From Planctomycetota bacterium (lineage in GTDB: Bacteria > Planctomycetota > SZUA-567 > H5-PLA8): a DNA stretch of 64,000 nucleotides. Both the position numbers and the translations under genes were made by a program. The first letter of the stretch is position 1. Every line of letters starts with the position of its first letter. This document shows, in pieces, positions 1 to 64,000 of the stretch. The stretch lies in assembly GCA_038227875.1 (NCBI GenBank), contig JBBRPR010000003.1, forward strand, positions 197,028 through 261,027. The letters are read 5' to 3'. A model generated the notes under the pieces. It searched no databases, was not told the DNA's origin, and was given only the letters and a program-made list of their open reading frames with translations.

Positions 1-431
1 TCGGGATGAGCGAGTTCCAATTGGATCTGCGCCATGACCCGCAAGCTTTCGGCCAGAGCGATCGGGCTTTCGCCGGCCCATTTTCTCCGCAGCTCCAGCG
101 CCTGGTTGCAGAAGGATTCCGCTTGCGCGTAGTGCCCCAGTCCCACGTGGCATTCTGCCAGCCCGTTCAGCGTCCGCGCCGTCTCCGCGTGCCCCAACCC
201 GAGGTGCTGCTGTTGCAGTGCCAGCGCCGCGTTGAAATTCTGTTGAGCAGGAGTGTACTGCTCCAATTTGCGCTGAACTTCCGCGAGAAAAAACAGGCGC
301 GCCGCAAATCCAGCAGGATCCGCCTGCGCCCCCGCTGCAGCCGCATCAACCCGCTTTTGCGCCAGCGGCAACAATTCAACAAACTTGCCCTGGCGAAAGA
401 GCACTTCGCTCGATTCGAAACTGCTGTCCAT
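1..431 (-). CDS. Tetratricopeptide-repeat protein, 5' part (runs off the window edge)
   Basis: Manual translation from ATG at 431: MDSSFESSEVLFRQGKF...LGLGHAETARTLNGLAECHVGLGHYAQAESFCNQALELRRK, a kinesin-light-chain-type TPR motif. Not in the ORF track because it has no stop in the window. Confidence 0.75.
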   Translation of the reverse strand, partial: MDSSFESSEVLFRQGKFVELLPLAQKRVDAAAAGAQADPAGFAARLFFLAEVQRKLEQYTPAQQNFNAALALQQQHLGLGHAETARTLNGLAECHVGLGHYAQAESFCNQALELRRKWAGESPIALAESLRVMAQIQLELAHP

Positions 432-512
432 GCCCCGATTCTAAAAGATCCCTGCGAACCGAAACAGATGTAATTCGTTGTAAAATATGCACCAGTTCGG
501 TATTCCACCTAC

Positions 513-600
513 GCCAGCCCAACGGGCTGAAATGCGAAAGCCAGGGGCGCCGCCCCTGGAAAATAATCCGCGCAATTCAAAAGCTCTGAAAGAGCGAAAT
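513..600. repeat. REP-like cluster of short hairpins
   Basis: CAGCCCAACGGGCTG, CCAGGGGCGCCGCCCCTGG and GCTCTGAAAGAGC hairpins; similar hairpins at 2586-2674. Confidence 0.5.
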
Positions 601-610
601 CGAAGCCACC

Positions 611-1069
611 TCAAAACTTAAGATTCATTTCCCGTATCATTTGAAGTATAGAAATACATTGTACCTTCCTTGCACGACAGACGTCTGGAATTCGGACACG
701 TGATCCTCCAGATCCTTCTTCGCTAACAACAACTGCATTAGCAGCCTCCGCTTGCGCAATCACCCAAGGATCAGCTCCGCTACGATTTTTTTTAGCATCC
801 ACCAATTTCGGGTGGTTATGCATAATCTCTCGAAGAATTACTTGCACGCCATCATCCGGCGCTCGAAAAAAATTGTCTTTCCGATCTTTAGCCCAAGTAA
901 GAAGTCCGTCTTCGACCCTTGTAAGTTCATCGAAGACCTGATCCGTGCAAACAATTCGGCCTTGCGCCGCAAACGCATCAATTCCTTCCCAGTACCCTGG
1001 AAAGACATCTATCGGATACCGCCGATGCCATGGTTCAATGAATGCGTTAGTGTCGAGACAAAAAACCAT
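611..1069 (-). CDS. PIN-fold protein, DUF4411 family (putative toxin/RNase)
   Basis: CLDTNAFI N-terminus, YPIDVFPGYW, ADPWVIAQA, VVSEE and RIPDVC motifs typical of DUF4411. Confidence 0.8.
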   Translation of the reverse strand: MVFCLDTNAFIEPWHRRYPIDVFPGYWEGIDAFAAQGRIVCTDQVFDELTRVEDGLLTWAKDRKDNFFRAPDDGVQVILREIMHNHPKLVDAKKNRSGADPWVIAQAEAANAVVVSEEGSGGSRVRIPDVCRARKVQCISILQMIREMNLKF

Positions 1070-1070
1070 T

Positions 1071-2249
1071 CTATTCCCCGACGGAAATCGTGTTCTTCAT
1101 CTCTTCAAAATATTTAAGTTTCAAATCCAGTAATCCGACCACATCTCCCGTACTCACTAACTCATCTGCGTAGGCTTGGAACACCAAGCGCGGAAAAGCG
1201 CGGCCTGTATCCCTAAGCACCATGGTCACGCGTGGGATTCGCAATTCTTTGACAGACTCTTTCCTGCGGCTGACGAATTCCGCATACTGTTTTCGGTTAA
1301 ACTCACGCGCGTCGACGAAGTCGTCCCACTCGATCATGTGTGCTTGCAACATTCGGCGCGCGATAACGTCTCGACTTACGGAATACAGCCCCGCAAGACC
1401 ATCTATCGCCGCTCGCAAGTTTCCACTCCAGTCAAATCTTTGCGCCTCTTCATTAAAATCTTCAAGCGGGACCAAGCACTCAGCCGCAACAGCATTGCAG
1501 AAAGTTTCGATTTTCTGAACTTCCGTGCTGGGCTGAAAAACTGGCGTCATATCGGACACACCATCAATTCCCAAAAAGATGTGGCAAAGCTCATGCATGA
1601 GTGTGAAGAGACGTCCAGCGTTCGCATCCTGCGAGTTGACCAATACAGCCGGAGCAAATTCGTCTGCGATCGCAAAGCCTCGCATTTCGTCTATAGCCAC
1701 TGTACTTGATTGAAAGACGAGAATCCCTTTAGCCTCTACCGCTTTCTGCCATGTCCGGAAACTATTTTCTACGCTTCTCCACGACTTCTGTTCGGCGATG
1801 TGAATCCCAAACGTTTTGCGCATTCGTTGCGCTAACTGGGTTATTGTTTCTGACTCCGGGCTGCTACCAACAAAAGAACAAACACCAACCGCCATCTCTT
1901 TTCTTAGTTCATGCGCCCATTCCTGCCGTTCCTTTACGCGCCTGATCAAAAATAAAAGTGCCGGTGAAAATTCGACAGGCTCTCCGTCAGGAAGCCGCCT
2001 AAAATCACGAATTGTATCAAATCCACTAGGGGGTTCAGCGAGGTAAAAGACTGCAATTGGACGATGATATAGAGACGCGATCCGCTTCAGTTCGCTAAAC
2101 GTAACCGCTTTTTCACCAGACTCCCATTGTTGTAAAATCACCGTTGAAACTTTAAGTTTTTCGGCCGCCGTTACGGTACTAAATCCAGCAGTCTCGCGTC
2201 CCCAAATCAGAAGATCGGGCGTAATTAGCGCTTTGATCGACTTGGCCAT
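1071..2249 (-). CDS. XRE HTH + ImmA/IrrE (DUF955) Zn metallopeptidase
   Basis: N-terminal HTH (LIWGRETAG...WESGE), FTLMHELCH HExxH motif and IETFCNAVAAE. Start MAKSIKA at 2249 preferred; ORF track starts at 2285. Confidence 0.85.
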   Translation of the reverse strand: MAKSIKALITPDLLIWGRETAGFSTVTAAEKLKVSTVILQQWESGEKAVTFSELKRIASLYHRPIAVFYLAEPPSGFDTIRDFRRLPDGEPVEFSPALLFLIRRVKERQEWAHELRKEMAVGVCSFVGSSPESETITQLAQRMRKTFGIHIAEQKSWRSVENSFRTWQKAVEAKGILVFQSSTVAIDEMRGFAIADEFAPAVLVNSQDANAGRLFTLMHELCHIFLGIDGVSDMTPVFQPSTEVQKIETFCNAVAAECLVPLEDFNEEAQRFDWSGNLRAAIDGLAGLYSVSRDVIARRMLQAHMIEWDDFVDAREFNRKQYAEFVSRRKESVKELRIPRVTMVLRDTGRAFPRLVFQAYADELVSTGDVVGLLDLKLKYFEEMKNTISVGE

Positions 2250-2585
2250 ATTACTCACGATATCGACTTCCTCAGGTAATTCCATAAGAACAAACTTTTA
2301 CAGACGTCTGTAAAAAAGCATACGCACTCGGTAGGAACTAAACGGGGTGATGGGGACCATTTTCTATTAATTCAGAGCTGGTGACGAACGCCCTTCGTGC
2401 GAATTTTCAGGCACGCGCGCGAGTAAAGCTTCGTCTGAGAAATCAGAGAGGCGGATAGACTGCGCGGTGGCCATCGATCGGTCTGTGCGCGCGGGCGTTG
2501 CTTCAGCGATCGGCAGCTTAAGCCCGGCGGGTGACCAACTATCGCGGGTTCTGATAACACCATACACAATTTCCCAGAGCTAGTT

Positions 2586-2674
2586 CGGGCCTTCAGCCCT
2601 AAACCGAGACGGATGGAGCGATAGGCTCTGGGGCGTTGCCCCAGTCTGGTATAGCGCCGGGCCTTCGGCCCTCA
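2586..2674. repeat. REP-like hairpin cluster
   Basis: GGGCCTTCAGCCC, CTGGGGCGTTGCCCCAG and GGGCCTTCGGCCC hairpins. Confidence 0.5.
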
Positions 2675-3252
2675 GTCCGGCTAAAGGTTGTCGGTGGTCG
2701 GTCGGGGGTTCCGGCGTAGACGTCCGCACTATGGCTGCGTAGTTCCTCGTCCGAGTTCAACCACCGATCCGACCAAAAGTGGTCGGTAACAGCATCATCC
2801 GCGCTTCGCGTCCAGCATAGCCAAAAACGCGTCCGCAGAAGCCTCTGCGCCACTCCGCAACCTCAACCCGATGGAAATGCCATTCGACACCTCAACCCCT
2901 CCCCAGCCCCACAGAACGCAAATCACGCGATCCCCCGAAGGAATTCAAACTACCCCAAATCGCCCGCACCTCGAGCACCCGCTGCATCACCTATCTTATA
3001 AAATCTTTTTATCAAATCTTCAAAATAACACTTGACTTTTGCATTCAATGACCGCTTATATAGTATAGGAAATTATGCGATGCTCTCTTTCAAACGTGCC
3101 TGCCAATAGTCGGGACATCGATTTATCGCAACGCTGCTACCGACAACTTTTAGCCGGACTCATCGTTCGAACTCGCGAACGCCCGCACGTCAAGGATTCC
3201 GCTCTGCATATGCAGTACGCTCCCAACCGACCACCGACCACTTTCGCCGGAC
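2675..3252. repeat. CCGACCACTTTTAGCCGGAC-family dispersed repeat, inverted arrangement
   Basis: Minus-strand copy at 2675-2706, plus-strand copies at 3140-3159 and 3234-3252; further copies at 14098-14124, 32761-32780 and 32846-32865. Confidence 0.7.
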
Positions 3253-3317
3253 GGATCTGGACAAGTCAAACCACCGTTGCATGCTCGATGTGCATCTATG
3301 AAGGAGGCCCAAATCCG

Positions 3318-3345
3318 GTAACATTTTGTAACATTCTGTCACATG
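3318..3345 (+). promoter_or_regulatory. Triple direct repeat GTAACA with 10-bp period (putative regulator binding site)
   Basis: GTAACATTTT GTAACATTCT GTCACATG, 75 nt before the kinase start; the same motif occurs at 32947-32974. Confidence 0.5.
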
Positions 3346-3419
3346 CACCGCGTTCTTCCCCGCGAGGTGCACGATCTTCAACCTTGACAGGCTCGCGAAA
3401 GAAGCTTAAACCACTACCT

Positions 3420-4871
3420 ATGGCAACGTCCGTTCCCACCGAACAGATTCAATTCGCGCAAGTCGCGGCCAGCCAGCATTTTGTCACGCCCGAACAGGTC
3501 CGCGCCGGCATCGCGCTCTACCAGCGCTACGTCAACGCCGGGGGCGAAGTGCCCTCCATGGCGCGCATCCTCGTCGGCAAGGGCTGGCTCAGCGCCTCGC
3601 AAGGCACCATGGTCCTCCGCCACCTGATGGAAGGCGGAGCGTTGCCCGTGCAGGTCCAGAACGGCAATGGGCACAACGGCCTCCACGGCAGCAACCCCGA
3701 CGAATCCGTCGACGCGCCGATGGAAATCGAAACCGACGAACCGCCCCAGGCGGCCATCGCGTCGGGCGAAGTCCCGCAGATCGGTTCGGCCGACTTCGAA
3801 GCCATGGACGACCTGGGACTCGAACCGCCCGGCTCGAACATCGACCTCCCTGTCAGCTCCGGCGTCGCCGCGCCCGTGGTCGACGAACGCCAGGCGCTGA
3901 TCCAGGGCCTCGGTGCAACGGTGCTCCGCAAAGAACTCAAAGACATCAAGGGCTACAAGATCACCCAGGTGATCGGCGAAGGCTCGATGGGCATCGTCTA
4001 CAAAGCGCATCAGATCTCCATGGACCGCACCGTCGCGCTGAAAGTGCTGCCGGCGGAGAAGACCAAGGACCAGCGCTTCGTCGAAGAATTCCTGACGCAG
4101 GCTCGAGCCATGGGCCGCTTGAATCATCCGAATCTGATCCGCGTGCATGAAGTCGGCAAGAGCGGCGAGACGTACTACTACTCGATGGAATACGTCGACG
4201 GCCAGCGCCTCGACGAATGGATGGACGAATGCGAAGGCGGACGGCTGGACGCGAAGGAGGCCGTGAAGGTCTTCGTCCAGATTGCCGCGGCGCTGGACTA
4301 CGGTTTCCGCGCCGGCGTGATCCACCGCGAAATCCGCCCCAACTCGGTGCTCGTCGGCGACGACGGGCAGGCGAAGCTCTCCGAACTGGGACTGACCAAG
4401 GACGAACACACCCGCTTCCTCGACGGCGAGAACGCATACTACGTCGCGCCCGAACAGGCCAAGGGCCTGCCGGTCAACACGCAAGCGGACATCTACTCGC
4501 TGGGCTGCTGTCTCTTCCACTGCCTCACCGGCGAGCCGCCATTCCAGGGTGGCAGCCCCAAGGAAGTGCTCTCGCGCCGCCTGGTCGCCGTCACGCCCGA
4601 CCCGCGCGAACTGAATCCGGATCTGCCGCAGAGTCTCGCGGACGTGGTGATGCGGATGATGGCGCGCGAATCCAAGGAGCGTTTCCAGACGCCCGCCGAA
4701 ATCGCCGAGGCGCTGAAGAAGGTGCAGTTCGGATTGAGCTCCATCGCCAAAAAACCGCAGGTCGGCCAGATCAAGCGCCCCCTGCGTCCCGGCCAGCGCC
4801 GCCCGCTCGGTGGGGCCAACGGCCGGCGGCCGAACCGGTCGGGGAATCGGAATAATAAGTATCGACGATAG
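3420..4871 (+). CDS. Ser/Thr protein kinase-like protein, probable pseudokinase
   Basis: IGEGSMGIVY, VALK, YVAPEQ and DIYSLG are present, but HREIRPNS replaces HRDxKPxN and ELG replaces DFG. Start MATSVP at 3420. Confidence 0.85.
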   Translation: MATSVPTEQIQFAQVAASQHFVTPEQVRAGIALYQRYVNAGGEVPSMARILVGKGWLSASQGTMVLRHLMEGGALPVQVQNGNGHNGLHGSNPDESVDAPMEIETDEPPQAAIASGEVPQIGSADFEAMDDLGLEPPGSNIDLPVSSGVAAPVVDERQALIQGLGATVLRKELKDIKGYKITQVIGEGSMGIVYKAHQISMDRTVALKVLPAEKTKDQRFVEEFLTQARAMGRLNHPNLIRVHEVGKSGETYYYSMEYVDGQRLDEWMDECEGGRLDAKEAVKVFVQIAAALDYGFRAGVIHREIRPNSVLVGDDGQAKLSELGLTKDEHTRFLDGENAYYVAPEQAKGLPVNTQADIYSLGCCLFHCLTGEPPFQGGSPKEVLSRRLVAVTPDPRELNPDLPQSLADVVMRMMARESKERFQTPAEIAEALKKVQFGLSSIAKKPQVGQIKRPLRPGQRRPLGGANGRRPNRSGNRNNKYRR

Positions 4872-5016
4872 GACGAGGATTGAGATACCGCACGAAGCTA
4901 TTGCCGTTCCATAATTTTTGACACATTCAAAGGGATTCCTTAAGCACGGTTTCCGTTCAGGCCTGAGCGCGAACCTCAGTCCTCGGCCCTCAGTCCTTCT
5001 GTTAGGAGCGCAGCGA

Positions 5017-5817
5017 ATGAAGCCCGGCATCACCCAACTCTGCCTGCCCCGCAAGAACTTTCAGGAAGACCTCCAGCAGGCGAAATCCTGCGGCTACGAA
5101 GCGATCGAGCTGGTCTTCTCCGACGACAAAAATCACGCCGGACCGTCGATCGACGCGTCGCCTCAAGAACTAAAAGACGTCAAGAAAGCCTGCGACGCGG
5201 CGGAACTGGAAATCTGTTCGCTCATCGCCACGCGTACCGACTCCGGATCCCTGCTCTCGCCCAAAGAGAGCGAACGTGAAAAGCGCAGCGCGGTTTTAAG
5301 GCGCGGACTGGAGATCGCCCAGGCGCTGAAGATCGACGGGATGCTCCTCCATCCGGGCATGCTGGAAGCGGCCGACACCTACGAACGCGCCTGGAACGAC
5401 TGCCGCGACGCGTTGAAGAAACTCGCCCCTGTCGCCGAAAAAAGCGGCTGCGCCATCGCGATCGAAAACGTCTGGAACAAATTCCTGCTCTCGCCCCGCG
5501 AAGCGCGCCAGTTCATCGATGACGTCGGCTCGCCGTGGATCGGCTTCTACCTCGACACCGCCAATCTGCTCCACTACGGCTTCACCGAGATGTGGATCAA
5601 GGAACTCCAGCACCGCATCAAAAAAGTTCACGTCAAGGAATACAAACGCCAGGGCGCGCAGTGGCTGCAGCTGATGGACGGCGACTGCAACTGGAAAGCG
5701 ACGATGACCGAACTGCGCGCCATCGGCTTCGATGGCGCCTTGGTCAGCGAAGTCGGCGGCGACGTGGAGAAGCAGACGGAGACGGTGAACCGGATACGGA
5801 AGATTATGGCTCTCTGA
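5017..5817 (+). CDS. Sugar phosphate isomerase/epimerase (xylose isomerase-like TIM barrel)
   Basis: IAIENVWNKFLLSP, YLDTAN and VHVKE motifs; RBS AGGAG before ATG 5017. Confidence 0.85.
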   Translation: MKPGITQLCLPRKNFQEDLQQAKSCGYEAIELVFSDDKNHAGPSIDASPQELKDVKKACDAAELEICSLIATRTDSGSLLSPKESEREKRSAVLRRGLEIAQALKIDGMLLHPGMLEAADTYERAWNDCRDALKKLAPVAEKSGCAIAIENVWNKFLLSPREARQFIDDVGSPWIGFYLDTANLLHYGFTEMWIKELQHRIKKVHVKEYKRQGAQWLQLMDGDCNWKATMTELRAIGFDGALVSEVGGDVEKQTETVNRIRKIMAL

Positions 5818-6244
5818 AGAAAGTATCTGTTTTGAATATCAGCGCAATTTTTAAGGAGGTACATTAGCCAACGGCGAAGCGCCGTTAAATGAAAAATGAC
5901 CGATGACCCATGACTCATTTCCGTTTATCGCGTCGGCAATACGTCCCTTATTGGACCAATTAGCTTCTCGTTAGTAAGGTTATAAGCGGTGCAGGTTGCG
6001 ACAGTTGTGCCGCGGGAATGGCCGATAATATTTTTATTGCACGTAGCGCATTGACCCAGACCAACTTACCGAATACGATATGCACAATGTGTTGTTGGCG
6101 CACGGCGTTTGCTTTTTACGTTTGCCGACACGGCACCTTGAAGACGCACAAGCAGGTTTTTCCGGTCTTGTGAATCGTGGAAGCTGTGTAGGATCAGCGG
6201 CTTACGTTTTAAGCTATCCGCAACGCGGACGGGACGGTGATGTG

Positions 6245-7864
6245 ATGGCTGCAATGGACGGCGACGAAACAAAGAAGGCGGCGCAGAGCGCCGTGGAGTC
6301 GGGGCTCTCTCCGGCGGTGCCGGGGGAACTGGCACCCGTGAACGCCGATGCGGAAGCCGAGGCGAAAGCCAAAGCGCGCAGCGGACGCTCGTCGTCGCTG
6401 CCGGCCAGCCTGCGCGTCTCCCCTCAGTTGAACGCCCTCTGCCAGCGCGCCGCCACCGGTGCCTCCGAAGACATCAAGCGCCTGGCGCAGTGGTCGGCCC
6501 TGGTCGAACACGAAGCGGAAATCCTGCGCAAACGCCTGCGCAAGCAGCAGCACGATTTCGCGACACTTTTTGAAATCGTCGGCCAAACCTCGGCTCGAGC
6601 CCTGGACGTGGCGGCGATGCAGACTTATCTCCTCCGCACCGTCTCCGGACATTTCGCCACGCCGCGGTTGCTGATCGTACGGAGGCTCCTGGCCGAAGAC
6701 CGAGCGCTGACCTGTTCAGCGGCTCAGGGGGTGCGCGACGCCAAGGTGACGCTGCCCACCGACGGGCTGCTGTGCCAGTTTGCACTGGAACGCCGCTTCT
6801 GTTTCTTCCTCAATGAAGTGCCCAAGGCCGCGCTGGAATCCCCCGACGCCGCGGGCCTGAAAGACCTGGGACTCGACCTGGTCGTGCCGCTGGTTCAGGA
6901 CGTCGAAGCGCCCGGCGCGGTGCTGGAAGGATTGCTGCTACTGGGGCCGCGGCTCTCGCGCCAGCCGTTCACCGAAGAGGACCTGGAGTTTCTGAACATC
7001 CTGGCCAAGATGCTGGCCATCTGCCTGCGCAACGAAGCGCTCTACCGCCGTTCGATCATCGACGACCTGACCGGCGTGGCCTCCCGCGGCCACTTCGAAG
7101 CGCAGCTCTCGCAGGAACTCAACCGCATCGCCACCTACGGCCACCGCAGCCTGGGGCTGGTGCTGCTGGACATCGATCACTTCAAGAACGTCAACGACAC
7201 GCACGGTCACCAGAGCGGCGATCGGGTCTTGCAGGAACTTTCGCGGCTGCTGGTGCGCCAGGTCCGCACCGTCGATCTCGTGGCGCGCTACGGCGGCGAA
7301 GAGTTCGCGGTGATCCTGCTGGAAATCGACCGGCCCAAGGTGCTGGAAGTCGCCGGGCGTCTGCGCCAGGCCGTGGAGGATTTGAAAATCCAGTCGGCTC
7401 AAGGGGTGGATTTACAGATTACCGCCAGTTTCGGCCTGGCCTGTTTCCCCGACGACGCGACCGACCGCGGCATGCTGATTCAACTGGCCGACGAGGCGCT
7501 GTACAAATCCAAGAGCGGCGGGCGTAACCGCGTGACGATGACCGAACCGGGGTCGGGCTTGAACCGCTCCATGGCCAACCAAGTCCGGCCCATCGCCGTG
7601 CCGCTCTCGATGGGGGCGGGCGTCGGAGCTCCCCGGTTGCCGGGAATTCCGGGAGCGGCTCCGGCCGGCACCTTCGGCGCGCGCTCACGGCCGCAGGCGT
7701 CGCCCTCCGGCGGCGACGACATGGCGCGTCTGAAACAGGAACGCGACGCGCTACTGCTGACCTCCGGCCAAGCGGCCGCTCAGGCGGAGCTGACCATCGT
7801 TCCGAGCACGCCCGGTCCGCCGCGCAAGCGCTCGGGATCCGAACGGCGCCGGCGGAAGGGATAG
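6245..7864 (+). CDS. Diguanylate cyclase with GAF-like sensor domain
   Basis: DDLTG, DIDHFKNVND, RTVD I-site, RYGGEEF and ADEALY motifs; start approximate. Confidence 0.9.
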   Translation: MAAMDGDETKKAAQSAVESGLSPAVPGELAPVNADAEAEAKAKARSGRSSSLPASLRVSPQLNALCQRAATGASEDIKRLAQWSALVEHEAEILRKRLRKQQHDFATLFEIVGQTSARALDVAAMQTYLLRTVSGHFATPRLLIVRRLLAEDRALTCSAAQGVRDAKVTLPTDGLLCQFALERRFCFFLNEVPKAALESPDAAGLKDLGLDLVVPLVQDVEAPGAVLEGLLLLGPRLSRQPFTEEDLEFLNILAKMLAICLRNEALYRRSIIDDLTGVASRGHFEAQLSQELNRIATYGHRSLGLVLLDIDHFKNVNDTHGHQSGDRVLQELSRLLVRQVRTVDLVARYGGEEFAVILLEIDRPKVLEVAGRLRQAVEDLKIQSAQGVDLQITASFGLACFPDDATDRGMLIQLADEALYKSKSGGRNRVTMTEPGSGLNRSMANQVRPIAVPLSMGAGVGAPRLPGIPGAAPAGTFGARSRPQASPSGGDDMARLKQERDALLLTSGQAAAQAELTIVPSTPGPPRKRSGSERRRRKG

Positions 7865-8163
7865 AAAAGAGCTGCAATCGCTTTTGCTTTTGAAGGCTGA
7901 GTGTGCAGGCGGTGGCACGAGGACTTCGGCGGTTCACACGTGCGTAGAATTTTGAATGCGTGGCGTTGAAATGAGTGTTTTTGATTTCTAATTCTTAGAC
8001 TTTAAATTACTCTAACGTTTGCTGTTAGAACTCGCGGAAGAACAGATTGCGCGTCGCGCGCCACACAGTGCGCGTGATGGTTGATGATGCTTGAAAAAGT
8101 GCAGGCTCGTGAAGCGCCGGTGAAAATCGGCACAGCCTGATCAGGGAGGTCGAAAAAAAGTCC

Positions 8164-10149
8164 GTGGCACTGTCGCGCCGCAGCACCAAAACGGGACACA
8201 AGCCCGCTCCCGCCGCCCCTGCCGCTCCGGCCGCTGATGACAGCGAAGTCGAAGAAGTCTCGTCGGCCGACGAAATCAGCTCCGAGCCCGAAGAAGTGAT
8301 GGCCCCGGCTCCTGCGCCCGCTCACGGAAACAATCCCCGCGCAGCTCGAGCCAGTGGTGCGACGGCGCAGCCGCGGACCACCCCCTCGATGCGCCCGCCC
8401 AAACGCAAATCCCCCAGCGGCCGGCGCAAGGAAACTCCCTCTCACGGCGGTGAAGACGGTGGCAGCGAAGGCTTGACGCGCTCGGCCCGCAGCACCACGC
8501 GCGGCGGGGCCGGAAGAGAAGGGGAATCGATCGGAGCTCTGCGGCGGCGCGGCTGGTCGCTGGCGATGAAATTCTCGATCTTCACCCTGCTGGTCTCCGT
8601 CCTGATCACCATGCTCTTTGGCGTCTTCTCGATCCGCGACCTGCGCGCTCACATGCTCGAAGAAATCATCCGTTCCGGCTACCAGGACGTGCTGGTCCTG
8701 AACGCCTTCGGCCAGCACGTGGTCAAGGACATGATCGGCAAACGCGACGCGGAATTTTCCAGCCTCGTCGGCCGCTACCGCGACCCGGCCAATCCCGAGT
8801 ACAAAAAGGACCGCGATTACCTGCGCCGCATCCGCGACGGCGACCCGCGCATCCAGGACGTGGCCATCTTCGGATCGGCCAGCGCCTCAAACGACCCGGC
8901 CTCGCCGATCGTGCGCGCCTCCGACGGCGACGCCACGCCTTCCACGGCCAACAGTTTCACTCACGGGCAGCTGGTGCAGACCAACTACGCCGACAAGGGT
9001 GCCAACGTCTACTGGATCGAATACGGCGGCAAGAGCTGCCTGCTGTTCCGCGTGCCGCTGGAACCCGCTCCGGGCACCGATTCCGAAAAGATGTATTCGT
9101 CTGCCAGCATTGTGCTCTCGGCCAGCGCCATCGATGAAGAGGTGGGCAAGCTGACTAAAAATCTGGTCATGGTCGGGCTGCTGTTTGTCGGCGCCGGCGT
9201 GGGCCTCTCGATGGCGATGGGCTTCCGCATCACCCAGCCGATCAACGGCCTGGTCGAAGACATCAACATCGTCTCGCAGGGCGACCTGGACCACGAGAGC
9301 ACCGTGCCCAGCGAAACGCAGGACGAAATCGGACTGCTGGCGATGGCCTTCAACCGCATGACGCGCAACCTGCGCGAAGCCCGCGAGAAGGAACGCGATT
9401 CGGAGCGCATCGCCAGCGAACTGAATACGGCTCAGGCCATTCACGCCAAGCTGATGCCTGAAAAACTGCCCAACCTGCCGGGCATCGACATCTCCACCGC
9501 CTACCACTGCGCCAAGGAAGTGGGCGGCGACTACTACGATTTCATCCCCGTCGGCGACGCCGAACATCTGGCCTTCGTGGTGGCCGACGTGGCCGGCAAG
9601 GGCATCCCCGGCTCGATGGTGATGGGGCAGATGCGCACGGTCCTGCGCATGATGGCCGTCAACAACATGTCGGCGATGGATGTGCTTTCCAAGACCAATT
9701 TCCACGTCGCGCGCGACATCAAGCGCGGCATGTTCGTCACCGCCATGTACGCGATTTTAAATCTGCGCACCCGCGACATGACCGTGGCCTCCGCCGGCCA
9801 CAACCCGATGCTGATCTGGCGCGCCGCCACCAACACGATCGAAAAAGTGCGCCCCAACGGCATCGCTTTAGGGTTCGACAAGGGTCCCGTCTTCAACCGC
9901 ACCATCCGCGAACAAAAGGTGAGGTTGCTCCACGGCGACCGCGTGGTGCTCTATACCGACGGCGTGGTCGAAGCGATGAACGAAGACCGCGACGAATGGG
10001 GCGACGAAGCGCTCGACGCCTTTACTCTGAAATACGCCACCGCCCCGTCGAACGAATACGTGCGCTTGCTGGTCAAAGCGCTGGAAGACCATAAAGGCCG
10101 CGCCGAACAGCACGATGATATTACGATCACCACGTTCCGCATCGTGTAA
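8164..10149 (+). CDS. Membrane HAMP + PP2C/SpoIIE phosphatase (RsbU-like)
   Basis: Two TM segments, HAMP (DEIGLLAMAFNRM), VGGDYYD, ADVAGKG, AGHNP, YTDGVVEA and DDIT motifs. Confidence 0.9.
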   Translation: MALSRRSTKTGHKPAPAAPAAPAADDSEVEEVSSADEISSEPEEVMAPAPAPAHGNNPRAARASGATAQPRTTPSMRPPKRKSPSGRRKETPSHGGEDGGSEGLTRSARSTTRGGAGREGESIGALRRRGWSLAMKFSIFTLLVSVLITMLFGVFSIRDLRAHMLEEIIRSGYQDVLVLNAFGQHVVKDMIGKRDAEFSSLVGRYRDPANPEYKKDRDYLRRIRDGDPRIQDVAIFGSASASNDPASPIVRASDGDATPSTANSFTHGQLVQTNYADKGANVYWIEYGGKSCLLFRVPLEPAPGTDSEKMYSSASIVLSASAIDEEVGKLTKNLVMVGLLFVGAGVGLSMAMGFRITQPINGLVEDINIVSQGDLDHESTVPSETQDEIGLLAMAFNRMTRNLREAREKERDSERIASELNTAQAIHAKLMPEKLPNLPGIDISTAYHCAKEVGGDYYDFIPVGDAEHLAFVVADVAGKGIPGSMVMGQMRTVLRMMAVNNMSAMDVLSKTNFHVARDIKRGMFVTAMYAILNLRTRDMTVASAGHNPMLIWRAATNTIEKVRPNGIALGFDKGPVFNRTIREQKVRLLHGDRVVLYTDGVVEAMNEDRDEWGDEALDAFTLKYATAPSNEYVRLLVKALEDHKGRAEQHDDITITTFRIV

Positions 10150-10434
10150 GCGCGGCGCGCTGGCGCGCGAGGGGTTAGGGGTCAGGGGCCAGGGGTCAGA
10201 AGTGAGCGCGGTAGATGGGATGAAGTGCGCGCAGGGCGGTTGAGTGGAATGAACGAGAAGTAAGAGAAGAGAGAGAAGTGAGAGAAGTAACGGAAAGACG
10301 AAGGGGCTAAAGGAGGGGCACGGTCGAGTTGCGTTAGATCCGACGAAGGGCGAAAAACAGTGTTCCGGCGACGGGCGGTCGAACTTCTGACCCCTGGCCC
10401 CTGACCCCTGGCCCCTCGCGCTTTAGCGCGCCGC
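10150..10434. repeat. Inverted heptamer arrays (CAGGGGT/CAGGGGC) enclosing a purine-rich 9-mer array
   Basis: 10165-10203 is the near reverse complement of 10383-10421; GAGAAGTAA-like repeats at about 10255-10295. Confidence 0.8.
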
Positions 10435-10448
10435 ACTGGGAATCAGCC

Positions 10449-10925
10449 ATGTCGAAGCTCATTCACCGCGAACTGTCCGTACCGGCCAACACCAGTTATC
10501 TGGCTCAGGTCCGGCAGGCTGTCACCGAGGTGCTCGGGAAGGACATGTTCACGCCCGTCAAGGCCAACCTCGTCGCGCTGGCCGTCGACGAAGCCGTCGC
10601 CAACATCATGGAACACGCCTACGAACACCTGGAAGCTCATGCGCGCGTGACCAAGGACGTCCAGGTGATCCTCGATGCCACCCCCGAACGGTTGCTGGTG
10701 ATTATCCGCGACCACGGCATGGCCTTCGATCCGCGCAAGGCCCCCGACGTCGACATGCGCGAACACGTCAAGAAGGGCAACACCGGCGGCTTAGGCATTT
10801 TCCTGATGCGCCGGATCATGGACGAAATTCACTACACCTACAAGCAGGGCGTTCACAACGAACTGAAGATGGTGAAGTATGTGGACCGGACGACGGCGGC
10901 GACGGTGGCGCCAGTGAAGAAGTGA
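10449..10925 (+). CDS. Anti-sigma factor / Ser kinase (RsbW-like HATPase_c)
   Basis: LAVDEAVANIMEHAY, IRDHGMAFDP and GGLGIFLMRRIMD motifs. Confidence 0.9.
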   Translation: MSKLIHRELSVPANTSYLAQVRQAVTEVLGKDMFTPVKANLVALAVDEAVANIMEHAYEHLEAHARVTKDVQVILDATPERLLVIIRDHGMAFDPRKAPDVDMREHVKKGNTGGLGIFLMRRIMDEIHYTYKQGVHNELKMVKYVDRTTAATVAPVKK

Positions 10926-10936
10926 AGTTGGGAACG

Positions 10937-11071
10937 GCGGGATTCGGGAATCGGGAATCGTAACAGCGGGAAATCGAAAAACGGGGGAAGCGGGAACTGG
11001 GATGGGGAATCGTGAAGGCGGGGCGCGGCGAATGCCGATTCCCGAATCCCGATTACCGCTTTTCGGATTCC
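10937..11071. repeat. Inverted heptamer arrays (GGGAATC/GATTCCC)
   Basis: GGGATTCGGGAATCGGGAATCG ... CGATTCCCGAATCCCGATT. Confidence 0.7.
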
Positions 11072-11151
11072 AGTTTTGCGATCTAGAGTTGGACGGTAGG
11101 CACCTTTGATGCTACTTAAAGGAATGGAATTTTCGGGAGGAGTCAACGACG

Positions 11152-11505
11152 ATGGCCGTCGACGAATTTAAAATCGGAACGCAGTTGCTGCCGGAAAAGG
11201 GCGTGGTGATGGTCACCTTGAGCGGCTATCTGGATGCGCACACCTTTGAACGGCTGGAAGAGACGATCGCGGACCTCTTTACGCAGAACCGCTACAAGAT
11301 TGTCGTCGACCTCTCGGAAGTGGAATATATTTCGTCCGCCGGAGCCGGCGTCTTCATCGGAGCTCTCTCGGAAGCGCACGAACACAAGGGCAACATCGTG
11401 CTGATGAACCCCACCGCCAACGTGCGCGAAGTCTTCGACCTGCTGGGATTGACACAGATCTTCCAGGTCGTCGACGACAAGGCGACGGCGTTGGGCGTGT
11501 TCTGA
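11152..11505 (+). CDS. STAS anti-sigma factor antagonist (RsbV/SpoIIAA-like)
   Basis: LSGYLDA and VDLSEVEYISSAG with the phospho-acceptor Ser; strong RBS GGAGGAG. Confidence 0.9.
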   Translation: MAVDEFKIGTQLLPEKGVVMVTLSGYLDAHTFERLEETIADLFTQNRYKIVVDLSEVEYISSAGAGVFIGALSEAHEHKGNIVLMNPTANVREVFDLLGLTQIFQVVDDKATALGVF

Positions 11506-11546
11506 GCACCCCGCGAATACGACGCGCGGGTTGCAAGAGGCGGTGG

Positions 11547-11742
11547 GAATTCAAAATTCAAAATTATAAATTCAAAAACGCACGCGGTCCTTAGCGTGTG
11601 TTTGAATGAAGTGAGCACCCGACTCCAATAGGGGTCAAAAAAGCCTCAAAAAAAGACCATGGTATTCCCGGCCCTTCCGGTAAAACGGAAGGCAGTCCAA
11701 TCCGCGTGCGTTTTTGAATGTTTACTTTTAAATTTTGAATTC
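11547..11742. repeat. Inverted heptamer arrays (TTCAAAA/TTTTGAA)
   Basis: GAATTCAAAATTCAAAATTATAAATTCAAAAACGCACGCGG (11547-11587) pairs with CCGCGTGCGTTTTTGAAT...AATTTTGAATTC (11702-11742). Confidence 0.75.
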
Positions 11743-11749
11743 ACACCCG

Positions 11750-14044
11750 ATGCCCAACACCGCCGACCTCGACCTTGCGCTGACCACCGACACCGGTCCG
11801 CTCATCCGCGTGCTGCCTCCGGCGGTGACCTCCCGCATTGCCGCCGGCGAAGTGGTCGAACGCCCCGCTAGCGTGGTGAAAGAACTGGTCGAAAACGCCC
11901 TCGACGCGGGAGCCGCCCGGATCACCGTCGATATCGCCGGCGGCGGCCTGGATCTCGTGCGGGTCAGCGACGACGGCCGGGGCATGTCCCCCGCCGACTT
12001 GAAATTGTGCGTGCTCGAACACGCCACCTCCAAGATCCGCAGCGCCGACGAACTGCCCCTGCTGACTACGCTGGGCTTCCGCGGCGAAGCCCTCCCCTCG
12101 ATCGCGTCGATCGCGCACTTCTCCATCACCACGCGCACGCGCCAGGCCTTAAGCGCCAGCCGCATCGAAATCGACGGCGGCGAGCCGGCTCAGCCGGAGG
12201 TCAAAGACGCCGCCGGAGCCTACGGCACGACGGTGGAAGCCCGCGACCTGTTTTACAATCTGCCCGCTCGAAAGAAGTTCCTCAAAGGCCCCGGTTCAGA
12301 AGCCGCCGCCTGCACCGACACGCTCCTGAGATTGGCCCTGACCCGCCCCGACGCCGGCTTTACCCTGCTGCAAGACCGCCGCGAAGTCTTCTCCGTCGCC
12401 CCGGTCTCTCCAGTCACTTCCGGCACGCCGGACGCAATCGCCGCCGCCGCGTCAGCGCTTCGACATTCGACATTCGACATTCGGCATTACGTGAAGCGCG
12501 CCCGCGAACTGCTCGGCCGTTCCAACACCGAACAGTTGTTGGAACTCGATGCGATCGGCACCGCCCGCGAGATCCCCGGCGAGAGCGTGGATGAAAAAAT
12601 CCAGCTCCCGCCTGGCGCCATCGACCTGCCCGAAATTCCCGCCGGCTACCGCGTCTATGGCCTGATCTCGCCCCCGGCGATCACGCGTCCCAACCGTTCG
12701 GCCGTGTACCTGACCGTCAACGGCCGCCCCGTCAAAGACCGCACCCTGACCAGCGCTCTGATGGAAGCCTACCGCCATCTGCTCCCGCCCAAGCGCTACC
12801 CCCTGGCGGTGCTCTTTTTCGAACTCCCCGGCGCCGACGTCGACGCCAACGTTCATCCGACGAAAACCGAAGTCCGCTTCCGCATCCCCGGCCTGGTCTA
12901 CGCGCTGCTCCACCACGCCATCCGGCGCGCGTGCGGCAACGAGGGAATCTCTGCCTTCCGGCGCAGTGAATCCGCCGTGCCGGCTCAGCCGCATGTGCCG
13001 CTGGGCGCGCCGCGCGTGGACGAGCGGCAGCAGACGTTTGATCTGTGGCCGCGCGCGGACGACGGACAGAATTGCGGATTGCGGATTGACGGGCCGGACG
13101 TGCTGGCCGCAAAGCCTGCGGTTCAAAATTCGGCCGGTTGCGGATTGCGGATTGCGGATTGCGGATTGGCGGGGGACGCACCCGGCAAAGTCGCACCGAT
13201 GTCCGGCGGGGACATGGTTGCTGGGACGGTTGCGACGAGTGGAACTTCTGCTGAGGCGCCTGGAACCGTTCACGAAGCAGCGGCGCCGTATTCAGCGCCC
13301 GCAACGGCCAAATTCAATCCGCCCTTGCCGTCGCTCAATGCAGCGGCGCGCATTCCCACCGCCGCGCTTACGCCGTCTAATCCGCAATCCGCAATCCGCA
13401 ATCCGCAATCACCTCCGCCCAAACCGCCCGCCCCTTTCCGCGTGCTGGGTCAGGCGGGCGGCGCGTACATCGTCCTGGAAGACGACACCGGCGTGAAGCT
13501 GATCGACCAGCATGCGCTCCACGAACGCGTGCTCTTTGAAGTGTTCCTGAAGAAAGCCCACAGCACCGCCCAGGGCGAAGCTCAAGGGCTGCTCGTCCCT
13601 CAGGTTTTCGACCTGACCCCCGTCCAGCTTTCCGTTTTCACTCAGGATGATGCCGCTCAGCAGTTGCTTTCCCATCTGGGCTTCAGCGTCGATCTCTTCG
13701 GCGACCGCGCCATCGCCGTGCGCGCCGTCCCGGCGCTGTTCCGTTCGGCCAGCAAAGCCGCGCTGGTGTTGGATGTGCTCGACGCCTTAAGTGAAACCTC
13801 CGACGCCGATCCGTCTTTAACGCGCGCCAAGCACCGCTACAGCTTCCGCGAAAAGGCCGCGTACATGCTGGCCTGCAAAGGCGCGCTGAAAGCCGGCGAA
13901 CGCCTGACGATCGAACAGATGACGGCTCTGGTGGAAGATTACCGCCGCTGCGCCGGACCTCATGGGTTCACCTGCCCGCACGGCAGGCCTGTGGCGCTGG
14001 AGCTGGGATGGGACGAGTTGGAGAAGGCGGTGGGCCGGGTGTAA
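11750..14044 (+). CDS. mutL: DNA mismatch repair endonuclease MutL
   Basis: IAAGEVVERPASVVKELVENALDAGA, LGFRGEAL, DANVHPTK, DQHALHER, ACK and CPHGRP motifs. Confidence 0.97.
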   Translation: MPNTADLDLALTTDTGPLIRVLPPAVTSRIAAGEVVERPASVVKELVENALDAGAARITVDIAGGGLDLVRVSDDGRGMSPADLKLCVLEHATSKIRSADELPLLTTLGFRGEALPSIASIAHFSITTRTRQALSASRIEIDGGEPAQPEVKDAAGAYGTTVEARDLFYNLPARKKFLKGPGSEAAACTDTLLRLALTRPDAGFTLLQDRREVFSVAPVSPVTSGTPDAIAAAASALRHSTFDIRHYVKRARELLGRSNTEQLLELDAIGTAREIPGESVDEKIQLPPGAIDLPEIPAGYRVYGLISPPAITRPNRSAVYLTVNGRPVKDRTLTSALMEAYRHLLPPKRYPLAVLFFELPGADVDANVHPTKTEVRFRIPGLVYALLHHAIRRACGNEGISAFRRSESAVPAQPHVPLGAPRVDERQQTFDLWPRADDGQNCGLRIDGPDVLAAKPAVQNSAGCGLRIADCGLAGDAPGKVAPMSGGDMVAGTVATSGTSAEAPGTVHEAAAPYSAPATAKFNPPLPSLNAAARIPTAALTPSNPQSAIRNPQSPPPKPPAPFRVLGQAGGAYIVLEDDTGVKLIDQHALHERVLFEVFLKKAHSTAQGEAQGLLVPQVFDLTPVQLSVFTQDDAAQQLLSHLGFSVDLFGDRAIAVRAVPALFRSASKAALVLDVLDALSETSDADPSLTRAKHRYSFREKAAYMLACKGALKAGERLTIEQMTALVEDYRRCAGPHGFTCPHGRPVALELGWDELEKAVGRV

Positions 14045-14177
14045 AGCGCGTTCGGCGGGTTGCTGGCTGATGCGCTTCTTTCAAAGTGCTCAAGTCTGTC
14101 CGGCTAAAAGTCGTCGGTGGTCGGCAACGGCAACGGCAATCACGGTCGGCAGATTCATTTCTTGATCGGCGGCCACT

Positions 14178-15095
14178 TTGGATACGCCTCCAGACACTTC
14201 GCCTGTCAACGCATCACGGTACGGTCTGGCGGAACCGGCGACGTTTGTGCTCATGTCGGTGTTGCTGTGGCCGCTTCTCGAACAGGACATGTATTGGATC
14301 GCACGGGCCATGGCCCAGCCACCGAGCCGCCCCCTAGTGACACCGATGGGCAGCTCCATCATAGCAACCGCGAGCGTATTGATGTTGGGCTTTCAACTGG
14401 CCGTGGCGTACGTCCTCGCGTTCGTTGTCTGTTTCTGTGTGCACCGGGATCATTTCAAGTTAAGCCTGCAACGCATTCATCTGGCCACGGGGCTGCTGCT
14501 GATGTTCACGGCCAGCGTCATCGTCGGCCTGTTAATCGCAGCACAACGCACGGCGATACAATCCCAGGATACGTTGCGCATCGCAGTGACACTTTGGAAT
14601 GCCGCGCCGCCGGTGCTGGCGCTGCTGCTAGGCGTGAGCTTCGCCAGCGAGGCGTGGATGGCGCGAAAGCATCCCCAATCCATCCCGGTTTCTCCTCAAG
14701 CGCCACTTTCTGTTCAAACGTCACCCTTCGCTCCAACATGGCTGGCGGGCGTACCCACAACACGCGATCGCATCGTGTTTGCGCTGCCACTGATCGTGAT
14801 AGGTCTCGTCTCTGTGCTCGGTTTCTGGGCTGTGGATACGCTTAATTTTCAAGCGTTGCGCATAGAACTATCACTACCGGGAAAGGGGATCTATTACCTC
14901 ACCCGCCATGCGGAGCGGTTCTATGCGGTCCTGCTTATTGTCAGTGGCGTCTACATCGCATGGATCAGCCGGAGTCGCCGGCGCATGCTTATTAGCGGAG
15001 TACTACTGAGTGCCGTGCTGTTTTTGAGCTTTTTTGCTCTACTACAGACGCTTCTGCTGCCGTTGCATATCCAGGACCATCTACTCAAGAAATGA
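14178..15095 (+). CDS. Hypothetical multi-pass membrane protein
   Basis: 305 aa with several hydrophobic segments; TTG start uncertain. Confidence 0.55.
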   Translation: MDTPPDTSPVNASRYGLAEPATFVLMSVLLWPLLEQDMYWIARAMAQPPSRPLVTPMGSSIIATASVLMLGFQLAVAYVLAFVVCFCVHRDHFKLSLQRIHLATGLLLMFTASVIVGLLIAAQRTAIQSQDTLRIAVTLWNAAPPVLALLLGVSFASEAWMARKHPQSIPVSPQAPLSVQTSPFAPTWLAGVPTTRDRIVFALPLIVIGLVSVLGFWAVDTLNFQALRIELSLPGKGIYYLTRHAERFYAVLLIVSGVYIAWISRSRRRMLISGVLLSAVLFLSFFALLQTLLLPLHIQDHLLKK

Positions 15096-15240
15096 CGCAG
15101 CCGCGTGACGCCACACCCGAACTTTTCCCGTCCGGGGTTGCGGAAGAAATGAGGGTGCGGCGATGCGGCGTAGCGAATCTTGAATTTAATCTTCAATCCG
15201 TTGGCCGTTCTTTGCGTCTTTGCGCGAGATTTAAAACCCG

Positions 15241-15552
15241 TCAGCTCTTGTAGGCGATCCCATGCTTCTTCATCCACGTCTTCAAATCCGCTTCGCGAAT
15301 GGCAACCAGTGTTCCTAATGTCACACTGGGCATGCCTTCTTCGCGCCAGAGGCGGACCTGTTCGGTGGTCAGGTCGTACTTGCGCCGCGCGTCGCCGATC
15401 GAGAGGGTGCCTTTGGGGCGCTTGAGCTTTCCCTTGGGGCGGCCGGGGTTTTTGGAGATGAAGTACGGGCTTTCCGTGTGGTGCCACTGCACCAGCTTCT
15501 CAGCGGCAATGCCGGTGGATTGAGCGATCTTCAGCAGGTCTTTGTAATCCAT
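15241..15552 (-). CDS. Small HTH (MerR/excisionase-like) DNA-binding protein
   Basis: C-terminal LSIGDARRKYDLTTEQVRLWREEGMPSV...IREADLKTWM; start MDYKD. Confidence 0.55.
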   Translation of the reverse strand: MDYKDLLKIAQSTGIAAEKLVQWHHTESPYFISKNPGRPKGKLKRPKGTLSIGDARRKYDLTTEQVRLWREEGMPSVTLGTLVAIREADLKTWMKKHGIAYKS

Positions 15553-15691
15553 CGTGTCCAAGGTCCAGGCGACTTAAAGCGAAGATGCGGGTCAGAGTGT
15601 TCACCGCACCGAAACTAGACGCCTGTAGCCTACAAAACCTGCTCGAAATTCGCACGAGTAATTTGGTGAGATTTTTAATTAATCGTCTGGA

Positions 15692-16729
15692 TCAGTAAAA
15701 TTCGTTCAAATGAACCGTGCCGTTGGGCGCCGACTTCACCGCATCGACCACGCGCAAGGCCGCCACCGCAGCGTCATTCCCATTGCTGGGAATTCGATGC
15801 TCTACAATCGCGTCGGCGAATTCGCGGATCTCTCCGGCGTAACCGTTGAGGAAAAGCGAATTCTGGCCCATGTTCGGGAGGGCAAAATCCGGCCGCCAGA
15901 TTTTGATGTCGGCGAGCTCGAACTCCGGCCGGATCGCAGCCAGTTCCGGCGCCAGCACGTCGACGCCGCTTAAACCGGCCGTGTGCACTTCCAGTTGCGT
16001 GACGTTGTCGACATAAATACAGCCGTCCTTCCCGCCGATCACGCCGTTGAGCTCCACGCGTTCCTGGATGCGCGGGCCGTGGCAGCCGAGCATCAACTGC
16101 GCCCACTTGCCGGAAGTGAAGTGCAGAGTCAGGCCCAGCGACAGGGCTTTGCCGCTGTCGTAGCTGACCGAAGTCACGCTCTGGACGTCGCCGAAGATGC
16201 TGATGGCCAGATCGATCGGGTGGATGGCCATGAACAGCAGCAGGCCGTTGAGGTTGTTGCCGGCCCAATGCGTGTAGCGAAAGGACCCGCTGGAGGGCAC
16301 GCATTCTCCGGACGCGATCATGCTTAGGATTTTGGCGTAGGTCAGCGCGAAGCGTTTCATGAAGCCGGCCATGATGAAGGTGTCGTGCGCTTTGGCCAGC
16401 GCCACCAGTTCCGCGGCCAGGCGCGCGCTGGGGGCGGGCGGTTTTTCCACAAAAAGGGGAATCCCGCGCGCGAGCACTTTCTTTCCCAGCTCGTAATGGA
16501 GCGAATCAGCGCCGACGATCAGGACGCCATCGAGCGATTCGTCGGCCAGCATCTTCTCGGCATCGGTGTAGACGTTGGGCGCGCCGAAGATTCGCGCGTT
16601 GCGTCGCGCCAGATCTTCATTGAGATCGCAGACGGCCTGCAATTGGCAGCGGGCGTATTTCAGAGCGGGGTAGATGTTGTTCGTCGAATGCGTGCCACAG
16701 CCGATGAAGCCGAGTTTTGCCACAGACAT
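15692..16729 (-). CDS. Gfo/Idh/MocA family oxidoreductase
   Basis: GFIGCG, AVCD, LFVEKP and GFMKRF motifs. Confidence 0.9.
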   Translation of the reverse strand: MSVAKLGFIGCGTHSTNNIYPALKYARCQLQAVCDLNEDLARRNARIFGAPNVYTDAEKMLADESLDGVLIVGADSLHYELGKKVLARGIPLFVEKPPAPSARLAAELVALAKAHDTFIMAGFMKRFALTYAKILSMIASGECVPSSGSFRYTHWAGNNLNGLLLFMAIHPIDLAISIFGDVQSVTSVSYDSGKALSLGLTLHFTSGKWAQLMLGCHGPRIQERVELNGVIGGKDGCIYVDNVTQLEVHTAGLSGVDVLAPELAAIRPEFELADIKIWRPDFALPNMGQNSLFLNGYAGEIREFADAIVEHRIPSNGNDAAVAALRVVDAVKSAPNGTVHLNEFY

Positions 16730-16766
16730 GGTGTTTGCCTTTCAGTAGAGAGAGTCAGAACGGGAG

Positions 16767-17558
16767 TCAGGATTCGTGATTTTGTTTCAGCAGCCGCTGG
16801 AGGTACTCCCGACCGTCCCGCGCGTAGCGGTCGGCGTTTTCCGTGTCGTGGACTTCCAGTTCCTGGCTGAAAAACCCGCGGTACCCGGCGGCGGTAAGTT
16901 CCCGCACGACGCCGGCGTTGTCGGTCTCGCCGGCGCCCAGCGCGACGGATTGCGTGCCGAGGTGATCTTTGACGTGGACGTGAAAAACCCGCGGCGCAAA
17001 CCGGCGCGCGATGGCGACGGGGTCGACGCGGGCGGAGGTGAAATGGCCGGTATCCAGCGTCATGCCGATCTGCGGCGAGGGGCAGTGCGCGAAGAGACGC
17101 TCGTAGTCTGCGGCGAACTGGATCGAATTGCCGTACTGGTTTTCCAGCGCGAGCTTGACGGACGTGCCTTCCAGGCAGCGCGCCAGTTCGTCCAGCGATT
17201 CGAGAAACGGTTCGAACGGTTCGCTGGCGCGATCCGGCCCGCCTTCGACCAGGATTTCGCAGTGGAGCTGCTGCGCAAAATCGAGAGCGAGCTTGGCGTA
17301 ATCGGTGAGCGTGCGGCGGCGCGCTTCGGTGGGCGTCATGATCGCGCCGAGGTGGATGGCCGCCAGGGACAGGCCCGCGTCGGAAAGTTCTCCGGCCAGA
17401 TCGCCGGGCTGGAAAGTGCGCAGATCGCCATGGATGCTCCAGACTTCCACCGGCATCAGCAGCAGCTCGATCGCGTCGAAGCCGGCGGCCTTCGCTTTTT
17501 TCAGCACCGTGGCGCGATCGTCGCGAGCCCAGCAGATGGAAGAGGCGGCAATTTTCAT
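16767..17558 (-). CDS. Sugar phosphate isomerase/epimerase
   Basis: GFDAIEL, LALEN, LDTGH, HVHVKD and SQELE motifs; start MKIAASS at 17558. Confidence 0.85.
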   Translation of the reverse strand: MKIAASSICWARDDRATVLKKAKAAGFDAIELLLMPVEVWSIHGDLRTFQPGDLAGELSDAGLSLAAIHLGAIMTPTEARRRTLTDYAKLALDFAQQLHCEILVEGGPDRASEPFEPFLESLDELARCLEGTSVKLALENQYGNSIQFAADYERLFAHCPSPQIGMTLDTGHFTSARVDPVAIARRFAPRVFHVHVKDHLGTQSVALGAGETDNAGVVRELTAAGYRGFFSQELEVHDTENADRYARDGREYLQRLLKQNHES

Positions 17559-17578
17559 GGGGTGAAGCTCCTGAGAGG

Positions 17579-17656
17579 GCGGGATTCGGGAATCGGGATT
17601 CGGCATTCGAAACGGCGGGGAGCGGCGAATCCCGATTCCCCACTCCCGAATCCCGC
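17579..17656. repeat. Inverted heptamer arrays (GGGAATC/GATTCCC)
   Basis: GCGGGATTCGGGAATCGGGATTCG ... CGAATCCCGATTCCCCACTCCCGAATCCCGC. Confidence 0.75.
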
Positions 17657-17680
17657 TTCTCGATCCATATCTTCCCTTGC

Positions 17681-18523
17681 ATGGCGTTCAGCGAACAGAA
17701 TCACGATACCCCATGGACATTCGTCCCGTCCATGGTTGCGCTTGCACGGAACATATATAAAATTGCGGTGATGAAAAAGCGCGCGGCCGAACCACATCCG
17801 GATTTCAGCTTTGTGGCGTATGCCACGATCACGCACCACCGCGGCTGGCGCTACCCGTTTCACCGTCACGCACACCACGAAGTGATCGCCGTGGAGAGCG
17901 GCGCGATGACCGTGGAGATGAATGGAACGCTCTACCGCGCCCGCGCCGGCGATGTCCTCTTCTACCGCGCGGGGATGGCTCACAAGGAGGACGCCGAGGT
18001 CAAGGCGCTGGCGACGACGCTGTGCCTGTCCTATTCCGGTGAAGCGTTCGTTGGTGAGATTCTTCCGCAGACCAAAGACCGCTCCGGCCGCGTGCGCCAG
18101 ATGCTGCGCTGGATCCACGACGACATGAACCTGCCCGCCGAATCTCGCGGCGCGCGTGGCACGGCCCTGATCGCCGCTCTCGTCGCCGAACTCGCGTTTC
18201 TAGCTCAGCCCCGCGATGACCCGCTGGTTGAAGGCACTCGCCGCTACGCCCGCGAACACCTGGCGGAAAAAATCACGCTCGACGACCTGGCCTTGCAGGC
18301 CGGCATGAGCAAATACCACTACCTGCGCCGCTACCACGCGCTGACCGGCCTGACCCCGATGCTCGACGTCCGCCGCCAGCGCCTGGAACACGCCCGCAAC
18401 CTGATCGTCTCCACGTCCTGGCCCTTGCGCGTGATCGCCGATCGCGCCGGTTTCAACACCGAATTCCACCTCGCCAAGCTCTTCCGGCAGCATCTGGGGA
18501 TCACACCGAGTTCCCTGCGGTAG
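17681..18523 (+). CDS. AraC family transcriptional regulator (cupin + double HTH)
   Basis: HRHAHHE cupin, TLDDLA..AGMSKYH and FRQHLGITP; divergent from the sugar genes. Confidence 0.9.
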   Translation: MAFSEQNHDTPWTFVPSMVALARNIYKIAVMKKRAAEPHPDFSFVAYATITHHRGWRYPFHRHAHHEVIAVESGAMTVEMNGTLYRARAGDVLFYRAGMAHKEDAEVKALATTLCLSYSGEAFVGEILPQTKDRSGRVRQMLRWIHDDMNLPAESRGARGTALIAALVAELAFLAQPRDDPLVEGTRRYAREHLAEKITLDDLALQAGMSKYHYLRRYHALTGLTPMLDVRRQRLEHARNLIVSTSWPLRVIADRAGFNTEFHLAKLFRQHLGITPSSLR

Positions 18524-18649
18524 CCGGATAGCAAGGGTTTAAAAAAGTATACAATCGTAGCCCGAAAAAAATCGCCCGCGGATTTCGCTCAAGGATTAAA
18601 CGTTTTTAAACGATTCCTTACTTTAAGCTTTAACCTGCGAGGATCCGCC

Positions 18650-19273
18650 ATGGCCGACGTTCAGCTCCGCACGTACTGTTTTCTCGACAGCATGCAGCCC
18701 CAGTTCGCATCGCTGGAAGCCTCGACGGCTCAGGGCTTTCTCCCCGTCACCGGCCAGGCGGCGCTCTATGTTGAAGTCGGCCCGGGCATGGCCGTGCAGC
18801 GGCTGATGGACATCGCCTGCAAATCCACGGCGGTGATGCCCGGCACGCTGGTGGTCGAGCGCTCCTTTGGGCTGATGGAAGTCCATCACGACGACCAGGG
18901 CGAAGTGCAGCAGGCCGGCGCGGCGGTGCTTGCGGCGCTGGGCTTGAAGGAAATTCAACGCATCAAGCCGCGCGTGACGACCAGCACGATCATCCGCAAG
19001 GTCACCGATTACCACACGATGCTGATCAACCGTTCGCGCCGCGGCAACATGCTGCTCGGCGGCCAGACGCTTTACATTTTGGAAGTCGAACCCGCCGCGT
19101 ACGTGACGCTGGCGGCCAACGAAGCGGAAAAAGCCAGCCACGTCAACCTGCTGGAACTGCGCGGCGTCGGCGCCTTCGGCCGCTTGTTCCTCGGCGGTGA
19201 TGAAGCCGACGTCGTCGTCGCCGCGGAAGCCGCGGAAGCGGCGATCAAGGCGGTGACGGGAGCGGAGAAGTGA
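18650..19273 (+). CDS. BMC shell trimer, permuted tandem domain (CcmP/CsoS1D-like BMC-T)
   Basis: LRTYCFLDSMQPQ, VVERSFGLMEVH, LAANEAEKA and GAFGRLFL motifs. Confidence 0.9.
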   Translation: MADVQLRTYCFLDSMQPQFASLEASTAQGFLPVTGQAALYVEVGPGMAVQRLMDIACKSTAVMPGTLVVERSFGLMEVHHDDQGEVQQAGAAVLAALGLKEIQRIKPRVTTSTIIRKVTDYHTMLINRSRRGNMLLGGQTLYILEVEPAAYVTLAANEAEKASHVNLLELRGVGAFGRLFLGGDEADVVVAAEAAEAAIKAVTGAEK

Positions 19274-19410
19274 AGGACTGAGGACTGAGGAGAACCGCCG
19301 CTGACGCGGGTTTTTCCAACCGGGAAATTTTTAAGCGAAGCGCCGCGCTGTAACCTCAGTCCTTCTGTTAAAAACGACAAAGTGCACCACAAACACGGGA
19401 GACACACCAC

Positions 19411-19701
19411 ATGGCAGACGCCCTCGGCATGATCGAAACGCGCGGATTCGCGGCGCTGGTGGAAGCCAGCGATGCGATGGTCAAGGCGGCGAAGGTCGAC
19501 TTGATTGGCTTTGAAAAAATTGGCGGCGGCTACGTCACGGCCATCGTGCGCGGCGATGTCGCGGCGGTCAAGGCGGCGACGGAAGCCGGCGCGCGGGCGG
19601 CGGAAGCCATCGGCGAAGTCGTCAGCGTCCACATCATCCCGCGGCCGCACGTCAACGTCGACGAGGTCCTGCCGCTGGGCCGCAAGTCCGCCAAGAAGTA
19701 A
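19411..19701 (+). CDS. BMC shell hexamer (BMC-H, EutM/PduA-like)
   Basis: [26 protein letters not shown] and HIIPRPH motifs. Confidence 0.97.
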
Positions 19702-19725
19702 GACTGGCTTCCGCTGCGTGTCAGT

Positions 19726-19757
19726 CTGACTTTCGGGCCACGTGGCCCGAAGGTCGG
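19726..19757 (+). other. Strong intergenic hairpin between BMC-H and the aldehyde dehydrogenase
   Basis: CTGACTTTCGGGCCACGTGGCCCGAAGGTCGG, no U-tract. Confidence 0.55.
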
Positions 19758-19789
19758 GCCGCTGTGTCACCGGACTTCCGAGGTGTTCG

Positions 19790-21421
19790 ATGCAACTGGA
19801 CGACAGCAAAGTCGCGGAACTGGTCTCACGCGTGGTGGCTCGCTTGAAGCAAAACGGGGCGGCGCCATCGCTGGCCAAGGCGCCAGCACCGAAAGTCGCA
19901 CACGCTCCGGCAGCGGAGCACACCGGGAGTACCAACTGGGTGCGTTCCAAACCCGCGCGTGCCGACGATCGGCCCATCCAGCGCAAGACGGGTTTCTCGT
20001 CCTCAGGACCCACTCCCGCGGTCGCGAAAAAAACGGCTGCGCCTGCTTCGACGTCAGCACCCACGGTCGCGAAGGCTGCTCCGGCCACCGGCGACGGCGT
20101 GTATACCGATGTCGATGCCGCCTGCCGCGCGGCCGAACGTTCCTATCAGGAACTCACCAAGCTCGGCTTCAACGCGCGCTTCAAACTGATCGAAGTTTTC
20201 CGCGCCGCGGCGCTGGCCAACATCGAACGCTGGTCGGTGGAAGCCGCGCGCGAAACCGGCATGGGCCGCGCTGAGGACAAGCTCAAGAAAAACCGTCTCG
20301 TCACGCTGCGCACGCCCGGCCCGGAAATCCTGGTCAACCCCACGACCTTCGCCGGCAGCGACGGCATCACCAGCATCCGACTCGACCCCTGGGGCGTGAT
20401 CGCCTCGATCATTCCCTGCACCAATTCCACCGAGACGGTGATCAACAACGGCATCGGAATGCTCGCCGCCGGCAACGCGGTGGTCTTCAATCCGCACCCG
20501 GTCGCGAAGAAAATTTCCTGCGACGCCGTCCGGACGCTCAACCAGGCATTGTCCGCCGCCGGATTTCCCAAGGAACTGCTCTGCATCCTCGCCGAACCGA
20601 CCGTCGAGTCGGCAAACGCGCTGATGAAACACCCGCTCACGGGCATGGTCCTGGTCACTGGCGGCGGAGCCGTCGTCGACGTGGCGATGAAGTGCGGCAA
20701 GCGTGCCGTCTGCGCCGGGCCGGGCAACCCGCCCTCGGTGGTCGACGAAACCGCGTGTCTCGACCGCGCCGCCAAGGCGCTGGTCTCCGGCGCCTCGCTG
20801 GACAACAACGTCGTCTGCACCGACGAGAAAGCCGTCATCGCCGTCGCCTCCATCGCCGACGCGCTGAAACAGAAAATGCTCGCCCGGGATTGCGTCGAAG
20901 TCACTGGCGCGAACATCGAAAAGCTGACGAAGATCATCCTGAGCGATCCGGGCAGCCCGACGCATCACGGTATGACCAACAAGAAATTCGTCGGCAAGAA
21001 TCCCTCGGTGATCCTGCGCGAAATCGGCATGAACGTCGACGACCGCGTGCGCCTGGCGATCGTCGACGTCGAGAAGGATCACCCGTTGATCTGGACCGAG
21101 CAGCTGATGCCCGTGCTGCCGATCTGCCGCGTCAAGGACGCCGACGAGGCGATCACCTTCGCCGCCGCCGTCGAAGGTGGACGCCGCCACACCGCGTCGA
21201 TCCATTCGCAGCGATTGGACCGCATCACGCGCTTCGCCAACACGCTGAACTGCTCGATCTGCGTCGCCAACGATTCCAACTACGCGGGCTTGGGGCTCAA
21301 CGGCGAGGGCTACACCAGTTTCTCGATCGCCACGCCGACGGGCGAAGGCCTGACGACCGCGCGCACGTTCTGCCGCGAGCGGCGGCTGGCGGTGTGCGGG
21401 GGAGGGCTGGGGAGGGGCTAA
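19790..21421 (+). CDS. CoA-acylating aldehyde dehydrogenase (EutE/PduP-like) with N-terminal encapsulation peptide
   Basis: N-terminal helix [17 protein letters not shown], Pro/Ala linker, [27 protein letters not shown] and ATPTGEG motifs. Confidence 0.92.
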
Positions 21422-21423
21422 CA

Positions 21424-21588
21424 GCATTGCGGATTTCGGATTGCGGATTGCGGATTGGACGGCGCCGCTCGGTTGTGTGTCCGGACGCCGAAGCTTTGAG
21501 AGGACGGATTTGTGGAACGTAAAAGCGCTGTGAAGTTTTCGACTCTCGCGGTTCCAATCCGCAATCCGCAATCCGAAATCCGCAATGC
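21424..21588. repeat. Perfect 36-bp inverted repeat made of ATTGCGG heptamers, between convergent genes
   Basis: 21424-21459 is the exact reverse complement of 21553-21588. Confidence 0.9.
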
Positions 21589-21591
21589 CCT

Positions 21592-22125
21592 TCAAGCCAC
21601 TGCCACCACGACAATGGACGCAATCAGAATGACCAGCGCCACCGACAACTTCACCGCGACGCCGACGGCTCGGCCGAGTACCGCGCCGAAGGCGACCTGC
21701 AGGTTGGGGTCGAGTTTTTTCTGGTGGCGCATTTCGCCGAGGATCGCGCCGACGAAGGTGCCGATGAACGAGGCGACGACCGAACCGATCACGGGAATTG
21801 GCACCAGCCCGCCGAAGAAGGCTCCACCAAAGCCGCCGATCAGCGCGCCCCACGCGGCGGATTTCGAACCGCCGAATTGCTTCGAACCGAATTGGCCGGC
21901 CAGCAGATCGATGCCTTCAGCGACCAGACCGACGAGAAAAAATCCGGCCACCCAGTACCACGGCATCATTTTACCGCTAGTGCCCATGCAGAGGATAAAC
22001 GCGGCGGCGGCCTGCACCAGCGGACCGGGCAGACCGAAGGGCACGATGAAAACGCCGGCGAGCTGCACCAGGAAGAAGCCGATCAGCGCGAGGCTGCCGG
22101 CGAGTACGTGGAGGAAGTTTTGCAT
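21592..22125 (-). CDS. DUF456 family membrane protein
   Basis: GLPG, FGGSK..AWGALIGG, GAILGE and AFGAVLGR pattern. Confidence 0.8.
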   Translation of the reverse strand: MQNFLHVLAGSLALIGFFLVQLAGVFIVPFGLPGPLVQAAAAFILCMGTSGKMMPWYWVAGFFLVGLVAEGIDLLAGQFGSKQFGGSKSAAWGALIGGFGGAFFGGLVPIPVIGSVVASFIGTFVGAILGEMRHQKKLDPNLQVAFGAVLGRAVGVAVKLSVALVILIASIVVVAVA

Positions 22126-22213
22126 CGTCGTCGCTGCCCGAATGGAACCTTACGCAGAGTACCGCCGCCCGGGCCGCTCACCAACTGGAATTAACGGAAG
22201 CTGGAATTAACAG

Positions 22214-22987
22214 ATGTCGCTGACCCAAGTTCCCTGGACCGAACGCGAACTGCGCAAGCAGATCGTCAAAGCGTGCACCGCTCTGGCGCGCAAGAATCTT
22301 GTCGCGGCCACCGATGGCAACGTCTCCGCGCGGCTGGGCTACGACCGGGTGCTGGTGACGCCGTCGAACGTCAACAAAGGCGAAGTCGGCGAGCTCGACA
22401 TTCTGCTCTGCGACATGGACGGCCGCAAAGTCCGCGGGCGCGGCGAGTCGAGCAGCGAAGTCCACGTCCATCTCGCCGCTTACCGCAACCGCGAAGACAT
22501 CCACGCCGTGGTTCATGCGCATCCACCGGTCGCCACCGCGTTCACCTTCGCGGGCCTGGCGGAAATCTTTCGCACGCCGATCATCCCGGAGGTCGTAGCG
22601 CAGATCGGCCCGATTCCGTGCGTACCCTACATTCAGCCCGGCACGCGCGAACTGGCGGAAGCCGTGGGCAAGGCCTTTCGCGATTGCGACATCGTGATGA
22701 TGGCTCAGCACGGCGCGGCCACCGGCGCGAAGGATCCGTGGTCGGCCTACCTGCGCATGGAGAAGCTCGAACACTTCGCCACCATTGTGAAAACCGCGCG
22801 CGAACTGGCCGCCAGCGCCGGGCAGGAGATCCGGACCTTGAGCGACGCGCAGGTCGACGCGCTGCGCGCCGGGTACGGAAAAGGGAAATTGAAAAGCAGT
22901 AGTGTCCCAACGGAAGTAAGCAGCGATGCGATGGTCGAACGAATCGCCGCCGCTGTTCTTGCAAGGATGGGAAGGGCGGCCGGTTGA
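22214..22987 (+). CDS. Class II aldolase (FucA-like) with C-terminal encapsulation peptide
   Basis: DGNVSAR, TPS, SSEVHVH, VVHAHP and QHG motifs; terminal helix DAMVERIAAAVLARM. Confidence 0.92.
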   Translation: MSLTQVPWTERELRKQIVKACTALARKNLVAATDGNVSARLGYDRVLVTPSNVNKGEVGELDILLCDMDGRKVRGRGESSSEVHVHLAAYRNREDIHAVVHAHPPVATAFTFAGLAEIFRTPIIPEVVAQIGPIPCVPYIQPGTRELAEAVGKAFRDCDIVMMAQHGAATGAKDPWSAYLRMEKLEHFATIVKTARELAASAGQEIRTLSDAQVDALRAGYGKGKLKSSSVPTEVSSDAMVERIAAAVLARMGRAAG

Positions 22988-23177
22988 GAATTGGTGCCAG
23001 TGTGATCGCGCGAGAATGGAACTCGGTTGTGTGGCGTTGTGATCGGGAAGTTCGCGAACGACAGCGTTGGATACATTCATGAGAACCCGCCCTATGCGAA
23101 GCTCCAAAGAACATCCGCTCTCGGAACGCGCCACTCCCAAGAGCCAAGAGCCAGGAGCCAAGAGCTGCCCCACAATC

Positions 23178-23516
23178 ATGACCATCGAACAGGTCGCCGC
23201 CTATCTGCAGCTCCATCCGCAGGTCGTTTACCGCCACGTGCGTGCCGGGACTCTGCCAGCCAGCCGCATTGGGCGGACGATCCGATTTAAGAAGTCGGTG
23301 CTCGACGAATTTCTGGAAAAAGGCGCGTGGGAATTTGCTCATCAGTATCTTACGTACCTGGCGCGCGTGAAGTCCGGCAGCGTGTCCGTTGCCGGTGAGA
23401 TGCCGAAACCCGCGACCCTCACTGCCCGCGCCACTAGCGCCGCCGTGCCGATGGCATCACAGACTCCGCCGGAAATTCCGGACGCACTCAAGCAATTCTC
23501 CGCGGACATCGACTAA
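23178..23516 (+). CDS. Excisionase-like HTH DNA-binding protein
   Basis: MTIEQVAAYLQLHPQVVYRHVRAGTLPASRIGRTIRF; flanked by CCAAGAG heptamer arrays at 23137-23165 and 23541-23571. Confidence 0.8.
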   Translation: MTIEQVAAYLQLHPQVVYRHVRAGTLPASRIGRTIRFKKSVLDEFLEKGAWEFAHQYLTYLARVKSGSVSVAGEMPKPATLTARATSAAVPMASQTPPEIPDALKQFSADID

Positions 23517-23576
23517 CCATGGCGCACCGCCCAGCCACCCCCAAAAGCCAAGAGCCAAGAGCCAGGAGCCACCCAC

Positions 23577-23837
23577 ATGATCCTCGGTAAAATCGTCGGC
23601 ACCGTCACCTCCACGCGTAAACAGGAGACGCTGGGCGGCTTCAAATTCCTGCTGATCCAGAAGCGCATGAAGCAGGGCGACGGCGATGCCGCGCTGGGCG
23701 AAATGTTCGTCGCGGTGGACCTCACCGGCGCGGGCACCGGCGAAGAAGTCATCGTCGCCACCGGCCGCGCCGCGCGCATCGCGATGGGCAAGGAGGATCT
23801 GCCAATTGACGCCGCGGTGATTGGGATTGTGGATTAG
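23577..23837 (+). CDS. BMC vertex pentamer (EutN/CcmL, BMC-P)
   Basis: MILGKIVGTVTSTRK, VAVD..GAG.GE.V and DAAVIGIVD motifs. Confidence 0.95.
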   Translation: MILGKIVGTVTSTRKQETLGGFKFLLIQKRMKQGDGDAALGEMFVAVDLTGAGTGEEVIVATGRAARIAMGKEDLPIDAAVIGIVD

Positions 23838-24001
23838 CGGCGCGAAAATCTTCCGCCGCCGCCGCGACCGCCTTGCACAGTCAAGAGTTCTCCCTGCTCA
23901 TGCGGCGGCCTGATTGCATACGCACGCGTCCCGAATCCCGTATCCCCAATCACGGCCGTTATTCACTTCACCCCGCGCGCATTTTCGATAAGACATTCCC
24001 C

Positions 24002-24604
24002 ATGCATGTCATGACTGAAAACGAGATCCGCAATGTCGCCAGCCGTATCGAAGCGGGTGGGACCTTCACTGTTCCGCCGGAGACGATCCTGACGCCGCTG
24101 GCGCGCGATTACCTCCATGGGCGCGGGATTCAGGTCGTCGATCAGCACGGCGGAAAGTCGCACGCAAAGCCCGCCGCGTCCGCGCCGTCGTCCGATGACG
24201 CGCTGGTCAGCGCCGTCGCCGACGAAGTCAGCCGCATCCTTCGCGAACAGCAGGCGCCGCAGGGAAAGTCAGCCGCGCCCGCCGATCCCGCAGCCGTGGT
24301 GGCGCGCAAGACCATCGCCGGTGAAGGCACGTCCAACCGCGCCGTAGTCTGGGCGATCGGCGGCGACCGGCCGGGCATTCTCGCCGACGTCGCGGAACTC
24401 CTCAGTCGCCACAAGGCCAACATTCTCGAAATCAACCAGACCATCCTCAGCGGCGTCTTCGCCATGGTCGTAATCGTGGACCTCAAAGGCGTCACGCTGG
24501 CCTTCGCGGAATTCAAGGCGGAGCTCGAAGCGCTCGGCAAGAAGCTGGGTGTGAATCTCTCGGCGCAGCGGGATGAGATTTTTCAGTACATGCATCGAGT
24601 GTGA
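24002..24604 (+). CDS. ACT-domain protein (UPF0237-like) with N-terminal TPLARD domain and putative encapsulation peptide
   Basis: C-terminal GGDRPGI...NILEINQTIL...QRDEIFQYMHRV ACT domain; N-terminal TENEIR...ILTPLARDYL; internal helix DDALVSAVADEVSRIL. Confidence 0.8.
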   Translation: MHVMTENEIRNVASRIEAGGTFTVPPETILTPLARDYLHGRGIQVVDQHGGKSHAKPAASAPSSDDALVSAVADEVSRILREQQAPQGKSAAPADPAAVVARKTIAGEGTSNRAVVWAIGGDRPGILADVAELLSRHKANILEINQTILSGVFAMVVIVDLKGVTLAFAEFKAELEALGKKLGVNLSAQRDEIFQYMHRV

Positions 24605-24608
24605 CGGG

Positions 24609-24695
24609 GAGTTTTGAAATTTGAGTTTTCAGTTTTGAGTTGTGTGGCGACCGGCGATAGCACAACTCAAAACTAAAAACTCACAACTAAAAACT
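24609..24695. repeat. Inverted heptamer arrays (TTTTGAG/CTCAAAA)
   Basis: GAGTTTTCAGTTTTGAGTTGTG ... CACAACTCAAAACTAAAAACTC. Confidence 0.8.
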
Positions 24696-24780
24696 GCCCT
24701 ACCGATCCCGCACTGGGTTTGTGCGGCGTATGGAGTAATCTATTTTCATGCGCGCAGGATGGCGTTTGGGAGCGGAAACT

Positions 24781-26235
24781 ATGCTTAAAGCACGGCAGGC
24801 GTCCTTGATTGTCGGTGAAACCAGCTCCTCGCGGCTGCTGGAAGGAATCGGCGTCAACTGGTGCGACGCGTTTGGACTCGGCGGCGAGACCGGGATGGGG
24901 CAGCGCGGGATGCCGCTCAACACGCCGGCCATTCCGCTGCTCGACAATATTTCCGGCTGGGAGACGGTGCTCGATGAGCTGACCGTGCTCAAGGCCGGCT
25001 GCATCCGCTTCATGCTGCCGCCCGAAGGCTTCATCACCAAGCGCGGCACGATGGATTTCGACTGCCCGCACTTTCAGCGCCTCGAGCGCCTGAACGCGTG
25101 GGCCGGAGCCAATGGCGCGAGCATCATTCTCGATACGATTCACGTGCCGCATCATCTTCAGGTCAAGGGCGAGGACGGTCCCGGCGTGGCGCTGAACAAC
25201 CGCGCGGCGCTCGACCCGACGACCTTCGCCGAGAAATTTGCCGGTCCGCTCTTGGATTACTGTCTTTCCGAGCGCGGCTGGAACCAGATCCGCTACTACA
25301 GCCCGATCAACGAGCCGCTCTACGGCGGCATCTACCACCATCCCAAGGGCGACACCTACCGCGCGTACGCCGGGCTGATGGCTTCGCTGCGCAAGGAACT
25401 GGTCGACCGCGACCTGGTGCCGCAGCGCATTTCGCTGATCGGACCGTCGGCGCCGTCGGTGCAGCAGTGGCCGGTTCCCGACCTGCACGCGCGCGGGCTG
25501 GACATCGACCCGCTGCTCGACGCTTACGATCAGCACGAATATTCCGCACGCTTCGACGGCGATCCGCCGAATTCGAACGGGGATTCGATTCCGATGAGCG
25601 AACTGATCGAGCGGCATCTCACGCCGCACGTCAAGTACGCCGAATCGCGCGGCAAGCCGTTTCTCATCACGGAAATGAAGCACTCCTATTTTGGCGCCAA
25701 GCAGGGCGATCCCAACGGCCCCGCCACGCATGACGCGTTTCTGCTCGACGCCGAATTCGCGATCCGCGCGATCAACGCCGGTGTGCAGGGGTTGATGCGC
25801 TGGAGCTTCCTCAACCCCGGCGACATCGACGGCCACTGGCAGTTTTTGGAAACGGCGGATAATTCGTACCGGCGCTGCGAGAACACGTTCTACGGTTACG
25901 CCACGCTGATCCGCTACGCGCGCCCGCACGCGGATGTGCTGCAGAGTTCCGTGCAGAGCAATTTCTACCCGTGGCCGCACGTCCACGCCTGCGCGTTGCG
26001 CAAGTCGCCGCAGGGCGATGTGACGGTGCTGGTCGTCAACGACCATCCCAGCGAGCAGATCGAACTGAACGTGAAGCTGCCCGCCTCGCTACGCAAGAAG
26101 GTCAACGTGATTCGCAACGACCGCACCTTGAAGCACGCCAAGGTCGACGAAGTGAAACGCGAATTCACCGACCGCCTCCCGCCGCGCAGCCTGACGGCGT
26201 ATACGACCTTGGAGTACGATCCGTTGACTCGTTGA
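24781..26235 (+). CDS. Putative clan GH-A glycoside hydrolase (TIM barrel + C-terminal beta-sandwich)
   Basis: PINEP acid/base motif, DQHEY, FLITEM nucleophile motif and C-terminal TVLVVN...LPPRSLT; family not resolvable by eye. Confidence 0.7.
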   Translation: MLKARQASLIVGETSSSRLLEGIGVNWCDAFGLGGETGMGQRGMPLNTPAIPLLDNISGWETVLDELTVLKAGCIRFMLPPEGFITKRGTMDFDCPHFQRLERLNAWAGANGASIILDTIHVPHHLQVKGEDGPGVALNNRAALDPTTFAEKFAGPLLDYCLSERGWNQIRYYSPINEPLYGGIYHHPKGDTYRAYAGLMASLRKELVDRDLVPQRISLIGPSAPSVQQWPVPDLHARGLDIDPLLDAYDQHEYSARFDGDPPNSNGDSIPMSELIERHLTPHVKYAESRGKPFLITEMKHSYFGAKQGDPNGPATHDAFLLDAEFAIRAINAGVQGLMRWSFLNPGDIDGHWQFLETADNSYRRCENTFYGYATLIRYARPHADVLQSSVQSNFYPWPHVHACALRKSPQGDVTVLVVNDHPSEQIELNVKLPASLRKKVNVIRNDRTLKHAKVDEVKREFTDRLPPRSLTAYTTLEYDPLTR

Positions 26236-26245
26236 TAGCTTTGCT

Positions 26246-26332
26246 GGGTAGTTTTTAGTGATGAGTTTTGAGTTTTGAATTGATCTTCTGCAACACAACT
26301 CAAAACTAATAACTCAAAACTCAAAGCTACCC
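26246..26332. repeat. Inverted heptamer arrays (TTTTGAG/CTCAAAA)
   Basis: GGGTAG...GAGTTTTGAGTTTTGA ... CAACTCAAAACTAATAACTCAAAACTC...CTACCC. Confidence 0.8.
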
Positions 26333-26430
26333 TTCATACTTCGTATCCACCTTCAGTGAACTTGCACCGAAGCTCACTTCACTCCAAAATCTCTCCCTTC
26401 ATTCATTCAACAGGACTACAGGAACCGCTC

Positions 26431-27780
26431 ATGTCGCTTTCGTTTGAAGAAATTTTCGAAACCATCCGCATGATCGGGATGGAACATCTCGATATTCGCA
26501 CCACGACGCTGGGCATTTCATTGCTGGATTGCGCCACGGGGTCGGGGGAATCGACGGCGCGCAATGTTTACGAGAAGGTCGTGCGCATCGGTTCGGCGCT
26601 GGTGCCGGCGGCCAAGCAGATTGAGCTGGAACACGGCATCCCGATCATCAACAAGCGCGTCTCGATCACGCCCGTGGCGCTGCTGGGTGTCGCCGATCCG
26701 CTGCCGATCGCGCTGGCGCTCGACCGCGCCGCGACGGAGATCGGCATCGATTTCCTCGGCGGCTACACGGCGCTGGTCCACAAGGACGTCTCCGCGCCGG
26801 ACAAGGCGCTGATCGCGTCGCTGCCGGAAGCGCTTTCGCGCACCAACCGCCTCTGCGGGTCGGTCAACGTCGGCGATTCGCGCACGGGCCTGAACATGGA
26901 CGCCTGCTTTTCGCTCGGCCGGATGTTGAAGGCCCTGGCCGAAGCGACGCGCGAGAAGGACGGGCTGGGCTGCGCGAAGTTCTGCTCATTCGCCAACGCG
27001 GTCGAAGACAATCCGTTCATGGCGGGCTCGTTTTTCGGGCCCGGCGAAGGCGAGTGCAGTCTTTCCGTCGGCATCTCCGGTCCGGGTGTCGTTGCGGCGG
27101 TGTTGAAAGACATGCCCGGCGCCGATCTGGCGACGTTGTCCGACGCCATTCGCCGCACCGCGTACAAGATTACGCGCATGGGTGAACTGGTCGGCCGCAA
27201 AGTCAGCGAACGGCTCGGCGTGCCGTTCAATATCGTCGACGTCTCGCTGGCTCCGACGCCCGCGCCCGGCGACAGTGTCGGCGAGATTTTCGAAATCATG
27301 GGCTTCGAACGGACCGGCGCGCCGGGTTCGACGGCCGCATTGATGCTCCTGACCGATGCCGTGAAAAAAGGCGGCGCGATGGCCTCCGGGCACATGGGCG
27401 GCCTCTCCGGCGCATTCATTCCTGTCAGCGAAGACCACGCGCTGGCGTCGGCCGCGGCAGAAGGCGCACTCTCGATCGAGAAGCTCGAAGCGATGACCTC
27501 CGTTTGTTGCGTCGGCCTGGACATGGTGATCATCCCTGGCGACACCAGCGCCGAAACCCTGGCCGGCATTATCGCCGACGAATCGGCCATCGGCGTGATG
27601 AACCACAAAACCACCGCCTGCCGCCTGATCCCCGCGCCCGGCAAGAAAGCCGGCGACATCGTCGACTTCGGCGGCCTGCTGGGCTCCGGCCCGGTGATGT
27701 CCGTCTCGAAATTCTCGAACGAGCGCTTCATCCACCGCGGCGGCAGGATTCCGCCGCCGTTGCATGGGATGAGGAACTGA
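26431..27780 (+). CDS. DUF711 / UPF0210 (so-called PFL family) protein
   Basis: ETIRMI..EHLDIRT.TLGISLLDC, INKRVSITP, EDNPFMAG, GGLSGAFIPVSED and EKLEAMT.VC.VGLDM motifs. Confidence 0.93.
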   Translation: MSLSFEEIFETIRMIGMEHLDIRTTTLGISLLDCATGSGESTARNVYEKVVRIGSALVPAAKQIELEHGIPIINKRVSITPVALLGVADPLPIALALDRAATEIGIDFLGGYTALVHKDVSAPDKALIASLPEALSRTNRLCGSVNVGDSRTGLNMDACFSLGRMLKALAEATREKDGLGCAKFCSFANAVEDNPFMAGSFFGPGEGECSLSVGISGPGVVAAVLKDMPGADLATLSDAIRRTAYKITRMGELVGRKVSERLGVPFNIVDVSLAPTPAPGDSVGEIFEIMGFERTGAPGSTAALMLLTDAVKKGGAMASGHMGGLSGAFIPVSEDHALASAAAEGALSIEKLEAMTSVCCVGLDMVIIPGDTSAETLAGIIADESAIGVMNHKTTACRLIPAPGKKAGDIVDFGGLLGSGPVMSVSKFSNERFIHRGGRIPPPLHGMRN

Positions 27781-27783
27781 TTT

Positions 27784-27947
27784 TTATTGCGGATTTCGGA
27801 TTTCGGATTGCGGATGAGTTGGCGACGCTCGGTCAAAGCGCGGTGCGCCGTAGCATCAATTGAAATGATTCGTGGACCGGAAAGTAAAGTTCAAGGACGA
27901 ACTGCCGCAGTTCTAATCCGAAATCTGCAATCCGAAATCCGCAATAA
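27784..27947. repeat. Inverted heptamer arrays (ATTGCGG/ATTTCGG) between convergent genes
   Basis: 27784-27815 pairs with 27915-27947. Confidence 0.8.
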
Positions 27948-27950
27948 TGT

Positions 27951-28388
27951 TCATCCTTCCGTGCTGATCGTCTCCGGCCGCAGCTTCGTCCGCAGCTTAT
28001 CCAGCAGTCCGTTCACGAATGCGCCGGCTTCGTCGGAGGAGTAGCGCTTCGCCAGTTCGACGGCTTCGTTCAGGATGATCTTGTGTGAAGTTTCGGGGTG
28101 CGTGGTCAGTTCGGCCAGGCCCAGACGCAGGATGTTGCGGTCGACGGCGGCCATGCGGTCGATGTTCCAGTTCGTGGCCACATCGGCGATGTCGGTGTCC
28201 AGTTCCGAGCGGTGGTTGATCACGGCGTCGACCAGTTCGCGCGCGAAAACGACGCTTTCCTTTTCCGGCGGCGGCTGCTGATGGCCGGCGTAATCGGAAA
28301 ACGGATAGACATCCTTGCCCTGCAGGACGTCGTGCATGTAGAGGTATTGCAAGGCCAGTTCGCGGCCGGAAGTTCGTGGGTGACTCAT
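27951..28388 (-). CDS. nusB: Transcription antitermination factor NusB
   Basis: RELALQYLY, NWNIDRMAAVDRNILR, NEAVELAK and FVNGLLD motifs; directly downstream of ribH. Confidence 0.96.
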   Translation of the reverse strand: MSHPRTSGRELALQYLYMHDVLQGKDVYPFSDYAGHQQPPPEKESVVFARELVDAVINHRSELDTDIADVATNWNIDRMAAVDRNILRLGLAELTTHPETSHKIILNEAVELAKRYSSDEAGAFVNGLLDKLRTKLRPETISTEG

Positions 28389-28443
28389 GGTGGTTCAAAT
28401 GCCGAATTTCAGGAGCCTCGCGGCTACTTCATTCGTTCCTTAT

Positions 28444-28926
28444 TTATTTGGTTAGCTTGGTCCAAAGGTCGGCCATTTCGATGGCACTGGCCGCGGCTTC
28501 CCAACCCTTGTTGCCGCCTTTTGCACCGGCCCGTTCCAATGCCTGTTCCAGAGTATCGCAGGTCAGGACCCCAAATGCCACCGGAATCCGTGCCTCCAGC
28601 GCCGCCTGCGTCACGCCCTTGGCGGCCTCGCCGGCGACGTATTCGAAGTGTGGCGTGCCACCGCGGATCACGCAGCCCAGTGCGATGGCCGCCTGAAGCT
28701 TCTTGCCGCCGCCCATCGCGCACAGCGCCTGCACCGCGGCCGGCAATTCGTACGCGCCGGGGACGCGGACGACGGTGATGTCCTTCTCGTCGGCGCCGTG
28801 GCGCAGCAGGCAGTCCAGCGCGCCCTGCAGCAGCGGCTCGGTGACCAGCGCGTTGGTGCGCGCGACGACGATGCCAAAACGGGTTCCGGGTTTCACAATC
28901 AAGCGGCCTTCAATGTACGTGGGCAT
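28444..28926 (-). CDS. ribH: 6,7-dimethyl-8-ribityllumazine synthase
   Basis: VPGAYELP, LGCVIRGGTPHFEYV and GNKGWEAA motifs. Confidence 0.97.
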   Translation of the reverse strand: MPTYIEGRLIVKPGTRFGIVVARTNALVTEPLLQGALDCLLRHGADEKDITVVRVPGAYELPAAVQALCAMGGGKKLQAAIALGCVIRGGTPHFEYVAGEAAKGVTQAALEARIPVAFGVLTCDTLEQALERAGAKGGNKGWEAAASAIEMADLWTKLTK

Positions 28927-28948
28927 GGTTATCCTTAATCCGATGATC

Positions 28949-30112
28949 TTACAGCAGCTTCTTGTTGAACTTCGCCTTGCCGACAGCGTCTTCCATCAGC
29001 TTCTGCATCGTCGCGCCGAAGCGTTCCGACGTGAGCTGGTCTTTGACGGAATTGTTGACCTCGGCGTCGTCGCGCAACTGAGTCAGCTTGAAGACGTGGA
29101 AGCCGAAGGGCGTTTCGACGACCTCCGAGTAGTCGCCGACTTTTTCGATCTTGTAGACGGCGTCGGAAATCGTGTCGAGGGTGTTGGCTTTCTTCGGCAC
29201 GTAACCGATGTCGCCGGCGTTCTGAGCCGACGGCCCGTCGCTCATGCTTTTGGCCAGGCCGGCGAAGTCCGAATTGGGATTCTCGCGCAGCTTCTTCAGC
29301 AGTTCGCCGGAAAGCTTCTGAGCTTCCTCCTTGGTGCGGGCGACCGTTTCCGGCGCGCCCTTCACGCCCTTGTAGGTGAACATGATTTCCGAGACGCGGC
29401 GGCGCGGCACTTCGTCCTTGTGCGCTTCAACCCACTTCTTCACATCGTCTTCGGAGACCGATTGCGCCATCTGGTTTTCAATCGCGACGCTGGAACGCAG
29501 GAAGCGCTGGAAATCGCCGTCGTTGATTCCTGATTCGGTCAGGAACCGGTCGTACCCGCCGCGTTGTTCCTTGGCCAGCTTGAAGCGTTCGAAGACCTGC
29601 TTGTACTTGTCGTCGGGGACGACGAGCTTGTTGTCGGCCGCGTAGAATTCCACGACCGCATTGCCCAGCAGTTTGACGCCGATCTGCTTGCGCAGGGCGG
29701 CCTGTTCGCCAGGCTGGAAATCCCAGGTCGGATCGCGCTTCTTATGCGCCACCCACGCGGCCTTTTCCATCGGCTCGACCGAATCGTACTTGATCTGAAT
29801 CGCTCCCGAGACCAGCAGCACCGTGCCATCGTCCAGCGATTCGGCCGGGATGGAGGCGATGGCTTCTTCGAGCGTCTGGGGCTTTTTCTTTGGCGTTTCG
29901 GCGGAGTCGTCTTTCTTCGGTTCGTCGGCCTTTGGAGCGGGCGCGTCTTTCTTCGCCTCCGTTTTGACTTCCGGAGCTGGCGCCGGGGCCGGAGCGGGGG
30001 CAGGCGGCGCAACCGGTTTGGGCGCGTCTTCCGCGCGTGCCGGAGCGAAGTTCAGCAGCGCCGCCGTACCGATCGTGGCCGCGGTTGCAAGAAGTGTGCG
30101 CTTCAAGTTCAT
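28949..30112 (-). CDS. Exported parvulin (PpiC-type) peptidyl-prolyl isomerase
   Basis: Signal peptide; FAGLAKSMSDGPSAQNAGDIG and SEVVETPFGFHVFK motifs. Confidence 0.85.
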   Translation of the reverse strand: MNLKRTLLATAATIGTAALLNFAPARAEDAPKPVAPPAPAPAPAPAPEVKTEAKKDAPAPKADEPKKDDSAETPKKKPQTLEEAIASIPAESLDDGTVLLVSGAIQIKYDSVEPMEKAAWVAHKKRDPTWDFQPGEQAALRKQIGVKLLGNAVVEFYAADNKLVVPDDKYKQVFERFKLAKEQRGGYDRFLTESGINDGDFQRFLRSSVAIENQMAQSVSEDDVKKWVEAHKDEVPRRRVSEIMFTYKGVKGAPETVARTKEEAQKLSGELLKKLRENPNSDFAGLAKSMSDGPSAQNAGDIGYVPKKANTLDTISDAVYKIEKVGDYSEVVETPFGFHVFKLTQLRDDAEVNNSVKDQLTSERFGATMQKLMEDAVGKAKFNKKLL

Positions 30113-30221
30113 TCGAACAAGCTCTCCAGACAAAGATTAAACTGAACGGACCATCGTACCTTCGGAGGTGCCTGGGCGCAAGGCGCAGGGGCTGTCGCCA
30201 AGCCGCAGAGAACGGATTTTC

Positions 30222-30257
30222 AATCTCACGCAAAGCCGCAAAGACGCAAAGAACGGC
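30222..30257 (+). repeat. CTCACGCAAAGCCGCAAAGACGCAAAGAAC dispersed repeat (REP/MITE-like)
   Basis: Also present as inverted pairs at 59621-59748 and 61758-61912, and as a single reverse copy at 15204-15236. Confidence 0.75.
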
Positions 30258-30368
30258 CGGGGTGGGGTGCTGCTCGTTGCACTCGTATGCGCCTGTGAAT
30301 CTCAAATTCATGAAAGTATTGGAGTGCGCGCGCGTTGATCAAAGAGACAAGGCCTGCAAGGGACGGCT

Positions 30369-30800
30369 ATGAAAACAGCCTGGCGGCGATATTGTCGCAT
30401 TCATCTCAGCACCGCGGTACTGCTCATGATGGTCGCCGGCGGCCTGCTCTGCGCGAACATTCGCGGGCCTCGTTGCACGTATTGGATGTACAAATTCGAT
30501 TCCAAATCGTGGGACGCCATTTGGGGTTCCTACTATGGCTGGCCCGTGTTTGTCAGTGTCAGCTCGGTGGCGGATGCGAGCAACTTCGATTGTGCCAGCG
30601 ACGGAGTATCCCAGCGAGAGAAGCCCCCCTGTATGGTCTTCGCCACATCCGATCATAAATTCTATGGGTTTGGCCTGATTACTGATCTCACCGTCGCCCT
30701 CGCGATCCTGTCCACTGCCGGTATCGCTTCCGAATTCCTAACCCGCCGCACGAAGAAACACCCGCCACAGCCCGAACGCATCGCCCCCCGCTCCTCGTAA
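30369..30800 (+). CDS. Hypothetical membrane protein
   Basis: Two hydrophobic segments; RIHLSTAVLLM and YGWP motifs. Confidence 0.6.
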   Translation: MKTAWRRYCRIHLSTAVLLMMVAGGLLCANIRGPRCTYWMYKFDSKSWDAIWGSYYGWPVFVSVSSVADASNFDCASDGVSQREKPPCMVFATSDHKFYGFGLITDLTVALAILSTAGIASEFLTRRTKKHPPQPERIAPRSS

Positions 30801-30923
30801 ATGAAAAATGACCGATGACTAATGCCCGATGACCAATGACTCCGTTTAGTCCGCTCACTTGACCCCGCCACGAACCAACACTAAAACCCGTTCTGGATTT
30901 TTCGCATCACCAGGAGATCGCAC

Positions 30924-32258
30924 GTGGCCACCGTCAAACCGTTTCCCGCCTTCCGCTACGACACCCAGAAACTCAATACCTCCATGGCCGCGCTCGTCTG
31001 TCCGCCCTACGACGTGATCGACGCCGCGATGCAGGAGGCGCTCTACCAGAAAAGCGGCGCCAACGTCGTCCGCGTGGAATTCGGCAAGACGCAGACCAGC
31101 GACAAGCCCGGTGATGACCGCTACTCCCGCGCCGCCGACACGCTGAAAAAATGGCTCTCCGACGGCACGCTCAAGCAGGACGCCAAGCCCGCCTTCTACC
31201 TCTATGAACAGACCTTCGACATCGCCTCGGGCGGCGCCAGCCGCAGCAAAGTCGTCGTGCGCCGCGGCATCTTCGGCTCGGTGAAGCTTGAACCCTTCGG
31301 TACCGGCTGCGTCTTCCCGCACGAAGAAACCTTCGGCGGCCCCAAGGCCGACCGCTTGAATTTGATGCGCGCCTGCTCGGCCAATCTCTCGCCGGTCTTC
31401 GGTCTCGTCCCCGATGAAGATGCGTCGCTGACCAAGCTGATGGAACAGGGCGTCACCTTGAAGAAGCCCGACGTCGAGCTGACCGAAGAAAATGGCGTGA
31501 TCAACCGCCTCTGGGTGATCGACGACGCGAAGTGGTGCGCCGCGATGTCCGACCGGCTGGCCGGCAAGAACGTGTTCATCGCCGACGGCCACCACCGCTA
31601 TGAAACCTCCTGCAACTACCGCGACGAACGCCGCGCTGCCGACAACGACACTGATGGCAAGCAGGGCCGCGAGTACGAAGGCACGCTGATGATGTGCGTG
31701 GCGATGAGCGACCCCGGCTTGTACATCCTTCCGACGCACCGCCTGATCCAAGACGCGCCCGGCCTCTCCAAAGACGCGTTCCTCCGCGACGCCGCCGCGC
31801 TCTTCGACATCCACGACGCCTCCGAACAGGAACTGCTCCAACTGGCCGAAGAAGAAAAAGGCCCCGTGCGCATCGGCGTGATTTTCAAGGACGGCAGCCG
31901 CAAGATCGTCAGCGTCAAAGCCGCCGCCGCCGAAGCGATGAAGCGCGCGCAGCCGGCCAAGTCGGACGCGTGGCGCGGCCTGGACGTCTCCGTGCTGCAG
32001 GAGCTGGTGCTCAAAGGCATCCTGCGCCTGAGCGAAGAAAAAGTGCTGCGCAAGGAAGGCGTGAGCTACACGCCCGACACGCGCAACGCGCTGAACAAGG
32101 TCACCGCCAAAGACGGCGGCTACGTGATGGGCTTCATCCTGCGCCCCACCTCGATCGAACAAGTCCGCGACGTCGCCACCGGCGGCGAGAAGATGCCGCA
32201 GAAGTCGACGTACTTCTACCCGAAGCTGCTGACCGGCCTGGTGATCCGCAAGATCTAG
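30924..32258 (+). CDS. DUF1015 family protein
   Basis: PPYDVI, PHEET, IADGHHRYE and MPQKSTYFYPKL motifs. Confidence 0.92.
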   Translation: MATVKPFPAFRYDTQKLNTSMAALVCPPYDVIDAAMQEALYQKSGANVVRVEFGKTQTSDKPGDDRYSRAADTLKKWLSDGTLKQDAKPAFYLYEQTFDIASGGASRSKVVVRRGIFGSVKLEPFGTGCVFPHEETFGGPKADRLNLMRACSANLSPVFGLVPDEDASLTKLMEQGVTLKKPDVELTEENGVINRLWVIDDAKWCAAMSDRLAGKNVFIADGHHRYETSCNYRDERRAADNDTDGKQGREYEGTLMMCVAMSDPGLYILPTHRLIQDAPGLSKDAFLRDAAALFDIHDASEQELLQLAEEEKGPVRIGVIFKDGSRKIVSVKAAAAEAMKRAQPAKSDAWRGLDVSVLQELVLKGILRLSEEKVLRKEGVSYTPDTRNALNKVTAKDGGYVMGFILRPTSIEQVRDVATGGEKMPQKSTYFYPKLLTGLVIRKI

Positions 32259-32520
32259 TACGGAGTCATTGGGCATTTTTCATTCGAGGGCGGAGGATAC
32301 GATCAGCCGGTCGTATCGCCCGCTCTCCGTAAAGCAGCGCGTGGACCAGTCGAGAGCGCCACCGCGCTTGCAACTTGGACCGTCACGCGCCCTCTTGCAA
32401 TTTGGATCGTAGCTGCGTGCCGCTGGTGGCTCGCCCACCAGTGCCGCGCTCGCAACAAAAGGCTGTTGGTTCGTGAGGCTTCATCGCGTAGCACGAAAGC
32501 CCATTCGAGTAGCATTCGCT

Positions 32521-32640
32521 CATTCGTGCTCATTCACGCTCATTCCTGCTCAAACACGCTCATTTTGAATCATTCCTGCTCATTCGCGCTCATTTGCTAT
32601 CAAACGCGCTCATTCCTGCTCAAATTAGCTCATTCGCCAG
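32521..32640. repeat. Tandem array of 12 degenerate 10-mers (CATTCNYGCT)
   Basis: CATTCGTGCT CATTCACGCT CATTCCTGCT CAAACACGCT ..., exact 10-bp period. Confidence 0.85.
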
Positions 32641-32946
32641 ATTTCCCTTGATTTTCAGTGTCGAGAGTTGCTTTATATATAAGGACACTTTCCGCACGAC
32701 GAAGCACCTCGCCTCCGCGTGAGAAAAGCCAAAACCCCTGCACGCTATCTGATCGCCGTACCGACCACTTTTAGCCGGACAGAATCCGAACTCATCATCA
32801 CACCCTGCACCACGAGGCCACCATGAACACACGGGACGCCCCCAACCGACCACTTTTAGCCGGACGGAGTCTTCAGACCCAACTACCCACGTTTCCGCCC
32901 AAGAGCCCAGCGCACGCCGTGCACCTATGACGTGCCACCCACCGCT

Positions 32947-32974
32947 GTAACATTTGGTAACATTCGGTAACATG
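32947..32974 (+). promoter_or_regulatory. Triple direct repeat GTAACA with 10-bp period
   Basis: GTAACATTTG GTAACATTCG GTAACATG, 77 nt before the kinase start; matches 3318-3345. Confidence 0.5.
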
Positions 32975-33050
32975 TTGAGCGCGCACCTGAAATTGTGTAG
33001 TATTAAGCACCTAGTTAGAATTCAGCCAGCCTTGGACCGGTATTTTAACC

Positions 33051-36000
33051 ATGAATGCCCCCGCAGATAGCAATCCGACCAGCGGTGAAACCAAGGCGCG
33101 CGAGCACTATCGCAAGGCGCTGGAAGACACCATCCAGGAAGACAATTTCTCGGCCGATGCCACCCGCGCCCGCATGGCCCGCTTTGCGCGCCGCGAAGGC
33201 GGGCCCTCCAAGCATACCCTCGCCACCATGTCCGGCACACAGGAGAGCGTCAGCGCGCGCGATCCGGATTTCCGGCCGCGACTCACGCGGTTGCAAAATC
33301 CCGGCAAGATCAACGACCGCGAGAAACGCTACGAACTCGGTGCAGTCCTCGGGCGCGGCGGTTCCGGCCAGATCTTCGCGGCGCGCGATCTGACGCTCAA
33401 CCGCGACGTCGCGATCAAGGTGCTCTATCCCGACATCGCGACCAATCCCGTGCGTCTCGAACGGTTCATCAACGAAGCCCGCATCACCGCCAAGCTCGAA
33501 CACCCCTACATCCTGCCCGTCTACGATCTGGAAGTGCCCGAAAACGGCGACGCCTACTTCTCGATGCGCGTGGCCAACGGGCTATCGCTGGGCGAAGCAC
33601 TGCGCAAAGCCTCCACCGAAGAAACGCCCCCCTTCCAGATCGCCACGATCCGCGACCGCATCACCGTCTTCCTCAAGGTCCTCGACGCGCTGGGATTCGC
33701 GCACAGCAAGGGCGTGATCCACCAGGACATCAAGCCCGACAACATCATGCTCGGCAACTTCGGAGAAGTGCTCGTCGTCGACTGGGGCACGGCCATCGCA
33801 CGCGAAGCCGGCAGCGGCGGCAACGAACGCCTGATCGGCACGCCGGCGTACATGTCGCCCGAGCAGGCCCGCCGCGAACGCGCCGACGAACGCAGCGACG
33901 TCTATGGGCTCTGCGCGACCTTCTTTCAGATGCTCACGCTGCGCCACCCGACGTGGGAATCCGATCCCGATGCGTTCTGGACCAAGAAACGCGAAGGCAT
34001 CGTCGATCCCCCGACGCCCGAAGAGCGCGTGCGCATCCCCGGCCCGCTGCTGGATCTGACGCTTAAAGGACTGGCGGCCAACCCGGCCGACCGTTACCAG
34101 AGCGTCGACGAGTTGCGCGCGGCGCTCCAGGAATACCTGCAGCATGCCGAGAGCATCACGCTGCAGGTCAGCGCGCAGGACTCGCTGAACACGGCTGTCG
34201 AAACGCAGGACTACGCGCACTTCAACCAGGCTCTGTTTGGTTTTCAGGAAGCGCTGAAGCTCTGGGCGCACAACTCCTACGCGGCGCGGGGCATCTCCGA
34301 GACGCAGTTGCGCTACAGCGAATGCGCGCTGGCCAAGGGCGATCTGGAACTGGCCGCGTCGTCGCTGAATCCGGCCGACCCGCATCACGCCGCCGCGCTG
34401 CAGAGTGTCGCGCAGGTCCGCGCGCGCCGCGGCGTCGTCCGCCGCCGCGTGCGCCAGGTTCAGGCCGCGGCCGGGGCGCTGGTGGTGGTGCTGATCGCGT
34501 TCATGGGCTACTACACCATCGACTACTTCCGCTACTTCGGTCAGTGGAAGGTGGTCTTCAACCAGGATTTCACCAAGCCCGAAGCGGACATGAATTCGCT
34601 CTTCATCTCCGACACGAACAACTGGGAAAAAGAAGGGCCGGCGCCTGAACGCGGCGCGCAGGGCCTGGAGATCAAGCCCGGCACTCTGGGCTGGCTGCGC
34701 GATCTGCGCCTCCACGGCGACATGCGCATCGAGGCGCAGGTTCGCTGGCCGGGCGGCATCGACGGCTTTGAACTCTTCCTGAATGCGTCCAAGACCATGG
34801 AAGGCTCGCAGTACCTCTCGCCGGCCGGGCACATCTGCCAGTTCGGCGGCTACAGCAACACGCTCAACTTCATCGCGCCACAGGAGCACTGTGGGACAAT
34901 CAGCCGCGCGGGCGCCGTCTCGTACGAATTCACGTCCGGGCAGGTCTACCGCCTGGCCTTCGAACGCGAAGAGGAAGACTTGAGCATCTGGGTGGACGGC
35001 AAGCTGTTGCGCCGCCATCTCCAACTGCTGCCGGTGACGCGCACGGGCTTTGATTACCTCGGCTTCCGCACGTGGGCTCCGGTGGAAATCTTAAGCCTCA
35101 CCGTTTCGCGCAAAACCATCCCCGAAAAATCCAGCCCGCTGGTCGCCGGCGACGCGCTCTATGTCGACGGCCATCACGAGGAGGCGTTGCGCGTCTACCG
35201 CGAATTGTCCATCGACTTCGCCGGCAAGCAGATCGGCGAGCAGGCGCTGGCCCGCGCGTACCTGATGACCTACGCCAACGCCGACATCCCCAAGGTCGTC
35301 GACATCCGCGCGCAGCTTAAAAAAGAGATGCTCGATCAGTATCCCAAGTCGGCCTACTGGAGCGAGATCTTTGAAGCCGACTGCGTCGCGGCCTGGCGCG
35401 CGAAGCGCTTTTCCGATTCGCTCAGCCTGCTCCCGGTGATCTTCCAGCGCGATCCGGATACACGCGTGATCCTGCATTTGCTCGAAGAGCGGCACGGCGA
35501 ATTGCCGCCCGACGTCGGCCAGTCGATCCTCGGCTGGGCCGCGCAGACGCGCAACACCTACTACCTCTATCTCGACAACCTGGGGCTCAGGTCGCTGGAT
35601 CCGATCGCCAGCATGAAGCTCACCCGCATCGATGTTGCCGGCAACGCGCTGACCACCCTCCAGCCGCTGTCCGGCATGCCGCTGAAGGCGCTGGGCTGCG
35701 CCAGCAACCAGCTCAAGGACCTGGAACCGCTGCGCGGCATGTCGCTGCACCAGCTGACCTGCCAGGACAACCACATCTCCAGTCTCGACCCGCTGCGGGG
35801 CATGAGTCAACTCTGGAAGCTGGACTTCAGCGATAACGTGGTCACCTCGCTGGAACCGCTCCACGGCCTGCATCTTGCATCGCTGATCGCGCAGAACAAC
35901 AAGCTCACCGCGCTCACCCCGCTGGTTGGCGTGCCGCTGGAGCATCTGCGGCTGTCCGGCAATGCGATTGTCGATCTCTCGCCGCTCCAGGGGCTGCCGC

Positions 36001-37025
36001 TCAACCACCTGGAACTGGACCACAACCAGATCGTCTCCATCGAAGCGCTGCGCGGGATGAAACTGCAGTTCCTCCACTGTGGTTTCAACAGCATCGCCGA
36101 CATCGGCGCGCTGGAAGGCATGCCGCTGTACGACTTCGCGGCGGAAAATAACGTGATCGTCAACCTGGCTCCGCTCCACGCCTCGACGGTGAAGGTGCTG
36201 AACCTCAACTTTAACACGGTGGCCAGCATCGAACCCTTGCGCGGCCTGAAACTCAACGCGCTGGCCATCGCCGGCAACGCGGTATCCGACCTGAGCCCAC
36301 TCCAGAGCCAGCCCATCGCGACGCTGAATCTCGATTCCAATCCCATCGCCAGCCTCGAGCCGCTCCGCGGCATGCCGCTGGGCAGCCTCACCGCGCAGAA
36401 CACCAAGGTCGAAGACATTTCGCCGCTGGCCGACTCCCGCATCAGCAGCCTCACGCTCCGCGGCACCAACGTCAGCAAAGTGGATGTCTTCTCCGGCAAG
36501 CCGCCGGCGGTGCTGGTGCTCGATTGGGAGAAAGTGGACGAGGCCGAATTCGAACGGCTGATGAAAAAGTGGGCCCCGGCGCTCAACACTTCCGATCCCA
36601 AGAGCATCCCGCGCATGCGCGTGGCCCGCCTGGTGCGCACACAGCAATTCGATCAGCTCAAGGCACACGCGGCCGAATTCCGCGGTCATCACTACCTGGT
36701 GATCCCCTTGCGCCTCAAGTACGAGGAAGCGGCCGCGATCGCACAGAAAGTCGGAGGGCATCTGGCCACCATCGCCGATGCTGAGGAACAGTCTTTCATG
36801 GCGACCCTGATGAAACCCGGGGAAGACGTCTGGCTGGGGTTGAATCTCGCCCAGGCCGCCAACACCTGGACCAACGGCGAACCCTTGACCTTCCGCGCCG
36901 ACCGCGGCGTGCGTGGCAAAACAGGAATGGGCGTGCTGTTCATGTTCGGCAATGAGCCGGCATGGATCTATTACGGACCGGAAATGGGACTGGATGTCAT
37001 GTCGATTATTGAATGGGATAATTGA
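33051..37025 (+). CDS. Transmembrane Ser/Thr kinase with beta-sandwich, TPR-like, LRR and C-type lectin domains
   Basis: GRGGSG, VAIK, HQDIKPDN, DWG and GTPAYMSPEQ; one TM; many LxPLxGMxL..L....N LRRs; C-terminal FRGHHY...GGHLATI...VWLG...WTNGEP lectin fold. Confidence 0.9.
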   Translation: MNAPADSNPTSGETKAREHYRKALEDTIQEDNFSADATRARMARFARREGGPSKHTLATMSGTQESVSARDPDFRPRLTRLQNPGKINDREKRYELGAVLGRGGSGQIFAARDLTLNRDVAIKVLYPDIATNPVRLERFINEARITAKLEHPYILPVYDLEVPENGDAYFSMRVANGLSLGEALRKASTEETPPFQIATIRDRITVFLKVLDALGFAHSKGVIHQDIKPDNIMLGNFGEVLVVDWGTAIAREAGSGGNERLIGTPAYMSPEQARRERADERSDVYGLCATFFQMLTLRHPTWESDPDAFWTKKREGIVDPPTPEERVRIPGPLLDLTLKGLAANPADRYQSVDELRAALQEYLQHAESITLQVSAQDSLNTAVETQDYAHFNQALFGFQEALKLWAHNSYAARGISETQLRYSECALAKGDLELAASSLNPADPHHAAALQSVAQVRARRGVVRRRVRQVQAAAGALVVVLIAFMGYYTIDYFRYFGQWKVVFNQDFTKPEADMNSLFISDTNNWEKEGPAPERGAQGLEIKPGTLGWLRDLRLHGDMRIEAQVRWPGGIDGFELFLNASKTMEGSQYLSPAGHICQFGGYSNTLNFIAPQEHCGTISRAGAVSYEFTSGQVYRLAFEREEEDLSIWVDGKLLRRHLQLLPVTRTGFDYLGFRTWAPVEILSLTVSRKTIPEKSSPLVAGDALYVDGHHEEALRVYRELSIDFAGKQIGEQALARAYLMTYANADIPKVVDIRAQLKKEMLDQYPKSAYWSEIFEADCVAAWRAKRFSDSLSLLPVIFQRDPDTRVILHLLEERHGELPPDVGQSILGWAAQTRNTYYLYLDNLGLRSLDPIASMKLTRIDVAGNALTTLQPLSGMPLKALGCASNQLKDLEPLRGMSLHQLTCQDNHISSLDPLRGMSQLWKLDFSDNVVTSLEPLHGLHLASLIAQNNKLTALTPLVGVPLEHLRLSGNAIVDLSPLQGLPLNHLELDHNQIVSIEALRGMKLQFLHCGFNSIADIGALEGMPLYDFAAENNVIVNLAPLHASTVKVLNLNFNTVASIEPLRGLKLNALAIAGNAVSDLSPLQSQPIATLNLDSNPIASLEPLRGMPLGSLTAQNTKVEDISPLADSRISSLTLRGTNVSKVDVFSGKPPAVLVLDWEKVDEAEFERLMKKWAPALNTSDPKSIPRMRVARLVRTQQFDQLKAHAAEFRGHHYLVIPLRLKYEEAAAIAQKVGGHLATIADAEEQSFMATLMKPGEDVWLGLNLAQAANTWTNGEPLTFRADRGVRGKTGMGVLFMFGNEPAWIYYGPEMGLDVMSIIEWDN

Positions 37026-37038
37026 GCGGGCACCCACC

Positions 37039-37950
37039 ATGAACGACACCACTCCTCCCGCTCCCAACTGGCAAGAGCGGACCATCGATGACGATAAGCC
37101 CATCCAGGACTCACTGGTCACCGGGCTCTACCTGCTGGTGGTCCATGGCGATGAAACCGGCCGCCGCTACCGCCTCAATCCCGAAGACGTCCTCACCCTC
37201 GGCCGCTCCGCCGACGCCACCATCGTGATCAACGACAACCGCATCTCCGGCATCCACTGCAAAGTCGTGCGCACCGCGGTGGGAGTTCACGTTGAGGACA
37301 ATAATTCGCGCAACGGCACGTACATCGACGACAGGCGCATCGAAAAAGCGCCGCTCAACATGAACGGCCAGTTGCGCCTGGGCCGCACCGTGATGCGGCT
37401 GGAGATGAAGTCCGACGAAGAGATCGCCCGCGAGGAGGAACTGTTCAAGGCGGCCACCACCGACCCGCTCACCCGCATCCCCAACCGCCGCTGGTTCACC
37501 GAACGGGCCACCGACGAGATTGAATTTTCGCGCCGCCACCAGCGCCCGCTCTGCGTGGTGATGCTCGATGTCGATCACTTCAAGAAGATCAACGACACCT
37601 ACGGCCACCCCATCGGAGATCTGGTGCTCTCCGCGCTGGCCGGCGTGCTCCACGAACAAAAGCGCACCGAGGACCTGCTCTGCCGCTACGGCGGGGAGGA
37701 GTTCATCCTGCTGCTGCGCGAGACGCAGTTGCCGCAGGCCGAAGTCTTCTGCAACCGCCTCCGCACCGCGGTGGAAAGCTTCGCGTTCCGCTGGGGCGAG
37801 GTGAAAGTACCGGTGACCGTCTCGATGGGTGTTGCCGCCTACCGCACCGACGATGCCCTGGAGAGCCTGATCCGCCGCGCCGACGAAGCACTGTATGGTG
37901 CCAAGCAGAACGGGCGAAATCGGGTGTACTGTGAAAAGAACAGTGGCTAA
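37039..37950 (+). CDS. FHA-domain diguanylate cyclase
   Basis: LGRS, ISGIH and SRNGT FHA motifs; RTED I-site and RYGGEEF. Confidence 0.92.
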   Translation: MNDTTPPAPNWQERTIDDDKPIQDSLVTGLYLLVVHGDETGRRYRLNPEDVLTLGRSADATIVINDNRISGIHCKVVRTAVGVHVEDNNSRNGTYIDDRRIEKAPLNMNGQLRLGRTVMRLEMKSDEEIAREEELFKAATTDPLTRIPNRRWFTERATDEIEFSRRHQRPLCVVMLDVDHFKKINDTYGHPIGDLVLSALAGVLHEQKRTEDLLCRYGGEEFILLLRETQLPQAEVFCNRLRTAVESFAFRWGEVKVPVTVSMGVAAYRTDDALESLIRRADEALYGAKQNGRNRVYCEKNSG

Positions 37951-38146
37951 AAAGACCCTCTAAAAGCGGCGAAGATTTAGTCGCATAATTTGACAGTGGA
38001 CTGTATATAGAACACGCAAAGCATTACACTGTAAATACTTGTGTTAATTACCGCGCATTTTTCCATTTTTAAATGGTTTTCGCCGCAATTTACCGCATTC
38101 TCTACCGTCATCGTTGTAGATAGTGCACCAGTTCTGGAGCGCATAA

Positions 38147-38617
38147 ATGGATACTGAAACGACTCTCACCGCGTTGGATATCCTTACTCAAGCCGCGCCG
38201 AGTGAATGGTTGAAAGTCGAAATCGAATACGGCGTCGAATCCATTGCGCTGGTCCGCTGCAGCGGACAGGTCTGTGCTGCCACCGCAGGGAAGCTTTCCG
38301 CAGCCATCGACGCGGCCGTCAAATGCGACTACACCACCGTCATCTTCGACTTCACGTACTGCATCTGCGACAACGCGGCCGTGGAGCAGGTGTTCGCCAG
38401 CGCCCTCCAGAAGAACGTCACCGCGCTCAGCACCACGTTGATCTCCAGGATGGCCAGCTTCTGGGGCTGCACGCTCGCCCAATCCTTCCGCAAACTGACC
38501 CACCGCCCTGCGTTCGTGAACAAGCTCGACGACGGCCGGCCGATGCAGCCGCCGATGAAATCCGATCCCAACATGGTGGCCGCCGTGCTGCCTGAGGTGC
38601 TCGAGGAGAGTGTTTGA
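38147..38617 (+). CDS. Hypothetical Cys-rich STAS-like protein (paralog 1)
   Basis: ALVRCSGQV and VIFDFTYCICD; similar to 38707-39198. Confidence 0.65.
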   Translation: MDTETTLTALDILTQAAPSEWLKVEIEYGVESIALVRCSGQVCAATAGKLSAAIDAAVKCDYTTVIFDFTYCICDNAAVEQVFASALQKNVTALSTTLISRMASFWGCTLAQSFRKLTHRPAFVNKLDDGRPMQPPMKSDPNMVAAVLPEVLEESV

Positions 38618-38706
38618 AGGTTCACCCGGAATTCTCAAACAAAAGTTGTCCCCGTATGCCTTCCCTTAGCGCAATGAGACACACTAGTGCGCTTGAGGCT
38701 CGTTGA

Positions 38707-39198
38707 ATGGACCCATTGACCACCATCACCCCACTCGATTTCCTGACGCGCGGCTTGCACGACGGGAAGCTGAGCGTCTCGATCGAATTCGGCCTGGAAT
38801 CCATCGCGCTCGTCCGCTGCTGCGGGGACGTGAGCGACGCGACGCTGCCGCAGCTCAATGCCGCCATCGAGAGCGCCGCCAAGTGCGATTACTCGACGAT
38901 CATCTTCGACTTTACGTATTGCTACTGCGATGAGCGGACGCTGAAGGAGCTCTTCAACGGCGCGATGGAACGCAGCGTGACCGTGGTGAGCACCACGATG
39001 ATCACGAAGATGGCCGGCTACTGGAACTGTTCGGTGTCGCGCGCGTTTCGCAAGCTCACCGGCCGCTCCGCACCGGCCGACAAAATCAGTGTGCTCGACA
39101 ACGGCCAGCCGATGCATCCGCCGGCGCAGTCGGATCCGAATCTGCAGGCCGTTTCGGCCGCGCCGGTTCCTGAAACAAATTCGACAGTGGGTGGGTGA
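38707..39198 (+). CDS. Hypothetical Cys-rich STAS-like protein (paralog 2)
   Basis: ALVRCCGDV and IIFDFTYCYCD; similar to 38147-38617. Confidence 0.65.
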   Translation: MDPLTTITPLDFLTRGLHDGKLSVSIEFGLESIALVRCCGDVSDATLPQLNAAIESAAKCDYSTIIFDFTYCYCDERTLKELFNGAMERSVTVVSTTMITKMAGYWNCSVSRAFRKLTGRSAPADKISVLDNGQPMHPPAQSDPNLQAVSAAPVPETNSTVGG

Positions 39199-39266
39199 AG
39201 GGGTTGCGGCGGTGAGGCTGGCGGGCTCGACCTGTCCGCCAACACATCGCCAAAACCCCGTCCTCC

Positions 39267-42200
39267 TTACTTCGACTTCGCCGCCGTGCGCTTCAAGAAG
39301 GCCTCGATCGCCGGCTGGCTGTGCAACCAGCCGTAGCGCGGATCGCGGCAAGGCTCGATCAGCGCCCGGGCCTCGGCGACTTTGCCCTTCGCTTCCAGCC
39401 ACAGTCCCAGCATCACGCGCAGTTCCGGATGCCAGCGCGGTCCGGGCCAGACTTTTCCCGGGACCGGCTCGCGGTCTCCCAGGAACATCTGCGCCAGATC
39501 CAGCGCTGTACCACAGAGTTCATACGGGAGGAGAGCGCGCAGTTCGTCGGCTGTGGGACTCTTGAGCAGGCCCAGCGACGAGAGCATCGCCTGCAGCAGT
39601 ATGCGCGGGCTGTTGTATTGAAAATGCGAGCTGCGGCGGATCCCACCAAGCAGTCCAGCGGCCTGGTCGAATTCACAGCGCTGCACGGCCCACAGTGCTT
39701 TGTAGTCGTCCACAAACACGCCGTTGGTCTTCGAGTTCCCATAGATGTCGATGAATTTCTGAAACAGTTCCTCTTCCATGCTTTCGGCCAGCAGAAAGCC
39801 GTGGCGCCAGCAGTCTTCCTGATGATCGACGCGGTTGAAATGCAGGTGATGTGCGTCGATCACCTTTTTGGAGGCGGCCATGTCGCGTTCGGCCATGGCG
39901 ATCACCAGGCAGCCGAAACTGCGCTCCTTCTCCAGCCCCACCATCCGCTTCTTCCATTCCGGAAACGCGTTTAGATGAATCGCGTGATGGATCACCAGAC
40001 CGGTCGGATAATCGAAGACTCCCTTGATGCCGTTTTCCAGGATGTGTTTGGGGAAGAGGTCCATCCTGTCCCGCGCGAGGGCCAGGGCAACCATCGGGGC
40101 GTTGGCTTCATGAATGACCAGTTGCTTTTCGGAGAGGCGGCGCAGGAATTTATTCATCGAATCCAGCGCCTCGTCCCACAAACCCAGCACGGCGAGGTAC
40201 GAGATCAGGCGCGAATTGGTGCCGATCTGGCTCTGTGCGGGCGGATCGAAATGCTCCGTCGCCAGCCGGTTAAGCTCCGCCAGAACGTGGATGGTTTGGG
40301 CACGGGGCACGGGATGCTGCACGGCCCAGCGCATCCAGCGCGACGCATCGAAAATTCGCACGCGAGCCTGGCTTTCCGGGAAGCGCTTAAAAAGCTCTTC
40401 AAAATATTTCAAGGGCGCGTCGAACTGCGGGTTGTGGTGGATTTCGTACATGGCCCGTTCGGCCAGCGCGAAGGGCTCGAAGAGCGTTCCCTTGGAATGT
40501 TCGAGCGTGGCGAAGGCTTCTTTGAACTTGCCCATCTCCGCCTCGCAGATGCCGGCTTTGAATTGCGCCTCGGCGCCCTGCACGCGATCGGGAAGATTCG
40601 TCGCGATCTCGCGGTAACACTCCAGCGCCGAATCGTAATGGCCGTATTGAAAGTGCCGGTCGGCCGCGCGCAGAGCGGGAAGCTGCACGTTCCAGTTCTG
40701 CCGCTGCAATTCCAGCGGCCGGTAGTGCGTACCCGGGAGGAAACTGTAGAAGCCGATCTGACTGCCGGCGAACGGAAAGAGCTCGCGGTAGGTGAAGATG
40801 CGCTTGCCGTTGACCGCGCAGTGAATCAGGCCCTCGGCGTCCTGGTACTCCATCTCAATGCGGTAGCGCCGCCCCGGTTCGACGGGCAGTCCGTGGCGCA
40901 CCAGCACATCATTGTCGTGGCGGGCGAATTTGTAGACGGTGTTGTATTCCGCGCCGACTTGAAAGAAGTAGCCGGAGTAGCGTTCAAATCCCTTCGAACC
41001 CGGCGGCGGCCGGTGCCCGACGATCGACAGTTCCGTGTCCGGGTTGTCGGCCCAGGCTTCGCAACTGAAGCGGAACGATCCCGGCACCGCCACCTTCCAC
41101 GTCAGCAGGCCCTGCCCCCGCGTCTGCGTGATCCAGGTGTCACCTTCCAGCAGCCATTGACCCTCGTCGGCATGCCACTCGATTTCACGCATCCCGTGAG
41201 CGCCCGGGCCGGAGCCAAACCGGATCGTGGTCCAGTCCGATTCGCCGCGCAGAAAAAGGCCCATGCGTTCGGCAAACGCCTGCGTCGTCGGCCGCCGCGC
41301 CGGTTCAGTCTGCAACGCGTCGACGCACAACGCCGAGAGCACCGGGTCGATTCCGCTCTCGGGTTTGAGCACATCCGGGGGCGTCAACTGGCCGTTGACC
41401 AGCGCCTCAAGACTTTCGCTCGTCGTGGGACGATGAAACGGCAGCTCGTCGGTCAGCACATGATAAAGCAGCGTGCCGAGCGCGAAAACATCGCTGGCCG
41501 GGCAGCCCTGCTTGGGTCCGCGGAGCAATTCCGGCGCGATGAACGAGGCCGACCCCACCAGCTTGACGCCCTGGTTCTTTCCGTCCTGGCCGTTGCCGTG
41601 GCTGTAGCTTTCATGGCTGCCGGTGGACCAGTCGATCACCGTGACTTCGCCAAACTGCCCGACGAGAATGTTGCCGGGCGTCAGGTCGAGGTGGAGCACG
41701 TTCCGCGCGTGCGCGTAGGCCACCGTCTCGCTGACGCGATGGAGAATGTCCAGCAGGCGGCCGGGCGTAAAGGCGTGGAGCATTTCCATGTCGCCCTTGC
41801 GCCGCGCTTCCAGGATCTGCAGCAGCGTCTTGCCGTCCAGCGGCTTCATTGTGTAGTAGCGGCGGTTGTCCTGGTCGCGCCCGATGTTGAAGACCGGCAC
41901 GATGCCCGGATGGTTCAACCCCGCCGTGACTTTGGCTTCGCGTTCGAAGGCCTGCGACTGCTCGAAAGTGGCGTGGGGCGTAAGCGGCCGTTTGAGGGCG
42001 ACGTCGCGGTCGAGGCCCGGCTGGGTCACCAGCAGTACTTCGCCTGTGCTGCCCACGCCCAGGCGGCGTTTGACGATGTGCCCGTCGACCATCTCGACGG
42101 CGCCGGGCCTCAGCGCGCTGGGGCGGGCCGGCGTTTCGTCCTCCGGTTTGGCCGAACCCAGCAGCCGCACGGCGCGCTCGACGGAATTGGAATCGGCGGC

Positions 42201-43199
42201 AGTCTTGTCGCCGGGGCGGGTCGTCGATTGGACCACGCGGTTGCGCCCGCTCTCCTTGGCGCTGTAGAGCGCCGCGTCGGCGCAGAGAAACAGCGGCTGG
42301 GCGGAGAAGGAGTTGAGCGGAAAGCTGGCGACGCCGATGGTCGCGGTGACCTGCTTTTTCTGCGGCAGCGGAATTTCGGCGATCTTCTCGCGCACCTTTT
42401 CCGCGACCTTCAGCGCATCTTCAGCTCCCGTGTCGAGCAGCAGGACTTCAAACTCATCGCCGCCAAACCGCGCGAGAATGTCGGTGCTGCGGAACATCGC
42501 GCGCAGAATCGACGCGACCTGCAGCAGGCACTTATTGCCCGCTTCGTGGCCGCAGCTGTCGTTGAGGGCCTTGAAGTGATCGAGGTCCATCAGCAGCAGC
42601 GTCACTGGCTCTTCGTTGCGGATCGCGCGGCGCACCGCCTGGTCGACTTCCTGCCGGAAATGGCGATGGCAGAACAGCCCTGTCAGCGGATCGGTGATCG
42701 CCGATTGGTAGAGCAGCGTGTGTTCCAGCGACGCTGCCGCCTGCGAGGCCAGCAGCTCGAAAAACTGCTGGTCCTTGTCGCCGATCAGCCGCGACTGCTG
42801 GGTCGTGAGCAGGTGCAGCGCGCCGAGGATTTCGCGGCTGGAGGTCAGCGGGGCGCAGAGCATCGTGGCCGGCTTGCCGTTGACGGTCTTCTGCATGAAG
42901 ACCGAGCGGCCGCTCTGGATCACGCTGCGTGCGACTTCCGCGCGGGCATCGTCGGGCAGAGCGACCGGAGCCACCGTGATCAGATTCTGCGCGGCGGGCG
43001 CGGCTTCCGGCCACTGCGCGCGTTCGATGACGCCGTTGTTCTCCAGCAGAAATGCGGTCGCCTGCTCGAAGCCGAGCAGATCGTGAGCGGTATGGCAGAC
43101 GTCGGTGAGCAACTGGCGAACGTCATATTGAATCTGCCAACCGCGGCTGGCCTTCAGCAGTTCGGCCCAGCTATTCTCGTAAAAAGCGGCGTCAGACAT
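39267..43199 (-). CDS. GAF-GGDEF-Ser/Thr kinase-beta-sandwich-TPR fusion protein
   Basis: GAF domain, RSTD I-site and RFGGDEF; GVGSTG, VALK, HLDLTPGN, IDWS and IAPE; no TM seen. Confidence 0.88.
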   Translation of the reverse strand: MSDAAFYENSWAELLKASRGWQIQYDVRQLLTDVCHTAHDLLGFEQATAFLLENNGVIERAQWPEAAPAAQNLITVAPVALPDDARAEVARSVIQSGRSVFMQKTVNGKPATMLCAPLTSSREILGALHLLTTQQSRLIGDKDQQFFELLASQAAASLEHTLLYQSAITDPLTGLFCHRHFRQEVDQAVRRAIRNEEPVTLLLMDLDHFKALNDSCGHEAGNKCLLQVASILRAMFRSTDILARFGGDEFEVLLLDTGAEDALKVAEKVREKIAEIPLPQKKQVTATIGVASFPLNSFSAQPLFLCADAALYSAKESGRNRVVQSTTRPGDKTAADSNSVERAVRLLGSAKPEDETPARPSALRPGAVEMVDGHIVKRRLGVGSTGEVLLVTQPGLDRDVALKRPLTPHATFEQSQAFEREAKVTAGLNHPGIVPVFNIGRDQDNRRYYTMKPLDGKTLLQILEARRKGDMEMLHAFTPGRLLDILHRVSETVAYAHARNVLHLDLTPGNILVGQFGEVTVIDWSTGSHESYSHGNGQDGKNQGVKLVGSASFIAPELLRGPKQGCPASDVFALGTLLYHVLTDELPFHRPTTSESLEALVNGQLTPPDVLKPESGIDPVLSALCVDALQTEPARRPTTQAFAERMGLFLRGESDWTTIRFGSGPGAHGMREIEWHADEGQWLLEGDTWITQTRGQGLLTWKVAVPGSFRFSCEAWADNPDTELSIVGHRPPPGSKGFERYSGYFFQVGAEYNTVYKFARHDNDVLVRHGLPVEPGRRYRIEMEYQDAEGLIHCAVNGKRIFTYRELFPFAGSQIGFYSFLPGTHYRPLELQRQNWNVQLPALRAADRHFQYGHYDSALECYREIATNLPDRVQGAEAQFKAGICEAEMGKFKEAFATLEHSKGTLFEPFALAERAMYEIHHNPQFDAPLKYFEELFKRFPESQARVRIFDASRWMRWAVQHPVPRAQTIHVLAELNRLATEHFDPPAQSQIGTNSRLISYLAVLGLWDEALDSMNKFLRRLSEKQLVIHEANAPMVALALARDRMDLFPKHILENGIKGVFDYPTGLVIHHAIHLNAFPEWKKRMVGLEKERSFGCLVIAMAERDMAASKKVIDAHHLHFNRVDHQEDCWRHGFLLAESMEEELFQKFIDIYGNSKTNGVFVDDYKALWAVQRCEFDQAAGLLGGIRRSSHFQYNSPRILLQAMLSSLGLLKSPTADELRALLPYELCGTALDLAQMFLGDREPVPGKVWPGPRWHPELRVMLGLWLEAKGKVAEARALIEPCRDPRYGWLHSQPAIEAFLKRTAAKSK

Positions 43200-43919
43200 G
43201 GATGGGTCTCACGGGAGTCAGCACAGTATAGCCGAGGACCCCGGGATTGTAAGACCAATCATGTCGGATCTGTGTCAGTAGGGCTCACTTGACGGCGCGC
43301 GAAATCGCGGAAGGCATCCTCAAGCGGAGCTGAGTTTTGAATTCGATGGCGGCGCGTCCTGGTCGCGCCAATGGTTCGCCGGGGCGGATGGATCTTCTGG
43401 AAGCGGCGTGTTGAAATTGAAAGACCGCGGCAGGGCCAGTGACCAATGAATGCAGACTCCATCGGGCGATCTTGAGCATGCGAGCGCGTTGCAGCAGCCA
43501 GCGGTCGGGACGAGCCAATGACACGATTTGCAGCGGGGTCGAAAGTTTGCCATTTTTCTCCTCTCCAATTCGTTGTTGCGGATTTTGCAATTGGCAAGCC
43601 GAACGCTCGCGGAGCGAAAAAAATCCCGCAAATCCCCGCAGGAGGGACATTTAGATTTGAAATCGTGTTCCTTAATTGCGGCGCGAATTTGTCAAACGCG
43701 CTGAACATATTCTCTGGGTTACGACGTTTATTGCGCACAGATGCAATTGGCGGAATTGGCGGGAAGGGTGGGAGGTGTAATTAGAGCAGCGATACGAGCG
43801 ACGGCTTATCTGTTTGGACCCGACTCTCGCGTGGAGTCATTTATCAACGTGACTCCCCGCTGACATGGCTGTAATATCTTACAGCGTATCGAATTCGACC
43901 GAAACAGAGGTAACAGACG

Positions 43920-44930
43920 ATGCACTGGAAAGCAGGCGTTGCCGTCGCAGCGTTGGTCGCGGGACTCGCACTGAGTTTCCCCGTCCGCGCCGACACGGTT
44001 TTCATGAAGGGCACCAAGCTGCGCATCGAAGGAAAAGTGCTGCGCGAAACCGACGACTACATTGTCCTGCTGGTCTACAACGACAAGGGCCAGATCCGCA
44101 TTCCCAAGAGCAGCATCGAACGCATCGAGTACGACATCAAAACCCAGCTGGCCAATTTGAAGGACGACGACAACGCCGGACGCTACAAGGTCGGCGAATG
44201 GGCCATGAACAAGGGCATGTTCAAAGAAGCCATCGTCCTTTTCGAGGATCTGAAGGGCAAGGACGGCGTCGGTCCCGACATGCTCAAGCTGCTGGGCCAG
44301 GCCTACGATAAGCAACAGCAATCGGACAAGGCGCTGCTGAACTTCAACGACTACCTGCGCCTTCATCCCGACGACACGGAAACCAGCGATCGCGCCAAAG
44401 AACTGGCCAAACTGGTAAACCCTGAAGAGGCCGCCGATCCCAAACAGCCGGCGAAAAATCTCGACTCGGGCCTTGCCGGAACCGGAGCGTGGACTGACGA
44501 GAAATGGCCCGATGCGATTCCCTGCACCTGCCAGATGACCACCGACAAGGATGGCAAGAAGATCATCGTGGTACAGACGACCGGTGGAGCGAAGGACAAG
44601 TCGGCGTTCACGCGCACGGGCAACTTGAATCTGACCGACAACAAGGAGATGGTCTTCCGTATCTCGCAGAATGGTTCGACGCCGGTGAACATCGCCGTCG
44701 CGTACATCAACGCCAAGAATGAATTCATGGAGAGCAAGCAGCTGAAGGTGCCGGCGAATTCGTGGAGCACGCTCTCGTTGAAGCTCGAAGACAAGCAGTT
44801 CAAGTCGGCGGCCAACGGCTGGAAGTACTCCGACGCGCTCGACGGCAAGGAGAATGTGCAACGCATCAGTTTTCTGATCTACGAACGGCGTCCGATCACG
44901 CTGTGGATTGACGGCATCTTTTTCAAGTAG
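43920..44930 (+). CDS. Secreted protein with TPR and C-terminal carbohydrate-binding-like beta-sandwich
   Basis: Signal peptide ending VRA; central TPR-like helices; C-terminal TLWIDGIFF. Confidence 0.65.
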   Translation: MHWKAGVAVAALVAGLALSFPVRADTVFMKGTKLRIEGKVLRETDDYIVLLVYNDKGQIRIPKSSIERIEYDIKTQLANLKDDDNAGRYKVGEWAMNKGMFKEAIVLFEDLKGKDGVGPDMLKLLGQAYDKQQQSDKALLNFNDYLRLHPDDTETSDRAKELAKLVNPEEAADPKQPAKNLDSGLAGTGAWTDEKWPDAIPCTCQMTTDKDGKKIIVVQTTGGAKDKSAFTRTGNLNLTDNKEMVFRISQNGSTPVNIAVAYINAKNEFMESKQLKVPANSWSTLSLKLEDKQFKSAANGWKYSDALDGKENVQRISFLIYERRPITLWIDGIFFK

Positions 44931-44939
44931 AGTGACACG

Positions 44940-46718
44940 TTGCAGCTTCTGCGCAAATTTGGTCTTCCCCTGATCTTCGCCACGGCCGCGTTCTCCTACG
45001 CCGTGGCGACGTCGCCATTATCCACGGCGTCGCGCTCCACCCCGGCGTCCGCGCACGGCCGCTCGGTCGGCTCGCCGTTGCAGTTCACCACGCCGTTCCT
45101 GCTGGCCGGCACCGATGATCGCTTTCCGACGGGCGGCAACACCACCGACGACCCGCAGGGTTTCGATCTCGGCGACGCGCTGCAGAACCAACCCGTCCGC
45201 CGCGTGATCACCGCGACCGGCGGAGAGCAGCCGTACTCCTACGCCATCTCGCCCAATCTCGATCTCCCCAGCTTCGGCACCGCGATCATCCCCTCGCTGA
45301 GTACCATCGGGCTGCTCAGCGGCAATGTGGCGGCGGTCGGTTCGTTCATCCGCTTCAATATCATCCTCACCGACTTCCTCGCGACGCAGCGCACCGGCGT
45401 GTTCTATTTGAGATTAATCAACGCGCCGACCCAATTCCGCTTTGCGCAGAACCGCCTGCCGTTTGCCGTGCAAGGAACGCATTACTACGCGGATCTGGCG
45501 ACCATCGGCGGCGTGGCGCCGATCACCTATCGCGTCGTGGCGTCGTCGGTCAGCGGCAGCGGCAGCCCCACGGTGGCCGCCGGCGCGCGGCTGGAAGATG
45601 TGGGACTGACCCTGACGCCCGACGGTATTCTCTACGGCCGCCCGTTGGTCGGCGGCACGATCCGCTTCGACGTCACCGCCACCGATGCGGCGGGAACGAC
45701 GGCGACCAATCGCGGTGGCGGACGCCCGCTACAATCCTTCTCCCTGACGGTCAACGCCAGCACGCAAGCCCGCTCGGAAATGGCGACCGTGCAGTGCGCC
45801 ATCAAGGGCAGCCTGCTCACCACCGGCAAGGACAGTTTTTCGTATTCCGGCATTCTCGACTCGCGCGCCGAAACGCCGCCGTCGCTGGCCGGTTCGGCGC
45901 TGACCTTGCGCATTGGCTCCACGTCGGTGACGGGAAACTTCGATGCCAAGGGCAAAGTCAAGACGACGCTGCCCGGCAACCAGAAGTTCACGGCCTCGCT
46001 TTCTGGTTCGCGGCTGACCATCAAGCTGACCAACGCGACGCTCACCGACGCCGTCGGCGCCCGTGCGCTCAGCGGCAAATCGACGCTCAACACGATCATC
46101 GGTCTGGAGCTGGTCTCCTTCCGCACCAGCGACGCGCTGCAGTTCGCCACGCTCTCGCGCAGCGGCAAGTACTCCATGAATTACGTGCTGGCCAAGCGCG
46201 GCCTGCCGCTGGCCGGCGCGTTCCAGGTAATCTCCGTTCACGGTTCCGATGGCGTCACCGGCGACCCGATCCACCTGTCGCTGGGCACGTTCAAAACGAA
46301 GCCGCCCGCGGGCAATCCCGCTCCCGACGGCAACTCCTGGGACACGACGTTCATCGCGCTGCCGCGCTTCGGCATCGAAGGCGGTAAGGACGTCAAGACC
46401 GTCTTCGCCGGAGCGACGACGGCGACGATCCGCATCGGCGACAGCTTCTCGCAGCAGTTGTCGCTGAACCAGAAAAATGTGAAGCTGGAATTCCGTGCGA
46501 CGGGCAAGGACCCCGGTGTCTTCCGCCTGCAGCTCAATCCGTCGAATGGCATCCACCGCCTGCAGACCAACGTGATTTCCGAAAACGACACCGGCATCTC
46601 GCCGGCGATCTTCACCAAGGACCTGACCACGTTCCCGTTGGGCCTGGACTTCACGGGCTTCAGCGGCGAGAGCGGCAAGCCGATGGCGCCGGACCGTTCG
46701 TCCTGGCAGCAGCGGTAG
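44940..46718 (+). CDS. Secreted protein with putative Ig (He_PIG-like) domains
   Basis: Signal peptide; ITATGGEQPYSY, GGVAPITY and GLTLTPDGILYGRP...FDVTATDAAG. Confidence 0.7.
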   Translation: MQLLRKFGLPLIFATAAFSYAVATSPLSTASRSTPASAHGRSVGSPLQFTTPFLLAGTDDRFPTGGNTTDDPQGFDLGDALQNQPVRRVITATGGEQPYSYAISPNLDLPSFGTAIIPSLSTIGLLSGNVAAVGSFIRFNIILTDFLATQRTGVFYLRLINAPTQFRFAQNRLPFAVQGTHYYADLATIGGVAPITYRVVASSVSGSGSPTVAAGARLEDVGLTLTPDGILYGRPLVGGTIRFDVTATDAAGTTATNRGGGRPLQSFSLTVNASTQARSEMATVQCAIKGSLLTTGKDSFSYSGILDSRAETPPSLAGSALTLRIGSTSVTGNFDAKGKVKTTLPGNQKFTASLSGSRLTIKLTNATLTDAVGARALSGKSTLNTIIGLELVSFRTSDALQFATLSRSGKYSMNYVLAKRGLPLAGAFQVISVHGSDGVTGDPIHLSLGTFKTKPPAGNPAPDGNSWDTTFIALPRFGIEGGKDVKTVFAGATTATIRIGDSFSQQLSLNQKNVKLEFRATGKDPGVFRLQLNPSNGIHRLQTNVISENDTGISPAIFTKDLTTFPLGLDFTGFSGESGKPMAPDRSSWQQR

Positions 46719-46766
46719 GGCGGCTCCTGGCTTTTGGCTCGTGGCTCTTGGGAGGGACTGGCGCCG

Positions 46767-47309
46767 ATGGGCGAGCGGGTTAGCGCGACCAAAGAATTGA
46801 AAACGTATGCGTTCACGCTGCCGGGGCGCGGGTTGTTTCGCGATGCGGCGTGGACGGCGGAATTTGGCGAGCGCGGGTTGCGTCGGCTGTCGGTCACGGA
46901 GCCCACGCGCGCGAAATCCGTTCACGGCGACGGCAGAAGCGATGCGCGGCTCGACGCATTGAAGAAAGTCCTGCGCGCGCGCCTCGCCGGCCGCGATAAG
47001 CCCATGGATTTCAGCGCGTTCGACCTGGAAGGCGCGCCGGATTTCCATTACCGCGTCTGGAAAGCGATGCACAAAATTCCCTTCGGCGAAGTCCAGACCT
47101 ACGGCGAAGTGGCGATCGAAGCCGGCTCGCCAATGGCCTCCCGCGCCTGCGGCCAGGCCTGCGGCAGCAACCGTATCATCCTCCTGATCCCCTGCCACCG
47201 CGTGGTCAGCTCAACGGGCATCGGCGGTTTTGGCTGCGGACTGCATTGGAAGAAGGCGTTGTTGGAGCTGGAAGGATTCGACGCTTCAGCCCTGAAGAGC
47301 AATCGCTAG
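46767..47309 (+). CDS. ogt: Methylated-DNA--protein-cysteine methyltransferase
   Basis: IPFGEVQTYG, RACGQAC and IPCHRV active site; RBS GGAGG. Confidence 0.9.
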   Translation: MGERVSATKELKTYAFTLPGRGLFRDAAWTAEFGERGLRRLSVTEPTRAKSVHGDGRSDARLDALKKVLRARLAGRDKPMDFSAFDLEGAPDFHYRVWKAMHKIPFGEVQTYGEVAIEAGSPMASRACGQACGSNRIILLIPCHRVVSSTGIGGFGCGLHWKKALLELEGFDASALKSNR

Positions 47310-47332
47310 TTCCTCAAAATATCAGAATTTCC

Positions 47333-47360
47333 TGTCCCAAAAATTCTACGACCGCGTCCT
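47333..47360 (+). promoter_or_regulatory. Candidate ECF-sigma autoregulatory promoter
   Basis: TGTCCC-N16-CGTCCT directly upstream of the ECF gene. Confidence 0.4.
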
Positions 47361-47388
47361 ATTGCCGAATCCCACTGGAGAGCGGATA

Positions 47389-49158
47389 ATGCAAAGCATG
47401 ACCTTACGTCGCAACTCTAACACTCAACCGGCACCGCAGCAGGACCGTGACAGCGCGAGTCTGGATGCGCTCTTTCAGCGCCACGCCGCGCTGGCCTACC
47501 ATATTGCGCTGCGCCAACTGGGCCATCCGGCCGACGCGGAAGACGCGGTGCAGGCCGCGTTTTGCGTGGCGTTGCAGCGCCAGGGGCAACTCCGGCAACA
47601 CGAGAGCATGCGCGGCTGGATCGTCGCCATTGTCTTGAACATCTGCCGCTCCAAGATCCGCGATGAACGCTGCCGGCGCAGGCACGAAGAATCGCGCGGC
47701 GCATTGCGCCTGGCGGACGTGCCCTGCGAGCCGGAACGGCGGGAACTCGCGGCGGCGGCGTTGCGCATTCTCAACACCATGCCCGACCGCTACCGGCTGC
47801 CGGTGGAGTTGCATTGCGTCGGCGGATTTTCCTACGACGAAGTGGCCGCGGCGCTCGCGCAATCCGAAGAGACCGTGCGCCGGCAGACCAACCGCGGACT
47901 GGTCCATCTGCGCAAGGCGCTGGCGGGAGCGGGGCTCCTGGCTTGCACCGCATCCTTGCCGCAGATTCTGTCCGCGGTGTCGCTGACGCCCGCGCCGCTC
48001 TCGTTGACGACGAAGTTGAAGTCGCGCGGCACAGGCGAGCCCAAATCCTCTGCGCTCGCGTCGCGCGTAAAGATGCTGGCATTGGCAGGAGCGGCCGCCA
48101 GCGTCGCCTTGGCAATCTGCATGAGCTTCGGTGCGTCCCGGCGCCACATTTCCCCTTCCGCCCCGGCTGCCGATTCCGTTCCCGTTGCGTTTGCTGCAGC
48201 CGAGACGCCCGCGCCGACGCGCGCCGAGCGCGAGCAGGCAGTTCCGCTGCCCGTTGTCGCGCACACGGAAGACGCTGCCGCCGCGGAGTTTTCCACGCGG
48301 ATTCAGGACTTGGACAGTGGCGACCCACAGCGGGTGGCCGTCGCGGAAGCGGCGCTCAAGAACGCCGGTGAAGCCGCCCGCCCCGCGTTGGTGCGCGCGA
48401 TTACAGCGGGCTCTGCTGCCGTAAAATCACGCGCAGGGAAACTGCTGGCGGTGTTAAATACCCGCAGCAAGCTGGCCGAGATTCTCACCCGCAAGCAGGA
48501 GAGCCCGATACGCTGCGCGAGTGCCACGTATGAATTTCGATTCGGTCCCCAGATCGCATCTCACCCCGTTTCGTTTTCCGGCCATCCCTATAGCGATGAA
48601 GGCGTGACGGAGACAATGGCCGGCGTTCAGAATGCCCTCACCCGCTACTACGCTGACAATGAAACGTGCGAAGACGTTCCCGACCTGTGTACCCAGTGGT
48701 TCCTGTATCACCCGCTGGTTTGCATGAATAATCTGACCACTCTGGCCGGCTTCACCGATTTCACGAGTGTGCGAGAAGACACTCTGGACGGCACGCCGGT
48801 TTACGTCCTCGACGGAACCATTGACGCTGCCGCGTGGCAGAACTCTGAATTGCGCCGTGGGCTGGTGGGCAAGGTTGGCGAATCGGTTGTGGAGCAGCGC
48901 GTTTCCCCAGGCTCGGTACGCGTGCAGATCGACAGATTCAGCCTGCTCACGCTGAAGACAGAAATCCGCGGCGAGGACGCTGCGGATATCGCGTTCGGCC
49001 ACTTTACCGGGCTGTCCACTCCAGCGAAGCACGTGGACTCCGCGCAACAGACATTCAAGGCTGCCCCCGCCGACGCCACTCCCCTGACTCTGGCTGGCGC
49101 GTGCGGGCGGTTCGGAGAGAGCCAGGCAAAGAAGATGGCCGCGGCGAGCAGCAAGTAG
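47389..49158 (+). CDS. ECF sigma factor with TM segment and long C-terminal extension
   Basis: DAEDAVQAAF (sigma2), GFSYDEVA (sigma4), TM LALAGAAASVALAIC, then HEAT-like helices. Confidence 0.85.
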   Translation: MQSMTLRRNSNTQPAPQQDRDSASLDALFQRHAALAYHIALRQLGHPADAEDAVQAAFCVALQRQGQLRQHESMRGWIVAIVLNICRSKIRDERCRRRHEESRGALRLADVPCEPERRELAAAALRILNTMPDRYRLPVELHCVGGFSYDEVAAALAQSEETVRRQTNRGLVHLRKALAGAGLLACTASLPQILSAVSLTPAPLSLTTKLKSRGTGEPKSSALASRVKMLALAGAAASVALAICMSFGASRRHISPSAPAADSVPVAFAAAETPAPTRAEREQAVPLPVVAHTEDAAAAEFSTRIQDLDSGDPQRVAVAEAALKNAGEAARPALVRAITAGSAAVKSRAGKLLAVLNTRSKLAEILTRKQESPIRCASATYEFRFGPQIASHPVSFSGHPYSDEGVTETMAGVQNALTRYYADNETCEDVPDLCTQWFLYHPLVCMNNLTTLAGFTDFTSVREDTLDGTPVYVLDGTIDAAAWQNSELRRGLVGKVGESVVEQRVSPGSVRVQIDRFSLLTLKTEIRGEDAADIAFGHFTGLSTPAKHVDSAQQTFKAAPADATPLTLAGACGRFGESQAKKMAAASSK

Positions 49159-49295
49159 AGAGTGGTAATCCAGTATCAAACGCAGTGAAATTTATGAACA
49201 GGATGGAGCATTTTCCTGCTGCAAATGTTACGGCTTGCAGTTAAAAGAACGGAATAACGTGCAACTCAAACCTATCATTTCATTCGGGAGGCGCT

Positions 49296-49724
49296 ATGCC
49301 CGTTAAGAATTCTGAAGTGATCCCCGTCTGGTTCGAACGCGTCTGGAATAAGGGCGAAGAGGCTGCCATCGACGAGATGCTCGCGCCCGACGCCGTCATT
49401 CACGGACTGGAACTGCCCGCCGGCAGCGCCAAGACCGGGCCCGGCGCCTTCAAGCCTTTCTGGCGTCAGTTCCGCAGCGCGTTTCCGGACATTCGCATCG
49501 AGGTTCTCGATTGCGTCACCGAAGGCGGTCGCAGCGTCGGTCATTGCCGCGTCACCGGCACACACATCGGGGCCGAATTCAACGGGCTGGCCGCCAGCCG
49601 CAAGAAAATCGAATTCACCGGCATGGCCCTCGCCCGCGTCGGCAACGGCCAGATCCTCGAGGGCTGGAACTCGTTCGATTTTCTCGGGATGTTCGGGCAG
49701 CTGGGCCTCGTGAAGAAGGCGTGA
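49296..49724 (+). CDS. SnoaL-like ester cyclase family protein
   Basis: VWNKG, AFPDI, GTHIG..F.G and DFLGMFGQLG motifs. Confidence 0.9.
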   Translation: MPVKNSEVIPVWFERVWNKGEEAAIDEMLAPDAVIHGLELPAGSAKTGPGAFKPFWRQFRSAFPDIRIEVLDCVTEGGRSVGHCRVTGTHIGAEFNGLAASRKKIEFTGMALARVGNGQILEGWNSFDFLGMFGQLGLVKKA

Positions 49725-49751
49725 CGGCGGCGCGCATCGATTCCCGGAACA

Positions 49752-52700
49752 TCACGGAATAACATCCGGATCATCCTTGAACCCCATCTCCACGCGCTTG
49801 GCCTGAATCTTCGCGCGGCGGCTCAACTCGGTCTCGAGACACGAATGGAGACTCTCCAGCATCGTCTTGTTGCGTAGGACGTTTTTATCGGTGAACTGCA
49901 GCGTGCGGGCGGTGCTGTCGCGCAGCACGATCAGGATGTCGCGGCGCGCTTTCACCAGCGCTTGAATGAACGGGTCGGGTGGAGTGACTTCAACCGGGTG
50001 CAGAGCCGGATTGGCGATGCGCTGCGACATCTGCAGCAGCAACACGACGCCGTGCGGATCCAGGCGCAGGGACGTCACGAACGATTCCGCCGCGCCCGGA
50101 ATGTCTTTGGATAAAAATTGCGCCGCGCCGAGGAACGCGCAGGTGTCGGAACGGATTTCGTCGGGGAGATCCCAGTCCACGCCCAGCGTGTGGCGTTCGC
50201 GGATCTGGTTGGCCAGCGACAGGTAGCGCAGCGCTTCGGCGTTGTCGCCGGTTTCAAACGACGCCACGCCGTATGGGTAGTACAGCTGCTCGGCCCAGTT
50301 GTGCAGCGCCAGCGACTTCCGCAGCATCGGGATCGCCTGGTAGTAGCGCCCGAGATCATGCTCGTACTGCGCGTACGCCAGCGCGAGATCGGGGTCATGG
50401 GTCGTGCGTTCCAGGCCCTTGGTGAAAATGTCTTCGATGCGATTGAGCAGCGCGTAGTCGGGAGTCTGGCCGGCCTTCATTGTATTCAGGTAGCGCAGCA
50501 GATGCATGTTGGCGAGATTGATGTAGGACAGATGGAAGCACTTGATCTCGACCGCTTCGTCCTGCCGGAAGAGATTGTTCTCGACTTTATATTCGCCGAC
50601 GCGGATGGCGTTGGTGAAGCAGAGATCGCCTTCGTCGTACATTTTCCGCGCGGCGTAGGTGACGCCGAGATTGTAGAGCACGCGGATTTTTTCCTTCGAG
50701 CCTTCATGCGCCGATTGCCAGAGGCGCAGGGGATCGGACCATTCCTGGTTGCGCAGAATCGTGAAGGACGTCAGCGGCCCGGCGATGCAGCAGGCCAGCG
50801 TCGCCGCCCAGAGTCCGGCTTCATGCAGTTGAGGCATCACGACGGATGCGCCGAGCTTGCGGAAACGCGGCATCATTCCGCCCGTCACGATTGCGATCAC
50901 CCACGCGATGTAGCAGGCGCCGCCGGCGGCCGCGAGGTAGAAGTTGCGTTCGCTGATGATGTCGCCGCGTTCGATCACGGTGTTCGATGGCGCGATGGTC
51001 AGCAGCGCCAGCAGCACGCCGAACGACGCCAGCCAGCGGCGCCAGATGCCGATCAGACCGAAAAGCGTCAGCGCGCCGAGGATCAGCGCGCCATGCAACA
51101 CGCGCGGATCGTGCGGGTCGGAGATGCTGGGCGGATCGTGGTCGATGTTCAGGCCCGATGGATAAATCGTGCGCAGCAGCATGCGCGGCACCGCGTTGGC
51201 CTGCGAACAGAGGCTGCGGATGTAGTTGCTGTGCTCCTGTCCCGCCAGCGCGCCGAGCGTGCGTTCGTAGGCATACGGAAAGGCCGCGAACGAAGCGATG
51301 CCCAGACCGGCGACGCAGATCAGCAGCGCCCAACCGACGTTTACACGCCGCTGCAAAAGCGCGCGCATTCCGTTGCGGGCGGTGGCCGATGCGCTGCCCA
51401 GGATTCCGCCCGCGGCGACGAGCAGAATCGCCGCTTGAGCCGCGGGTGCGAGGTAACCATCGCGCCGCCCGGCTGCGCCCAGAGCCAGCAGGCCCAGCGA
51501 GGCCACGAGTCCCGCCAGCAGCCCCGCCGAAACGCTGCGGTGGATCGTGCCGCGGAAGAAGAAGAGATAGACCAGCACGACCGCGCCGGGAAACGTGAGG
51601 TGATTTTCCTTGGTGATCACCGCGCAGCCGCCGAAGCCGAGCATCGCGACCATCGGCCAGAACCAGCCGGGCCAGAGCGATTTTGCGGCGCTGGCCGCCG
51701 CGCCGAGCCGCTCAAAGAAAATCGCCGCCGCGTAAAGACCGAGCAGATAAAACATGCCGCCTTGCCCGTTGTCGCGGCCAGAGATGTACGTCACCGATTC
51801 GGTGCAGAGCGGATGGGCGGCGAAGATCGCTCCGGCCGCAAACGCCGCGAGATCATAGGGCGTGCCGCGGCCTTCCTTGCCGGGCGGAACGTAGCCCGCC
51901 GCACGCAGGCCGCGCCGCAGCAGGCCCATCAAGGCCAGCGCCGCGATGAAATGGCAGCCGATGTTCCACAAGCGGAAGACGCGCACGTCCGGATTTTCGA
52001 TCTGATGATTGCCGAAAAGTTCGCTGAGCTGGTAACAGATCGCGTTGGAGAGCCACCAGAGCTTGCGGTGCGCGAGCACCGTGATGCCCGCCAGCGCCTT
52101 GAACGAACGGATCGTCGGGTTGTGTTGAATGTATTCCGGATCGTCAAAATGGTACGGCGCATTGAGCGCGCCGATGTAACCGGCCGTGATCGACAGCACA
52201 ATCAGCGCGACCTGGATCGCCCGCGAACCCCACCACGGCCGCCCCGGATCAGCGCGCAGCGAGGCCCACAGCACCGACGTCGCAAACCGCGCGTTGGCCC
52301 AGCCGATGCGCTTCCACAGCCGCCTGGGTTCCTGGACCGTGCGGTAAAGCCATTCCATGCCGGCGGCCTGCACGAACTGCGGCGCGCGGTGCGCGATGCC
52401 GGCGAGGACATCGGCGTAACCGCCGGCCGCGAGACCGACCACGCCCGCCTGTTTGCAGCAGCGGTTTAGGAATACTTCCTTGTCCGGCGACGGCCGCGCG
52501 ACAATCAGCAAGTGAAACTGTTCGTCACGAAGTTTCGCGATCACCGCGTCTTCTTCCGCGACGCCCTGACTGTAGCCGTGCTGACCCGCCACGGTCGGAA
52601 TCTGCGGATAGTGCGCGCGAACATTGGCGCACGCCTGCGCATTTACCTCGTCAGTCGCGCCGTAGATGAAGACTTTCCAGCCGTGCTGATTGGCGCGTGC

Positions 52701-53051
52701 GAGGAGTTGCTCGCAGAGATCCGGAATCGCCAGCCGTTCACCGCAGGGCACGCCGAGCATCCGTGCGCCCCACGAAAAACCTTTGCCGTCGGGGATGAGC
52801 AGATCGGCCTGCAAAAACGCGTCGCGCAAGTTCGCATCATCGGCCATCGCCGTGGCGTACGGCGCGGAGATGCCGACGACCGAACAGCCGCGCCGTTCCT
52901 GAATGCAAGTCGTGAGGTACGTGAGAATCTCGTCGGGCGATGCGATGTCGACGGCCGCGCGCAGGACTTCACGGCGCGGAAATGGGCGCGTGCTTGCGGC
53001 GTCCGGAGTCACCGGAGTGCCGGGGGTGATCGCATCGACGGCGTTAGTCAC
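49752..53051 (-). CDS. WecB/TagA/CpsF glycosyltransferase fused to a TMTC-like multi-TM GT-C and TPR region
   Basis: N-terminal LIPDG, GQHGY and GMEWLYR..QEPRRLW.R; then FDD...I..NP, HPL.TESV.YISGR, KE, ERNFYL, RN.EW and TPRs. Confidence 0.82.
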   Translation of the reverse strand: MTNAVDAITPGTPVTPDAASTRPFPRREVLRAAVDIASPDEILTYLTTCIQERRGCSVVGISAPYATAMADDANLRDAFLQADLLIPDGKGFSWGARMLGVPCGERLAIPDLCEQLLARANQHGWKVFIYGATDEVNAQACANVRAHYPQIPTVAGQHGYSQGVAEEDAVIAKLRDEQFHLLIVARPSPDKEVFLNRCCKQAGVVGLAAGGYADVLAGIAHRAPQFVQAAGMEWLYRTVQEPRRLWKRIGWANARFATSVLWASLRADPGRPWWGSRAIQVALIVLSITAGYIGALNAPYHFDDPEYIQHNPTIRSFKALAGITVLAHRKLWWLSNAICYQLSELFGNHQIENPDVRVFRLWNIGCHFIAALALMGLLRRGLRAAGYVPPGKEGRGTPYDLAAFAAGAIFAAHPLCTESVTYISGRDNGQGGMFYLLGLYAAAIFFERLGAAASAAKSLWPGWFWPMVAMLGFGGCAVITKENHLTFPGAVVLVYLFFFRGTIHRSVSAGLLAGLVASLGLLALGAAGRRDGYLAPAAQAAILLVAAGGILGSASATARNGMRALLQRRVNVGWALLICVAGLGIASFAAFPYAYERTLGALAGQEHSNYIRSLCSQANAVPRMLLRTIYPSGLNIDHDPPSISDPHDPRVLHGALILGALTLFGLIGIWRRWLASFGVLLALLTIAPSNTVIERGDIISERNFYLAAAGGACYIAWVIAIVTGGMMPRFRKLGASVVMPQLHEAGLWAATLACCIAGPLTSFTILRNQEWSDPLRLWQSAHEGSKEKIRVLYNLGVTYAARKMYDEGDLCFTNAIRVGEYKVENNLFRQDEAVEIKCFHLSYINLANMHLLRYLNTMKAGQTPDYALLNRIEDIFTKGLERTTHDPDLALAYAQYEHDLGRYYQAIPMLRKSLALHNWAEQLYYPYGVASFETGDNAEALRYLSLANQIRERHTLGVDWDLPDEIRSDTCAFLGAAQFLSKDIPGAAESFVTSLRLDPHGVVLLLQMSQRIANPALHPVEVTPPDPFIQALVKARRDILIVLRDSTARTLQFTDKNVLRNKTMLESLHSCLETELSRRAKIQAKRVEMGFKDDPDVIP

Positions 53052-53209
53052 GGAGGTAAATTCGCAGAGCCATATGGAATAGGTGGCATTCGCCGTGAAA
53101 AGGTTTCACGGGGAACAGTCTAACGGATTGCGAAAGGGGAACTACGGCGGAATTGCGGGAGGGGACCATATGGACAATTGTCCATACGGTTAAAAGGAAA
53201 CACTATCGT

Positions 53210-53644
53210 TTAGTGACCCGAATGACCGACCGGCTGGAGCGTCTTTTCGCGAGCCGTCAGCCAGACGCGCTTGTTTTCCTGAGCTTCGCGCTCTTCGAGC
53301 TTCGTGGGCTTTTCCGAGTCGAGTTTCTGGCGTTCGGCCTGGAGCACGTCGGCCTTGAGGTCCTGCTGCGCGATCGATTCGGGCGTCAGCACCGTCACCT
53401 TATTGTGGTTCACCTGCAGAAACCCGCCGCGGATCGCGACGCGCTGCGTGGTGCCAGCCGCCGTGGTCAGGCGCAACACGCCCGAGCCGAGCAGCGCCAG
53501 CATGTCCGCGTGGCCAGGCATCACGCCCAATTCGCCGTCGTACGCCGGAACGACAATCGACGCCGCCTCCGTATCGAGCACCGCCTTCGCAGGCGTGATG
53601 ACCGTGAGGTGAAGTGAATGACTTGAAGTTGCAGCCGTTGCCAT
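53210..53644 (-). CDS. atpC: F0F1 ATP synthase epsilon subunit
   Basis: VITP, GELGVMPGH, GGFLQV and a C-terminal helical hairpin. Confidence 0.9.
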   Translation of the reverse strand: MATAATSSHSLHLTVITPAKAVLDTEAASIVVPAYDGELGVMPGHADMLALLGSGVLRLTTAAGTTQRVAIRGGFLQVNHNKVTVLTPESIAQQDLKADVLQAERQKLDSEKPTKLEEREAQENKRVWLTAREKTLQPVGHSGH

Positions 53645-53843
53645 GTGACGTTCCTTTTGCGAAAGATGACGATGATCAAATTAAACATCGAATCTAGGAT
53701 TACAACTGCAACAACTCATTTTCATTGAACTGCATCGCGCGACGCTACCCGAGTCATTTTGACCTTACCGCAAATTTGCGGTAGGGTCTCTCTGCTCAAA
53801 TCGTGGTGGCAAATTTGCCACCACGCCTATATTGCTCATCGCG

Positions 53844-54806
53844 ATGCCTGCACCCAGCGCACAACATGCTCCTCCCACGCTCCGCGTCCTCTGCGGCGCC
53901 ACGGCTTCGGGAAAATCCGCGGTCGGGCTTTTTCTAGCCGAACAGGAAGGCGCGGAGATTCTCTCGATCGATAGCATGAAGCTCTACCGCCATCTCTCCA
54001 TCGGCACCGCCAAGCCCGATGCGGCGACGCGGGCGCGCGTGGTTCATCACCTGATTGACGAGCGTGAACCGTCGGCGTCGTTTTCGGTCGCCGAATTTTC
54101 CAAGCGCGCGATGGAGATCATCGCCGACACGGACCAGCGGGGCGTGCCGTTGATCGGCGAAGGCGGAACGCCCCTTTATCTGAAGGCGTTGACCGAAGGA
54201 TTGTTCGACGGTCCCGGCCGCGACGTCGAGGTGCGCACCAAGCTCGAAGCGGAAGCCGACGGCGGCGGGCTCGACGCCATGTACGCGCGGCTGAAGGAAA
54301 TCGATCCGAAAGCGGCGGCAAAAATCCTGCCGACCGATCCGCGCCGCATCGTGCGGGCGCTCGAAGTTTTCGCGATCTCCGGAAAACCGATCAGCGATTT
54401 CCAATCGCAGTGGGGCACGCTGCGCACCGACATCGTGGTGAAGGTCGCCTGCCTGACGCTGCCGCGCGCCGACCTTTACGCCCGCATCGACCGGCGCATC
54501 GACGCGATGCTCGCCGCAGGCTGGGTTGACGAATGCCGGGCCCTGCAGAAACTCGATCCGCCGCTTTCGCCGGAAGCGATGCAGGCGCTCGGTTACCGCA
54601 CGCTCTTCGAGCACCTGGCCGGTCGGATGACATTGAAGGACGCACGCGATCGCATCTGCTGGGACACGCACCATTTTGCGCGCCGGCAACTCAACTGGTT
54701 CAAGCGCATGCCCTCGATTCGGCATATCGCGATTGCCGAAGGCGACGACATCGCGACAATGGCGCGGAAAGTCCGTGACGTCTGGGAAAATTGGAGCGCC
54801 AGCTAA
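53844..54806 (+). CDS. miaA: tRNA dimethylallyltransferase
   Basis: GATASGKS, DSMKLY, IGTAKP, GGTPLY, RRIVRALE and ARRQLNWF motifs. Confidence 0.96.
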   Translation: MPAPSAQHAPPTLRVLCGATASGKSAVGLFLAEQEGAEILSIDSMKLYRHLSIGTAKPDAATRARVVHHLIDEREPSASFSVAEFSKRAMEIIADTDQRGVPLIGEGGTPLYLKALTEGLFDGPGRDVEVRTKLEAEADGGGLDAMYARLKEIDPKAAAKILPTDPRRIVRALEVFAISGKPISDFQSQWGTLRTDIVVKVACLTLPRADLYARIDRRIDAMLAAGWVDECRALQKLDPPLSPEAMQALGYRTLFEHLAGRMTLKDARDRICWDTHHFARRQLNWFKRMPSIRHIAIAEGDDIATMARKVRDVWENWSAS

Positions 54807-55805
54807 ATGCCGTCGTCGTCGAAGAAAATCAAGAAGAGTACAAAATCCGAACCGCGCGTGCTGCGCCTGGGCACGCGCGCCAGCGCGCTGGCGCTGACAC
54901 AGTCGCGCGGCATCGCGAAGCTGCTTGAGAAGCGCAATCCCGGTCTGCGCGTGGAACTGATCGAGATTGCGACGACCGGCGACAAGAACCGTGTCAACGC
55001 GCTGAAAAGTTTCGGCGGCGCGGGTGTCTTCGTGAAAGAGCTGGAGTTGGCGCTGATCGAAAAGCGCGTCGACTTTGCCGTGCACAGTCTCAAAGACGTG
55101 CCGACGAAGCAGCCGCGCGGATTGATTCTCGGCGCGATCGTCGGCCGCGAAGATCCGCGCGACGTGGCGATCACGCGCGGCAATGTGAAGCTCGCCAAGC
55201 TGCCAGCGGGGAGCGTGATCGGCTCCGGCAGCGAACGCCGGCGCGCGCAATTAGTCCTGCGCTACCCGCACTTGAAGTTCGCCGACATCCGCGGCAACGT
55301 GGAGACGCGCATCCGCAAAGTCACCGAGGGCGAATACGCCGGCACGATTCTCGCGCGCGCGGGACTCAAGCGCCTGGGCTTGCTCACCTCTAAGATGGAG
55401 ACGATCCCGCTGGCCGATGTGCTTCCCGCGCCGGGGCAGGGGGCACTGGGGATTGAATGCCGGACGGGTGATGCCGTCACGCGAAAGATCCTGTCATCGA
55501 TTCACGATGCAGCCGTGGCGCTCAGCGTGAACGCCGAACGCGACCTGCTGTCGCTGCTCGGCGGCGGCTGCAATTTGCCGCTGGGCACGCTGGGCACCGT
55601 GTCCTCGAAGACGATCAAGCTGGAATCGTTCCTGGGTCTGCCGGACGGATCGCAATGGGTCGCGGTGAAGCGCGAACTTCCGCTCAAAAAAGGCCCGGCC
55701 GGAAAGTCCGCGCAAACTGTCGCGCGCCAGGTCCGAGCTGCAATGATGAAGCTCGACGGCCGCGAAATTCTCAAGCGCATCATGGACGACGCAGCCCAGC
55801 CATGA
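54807..55805 (+). CDS. hemC: Hydroxymethylbilane synthase
   Basis: GTRASALA, AVHSLKDVP, IRGNVETR, PAPGQG and GGGC motifs. Confidence 0.96.
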   Translation: MPSSSKKIKKSTKSEPRVLRLGTRASALALTQSRGIAKLLEKRNPGLRVELIEIATTGDKNRVNALKSFGGAGVFVKELELALIEKRVDFAVHSLKDVPTKQPRGLILGAIVGREDPRDVAITRGNVKLAKLPAGSVIGSGSERRRAQLVLRYPHLKFADIRGNVETRIRKVTEGEYAGTILARAGLKRLGLLTSKMETIPLADVLPAPGQGALGIECRTGDAVTRKILSSIHDAAVALSVNAERDLLSLLGGGCNLPLGTLGTVSSKTIKLESFLGLPDGSQWVAVKRELPLKKGPAGKSAQTVARQVRAAMMKLDGREILKRIMDDAAQP

Positions 55806-57229
55806 ACGCGCCCACGCACTACGACACGATCATCATCGGCGCCGGCATGTCGGGGCTCGCCGCGGGGATTCGGCTGGCGTACTACGAGAAGCGCGTCTGC
55901 ATTCTCGATCGTCACACGATGCCCGGCGGCCTGAATTCGTTCTACCGGCTCGATGGCCGCGACTTCGACGTCGGTCTCCACGCGATGACCAACTACGTCA
56001 GCAAAGACGTGCGCAGCGCGCCGCTCAACAAGCTGCTGCGCCAACTGCGCCTGAAGCACGAAGATTTTCAGCTCTGTCCGCAGCGGCAGAGCGACGTGCG
56101 CTTTCCGGGCGTCACGCTGCGCTTCACCAACGACTTCGCGGTCTTCGAAGCGGACGTCTGCGAAAAGTTCCCGCAACAGGCCGACGCGTTTCGCAAACTT
56201 GTCGCCCACATCATGGCCTTCAACGAGCTCGACCTGAACGCCAAGCCGCTCTCGGCGCGCGCGGTTCTTAAGGAATTCTTAAGCGACGCGCTGCTGACGG
56301 ACATGCTGCTCTGCCCGCTGATGTACTACGGCAGCGCCAACGTCGACGACATGGAATTCGGGCAGTTTGTGATCATGTTCAAGAGCATCTTCCGCGAAGG
56401 CTTCGCGCGTCCGCGCGTCGGCGTGCGCCAGATTGTGTCGACGCTGCTCAAAAAATACAAAGCCTGCAAAGGCGAACTGCGCATGGGCCGCGGCGTGAAG
56501 CGTCTCGTCGTCCGCAGCGACTGCGTCACTTCCGTGGAGCTCGACAGCGGCGAAGTCCTCACCGCGGATACGATTTTGTCGTCGGCCGGCAGCGCGGAGA
56601 CCGAGCGGCTCTGCTCGGATGTGACGACGCCCGCGCAGATCGCGAACGCCGACGCCAAGGCCGGGCAGATGACGTTCATGGAGTCGATCTCGGTGCTCGA
56701 CCGCCAGCCGGAAAGTTTCGGCTATTCCGGCACGATCACGTTTTTCAACAATTCAGAACGCTTCGACTACCGACCGGCCGAAGACTTCGCCGATCCGCGC
56801 AGCGGCGTGATCTGCTGCCCGAACAATTTTCTTTACGACGAGCCGCTGAAAGAGGGCATCGTGCGCGTGACGAGCATCGCCAACTACGCGAAGTGGACAT
56901 CGCTGTCGCAGGCGGAGTACCTCGCCAAAAAGCGCGAGTGGTACGAACGCTGCGTCGCGGAGGCCGTGAAGTTTGTACCGGACTTCCGTCCGTACGTGAC
57001 GTACATCGACACGTTCACGCCGCGCACGATCGAGAAGTTCACGCACCATCTCAACGGCGCGGTCTACGGTGCGCCGGGGAAGATCAAGGACGGGCGCACG
57101 CGGTTGTCGAATCTCTTCATCTGCGGCACGGACCAGGGCTTCCTGGGAATCATCGGCGCGATGTTGAGCGGCATTTCAATGGCCAATCTGCATGTGCTGC
57201 AGCGCAGCGCGAAGGGTGGGGAAGCGTAA
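55802..57229 (+). CDS. Phytoene desaturase-like FAD oxidoreductase (copy 1)
   Basis: IIGAGMSGL, FDVGLHA, FTPRT and GAVYG motifs; ATGA overlap with hemC. Confidence 0.85.
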   Translation: MNAPTHYDTIIIGAGMSGLAAGIRLAYYEKRVCILDRHTMPGGLNSFYRLDGRDFDVGLHAMTNYVSKDVRSAPLNKLLRQLRLKHEDFQLCPQRQSDVRFPGVTLRFTNDFAVFEADVCEKFPQQADAFRKLVAHIMAFNELDLNAKPLSARAVLKEFLSDALLTDMLLCPLMYYGSANVDDMEFGQFVIMFKSIFREGFARPRVGVRQIVSTLLKKYKACKGELRMGRGVKRLVVRSDCVTSVELDSGEVLTADTILSSAGSAETERLCSDVTTPAQIANADAKAGQMTFMESISVLDRQPESFGYSGTITFFNNSERFDYRPAEDFADPRSGVICCPNNFLYDEPLKEGIVRVTSIANYAKWTSLSQAEYLAKKREWYERCVAEAVKFVPDFRPYVTYIDTFTPRTIEKFTHHLNGAVYGAPGKIKDGRTRLSNLFICGTDQGFLGIIGAMLSGISMANLHVLQRSAKGGEA

Positions 57230-58185
57230 TGTTGCGGCTGACGACCGATCACGACGCGCTTTTCAAAGAGCTGCTGACGACGTATTTTTCGGAGTTCATC
57301 GCGCTTTTTTTCCCGCGCCTGTCGCGCCACCTGGAACGCAAGTCGATTGTGTTTCTGGACAAGGAGATCATCGACACCGGCGAACGGCGCGAAGCGGACC
57401 TGGTGGCGAAGGCGCGGTTCCGTGGCAAGCAGGCGTTTTTTCTGGTCCACATCGAAAACCAATCGCGCGCGGACGGACAGTTTCCAAGGCGGATGTTCCG
57501 GTACTTTTCGCGGCTGCATGAAAAGCATGGGCTGCCGGTATACCCCATCGTGATCTTTTCATACGAGCAGCCGAAGCGCCGCGAGCCGGAGAATTATCGC
57601 GTCGCGTTTCCCGATCTAAAGGTGCTCGATTTCAATTTTCGCGTCGTGCAGCTCAACCAGATGAACTGGCGGCATTTCCTGCGGCGGCACAATCCCGTCG
57701 CGAGTGCGCTGATGGCACGGATGGCGATCGCGCCTGAAGACCGGCCGAAAGTGAAGGCGGAGTGCCTGCGCTTGCTGGCCACGCTGCGGTTGAACATAAG
57801 GAAGGCGCGGCTGATTTCGCGCTTTGTCGATTCCTACCTGAATTTAAATGCGCAGGAAAACCGGGAATTTTATCAGGAGTTGGATAGAATAAATAAGAAT
57901 CGCCCGAAGAAGGAGAAGGTCATGGCCTACGTGACAAGTTGGGAACGGGAAGGAATTCGCAAGGGACGGCGTGAAGGACGGCGTGAAGGAATTAAAGATG
58001 TAGTGACCAGACAGCTTACGTTGAAGTTTGGCCCGATGGATGAGCGCATTGAAAAGCGCATTTCCCGACTCTCGCTGCAGCGGCTTAAGCGTTTGAGCGA
58101 TGCGCTGTTGAATTTGTCCTCCGTCGCGCAATTGGAATCGTGGCTGTCGGCCAAGCCCGCCGCCCTCGGGAGATCGAAATCGTAA
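57229..58185 (+). CDS. Rpn/YhgA-like PD-(D/E)xK nuclease with DUF4351-like C-terminus
   Basis: [30 protein letters not shown] repeats and LSDALL...LESWL. Confidence 0.85.
57922..58185 (+). CDS. Putative in-frame internal small protein (RpnS-type antitoxin), 87 aa
   Basis: AAGGAG Shine-Dalgarno at 57910-57915 and in-frame ATG at 57922 ([11 protein letters not shown]...). Confidence 0.6.
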
Positions 58186-59612
58186 TGGCCCGGGATTGGT
58201 TGCGCGACCTGCGTTCGGAGTACGACGTCATCGTGATCGGCAGCGGGCTGGCGGGGCTAACGTCCGCCAACACGCTCGCGAAAATCGGGCATTCCGTGCT
58301 GCTGCTGGAGCAGTACGCCAACTTCGGCGGCATGGCAACGTGGTTCACCCGCAAGGGCGGACATCTTTTCGACATCTCGCTCCACGGCTTCCCCATCGGC
58401 ATGATCAAGTCGTGCCGCAAATACTGGACGCCGGAAATCGCCAACTCGATCACGCAGCTCAAGCACATCCGCTTCGATAACCCGCAGTTCTCGCTGGAGA
58501 CGACCTTCGACATCGTCGACTTCAAGCACATCCTGAAATCCCGCTTCAACGTGCCCGATGCCACCGTCGACAGTTTTTTCACGACCGTGCGCGCGATGAA
58601 TTTCTACGACGACCAGTCGATGACCACGCGCGAACTGTTCGCCAAATTCTTCCCCGGGCGCGATGACGTCACGCGACTCTTGATGGAACCGATCGCCTAC
58701 GCCAATGGCTCGACGCTCGACGACCCCGCGATCACCTACGGCATCGTCTTCTCGAATTTCATGAGCAAGGGCGTGTACACATTCCAGGGCGGTACCAACT
58801 CGCTGCTGAAGAAGATGCGCGCGGAAATGCTGCGCAACGGCGTCCACATGCGCTCCAATGCGCCAGTGGAGAAGATTCTCGTCACCGACCGCCAGGCGCG
58901 CGGCGTGGTCGTGCAGGGCAAGACGATCAAGGCCAAGGCGATTTTAAGCAACGCGAACTTGAAGCGCACGATTCTGTCGCTCACCGGCGAAGAGAATTTC
59001 TCCAAGCCGTTCCTGGAAGAATCGCGCGCGGTGCGGCTGAACAATTCGAGCTGCCAGGTGTACATCGGTATCCGCAAAGGCGAAAAAATCGATCACGTCG
59101 GCGATCTGCTCTTCACCTCCGTGCTCCCGAACTTCGATTCCGAAGCGCTCTGCAACAAGAACGTCACCAGCCGCACGTTCTCCGTGTACTATCCGGACCT
59201 GCGACCCGGATCGGATCGCTATTCGATCGTCTCGTCGACCAATGCGAACTACAAGGACTGGGCATCGCTGACCGAAGAGCAGTATGAATTGGAAAAGAAA
59301 AAGCTGATCGACGAAACCATCGCCGCGCTGGAAAAATACATCCCCGGCGTCACCAGCAAGATCGATCATCTGGAAGCGTCGACGCCGAAAACGTTCGAGC
59401 GCTACACGCACCACCTGGAAGGCGCGTCGTTCGGGACGAAATTCGAAGGCCTGAAAGTGAGCATGAATCTCCCCAACGAAATCCAGGGTCTCTATCATGC
59501 CGGATCGGTGGGCATCATCATGTCCGGCTGGCTGGGCGCGGTGAATTACGGCGTGATCGTCTCCAACAACGTCGACAAATACGTGCGCGACCGGGCGGCG
59601 GTCAAAAGCTGA
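58185..59612 (+). CDS. Phytoene desaturase-like FAD oxidoreductase (copy 2)
   Basis: [21 protein letters not shown] and GASFG motifs; TAATG coupling with the Rpn gene. Confidence 0.85.
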
Positions 59613-59756
59613 ACGTCTTTTCTCACGCAAAGCCGCTAAGACGCAAAGAACAGCAACGGATTTGATGACACTGGCGAACGTGCGTGGCTTCTCTTTGGAA
59701 ATAAGCAGTATGCAGTTCTTTGCGACTTTGCGGCTTTGCGTGAGATTTGAAGAACG

Positions 59757-60506
59757 ATGATCACTTTTGATTTTAAAGAGCAGACGGCGCTGGTCACCGG
59801 CGGGACGCGCGGGATTGGGCGCGCGATCGCGGAGAAATTCCTGAGCGCCGGGGCGGCGGTGATTGCGACCTACGCGGGGAACGAAGAGGCGGCGGCGGCG
59901 TTCAAGCTCGCGAACGCGGCGCACGAATCACGGCTGACGGTGAAGCGCTGCGAATCGCAGCATTACGATCAGGCCGAAGCGCTCTACAAGGAACTGGAGA
60001 AGTCGCACCCCAAGGGCATCGACATTCTCGTCAACAATTCCGGCATCCGCAAGGACGCGGTGCTGGCGATGATGAAAGCGGAAGACTGGAACGCGGTCGT
60101 CGGCGTGAATCTCACCGGCACGTTCAACATGAGCAAGTTCGCGGTGCTCTCGATGATGCGCAAACGCTACGGGCGGATCATCAACATCACGTCTCCGTGC
60201 GGCGAATTCGGCTTCGCGGGGCAGGCGAACTACGCGGCCTCAAAGGCGGGGCAGGTGGGTTTGACGCGCAGCTTAAGCAAGGAAGTCGGGACGCGGGGCA
60301 TCACGGTCAACTGCGTCTCGCCGGGGTTCATCGGCACGGACCTGATCAAGGATCTTTCCGAGGATCTGCGAGAAAAATATGTCGCTCAAGTGCCGCTGAA
60401 AAAATTCGGCACGCCTGAAGACGTCGCCGCCTGCGTGCTCTTCCTGGCGTCGAAAGAAGCCTCGTACATTACCGGCTCAGTGCTGGAAGTGACGGGCGGA
60501 CTATGA
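59757..60506 (+). CDS. fabG: 3-oxoacyl-ACP reductase
   Basis: TGGTRGIG, NNSGI, GQANYAASK and PGFI motifs. Confidence 0.88.
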   Translation: MITFDFKEQTALVTGGTRGIGRAIAEKFLSAGAAVIATYAGNEEAAAAFKLANAAHESRLTVKRCESQHYDQAEALYKELEKSHPKGIDILVNNSGIRKDAVLAMMKAEDWNAVVGVNLTGTFNMSKFAVLSMMRKRYGRIINITSPCGEFGFAGQANYAASKAGQVGLTRSLSKEVGTRGITVNCVSPGFIGTDLIKDLSEDLREKYVAQVPLKKFGTPEDVAACVLFLASKEASYITGSVLEVTGGL

Positions 60507-60934
60507 ACATTCACGACGCGATTCCTCACCGGCCGCCGTTTCTGCTCGTTGATGAAATCGTCGCCATCGATGAAAAATCGATCCGCACGCGCAAGAAGGT
60601 CGACGCGGCCGACCCGGTTTTCAAAGGCCACTTTCCGGATTACCCGCTGCTGCCCGGCGTGCTCGTCTGTGAAGCGATCATCCAGAGCGGCGCGATTTTG
60701 ATCGCTCATCTTCCCGGCGGCGGAATGACCGGCCTGATCCCCGCGCTGACGCGCATTTCCAACGCGAAGTTCAAGCAGATGGTGCGGCCCGGCGACGTGC
60801 TGGAAATGGACGTGCGCTTCAAGGAGCGGCTGGCCAACGCGTATTTCATGGATGGCACGGCGAAGGTGAACGGTAAAACCGCGGTGTCGCTGGAATTCGC
60901 GTGCACGGCCGTGGCCAAACCGGTTGAACAATAA
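60503..60934 (+). CDS. fabZ: 3-hydroxyacyl-ACP dehydratase
   Basis: [11 protein letters not shown] and GHFP..P.LPGVL..EA motifs. Confidence 0.88.
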
Positions 60935-60947
60935 CGAAGGAGCGTCC

Positions 60948-61751
60948 GTGGGTTTTCTCGATCTGGAAGGCAAGACCATCGCCGTCTTCGGCACCGCCAA
61001 CAAGAAAAGCGTCGCGTTCCACATCGCCGATACGATTGCCAAGGAAGGCGCGACGGTGCTCTACGTGGTGCGGTCCGAGACCCGCCGCGAAGGCTTGAAA
61101 AAGATTCTGCCCAACGCCGAGATTTTCCTCTGCGACGTCGAACACGACGACCAGATCGAACGCGTCTGCCGCGAAATCACCGCGAAGCATCCCGTCCTGC
61201 ACGGCGTCGTCCATTCGATTGCGTTCGCGAATTATTCTGAAGGCTTCAAGCCCTTCCACGAGACCAAGCGCAAGGATTTCCTCCAGTCGATCAGTGTCAG
61301 TTGCTACTCGCTGATGGCCATCGCCAACGCGCTGAAGCCCCATCTCGATCCGCACGCGTCGGTGGTCACCGTCTCGATTTCCACCACGCGGATGGCCGCG
61401 GAGAATTACGGCTACATGGGCCCGGTCAAAGCCGCGCTCGATTCGTCGCTCTGCTTTCTCGCCAAGTCGTTCAGTGCCTTCTCAAGTGTCCGCTTCAACG
61501 CCGTCTGTGCGGGACTGCTGAAGACCTCGGCTTCCGCCGGCATTCCCGGCTACGTCGACAGCTACCTCTTCGCCGAACAACTGACGCTGCGCAAAAAGGC
61601 GCTGACCACCGACGAAGTCGCCAACGCCGCCGCCTTTTTGCTCAGCCCCCGTTCCAGCGGCGTGAACGCGCAGGGCATTATTCTCGATGCGGGAATGTCG
61701 GTGAACTATTTCGACAAGGATGTGCTGAAGCGGGCGCTGCGCAATGGCTGA
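60948..61751 (+). CDS. fabI: Enoyl-ACP reductase (FabI-like)
   Basis: G.ANKKSVA, VHSIAFA and [12 protein letters not shown] motifs; GTG start after AAGGAG. Confidence 0.82.
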
Positions 61752-62000
61752 GGTTTTTAAATCTCACGCAAAGCCGCAAAGACGCAAAGAACGGCAACGG
61801 ATTTAGTTATTTTTGATCTGGTGCGCAAGGCTTTGAAATCTCACGCGAGAACAATTAAAAGCTGTTGCTGTTGCCGTTCTTTGCGACTTAGCGGCTTTGC
61901 ATGAGATTTAAAGAGCCATCGACACGAGAGAAACCGCACTCTCCACCGGGGCGGTCTGGTTTTCGAAATAGAATTTCCGCAGGAAGATTGCATTGCCTTC

Positions 62001-63053
62001 TTAGAAGAGATTGTGGGCGACGCGGTCGGCGACGCGGGCCCAGATTTGTTCGGACAGGCACAGCGCCGCGCCGGGGACGGCTTCGTCGCCGGAGCTCATT
62101 GCGTTCGAGCAGCCGCAGGTGTTCATGCAACGGTCTTTCAGTTCGCAGGCTTCGCAGGTGGGATCCAGTTGCGTGCGGCGCTGGTTGATGCCGGAGATTT
62201 TCGCGGTGTCGATACCGCGGTCGAGGTGTCCGATCTGGAAGCGCGGGTCGTTGTCTTCGCCGACCAGGCGCTCGCAGGGATAGAGATTGCCCGACGGCGC
62301 GACAGCGACTTCGCCGACGCCGAACGAGCAGCGGTCGCAGTCTTTCAAGCCCTGCTTGAGTCGCCCGACGATCTTCGCGTCGATGCCGGCGATGTAGATG
62401 TCTTCGCCGTTGCGGAAACGGCGTTCGAATTCGTTGCCGACCAGTTCGACCTGCTCCTCGTAGAGCGCGATCGACGCTTCGTCCCAGTTACCGGCGTAGT
62501 TTGTCGAAAGCGAAAGCACGCGCACGCCCTGGTCGAGAATGAAGCGCGCCGAAGCGGCCATGTGTTTCACGTTCGCGGGATCGATCACGCAGATCACTTC
62601 CGTCAGCGGCGCGTGCTTCAGCGCGATTTGCAATCCGCGCAGCGTCTGTTCGTGGCTCGACGTTCCGTTCACAAACGGGCGCGTGGCGTCGTGAGCTTCC
62701 TTCACGCCATCGAGACTCACGGCGACGACGATGCCGTGTTCGTGAAGCCAGCGCATGCGCTCTTCGGTCAGCAGCGTGGCGTTGGTGGTGACGACGCCGA
62801 CGAGTTTCACGGCGCGGGCGCGGGCCATCTCCTGAGCGCGGAGGTGGAAATGCTGGAGGAGATCCCAGGCCATCAGCGGTTCGCCGCCGAAGTAGCCGAG
62901 ATCCATTTCTTCGCCGGGCATCAGGCGGTCGAAGCCCCACGTCAGCGCTTTTTCGCCGAGCTCCCTGGGCATGCGCCGGCCAAACTTCTGGCCCATGTAA
63001 CAGTAGGGGCAGCCGAGGTTGCAGGCATGGGTGAGAACCAGCGTCAATTCCAT
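62001..63053 (-). CDS. Radical SAM/SPASM-domain protein (possible premature stop; frame continues to 61908)
   Basis: CNLGCPYC, FGGEP, VSLDG; SPASM C...G...G.LYPC and C..C.....C...C.C. Confidence 0.9.
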   Translation of the reverse strand: MELTLVLTHACNLGCPYCYMGQKFGRRMPRELGEKALTWGFDRLMPGEEMDLGYFGGEPLMAWDLLQHFHLRAQEMARARAVKLVGVVTTNATLLTEERMRWLHEHGIVVAVSLDGVKEAHDATRPFVNGTSSHEQTLRGLQIALKHAPLTEVICVIDPANVKHMAASARFILDQGVRVLSLSTNYAGNWDEASIALYEEQVELVGNEFERRFRNGEDIYIAGIDAKIVGRLKQGLKDCDRCSFGVGEVAVAPSGNLYPCERLVGEDNDPRFQIGHLDRGIDTAKISGINQRRTQLDPTCEACELKDRCMNTCGCSNAMSSGDEAVPGAALCLSEQIWARVADRVAHNLF

Positions 63054-63054
63054 C

Positions 63055-63627
63055 TTACTTCTCCGACTGCGGGGGAGGCGTGGGCGCGGGCTTGTGCAGC
63101 GGAACGCTGGCTTCGCCGCGGATCACGGCCTGTGGCCGGACGGGCGCGATGGTGTCGCCCTTGGATTGTGCCTGCGGCAGTGCTGGCGCGGGAGTCTGCG
63201 CCTGCGGCAATGCAACCGACACGCCGCCCGGAACGGCCGTTTGCGGCTGTACGGGAGCGGGAGCCAGTGACGCGGCGGACGGCTTGCCGGGCGTGCACGC
63301 CTGCGGCGTTGCGTTGACCGGCTGCGGCGTAATCGTAGTGGGAATGTTCTGCGGCGCCGGCGGTGCGCCGGGCATCGCGGTAATGGGGGCAACGGGTTGC
63401 GACTGGTTTATCACGGGAGGAGCGCTCGACGTGACTGGAGTGGGCGCGGGATCCTGCAGGGCGTTGGTTTGAGCGCGAGTGGCCTCTCCGCAGCCGGCGA
63501 GCGAGATCAGGCCCGCGGCGGTGAGTCCCAGCTTGACCAGAAAATCGCGGCGGTCGTTGGCGTACGCTTGCGAATCGGGATAGGTGGGCTCGGCGTTGGA
63601 CTTGACGGGTTTGCGTTGCAGCGCCAT
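63055..63627 (-). CDS. Pro/Ala-rich Tat-signal lipoprotein, putative radical SAM substrate
   Basis: RRDFL twin-arginine motif, LAGC lipobox and low-complexity repeats; 1 nt from the radical SAM start. Confidence 0.7.
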   Translation of the reverse strand: MALQRKPVKSNAEPTYPDSQAYANDRRDFLVKLGLTAAGLISLAGCGEATRAQTNALQDPAPTPVTSSAPPVINQSQPVAPITAMPGAPPAPQNIPTTITPQPVNATPQACTPGKPSAASLAPAPVQPQTAVPGGVSVALPQAQTPAPALPQAQSKGDTIAPVRPQAVIRGEASVPLHKPAPTPPPQSEK

Positions 63628-63828
63628 GGGTAGAATTCCTCCAGGTTGTCTCTTCAGACTCCGCAGTCTAAATGTAGTTCGTGGTCGTCCCTATTCATCG
63701 AACGTCATGCGGAAAGCTCGTTTAGAACAAGAAATCGCGGCGAAGAATGGGAACGGAACGGAGTCATATCCTTGGGGGAAGCGTGTTTTCGTGGGCGAAA
63801 ACGCGGAATCTTCGAGGAGATGTGGCCC

Positions 63829-64000
63829 ATGCGGACAAACTTCGACCCCCAACTTCGGCTGGACAGCCCGGCGATACTCGACGTGGTGCTGAACTCCAAC
63901 TGCCGCGACGAGCTCATTCCCATTCTCGTCGGACTGCAACACATCTACCGTCAGCCGGACGAGCGAGATTCCATTCTGGCGCTCATTGCTGAAGACGTGA
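63829..64000 (+). mobile_element. IS transposase N-terminus (ISNCY/IS5-like), truncated by the window edge
   Basis: Manual translation MRTNFDPQLRLDSPAILDVVLNSNCRDELIPILVGLQHIY... after RBS GAGGAG. The QLRLD/CRDE.IPIL..LQHIY pattern is recalled from planctomycete IS transposases. Left IS end not defined. Confidence 0.65.

Follow-up and report, generated by a model that had tools for sequence, protein, structure and literature searches.

Described relatives of the locus

The catalogued microcompartment (BMC) types closest to the planctomycete locus described here each share part of its make-up; judged by text description, no type in the catalogue matches it. MIC3 (Sutter 2021, Supplementary Data 2 and 6) has in common with it a planctomycete host, a BMC-Tdp of the CcmP clade, a class II aldolase in the genome, an ACT protein in the locus and the lack of a PTAC, but MIC3 possesses five pentamers, two BMC-H and BMC-Ts where this locus has one pentamer, one BMC-H and no BMC-Ts, and it carries a helix-free aldehyde dehydrogenase (AldDH) with a Cys-rich C-terminal extension plus an amidohydrolase, whereas here AldDH and aldolase are both helix-tagged and share one locus. 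The HO type II/SPU5 loci share the single HO-kind BMC-H, the N-terminally tagged AldDH, the class II aldolase with a C-terminal helix and again the lack of a PTAC; however, they require a BMC-P triplet and BMC-Ts, both absent here (from genomes that are 86-95% complete, two of them nearly closed), and are described from other phyla and without ACT or DUF711. PVM likewise pairs an aldolase with an AldDH in planctomycete hosts, but its locus encodes a BMC-P triplet, two BMC-H, a PTAC, an acetate kinase and a lactate/malate dehydrogenase, the first four of which are not found in this locus, and has no BMC-Tdp. Finally, the minimal shells of MIC2 and RMM1 comprise a single BMC-H and a single BMC-P plus a BMC-Tdp, as here, but their enzymes differ from those of this locus, and the MIC2 AldDH is helix-free.

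Two further systems bear on the genes downstream of the shell. EutQ, the shell-cargo adaptor of the Eut microcompartment, binds the shell through helices 1-2 and the cargo through helices 3-4, and its residues 1-99 direct GFP to the organelle (PMC12487888). The ACT/DUF711 pair, which an earlier reading of the same DNA (the original prediction) took to be of unknown function, is by now described as GlyXS/GlyXL: according to the section of the preprint that we draw on, glycine prototrophy requires both proteins in two species, the pair complements a glyA mutant of E. coli and works shell-free in B. breve, M. maripaludis and E. coli, and GlyXL occurs in about 885 genera, where it offers a GlyA-free route to glycine that coexists with the other route in many genomes (Price et al., bioRxiv 10.1101/2024.10.14.618325). 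Glyoxylate as the product of GlyXL is itself a proposal there, the RNR catalytic residues are reported not to be conserved in it, and that section mentions no microcompartment. ACT proteins as such are already catalogued components of the ACI, MIC3 and FRAG4 types (Sutter 2021).

A minimal shell with two tagged enzymes

The window, a 64,000-nucleotide stretch of a Planctomycetota genome (GCA_038227875.1 JBBRPR010000003.1:197028-261027), contains a minimal microcompartment locus, known here from its genes, whose shell is specified by three genes and whose two enzymes bear helix tags (Table 1). All named genes are intact ORFs, in agreement with the original prediction of a permuted BMC-T, BMC-H and BMC-P shell set followed on the same strand by ACT, GH-A and DUF711 genes; the complete order shell-ACT-GH-GlyXL was seen in this window only. 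The shell proteins are Haliangium-like, in line with the original prediction: the best natural PDB match of the BMC-H is HO-5815 (153 bits; EutM 128), and for the BMC-T CcmP and HO-5816 tie at 233.5 bits each. BMC-H and BMC-P, like BMC-Tdp, are each present once in the genome, the BMC-P is single-copy in 6/6 genomes (this one and five relatives), and BMC-Tdp orthologs occur in 6 of 62 genomes of the class, all within the same family.

Table 1. Features of the microcompartment locus and its downstream genes, in window coordinates.
Feature	Position	Strand	Remarks
BMC-Tdp shell trimer (CcmP / HO-5816 clade)	18650..19273	+	CcmP-like, 275 bits
BMC-H shell hexamer, Haliangium HO-5815 nearest	19411..19701	+	single copy
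Acylating AldDH (PduP/EutE type), N-terminal encapsulation helix, long linker	19790..21421	+	PRK15398, 555 bits (cut-off 403 bits)
DUF456 membrane protein	21592..22125	-	between AldDH and aldolase
Class II aldolase, C-terminal encapsulation helix	22214..22987	+	catalytic Glu and three His intact
HTH_17 (excisionase-like) protein	23178..23516	+	conserved short C-terminal motif
BMC-P vertex pentamer	23577..23837	+	sole one in genome
GlyXS, UPF0237 ACT with N-terminal extension	24002..24604	+	PRK00194, 92.5 bits (cut-off 74 bits)
Palindromic hairpin of 7-nt repeats, 3' of ACT gene	24604..24702	n/a	
Clan GH-A glycoside hydrolase (GH5/GH30/GH39-like), unnamed family	24781..26235	+	ATG 24748 also possible; 484-495 aa
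Second hairpin, same 7-nt repeat family, 3' of GH gene	26246..26326	n/a	
GlyXL (DUF711/UPF0210), ten-stranded beta/alpha barrel	26431..27780	+	NF003700, 660 bits (cut-off 440 bits)

Both enzymes carry conserved terminal amphipathic helices, which bears out the encapsulation-type helices first ascribed to them. The AldDH combines its helix with a catalytic cysteine (Cys343, followed by Thr), as a metabolosome enzyme of the acylating kind should, and in 7/7 loci of this type it shows the V329T change of an engineered glycolyl-CoA reductase; two of that enzyme's four pocket changes are lacking and a third is present in just 3/7 loci. The aldolase is helix-tagged in 6/6 shell genomes of the family, and its C-terminal helix is missing in three orthologs whose genomes have no shell hits. 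It is likely the aldehyde-making enzyme. An attempt to read its substrate from family scores was dropped because all fell below their cut-offs (OtnC 114 of 250, FucA 103 of 264), and the genomes do not share any one substrate pathway (MtnA in 4/5, a strong fucose isomerase in 2/5).

PduL (PF06130) is present in 0/5 genomes (this one and four relatives), and the locus therefore has an ‘incomplete core’ (MIC) under the naming rule of the catalogue. An acetate kinase gene was found on another contig, and no alcohol dehydrogenase occurs among the 20 proteins scanned at 14-32 kb of the window; a complete metabolosome core with PTAC and alcohol dehydrogenase is lacking. The original prediction had listed PduL, acetate kinase and alcohol dehydrogenase as missing from the window. 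A search of 6019 predicted proteins with a profile made from the encapsulation helices of this locus returned no clear match beyond the two training proteins. Between 15 and 30 kb no riboswitch or other RNA family reached its gathering score, two of five sub-threshold matches lying on the repeat hairpin, and promoter and terminator scans gave counts at chance level.

The DUF456 gene is syntenic with the aldolase irrespective of shell genes, and its product is likely not a BMC part. The HTH_17 protein is likely a regulator; its gene adjoins BMC-P or lies one gene off in 7/7 loci of this type. Both genes, like the ACT protein's 110-residue extension at the N-terminus, had gone unnoticed in the original prediction. 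A divergent group of AraC, TIM-barrel and Gfo genes (15692-18523) was rejected as members, none having been found at the corresponding place in the other loci of this type.

A EutQ-type domain on GlyXS

The 110-residue extension gives GlyXS a layout of EutQ/EutT-type domain (residues 1-47), amphipathic helix (64-83) and ACT domain (112-200), connected by flexible linkers, and the predicted model reproduces this order, with pLDDT >90 for the fold of the N-domain. Nine of its residues are invariant across 35 sequences. A profile built from 35 proteins of the same lineage ranked EutT first and EutQ second among 12 E. coli Eut proteins, with 0/1000 shuffles matching either score; a second profile, built separately from 14 MIC3-like N-domains, scored 30.8 bits on EutQ 1-50, against 9.6 for the best shuffle, and placed the ACT protein of this locus first among 6019 genome proteins. 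The two profiles align with 97% probability, and by these comparisons the N-terminal domain is homologous to EutQ helices 1-2. An ESM Atlas search with the N-domain alone peaked at an uninformative score of 0.76.

The likeness, by sequence and model, extends to the linker and amphipathic helix that follow the domain in both proteins, but EutQ has two middle helices and a C-terminal cupin, whereas GlyXS has one and an ACT domain. The cupin (PF06249) was not found in GlyXS, and the ACT domain in its place has 1ZPV as best fold match (Z 13.5, rmsd 2.0 A, 85 residues). The single conserved helix that may stand for H3/H4 scores weakly with the encapsulation-helix profile of this locus (rank 376 of 6019). 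GlyXS is not an EutQ, and at best it would work like the EutQ N-terminus. MIC3-like loci in this sample carry tagged GlyXS together with GlyXL, and some also small proteins consisting of the N-domain only (L123, L127).

GlyXL and its link to shell genes

GlyXL itself has no tag, scores as an equivalog and forms the ten-stranded barrel (485 bits against 2HA9; Z 53.7, rmsd 1.6 A over 408 residues); both proteins match structures of the described pair (1ZPV, 2HA9). All four residues of the proposed pocket, three Arg and one Glu, are preserved: R23, R76, E334 and R398 are spaced as B. breve R22/R75/E339/R403, a match made by spacing rather than by alignment to the B. breve sequence, and are invariant in 42/42 rows. 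This pair departs from the described one in the GlyXS extension, in the GH gene between its members and in the lineage-specific Cys359-Cys360, where Cys360 is replaced by Ser in 38/38 outside rows. The fold search recovers the RNR/PFL barrel (Z 9-15), and equating the two cysteines with those of the PFL finger loop was abandoned because this search gives no residue pairing. In a quick tree the GlyXL proteins of this lineage form one clade (100) apart from the MIC3-like rows, whose own monophyly is weak (63); the direction of any transfer is not readable from it.

Across genomes, DUF711/ACT genes are linked to shell genes. In the phylum sample, tagged ACTs fall in genomes with BMC-P (18/18) and untagged ones in genomes without (8/8), counts inflated, like all those of co-occurrence, by kinship, the eight genomes representing just three families; 13 of the 18 tagged loci had belonged to the training set of the profile, and the five held-out loci score 28-51 bits. 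GlyXL is present in 43/142 BMC-P genomes vs 8/259 others (pentamers in 43/51 GlyXL genomes), including 27/27 genomes with five pentamers (MIC3-like). Tag and shell gene are absent from 40/40 plain metagenome ACT loci, 38 of which have GlyXL, and the N-domain turned up in none of the shell-free genomes examined. We regard the link between ACT/DUF711 and the microcompartment as real because of these tag and shell counts and the enrichment of GlyXL in pentamer genomes.

Within the family, tagged ACT and a close GlyXL occur together in 4/6 shell genomes and 0/11 others, that is, they are jointly present or jointly absent in 17/17 genomes, and across the phylum GlyXL directly follows the tagged ACT in 17/18 loci. 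Nevertheless, GlyXL is unlinked in three of the four family genomes with both genes, at about 127 kb (G006), on another contig (G012) or at about 526 kb (G014), with no ACT or shell gene within 19 kb around it, although the ACT stays beside BMC-P there and in L027. Neither gene was found in two genomes with the same core (G001 and G015; 95% and 86% complete), and for three tagged metagenome ACTs the upstream sequence (2.9 kb in L026, 3.6 kb in L025 and 10 kb in L028) contains no shell gene. GlyXS/GlyXL is an accessory module in this locus type, not a signature enzyme: of the original suggestion that DUF711 may be a cargo or signature enzyme, the microcompartment link survives, on the EutQ-type tag and the GlyXL enrichment, and the signature role is not supported, since the searches yielded neither gene in 2/6 core genomes and GlyXL is unlinked in three of the other four.

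Proposed working and alternatives

We propose a helix-tagged two-enzyme microcompartment in which GlyXS, and probably GlyXL with it, would form an optional module, likely docked on the shell by the EutQ-type domain of GlyXS, a reading on which we find the balance about even. In outline its first two steps, an aldehyde made by the aldolase and an acyl-CoA made from it by the AldDH, are probable; the aldolase would release DHAP from a ketose-1-phosphate and leave a short aldehyde that would most likely be a hydroxy-aldehyde (glycolaldehyde or lactaldehyde). Without PduL, CoA and NAD would be exchanged via gated BMC-Tdp pores or recycled by another cargo. It is somewhat probable, as a prediction of binding, that tagged GlyXS bridges hexamer, cargo helices and GlyXL, with its first domain on the hexamer, its middle helix on the cargo helices and its ACT domain holding GlyXL. 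GlyXL would then act on a two-carbon aldehyde pool inside or at the shell; that this pool is glyoxylate, derived from or fed alongside glycolaldehyde/glycolyl-CoA, is doubtful as a specific chemistry.

An extension of this proposal, to which we give less than even probability, is that GlyXL-GlyXS is a true cargo across the metabolosomes that have no PduL (this type, MIC3 and also ACI, going by the ACT profile of the catalogue), loaded via the EutQ-type adaptor and supplying the missing core step, in which case GlyXL might take the aldehyde/acyl-CoA pool, converting glycolaldehyde/glycolyl-CoA to glyoxylate or releasing CoA via Cys359-Cys360. If so, the locus would be the smallest self-contained system for finding the GlyXL substrate and a new minimal-shell BMC type; a tie to aldehyde-handling organelles would narrow the chemistry of GlyXL and put forward a core reaction that may operate in the unexplained compartments of MIC3 type. 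As it seems to be a portable module for shell docking, carried here by a new partner, the EutQ-type domain would be useful for loading engineered shells, and the shell, naturally built from three genes and close to the Haliangium model, could be rebuilt in E. coli.

Tagged GlyXS might instead be an EutQ-like scaffold that connects the AldDH and aldolase helices to the shell, its ACT domain perhaps sensing an amino acid and GlyXL remaining cytosolic. The EutQ-like domain order, the ACT that stays beside BMC-P when GlyXL is elsewhere and the N-domain-only proteins would fit this alternative, but two genomes manage the same core without tagged GlyXS, and the joint occurrence and adjacency of tagged ACT and GlyXL speak against it, which leaves the scaffold rather unlikely. 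It is unlikely, too, that the pair is an ordinary cytosolic glyoxylate-to-glycine route that arrived with the BMC locus and bears its tag as a leftover: the pair does work without a shell in the three organisms named above, 38 of 40 plain loci have GlyXL without a shell gene and some tagged ACTs lie away from shell genes, but the N-domain is strongly conserved, confidently folded in the model and absent from the shell-free genomes examined, and glyA is present in 5/5 genomes tested, though many genomes carry both routes.

The glycosidase had been thought to extend the locus. Its GH-A identity holds by family evidence: the protein itself has no Pfam match and, searched alone against PDB sequences, gives one chance match (E 0.4), but its family contains PF00150 in 13/39 rows and PF17189 in 4/39, has PDB matches of GH30/GH5/GH39 type, and shows the barrel plus beta-sandwich and both catalytic glutamates of clan GH-A, the acid/base E178 (NEP motif) invariant and the nucleophile E298 in at least 90% of the 39 rows. 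Its membership is not supported, as the orthologs do not track the shell. That it releases a sugar whose phosphate the aldolase cleaves is improbable: the glutamates are conserved, a signal peptide is not evident, the ACT and GH genes are again neighbours in L025 and L029 and the gene directly follows the aldolase ortholog in G011 and faces DUF456 in G003, but three genomes without shell hits contain orthologs (63-69%), none was found in G006, G012, G014 and G015, the protein has no encapsulation helix, no kinase or isomerase gene is nearby, and repeat hairpins lie to either side of the gene. The GH is probably a passenger, a lineage gene near this region with or without a shell. The flanking hairpins are strong, and GlyXL may therefore not be co-transcribed with the shell genes.

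That GlyXL is the signature enzyme, an idea of the original prediction, and makes the aldehyde for the AldDH, with the aldolase secondary, is very improbable here, where the tagged aldolase occurs in 6/6 shell genomes vs 4/6 for GlyXL; the idea, favoured by the aldehyde nature of the product proposed in the preprint section, by several MIC3-like main loci in which GlyXL is the sole enzyme besides AldDH and by its presence in all five-pentamer genomes, fits MIC3 better, and between the AldDH of this locus and those of MIC3-like loci identity reaches only 27-33%.

A conserved minimal-shell locus

The core of the locus (BMC-Tdp, BMC-H and BMC-P shell genes with helix-tagged aldehyde dehydrogenase, AldDH, and aldolase) recurs as a conserved locus type within a single family: shell genes occur in six of its 17 genomes, each with one BMC-P copy, and among 62 genomes of the class a BMC-Tdp ortholog is found in these same six. 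The order BMC-Tdp, BMC-H, AldDH, (DUF456), aldolase, HTH, BMC-P is kept in three relatives (G006, G012, G014) and, spanning a contig break, in a fourth (G001); in a fifth (G015) the HTH and BMC-P genes lie on a separate contig from the rest of the core, and metagenome contig L027 shows the order from AldDH onward (loci L001–L003 duplicate the DNA of three other handles and were counted once). In the 9.3 Mb genome studied here (88% complete) each of the three shell genes is single copy; the nearest match of BMC-H is Haliangium HO-5815, and CcmP and HO-5816 tie as best match of BMC-T. The original prediction placed the shell, AldDH, aldolase, ACT, glycosidase and DUF711 genes correctly and overlooked a DUF456 gene, an HTH gene and an extension of the ACT protein (table). 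It also reported no PduL, and none was found in five genomes; acetate kinase is encoded elsewhere in three of the five, and glyA is present in all five.

Genes of the microcompartment locus and its downstream region (window positions)
Feature	Position	Strand
BMC-Tdp	18650–19273	+
BMC-H	19411–19701	+
Acylating AldDH	19790–21421	+
DUF456 gene	21592–22125	-
Class II aldolase	22214–22987	+
HTH_17 gene	23178–23516	+
BMC-P	23577–23837	+
ACT protein, 200 aa	24002–24604	+
Orphan ORF, 484–495 aa	ends 26235	+
DUF711	26431–27780	+

A gene that we take from its motif to be methionyl-tRNA synthetase-like (L013, L151, L162) precedes the shell block in G001 and adjoins DUF456–aldolase in two other genomes (G008, G011), and this differing placement suggests that the BMC-T/BMC-H/AldDH block was lost or gained. 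One relative carries a transposase-like ORF between AldDH and aldolase (L001:5788–6939). Upstream of the shell genes (15692–18523) lie a divergent AraC regulator, a TIM-barrel isomerase and a Gfo dehydrogenase that are not conserved with the locus. The HTH_17 protein is found beside BMC-P or one gene from it in 7/7 loci, has a conserved short acidic C-terminal motif after a variable linker, and may be a regulator or bear a shell-binding tail. Farther downstream (30924–32258) is a DUF1015 gene, from a family described in a preprint as an alternative phosphoserine phosphatase (bioRxiv 10.1101/2024.10.14.618325).

A EutQ-type domain on GlyXS

The ACT protein (GlyXS) represents a 190–220 aa form common to 35 protein clusters and marked by three conserved blocks. 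Its model predicts a folded domain at residues 1–47 (pLDDT >90 for 1–40), a helix at 64–83 and the ACT domain, whose best fold match is 1ZPV (S. pneumoniae), with disordered linkers between. With a profile of the first conserved block, EutT and EutQ take first and second place among 12 E. coli Eut proteins; a second N-domain profile, built from 14 domains of other planctomycete families chosen by a hand-made pattern, places EutQ at the top and the window's ACT protein first among 6019 genome proteins. The two profiles align at 97%, and across six tests on the first 50 residues none of 1000 shuffles scored as high as the actual sequence. As judged from these comparisons, the N-domain is homologous to the EutQ shell-binding domain. 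In Salmonella EutQ, helices 1–2 are described as binding the shell and helices 3–4 cargo, and residues 1–99 as targeting GFP (PMC12487888). On a profile of the locus's encapsulation helices, which it resembles in pattern, the middle helix of GlyXS comes no higher than 376th of 6019. In two MIC3-like loci (the five-pentamer planctomycete type), proteins of ~95–100 aa that appear to be the N-domain alone lie directly 5′ of tagged GlyXS (L123:10242–10526, L127:7772–8077).

Association of GlyXS–GlyXL with shell genes

Co-occurrence of DUF711 (GlyXL) and ACT genes with shell genes, the proposed check on the original prediction, is found in the phylum: among 401 genomes, 51 have GlyXL, 142 have BMC-P and 43 have both (kinship inflates the Fisher value). 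GlyXL is present in every one of the 27 five-pentamer genomes. Loci were obtained for 26 of 37 non-family ACT matches. The N-domain is present in 18 of them, every one from a BMC-P genome, and the eight untagged loci are exactly the eight GlyXL genomes lacking BMC-P, from three families. Thirteen of the 18 tagged loci belong to the profile training set, and the five held out score 28–51 bits. Tagged ACT sits directly 5′ of GlyXL in 17 of the 18, and in 11 a shell gene lies within the 2–3.5 kb of DNA examined. Among 40 plain metagenome ACT loci, 38 have GlyXL and none a tag or shell gene. By tblastn, 12 of 20 wider regions contain shell genes, and eight carry AldDH, BMC-H, BMC-Tdp, two BMC-P genes, another BMC gene, tagged ACT and GlyXL, a gene order that fits the catalogue's MIC3 main locus. 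Three loci (L116, L120, L126) pair a BMC-Ts-like gene, recognised by eye in the latter two, with tagged GlyXS and GlyXL and no other shell gene nearby, and may form a satellite module.

Within the family the link is looser. Four of the six shell genomes have both tagged ACT and a close GlyXL; none of the 11 others has the two together. The remaining two (G001, G015) have only distant DUF711 (27–28% identity), and tagged ACT was not found in them; in G006, G012 and G014 ACT follows BMC-P and GlyXL (77% identity) is unlinked. Seven own-lineage metagenome loci, three of them cut within ACT, comprise one full BMC operon without GlyXL behind it, two ACT–GlyXL, two ACT–GH (glycosidase) and two ACT alone; three tagged loci have no shell gene in 2.9–10 kb upstream. 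Given its absence from two genomes and the unlinked GlyXL elsewhere, GlyXS–GlyXL is an optional module in this lineage, and it is constant in MIC3-like genomes.

The GlyXL protein

By sequence the window's DUF711 protein matches 2HA9 at 485 bits, with a fold Z of 53.7. The next fold matches are ribonucleotide reductase (RNR) and glycyl-radical enzymes (Z 9–15); the family context has been described (PMC4390871). The proposed pocket (R23, R76, E334, R398, mapped by spacing) is invariant in 42/42 rows, as is Cys359; Cys360 occurs only in the four own-lineage rows. In a quick tree own-lineage GlyXL forms one clade, separate from MIC3-like rows. Five family genomes carry a distant DUF711 subfamily (L008–L012; 26–28% identity to GlyXL) without adjacent ACT, and G006, G012 and G014 have a second SHMT-like domain within a ~1130-aa protein. 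In a shell-free genome untagged GlyXS–GlyXL lies amid amino-acid metabolism genes (L118:1454–8415), presumably with a glycine-cleavage-like pair on one side and a SerA-like gene on the other. The pair, earlier taken to be of unknown function, has been named in a preprint that reports a requirement for both genes when B. breve and M. maripaludis grow without glycine, aerobic rescue of E. coli glyA by the pair, and glyoxylate as the proposed GlyXL product (bioRxiv 10.1101/2024.10.14.618325).

Proposed chemistry

All seven shell-linked aldolases have the C-terminal helix, whereas orthologs from three genomes without shell hits (G004, G008, G011; 93%, 89% and 74% complete) stop before it, which supports the aldolase as putative cargo. 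By analogy with established metabolosome chemistry, the aldolase would give DHAP and an aldehyde that AldDH would convert to acyl-CoA. The best PDB match of the aldolase is 6BTD, a 5-deoxyribulose-1-phosphate aldolase; such an activity would make acetaldehyde the product. Supply routes vary (MtnA in 4/5 genomes, a strong fucose isomerase in 2/5). In AldDH, Thr follows the catalytic Cys in 7/7 loci, one of the changes described as making RpPduP prefer glycolyl-CoA (PMC6298115); a second such change occurs in three of the seven and two further ones are absent, a pattern that weakly hints at a hydroxy-aldehyde substrate. In the reading that we favour, tagged GlyXS would dock GlyXL on the shell, which is somewhat more likely than not, and GlyXL would there act on a two-carbon aldehyde pool, a specific chemistry held at low confidence.

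Relation to catalogued types

The comparison with known BMC types drew on Sutter 2021 (PMC8217296), with text of its supplementary data, and on Axen 2014. In that material the catalogue has an ACT profile for ACI and MIC3 and an N-extended ACT for FRAG4 (PMC8217296 and supplementary data). DUF711/PF05167 is absent from the text of the seven catalogue files searched, and no publication that links DUF711 or GlyXL to microcompartments turned up in literature searches; the catalogue's locus diagrams or archives, beyond its text, may contain a single locus like this one. New here are the homology of the GlyXS tag to the shell-binding domain of EutQ, the minimal-shell aldolase type as a host of tagged GlyXS–GlyXL, and, in this lineage, the pair's optional status and the exclusion of GH as a probable bystander.

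The glycosidase and repeat hairpins

The GH protein, encoded by the orphan ORF, has 211 relatives, conserved NEP and nucleophile glutamates, PF00150 in 13 of 39 family members, GH5/GH39 Atlas neighbours and GH30/GH5 structure matches, and is therefore a clan GH-A enzyme. Its proposed membership of the locus is not supported: five of 17 family genomes have an ortholog, yet three of these five lack shell hits, and searches of four shell genomes found none. In two shell-free genomes GH lies near aldolase or DUF456, so it probably belongs to the neighbourhood and not to the organelle. Repeat hairpins lie on both sides of the gene. Intergenic palindromes built of tandem 7-nt units (21424–21590, 23130–23170, 23534–23574, 24604–24702, 26246–26326, 27784–27947) look like a REP-type repeat system, with at least ten families of such units, each present in dozens of copies genome-wide.

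Follow-up and report, generated by a model that had tools for sequence, protein, structure and literature searches.

An extended ACT-domain protein with a EutQ-like terminal module and a putative encapsulation helix adjoins the BMC-P shell gene of a planctomycete microcompartment locus

The stretch of Planctomycetota DNA analysed here, 64,000 nucleotides in length and referred to as the window, contains a cluster of bacterial microcompartment (BMC) genes. An extended ACT gene and a DUF711 gene lie at its downstream end. L001, L002 and L003 are the related loci found in other genomes. The genes of interest, all on the forward strand, are as follows.

18650–19273, + strand: BMC-T-like shell gene, 207 aa (weak Pfam BMC match; 73–74% identical in L001–L003).
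19411–19701, + strand: BMC-H shell hexamer gene (Pfam BMC, 1.5e-29).
19790–21421, + strand: acylating aldehyde dehydrogenase with an N-terminal encapsulation peptide at approximately nt 19799–19849 and a long Ala/Pro linker (Pfam/NCBIfam).
22214–22987, + strand: class II aldolase with a C-terminal encapsulation peptide at approximately nt 22925–22975 (Pfam/NCBIfam; peptide conserved in L001–L003).
23067–23516, + strand: HTH_17 DNA-binding protein, a conserved member of the locus, true start uncertain (Pfam, locus comparison).
23577–23837, + strand: BMC-P (EutN/CcmL) shell vertex gene, directly upstream of the ACT gene (Pfam EutN_CcmL, 1.9e-26; same position in L001–L003).
24002–24604, + strand: extended ACT gene, 200-aa product P0001 (ORF translation without stops, relatives aligned).
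24748–26235, + strand: 495-aa protein of no known family, between the ACT and DUF711 genes (no Pfam match).
26431–27780, + strand: DUF711/UPF0210 protein, the usual partner of UPF0237 ACT, without a terminal extension (PF05167, 1.8e-169; NF003700, 659.8 bits).

The components of a PVM-type (aldolase) locus are present, namely a peptide-bearing class II aldolase and acylating aldehyde dehydrogenase together with BMC-H, BMC-P and BMC-T, the PVM label being taken from the tree file of Sutter 2021, which gives it to BMC-T proteins of planctomycetes with lengths of 207 and 202 aa. The window has a single BMC-P gene whereas the PVM core has several BMC-P paralogues, and no phosphotransacylase, acetate kinase or lactaldehyde reductase was found among the window ORFs sent to Pfam. 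The absent PVM core genes may be encoded outside the window. The 495-aa protein has no PDB sequence match and is absent from L001–L003. No Rfam family reached its gathering score within 18000–28500, and a promoter and terminator scan gave counts at chance level.

The order BMC-T, BMC-H, aldehyde dehydrogenase, aldolase, HTH_17, BMC-P, extended ACT is found in all four loci that carry the full extension (the window, L001, L002 and L003). The extended ACT gene directly follows BMC-P in all three relatives found in genomes, which, like the family member P0032, belong to Planctomycetota, and this adjacency is kept at 47–55% protein identity though the flanking genes differ. None of the 57 other ACT loci, of which 56 encode short forms and one an N-module form only, is near shell genes; this search covered 926 kb in 60 loci and used planctomycete queries at E≤1e-5 and E. 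coli EutM, EutN, EutS, EutL and EutK queries at E≤1e-3.

The ORF at 24002–24604 translates to exactly the 200-aa extended UPF0237 ACT protein described in the initial annotation. An alignment of 35 full-length relatives favours the ATG at 24002 over an upstream TTG at 23873, since 33 of them start with M-[H/R]-V at that position. Five segments can be distinguished in the product.

24002–24142, + strand: N-module, residues 1–47, beta-alpha-beta-beta-alpha-beta, a EutQ/EutT-type terminal module (AlphaFold2, profiles, hhalign).
24143–24190, + strand: variable linker 1, residues 48–63 (family conservation, pLDDT).
24191–24247, + strand: conserved amphipathic helix, residues 64–82, encapsulation-peptide-like (conservation, hydrophobic moment, AlphaFold2).
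24248–24337, + strand: variable linker 2, residues 83–112, with a weak second helix at 96–103 (AlphaFold2, conservation).
24338–24601, + strand: UPF0237-type ACT domain, residues 113–200 (NF001220, Foldseek, 1zpv profile match).

Full-length extended ACTs form a small family of about 35 sequences, all of which keep this segment plan; those of L001–L003 and P0032 are its only taxonomically named members. Conservation, measured as the mean top-residue frequency across the family alignment, is 0.75 for the N-module, 0.72 for the helix, the length of which is fixed at 19 residues, and 0.84 for the ACT segment. The corresponding values for the linkers are 0.26 for residues 48–63, which range in length from 9 to 36, and 0.34 for residues 83–112, which range from 21 to 49. 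Linker 1 has a pLDDT below 50 in the full AlphaFold2 model. The three-part plan of N-module, helix and ACT domain is conserved across 47–94% identity and, given that conservation, the sequences indicate that it is more than a chance arrangement. When residues 1–110 were compared with a representative library, only six hits were obtained at E≤0.001, and the extension was found on no other C-terminal domain. Three of these hits are family fragments, one is a known member and one is a divergent member (P0161). The sixth, the 1470-aa repeat protein P0160, is regarded as spurious.

The C-terminal domain retains a clear UPF0237 signature. Pfam ACT_6 matches residues 113–200 (3.5e-11), and residues 112–200 align with positions 2–90 of NF001220/PRK00194, the 90-position model of the stand-alone ACT family, with 92.5 bits against a cut-off of 74. 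NF001220 was matched by all 35 family members. The ACT domain superposes on the stand-alone UPF0237 structure 1zpv (Foldseek E 1e-6, target-normalised TM 0.87, rmsd 1.6 Å over 82 columns), profile A1 matches 1zpv at 2e-13, and Foldseek with the full model recovered ACT structures only. Ordinary ACTs were said at the outset to be about 90 aa, and 32 of 60 ACT ORFs counted from the first ATG are indeed 87–90 aa; most of the longer ones arise from reading frames that extend upstream of an internal Met at the usual start position. A stand-alone UPF0237 ACT is a single domain of about 90 aa encoded directly upstream of DUF711, whereas the window protein has a 112-residue extension and its gene, though near a DUF711 gene, adjoins a shell gene. 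In a tree of ACT domains a long stem of 1.72 changes per site leads to the extended clade and suggests a changed role. UPF0237 (ACT) and UPF0210 (DUF711) are a widespread gene pair for which structures have been solved (1zpv and 2ha9); in the literature searched, no function was described for DUF711, UPF0210 or UPF0237.

The N-module is modelled with a pLDDT above 90 in the full AlphaFold2 model and of 86 when modelled alone. Pfam has no model for it; a Pfam E3_binding match in two of four sequences (E 0.035–0.06) was treated as noise. The NCBIfam models matched among the 35 members are TIGR02536 (34/35, best 8.5e-6), EutT (12/35), EutQ, represented by PRK15457 (9/35), and PduM (3/35), always at a terminus of the model (positions 164–205 of 207, 6–45 of 267, 4–59 of 233 and 132–162 of 162, respectively). 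The initial annotation had associated this small domain with BMC accessory proteins, and the four convergent matches bear this out, though all are below the curated cut-offs. For TIGR02536 the family scores 15.9–25.5 bits against a cut-off of 152.6, with only the last ~42 model positions aligned. As the matches fall far below the family cut-offs, the link is one of shared-module homology and not of family membership; TIGR02536 ("eut_hyp"), EutT at its N-terminus and PduM at its C-terminus share a terminal module of about 45 residues with the extended ACT but are otherwise different host proteins.

Profile comparisons point in the same direction. With hhalign, the family matches E. coli EutT at P=1.2e-4, EutQ at P=1.5e-3 and a set of nine EutQ sequences at P=3.2e-4, and the N-module alone matches EutQ 1–52 at P=9.1e-6 (probability 83%), the probabilities of the cross-family N-module matches ranging from 17% to 83%. 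The first 50 residues of E. coli EutQ and EutT are themselves 34% identical. The EutQ profile (A2) is shallow because a search with EutQ residues 1–100 listed almost only enterobacterial near-copies. When the six-frame ORFs from the window and from 61 loci were all scanned with an N-module HMM, the only matches beyond the family were E. coli EutT (6.5e-4) and the ACT protein of locus L006 (1.4e-3), and no other protein in the four BMC loci carries the module. Foldseek with the N-module alone found no PDB neighbours at E≤0.001, and an ESM Atlas search with residues 1–50 gave scores of only 0.76 and no informative cluster. Weak but consistent sequence matches therefore suggest that the N-module is homologous to EutQ residues ~3–51 (H1/H2).

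In Salmonella, EutQ is described as binding the shell through its H1/H2 module; the helices beyond a flexible region attach to cargo encapsulation peptides, and residues 1–99 by themselves bring GFP into the organelle (PMC12487888, Sci Adv 2025). In eutQ mutants, shell and cargo are reported to form separate foci. The extended ACT resembles this arrangement in its N-terminal module of about 45 residues with a shared core motif, its variable Pro/Ala-rich linker, its amphipathic helix and its C-terminal globular domain. However, that last domain is a cupin (PF06249) in EutQ and an ACT domain here, and EutQ has two helices, H3 and H4, where the extended ACT has a single well-conserved one. The region of this helix did not match EutQ 52–112 (H3/H4) significantly (hhalign P=0.14 over 9 columns). 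EutQ is also a protein of the ethanolamine compartment, whereas the extended ACT belongs to an aldolase-based Planctomycetota compartment. Because the N-module matches the part of EutQ that binds the shell, the extension looks like the shell-cargo linker of EutQ joined to an ACT domain instead of a cupin, and for the same reason (PMC12487888) the N-module is likelier to be the shell-docking element than is the helix alone.

The helix spans residues 64–83 in the AlphaFold2 model, with mean pLDDT values of 56, 79 and 55 for the three ten-residue blocks over 61–90. A71, E75 and R78 are invariant in the family alignment. The highest hydrophobic moment of any window in the protein (0.69) falls within it, and with its fixed 19 residues set between linkers that vary in length and sequence, it is the amphipathic helix that had been noted initially. 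Encapsulation peptides are defined as conserved amphipathic helices, terminal in position and joined by a poorly conserved linker to a functional domain (Kinney 2012; Aussignargues 2015, PMC4594438). The helix fits most of these features, including the poorly conserved linker at its C-terminal side (residues 83–112), but it is internal, following a 47-residue module and a linker, whereas the definition places the peptide at a terminus. The locus itself offers two peptides for comparison, one N-terminal on the aldehyde dehydrogenase, whose start is taken as the ATG at 19790, and one C-terminal on the aldolase; these are likewise conserved amphipathic helices of 17–19 residues with a similar hydrophobic pattern. 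Ranked by in-register BLOSUM62 similarity, the helix stood 5th among 14,929 17-mers when compared with the aldehyde dehydrogenase peptide and 11th among 14,931 when compared with that of the aldolase, but some unrelated helices outscored it against both, and an HMM of the helix does not detect either peptide. The resemblance to the two enzyme helices proposed at first holds at the level of a shared pattern and not at that of profile detection. By definition such peptides also occur on compartment-associated homologues and are missing from the rest; among the other ACT loci the helix is absent from 56 of 57, the exception being L005, where a similar helix is N-terminal and no shell gene lies within 10 kb. 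We regard it as encapsulation-peptide-like, with a putative role in targeting.

Since an ACT protein has here gained a docking module and a helix of targeting type, it most likely resides on or in the neighbouring sugar-degrading BMC. The explanation we prefer, to which we would give an even chance, is that an ACT protein with EutQ-type shell docking and a conserved helix acts as a tether or organiser between shell and cargo, its action perhaps dependent on a metabolite. The N-module would dock on the shell and the helix would join the bundle of encapsulation peptides contributed by the aldehyde dehydrogenase and the aldolase, where it would either add a further peptide of this sort or serve as receptor for the others. 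The ACT domain would supply self-association and a small-molecule site, so that the three parts together could hold cargo to the shell in a manner that a metabolite may govern.

An alternative, which we consider rather unlikely, is that the extension targets ACT to the shell in order to carry DUF711 inside, with loading under ligand control. The ACT domain still scores as a member of the DUF711-partner family, DUF711 is immediately downstream in 54 of the 57 other ACT loci, and in the window a DUF711 gene (1.5e-144 to 2ha9) lies 1.8 kb downstream of the extended ACT with one gene between. The DUF711 protein had been described as lacking a targeting peptide, and neither it nor its 12 closest homologues (P0038–P0049; 74–94% identical, 429–449 aa) bears an extension; the two of the 12 with a taxonomic name are Planctomycetota MAGs. 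The 549-aa P0050, considered as a possible ACT-DUF711 fusion, proved to be an internal DUF711 duplication. Three of the 12 homologues appear to come from the same sources as extended ACTs, one of them from that of L001, and the lineage appears to keep a DUF711 orthologue. In the Bacillota locus L006, an N-module-ACT gene directly adjoins DUF711. However, no DUF711 is present within 10 kb of the extended ACT in any of L001–L003 while the adjacency to BMC-P is kept in all, and the long stem of the extended clade suggests that its role has changed. The HMM table of Sutter 2021 lists an ACT entry and has no row for PF05167. Under the tether explanation DUF711 is not needed, and may ride along where an interaction with ACT persists. 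ACT is not known to bind DUF711.

A broader form of the argument takes the module of about 47 residues to be portable, docking EutQ, EutT, PduM, TIGR02536 proteins and the extended ACT to the shells of unrelated BMC types, with the planctomycete ACT as the counterpart of EutQ, coupling cargo to the shell under the control of an ACT-bound metabolite and bringing the PFL-like DUF711 into an aerobic sugar-degrading organelle. We think it quite unlikely that all of this is correct.

ACT domains are ligand-binding regulatory modules, and the protein could instead be an encapsulated or shell-attached allosteric sensor: on binding a metabolite of the pathway it would control pore traffic or one of the two enzymes, aldolase or aldehyde dehydrogenase, and its extension would be an address label without a structural role. 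The genomic context and the targeting features suit such a sensor as well as they suit a tether, but a docking module together with a helix exceeds what a simple address requires, and we hold the sensor to be improbable. We know of no ligand or target for UPF0237. In the literature searched, no paper joins "ACT domain" with "bacterial microcompartment". Supplementary Data 6 of Sutter 2021 includes an ACT HMM, "HMM01842act_1_acimic3", annotated "amino acid binding", and thus counts an ACT protein as a recurrent component of some BMC loci, though the loci named are ACI and MIC3 and that of the window is probably PVM-type; the main text of that paper leaves ACT domains unmentioned.

The full-length form is beside shell genes in four of four loci, but partial forms were seen without one, the N-module-ACT of L006 having no shell gene on its 4.6-kb contig and the helix-ACT of L005 having neither a shell gene nor DUF711 within 10 kb, and the BMC specificity of the N-module or of the helix is therefore unproven. 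That the extension is unrelated to BMCs altogether, with N-module and helix serving the ACT/DUF711 system or a cytosolic partner and the BMC-P adjacency reflecting shared regulation or the gene order of one clade, would agree with these partial forms, with the sub-threshold scores of every N-module match to a BMC protein and with the single lineage from which the four informative loci come, but is improbable given that all four N-module-like families are BMC proteins matched at terminal segments only, that BMC-P adjacency outlasts changes in the flanking genes, and that the helix pattern is common to the encapsulation peptides of the locus itself.

The EutQ shell-binding N-module was characterised only in 2025, in the ethanolamine compartment; it may serve more generally as a device for docking, reused here in a very different type of BMC and fused to a ligand-binding domain. 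For BMC engineering, a short folded docking module combined with a helix could give a second, possibly regulatable, route for loading cargo. The portable-module reading, if true, would provide the first function for the UPF0237/UPF0210 pair. The probable link to a BMC gives this pair a first cellular address, and direct experiments become possible.

The ACT gene is the last gene of a bacterial microcompartment (BMC) cluster, according to Pfam and NCBIfam annotation of the window.

Genes of the cluster and of the region downstream
17681–18523 (+), AraC-type regulator
18650–19273 (+), 207-aa BMC-T-like gene
19411–19701 (+), BMC-H
19790–21421 (+), acylating aldehyde dehydrogenase
21592–22125 (−), DUF456 membrane protein
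22214–22987 (+), class II aldolase
23067–23516 (+), HTH_17 protein
23577–23837 (+), BMC-P
24002–24604 (+), ACT gene
24748–26235 (+), 495-aa protein without known family, downstream of the ACT gene
26431–27780 (+), DUF711, downstream of the 495-aa gene (PF05167, 1.8e-169; 2ha9, 1.5e-144)

By gene composition the cluster is an aldolase-type (PVM-type) locus, and the Sutter 2021 tree file gives the PVM label to BMC-T proteins from planctomycetes that are 207 and 202 aa long. No other microcompartment gene was found among the window ORFs run against Pfam. The aldehyde dehydrogenase has an amphipathic helix at its N-terminus followed by a long Ala/Pro linker, and the aldolase has one at its C-terminus; both helices are conserved in related loci. 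The DUF456 gene interrupts the cluster between these two genes and has the opposite orientation.

The ORF at 24002–24604 is uninterrupted and translates to 200 aa. Its C-terminal 88 residues form a UPF0237-type ACT domain, matched by Pfam ACT_6 (3.5e-11) and by NCBIfam NF001220/PRK00194 (92.5 bits, cut-off 74, covering model positions 2–90 of 90). Among 5.8 billion proteins, a word-indexed search identified 35 relatives that are full-length (187–222 aa, 47–94% identity), and the one with a known taxon is from a Planctomycetota MAG. In the family alignment 33 of the 35 share the same Met, supporting the ATG at 24002 as the start. Five segments differ sharply in conservation.

Segments of the extended ACT protein, with mean top-residue frequency
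Residues 1–47, N-module, 0.75
Residues 48–63, linker 1, 0.26; length 9–36
Residues 64–82, helix, 0.72; 19 residues in all members, with A71, E75 and R78 invariant
Residues 83–112, linker 2, 0.34; length 21–49
Residues 113–200, ACT domain, 0.84

An AlphaFold2 model built from the family alignment (mean pLDDT 79.7) predicts a beta-alpha-beta-beta-alpha-beta N-module with pLDDT above 90, disordered linkers, a helix at 64–83 and a confident ACT fold. The ORF, the relatives, the segment conservation and the model therefore indicate that the architecture is real and not due to chance, and the initial annotation of an N-terminal extension with an amphipathic helix between linkers is confirmed.

The N-module is matched by no Pfam model and has neither a sequence relative nor a structural neighbour in the PDB (0 at E ≤ 0.001). 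Sub-threshold NCBIfam matches across the 35 members converge on TIGR02536 (34 members, best 8.5e-6), EutT (12), EutQ (9) and PduM (3), and are always terminal (164–205 of 207, 6–45 of 267, 4–59 of 233 and 132–162 of 162, respectively). In profile comparisons with EutQ and EutT from E. coli K-12, the family profile matched EutT over residues 15–46 of both proteins (P = 1.2e-4) and EutQ with 2–51 on 3–51 (P = 1.5e-3), improving to P = 3.2e-4 against nine EutQ sequences; the comparison of the modules only was end to end (P = 9.1e-6, probability 83%). When all six-frame ORFs of the window and 61 loci were searched with an HMM of the module, the only hits beyond the family were EutT (6.5e-4) and the ACT protein of L006, a Bacillota locus (1.4e-3); within the four microcompartment loci no further protein carries the module. 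These results support the earlier designation of the small domain as BMC-type. Sequence comparison supports a link to TIGR02536, EutT, EutQ and PduM that appears to be shared-module homology and not family membership. Between themselves, EutQ and EutT of E. coli K-12 (L061 21503–23004) share 34% identity over residues 1–50 (pairwise E 0.005), so the shell-binding module described for EutQ also heads EutT, a shared head that is not mentioned in the available text of the EutQ paper (PMC12487888).

The definition of encapsulation peptides in PMC4594438 was applied to the helix at 64–82, which has the length, amphipathicity and poorly conserved linker of such peptides but is internal and not terminal. 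Its proposed likeness to the enzyme helices was upheld in part. Among 17-mers from 40 window proteins it ranked 5 of 14,929 in register with the aldehyde dehydrogenase peptide and 11 of 14,931 with the aldolase peptide, but unrelated helices outscore it against both, and a helix HMM found neither peptide. The helix may itself act as an encapsulation peptide, or it may be a receptor to which such peptides bind.

A single scan of 185,579 species genomes gave 60 ACT loci, and the full-length form was present in only three (L001–L003), all Planctomycetota MAGs with 47–55% identity. These three keep the gene order BMC-T, BMC-H, aldehyde dehydrogenase, aldolase, HTH_17, BMC-P and ACT gene. Both the DUF456 gene and the 495-aa gene of the window are absent from them. 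A Memo-like (PF01875) gene, missing from the window, lies between HTH_17 and BMC-P in L002 (4184–5158) and L003 (8634–9524), and at this position L001 has only a 163-aa ORF (8931–9422) that aligns with the final ∼115 positions of the PF01875 model. The other 57 loci are mostly from Bacillota, and in 54 of them DUF711 is directly 3′ of a ∼90-aa ACT gene, the exceptions being L005, L018 and L059; in L059 alone of these the ACT gene is at the contig end. Searches covering 926 kb across all 60 loci detected shell genes in none of the 57, either with planctomycete queries (E ≤ 1e-5) or with E. coli EutM/N/S/L/K queries (E ≤ 1e-3). Hence shell genes accompany the full extension in all four loci whose context was read, including the window, and the plain form is accompanied by DUF711 and in no case by shell genes.

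Two loci carry partial forms of the extension with no shell gene in the DNA covered. L005 (9929–10270 (+), a MAG labelled only 'bacterium') encodes a 113-aa UPF0237-type ACT protein to which nothing is added but an amphipathic helix at the N-terminus, similar to the helix at 64–82 and of encapsulation-peptide type, which speaks against such a role for the latter; neither a shell gene nor DUF711 lies within 10 kb, and genes for a phosphopantetheinyl transferase and a TrkA-type channel lie next to it. L006 (3486–3956 (+), a Bacillota MAG) encodes a 156-aa ACT protein with the EutQ/EutT-type N-module and no middle helix; its 4.6-kb contig has no shell gene and places it between IleRS and DUF711. 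In an ACT-domain tree of 89 columns, which is poorly resolved at depth, the 27 extended members group in a single clade (100/99) whose stem is long, at 1.72 changes per site. The divergent full-architecture member P0161 groups with L005 (86/69, long branches), and the L006 protein with a plain Bacillota ACT (96/90).

An adaptor that brings DUF711 into the shell, as first proposed, is less probable than the reading favoured below, and the likeliest of its alternatives. DUF711 has no targeting peptide of its own, as first noted: the window protein and its 12 closest homologues (P0038–P0049; 74–94% identity, 429–449 aa, two of known taxon, both Planctomycetota MAGs) carry no extension, and homologues beyond these are at most 63% identical. 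Three of the 12 have a longest contig equal in length to that of an extended ACT protein (15,768, 5,001 and 2,757,459 nt, the last matching the L001 contig). From these equal lengths the lineage appears to retain DUF711, at a short distance from the ACT gene in some of its members but a long one in L001. However, DUF711 was not found within 10 kb in any of L001–L003, and the conserved linkage is to BMC-P. A 549-aa DUF711 record (P0050) was rejected as an ACT–DUF711 fusion; it contains an internal duplication of ∼100 DUF711 residues, probably an assembly artefact.

Repeats surround several of these genes. A large hairpin with short GGATT/CGGATT-type repeats occurs directly 3′ of the aldehyde dehydrogenase stop (21424–21588; 36-nt arms 100% complementary, 93 nt between, MFE −99 kcal/mol, z −8.3) and directly 3′ of the DUF711 stop (27784–27947), and matches no Rfam family at threshold. 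A second type, with AGTTTTG-type repeats, follows the ACT stop (24606–24699) and the 495-aa gene stop (26250–26321) (MFE −44.3 and −33.6 kcal/mol, z about −6.2), and so brackets the 495-aa gene, an arrangement that an insertion into an older ACT–DUF711 pair would fit. This gene has a strong coding signal (third-position GC 0.83) and no Pfam family or PDB sequence relative, and only weakly (E 0.0017) resembles an arabinofuranosidase model, in its C-terminal part. The HTH_17 gene is flanked by a 41-nt direct repeat (23130–23170 and 23534–23574, 85% identical) of GCCAAGAGCC-type units.

The closest comparison is Salmonella EutQ, for which PMC12487888 (Sci Adv 2025) describes residues 1–99 as helices H1/H2, a flexible region (42–61) and helices H3/H4. 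Deletions map shell binding to H1/H2 (residues 9–41). The partners of H3/H4 are the encapsulation peptides of EutC and EutE, with a Kd of about 6–8 µM for EutC 1–20. EutQ 1–99 alone brings sfGFP into the compartment; when any part of it is lost, shell and cargo come apart. The extended ACT protein has, in the same order, the homologous module, a variable linker, a conserved amphipathic helix, a linker and a globular domain. Unlike the module, its helix region shows no significant match to EutQ 52–112 (P = 0.14, 9 columns), and the parallel is one of homology for its first part only. A pure sensor is an improbable reading of the extended protein, and one without any microcompartment role is slightly less probable still.

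No publication joining 'ACT domain' with 'bacterial microcompartment' was found in a literature search, and none of those found to mention DUF711, UPF0210 or UPF0237 deals with function; one assigns DUF711 to the ten-stranded barrels, along with ribonucleotide reductase and pyruvate formate-lyase. In the Sutter 2021 catalogue, the main text does not mention ACT domains, and Supplementary Data 6 includes an ACT HMM whose name refers to ACI and MIC3 loci; PF05167 is not among its rows. Within the same literature, no EutQ-like organiser has been described so far for the aldolase-type compartment. Against the papers searched and the main text and Supplementary Data 6 of Sutter 2021, the combination of known targeting parts with a new host domain appears to be new. 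The reading that we favour, at about even chances, is that the EutQ-type N-module and the encapsulation-type helix would dock the extended ACT protein to the microcompartment, where it would tether shell to cargo and its ACT domain would bind a ligand.
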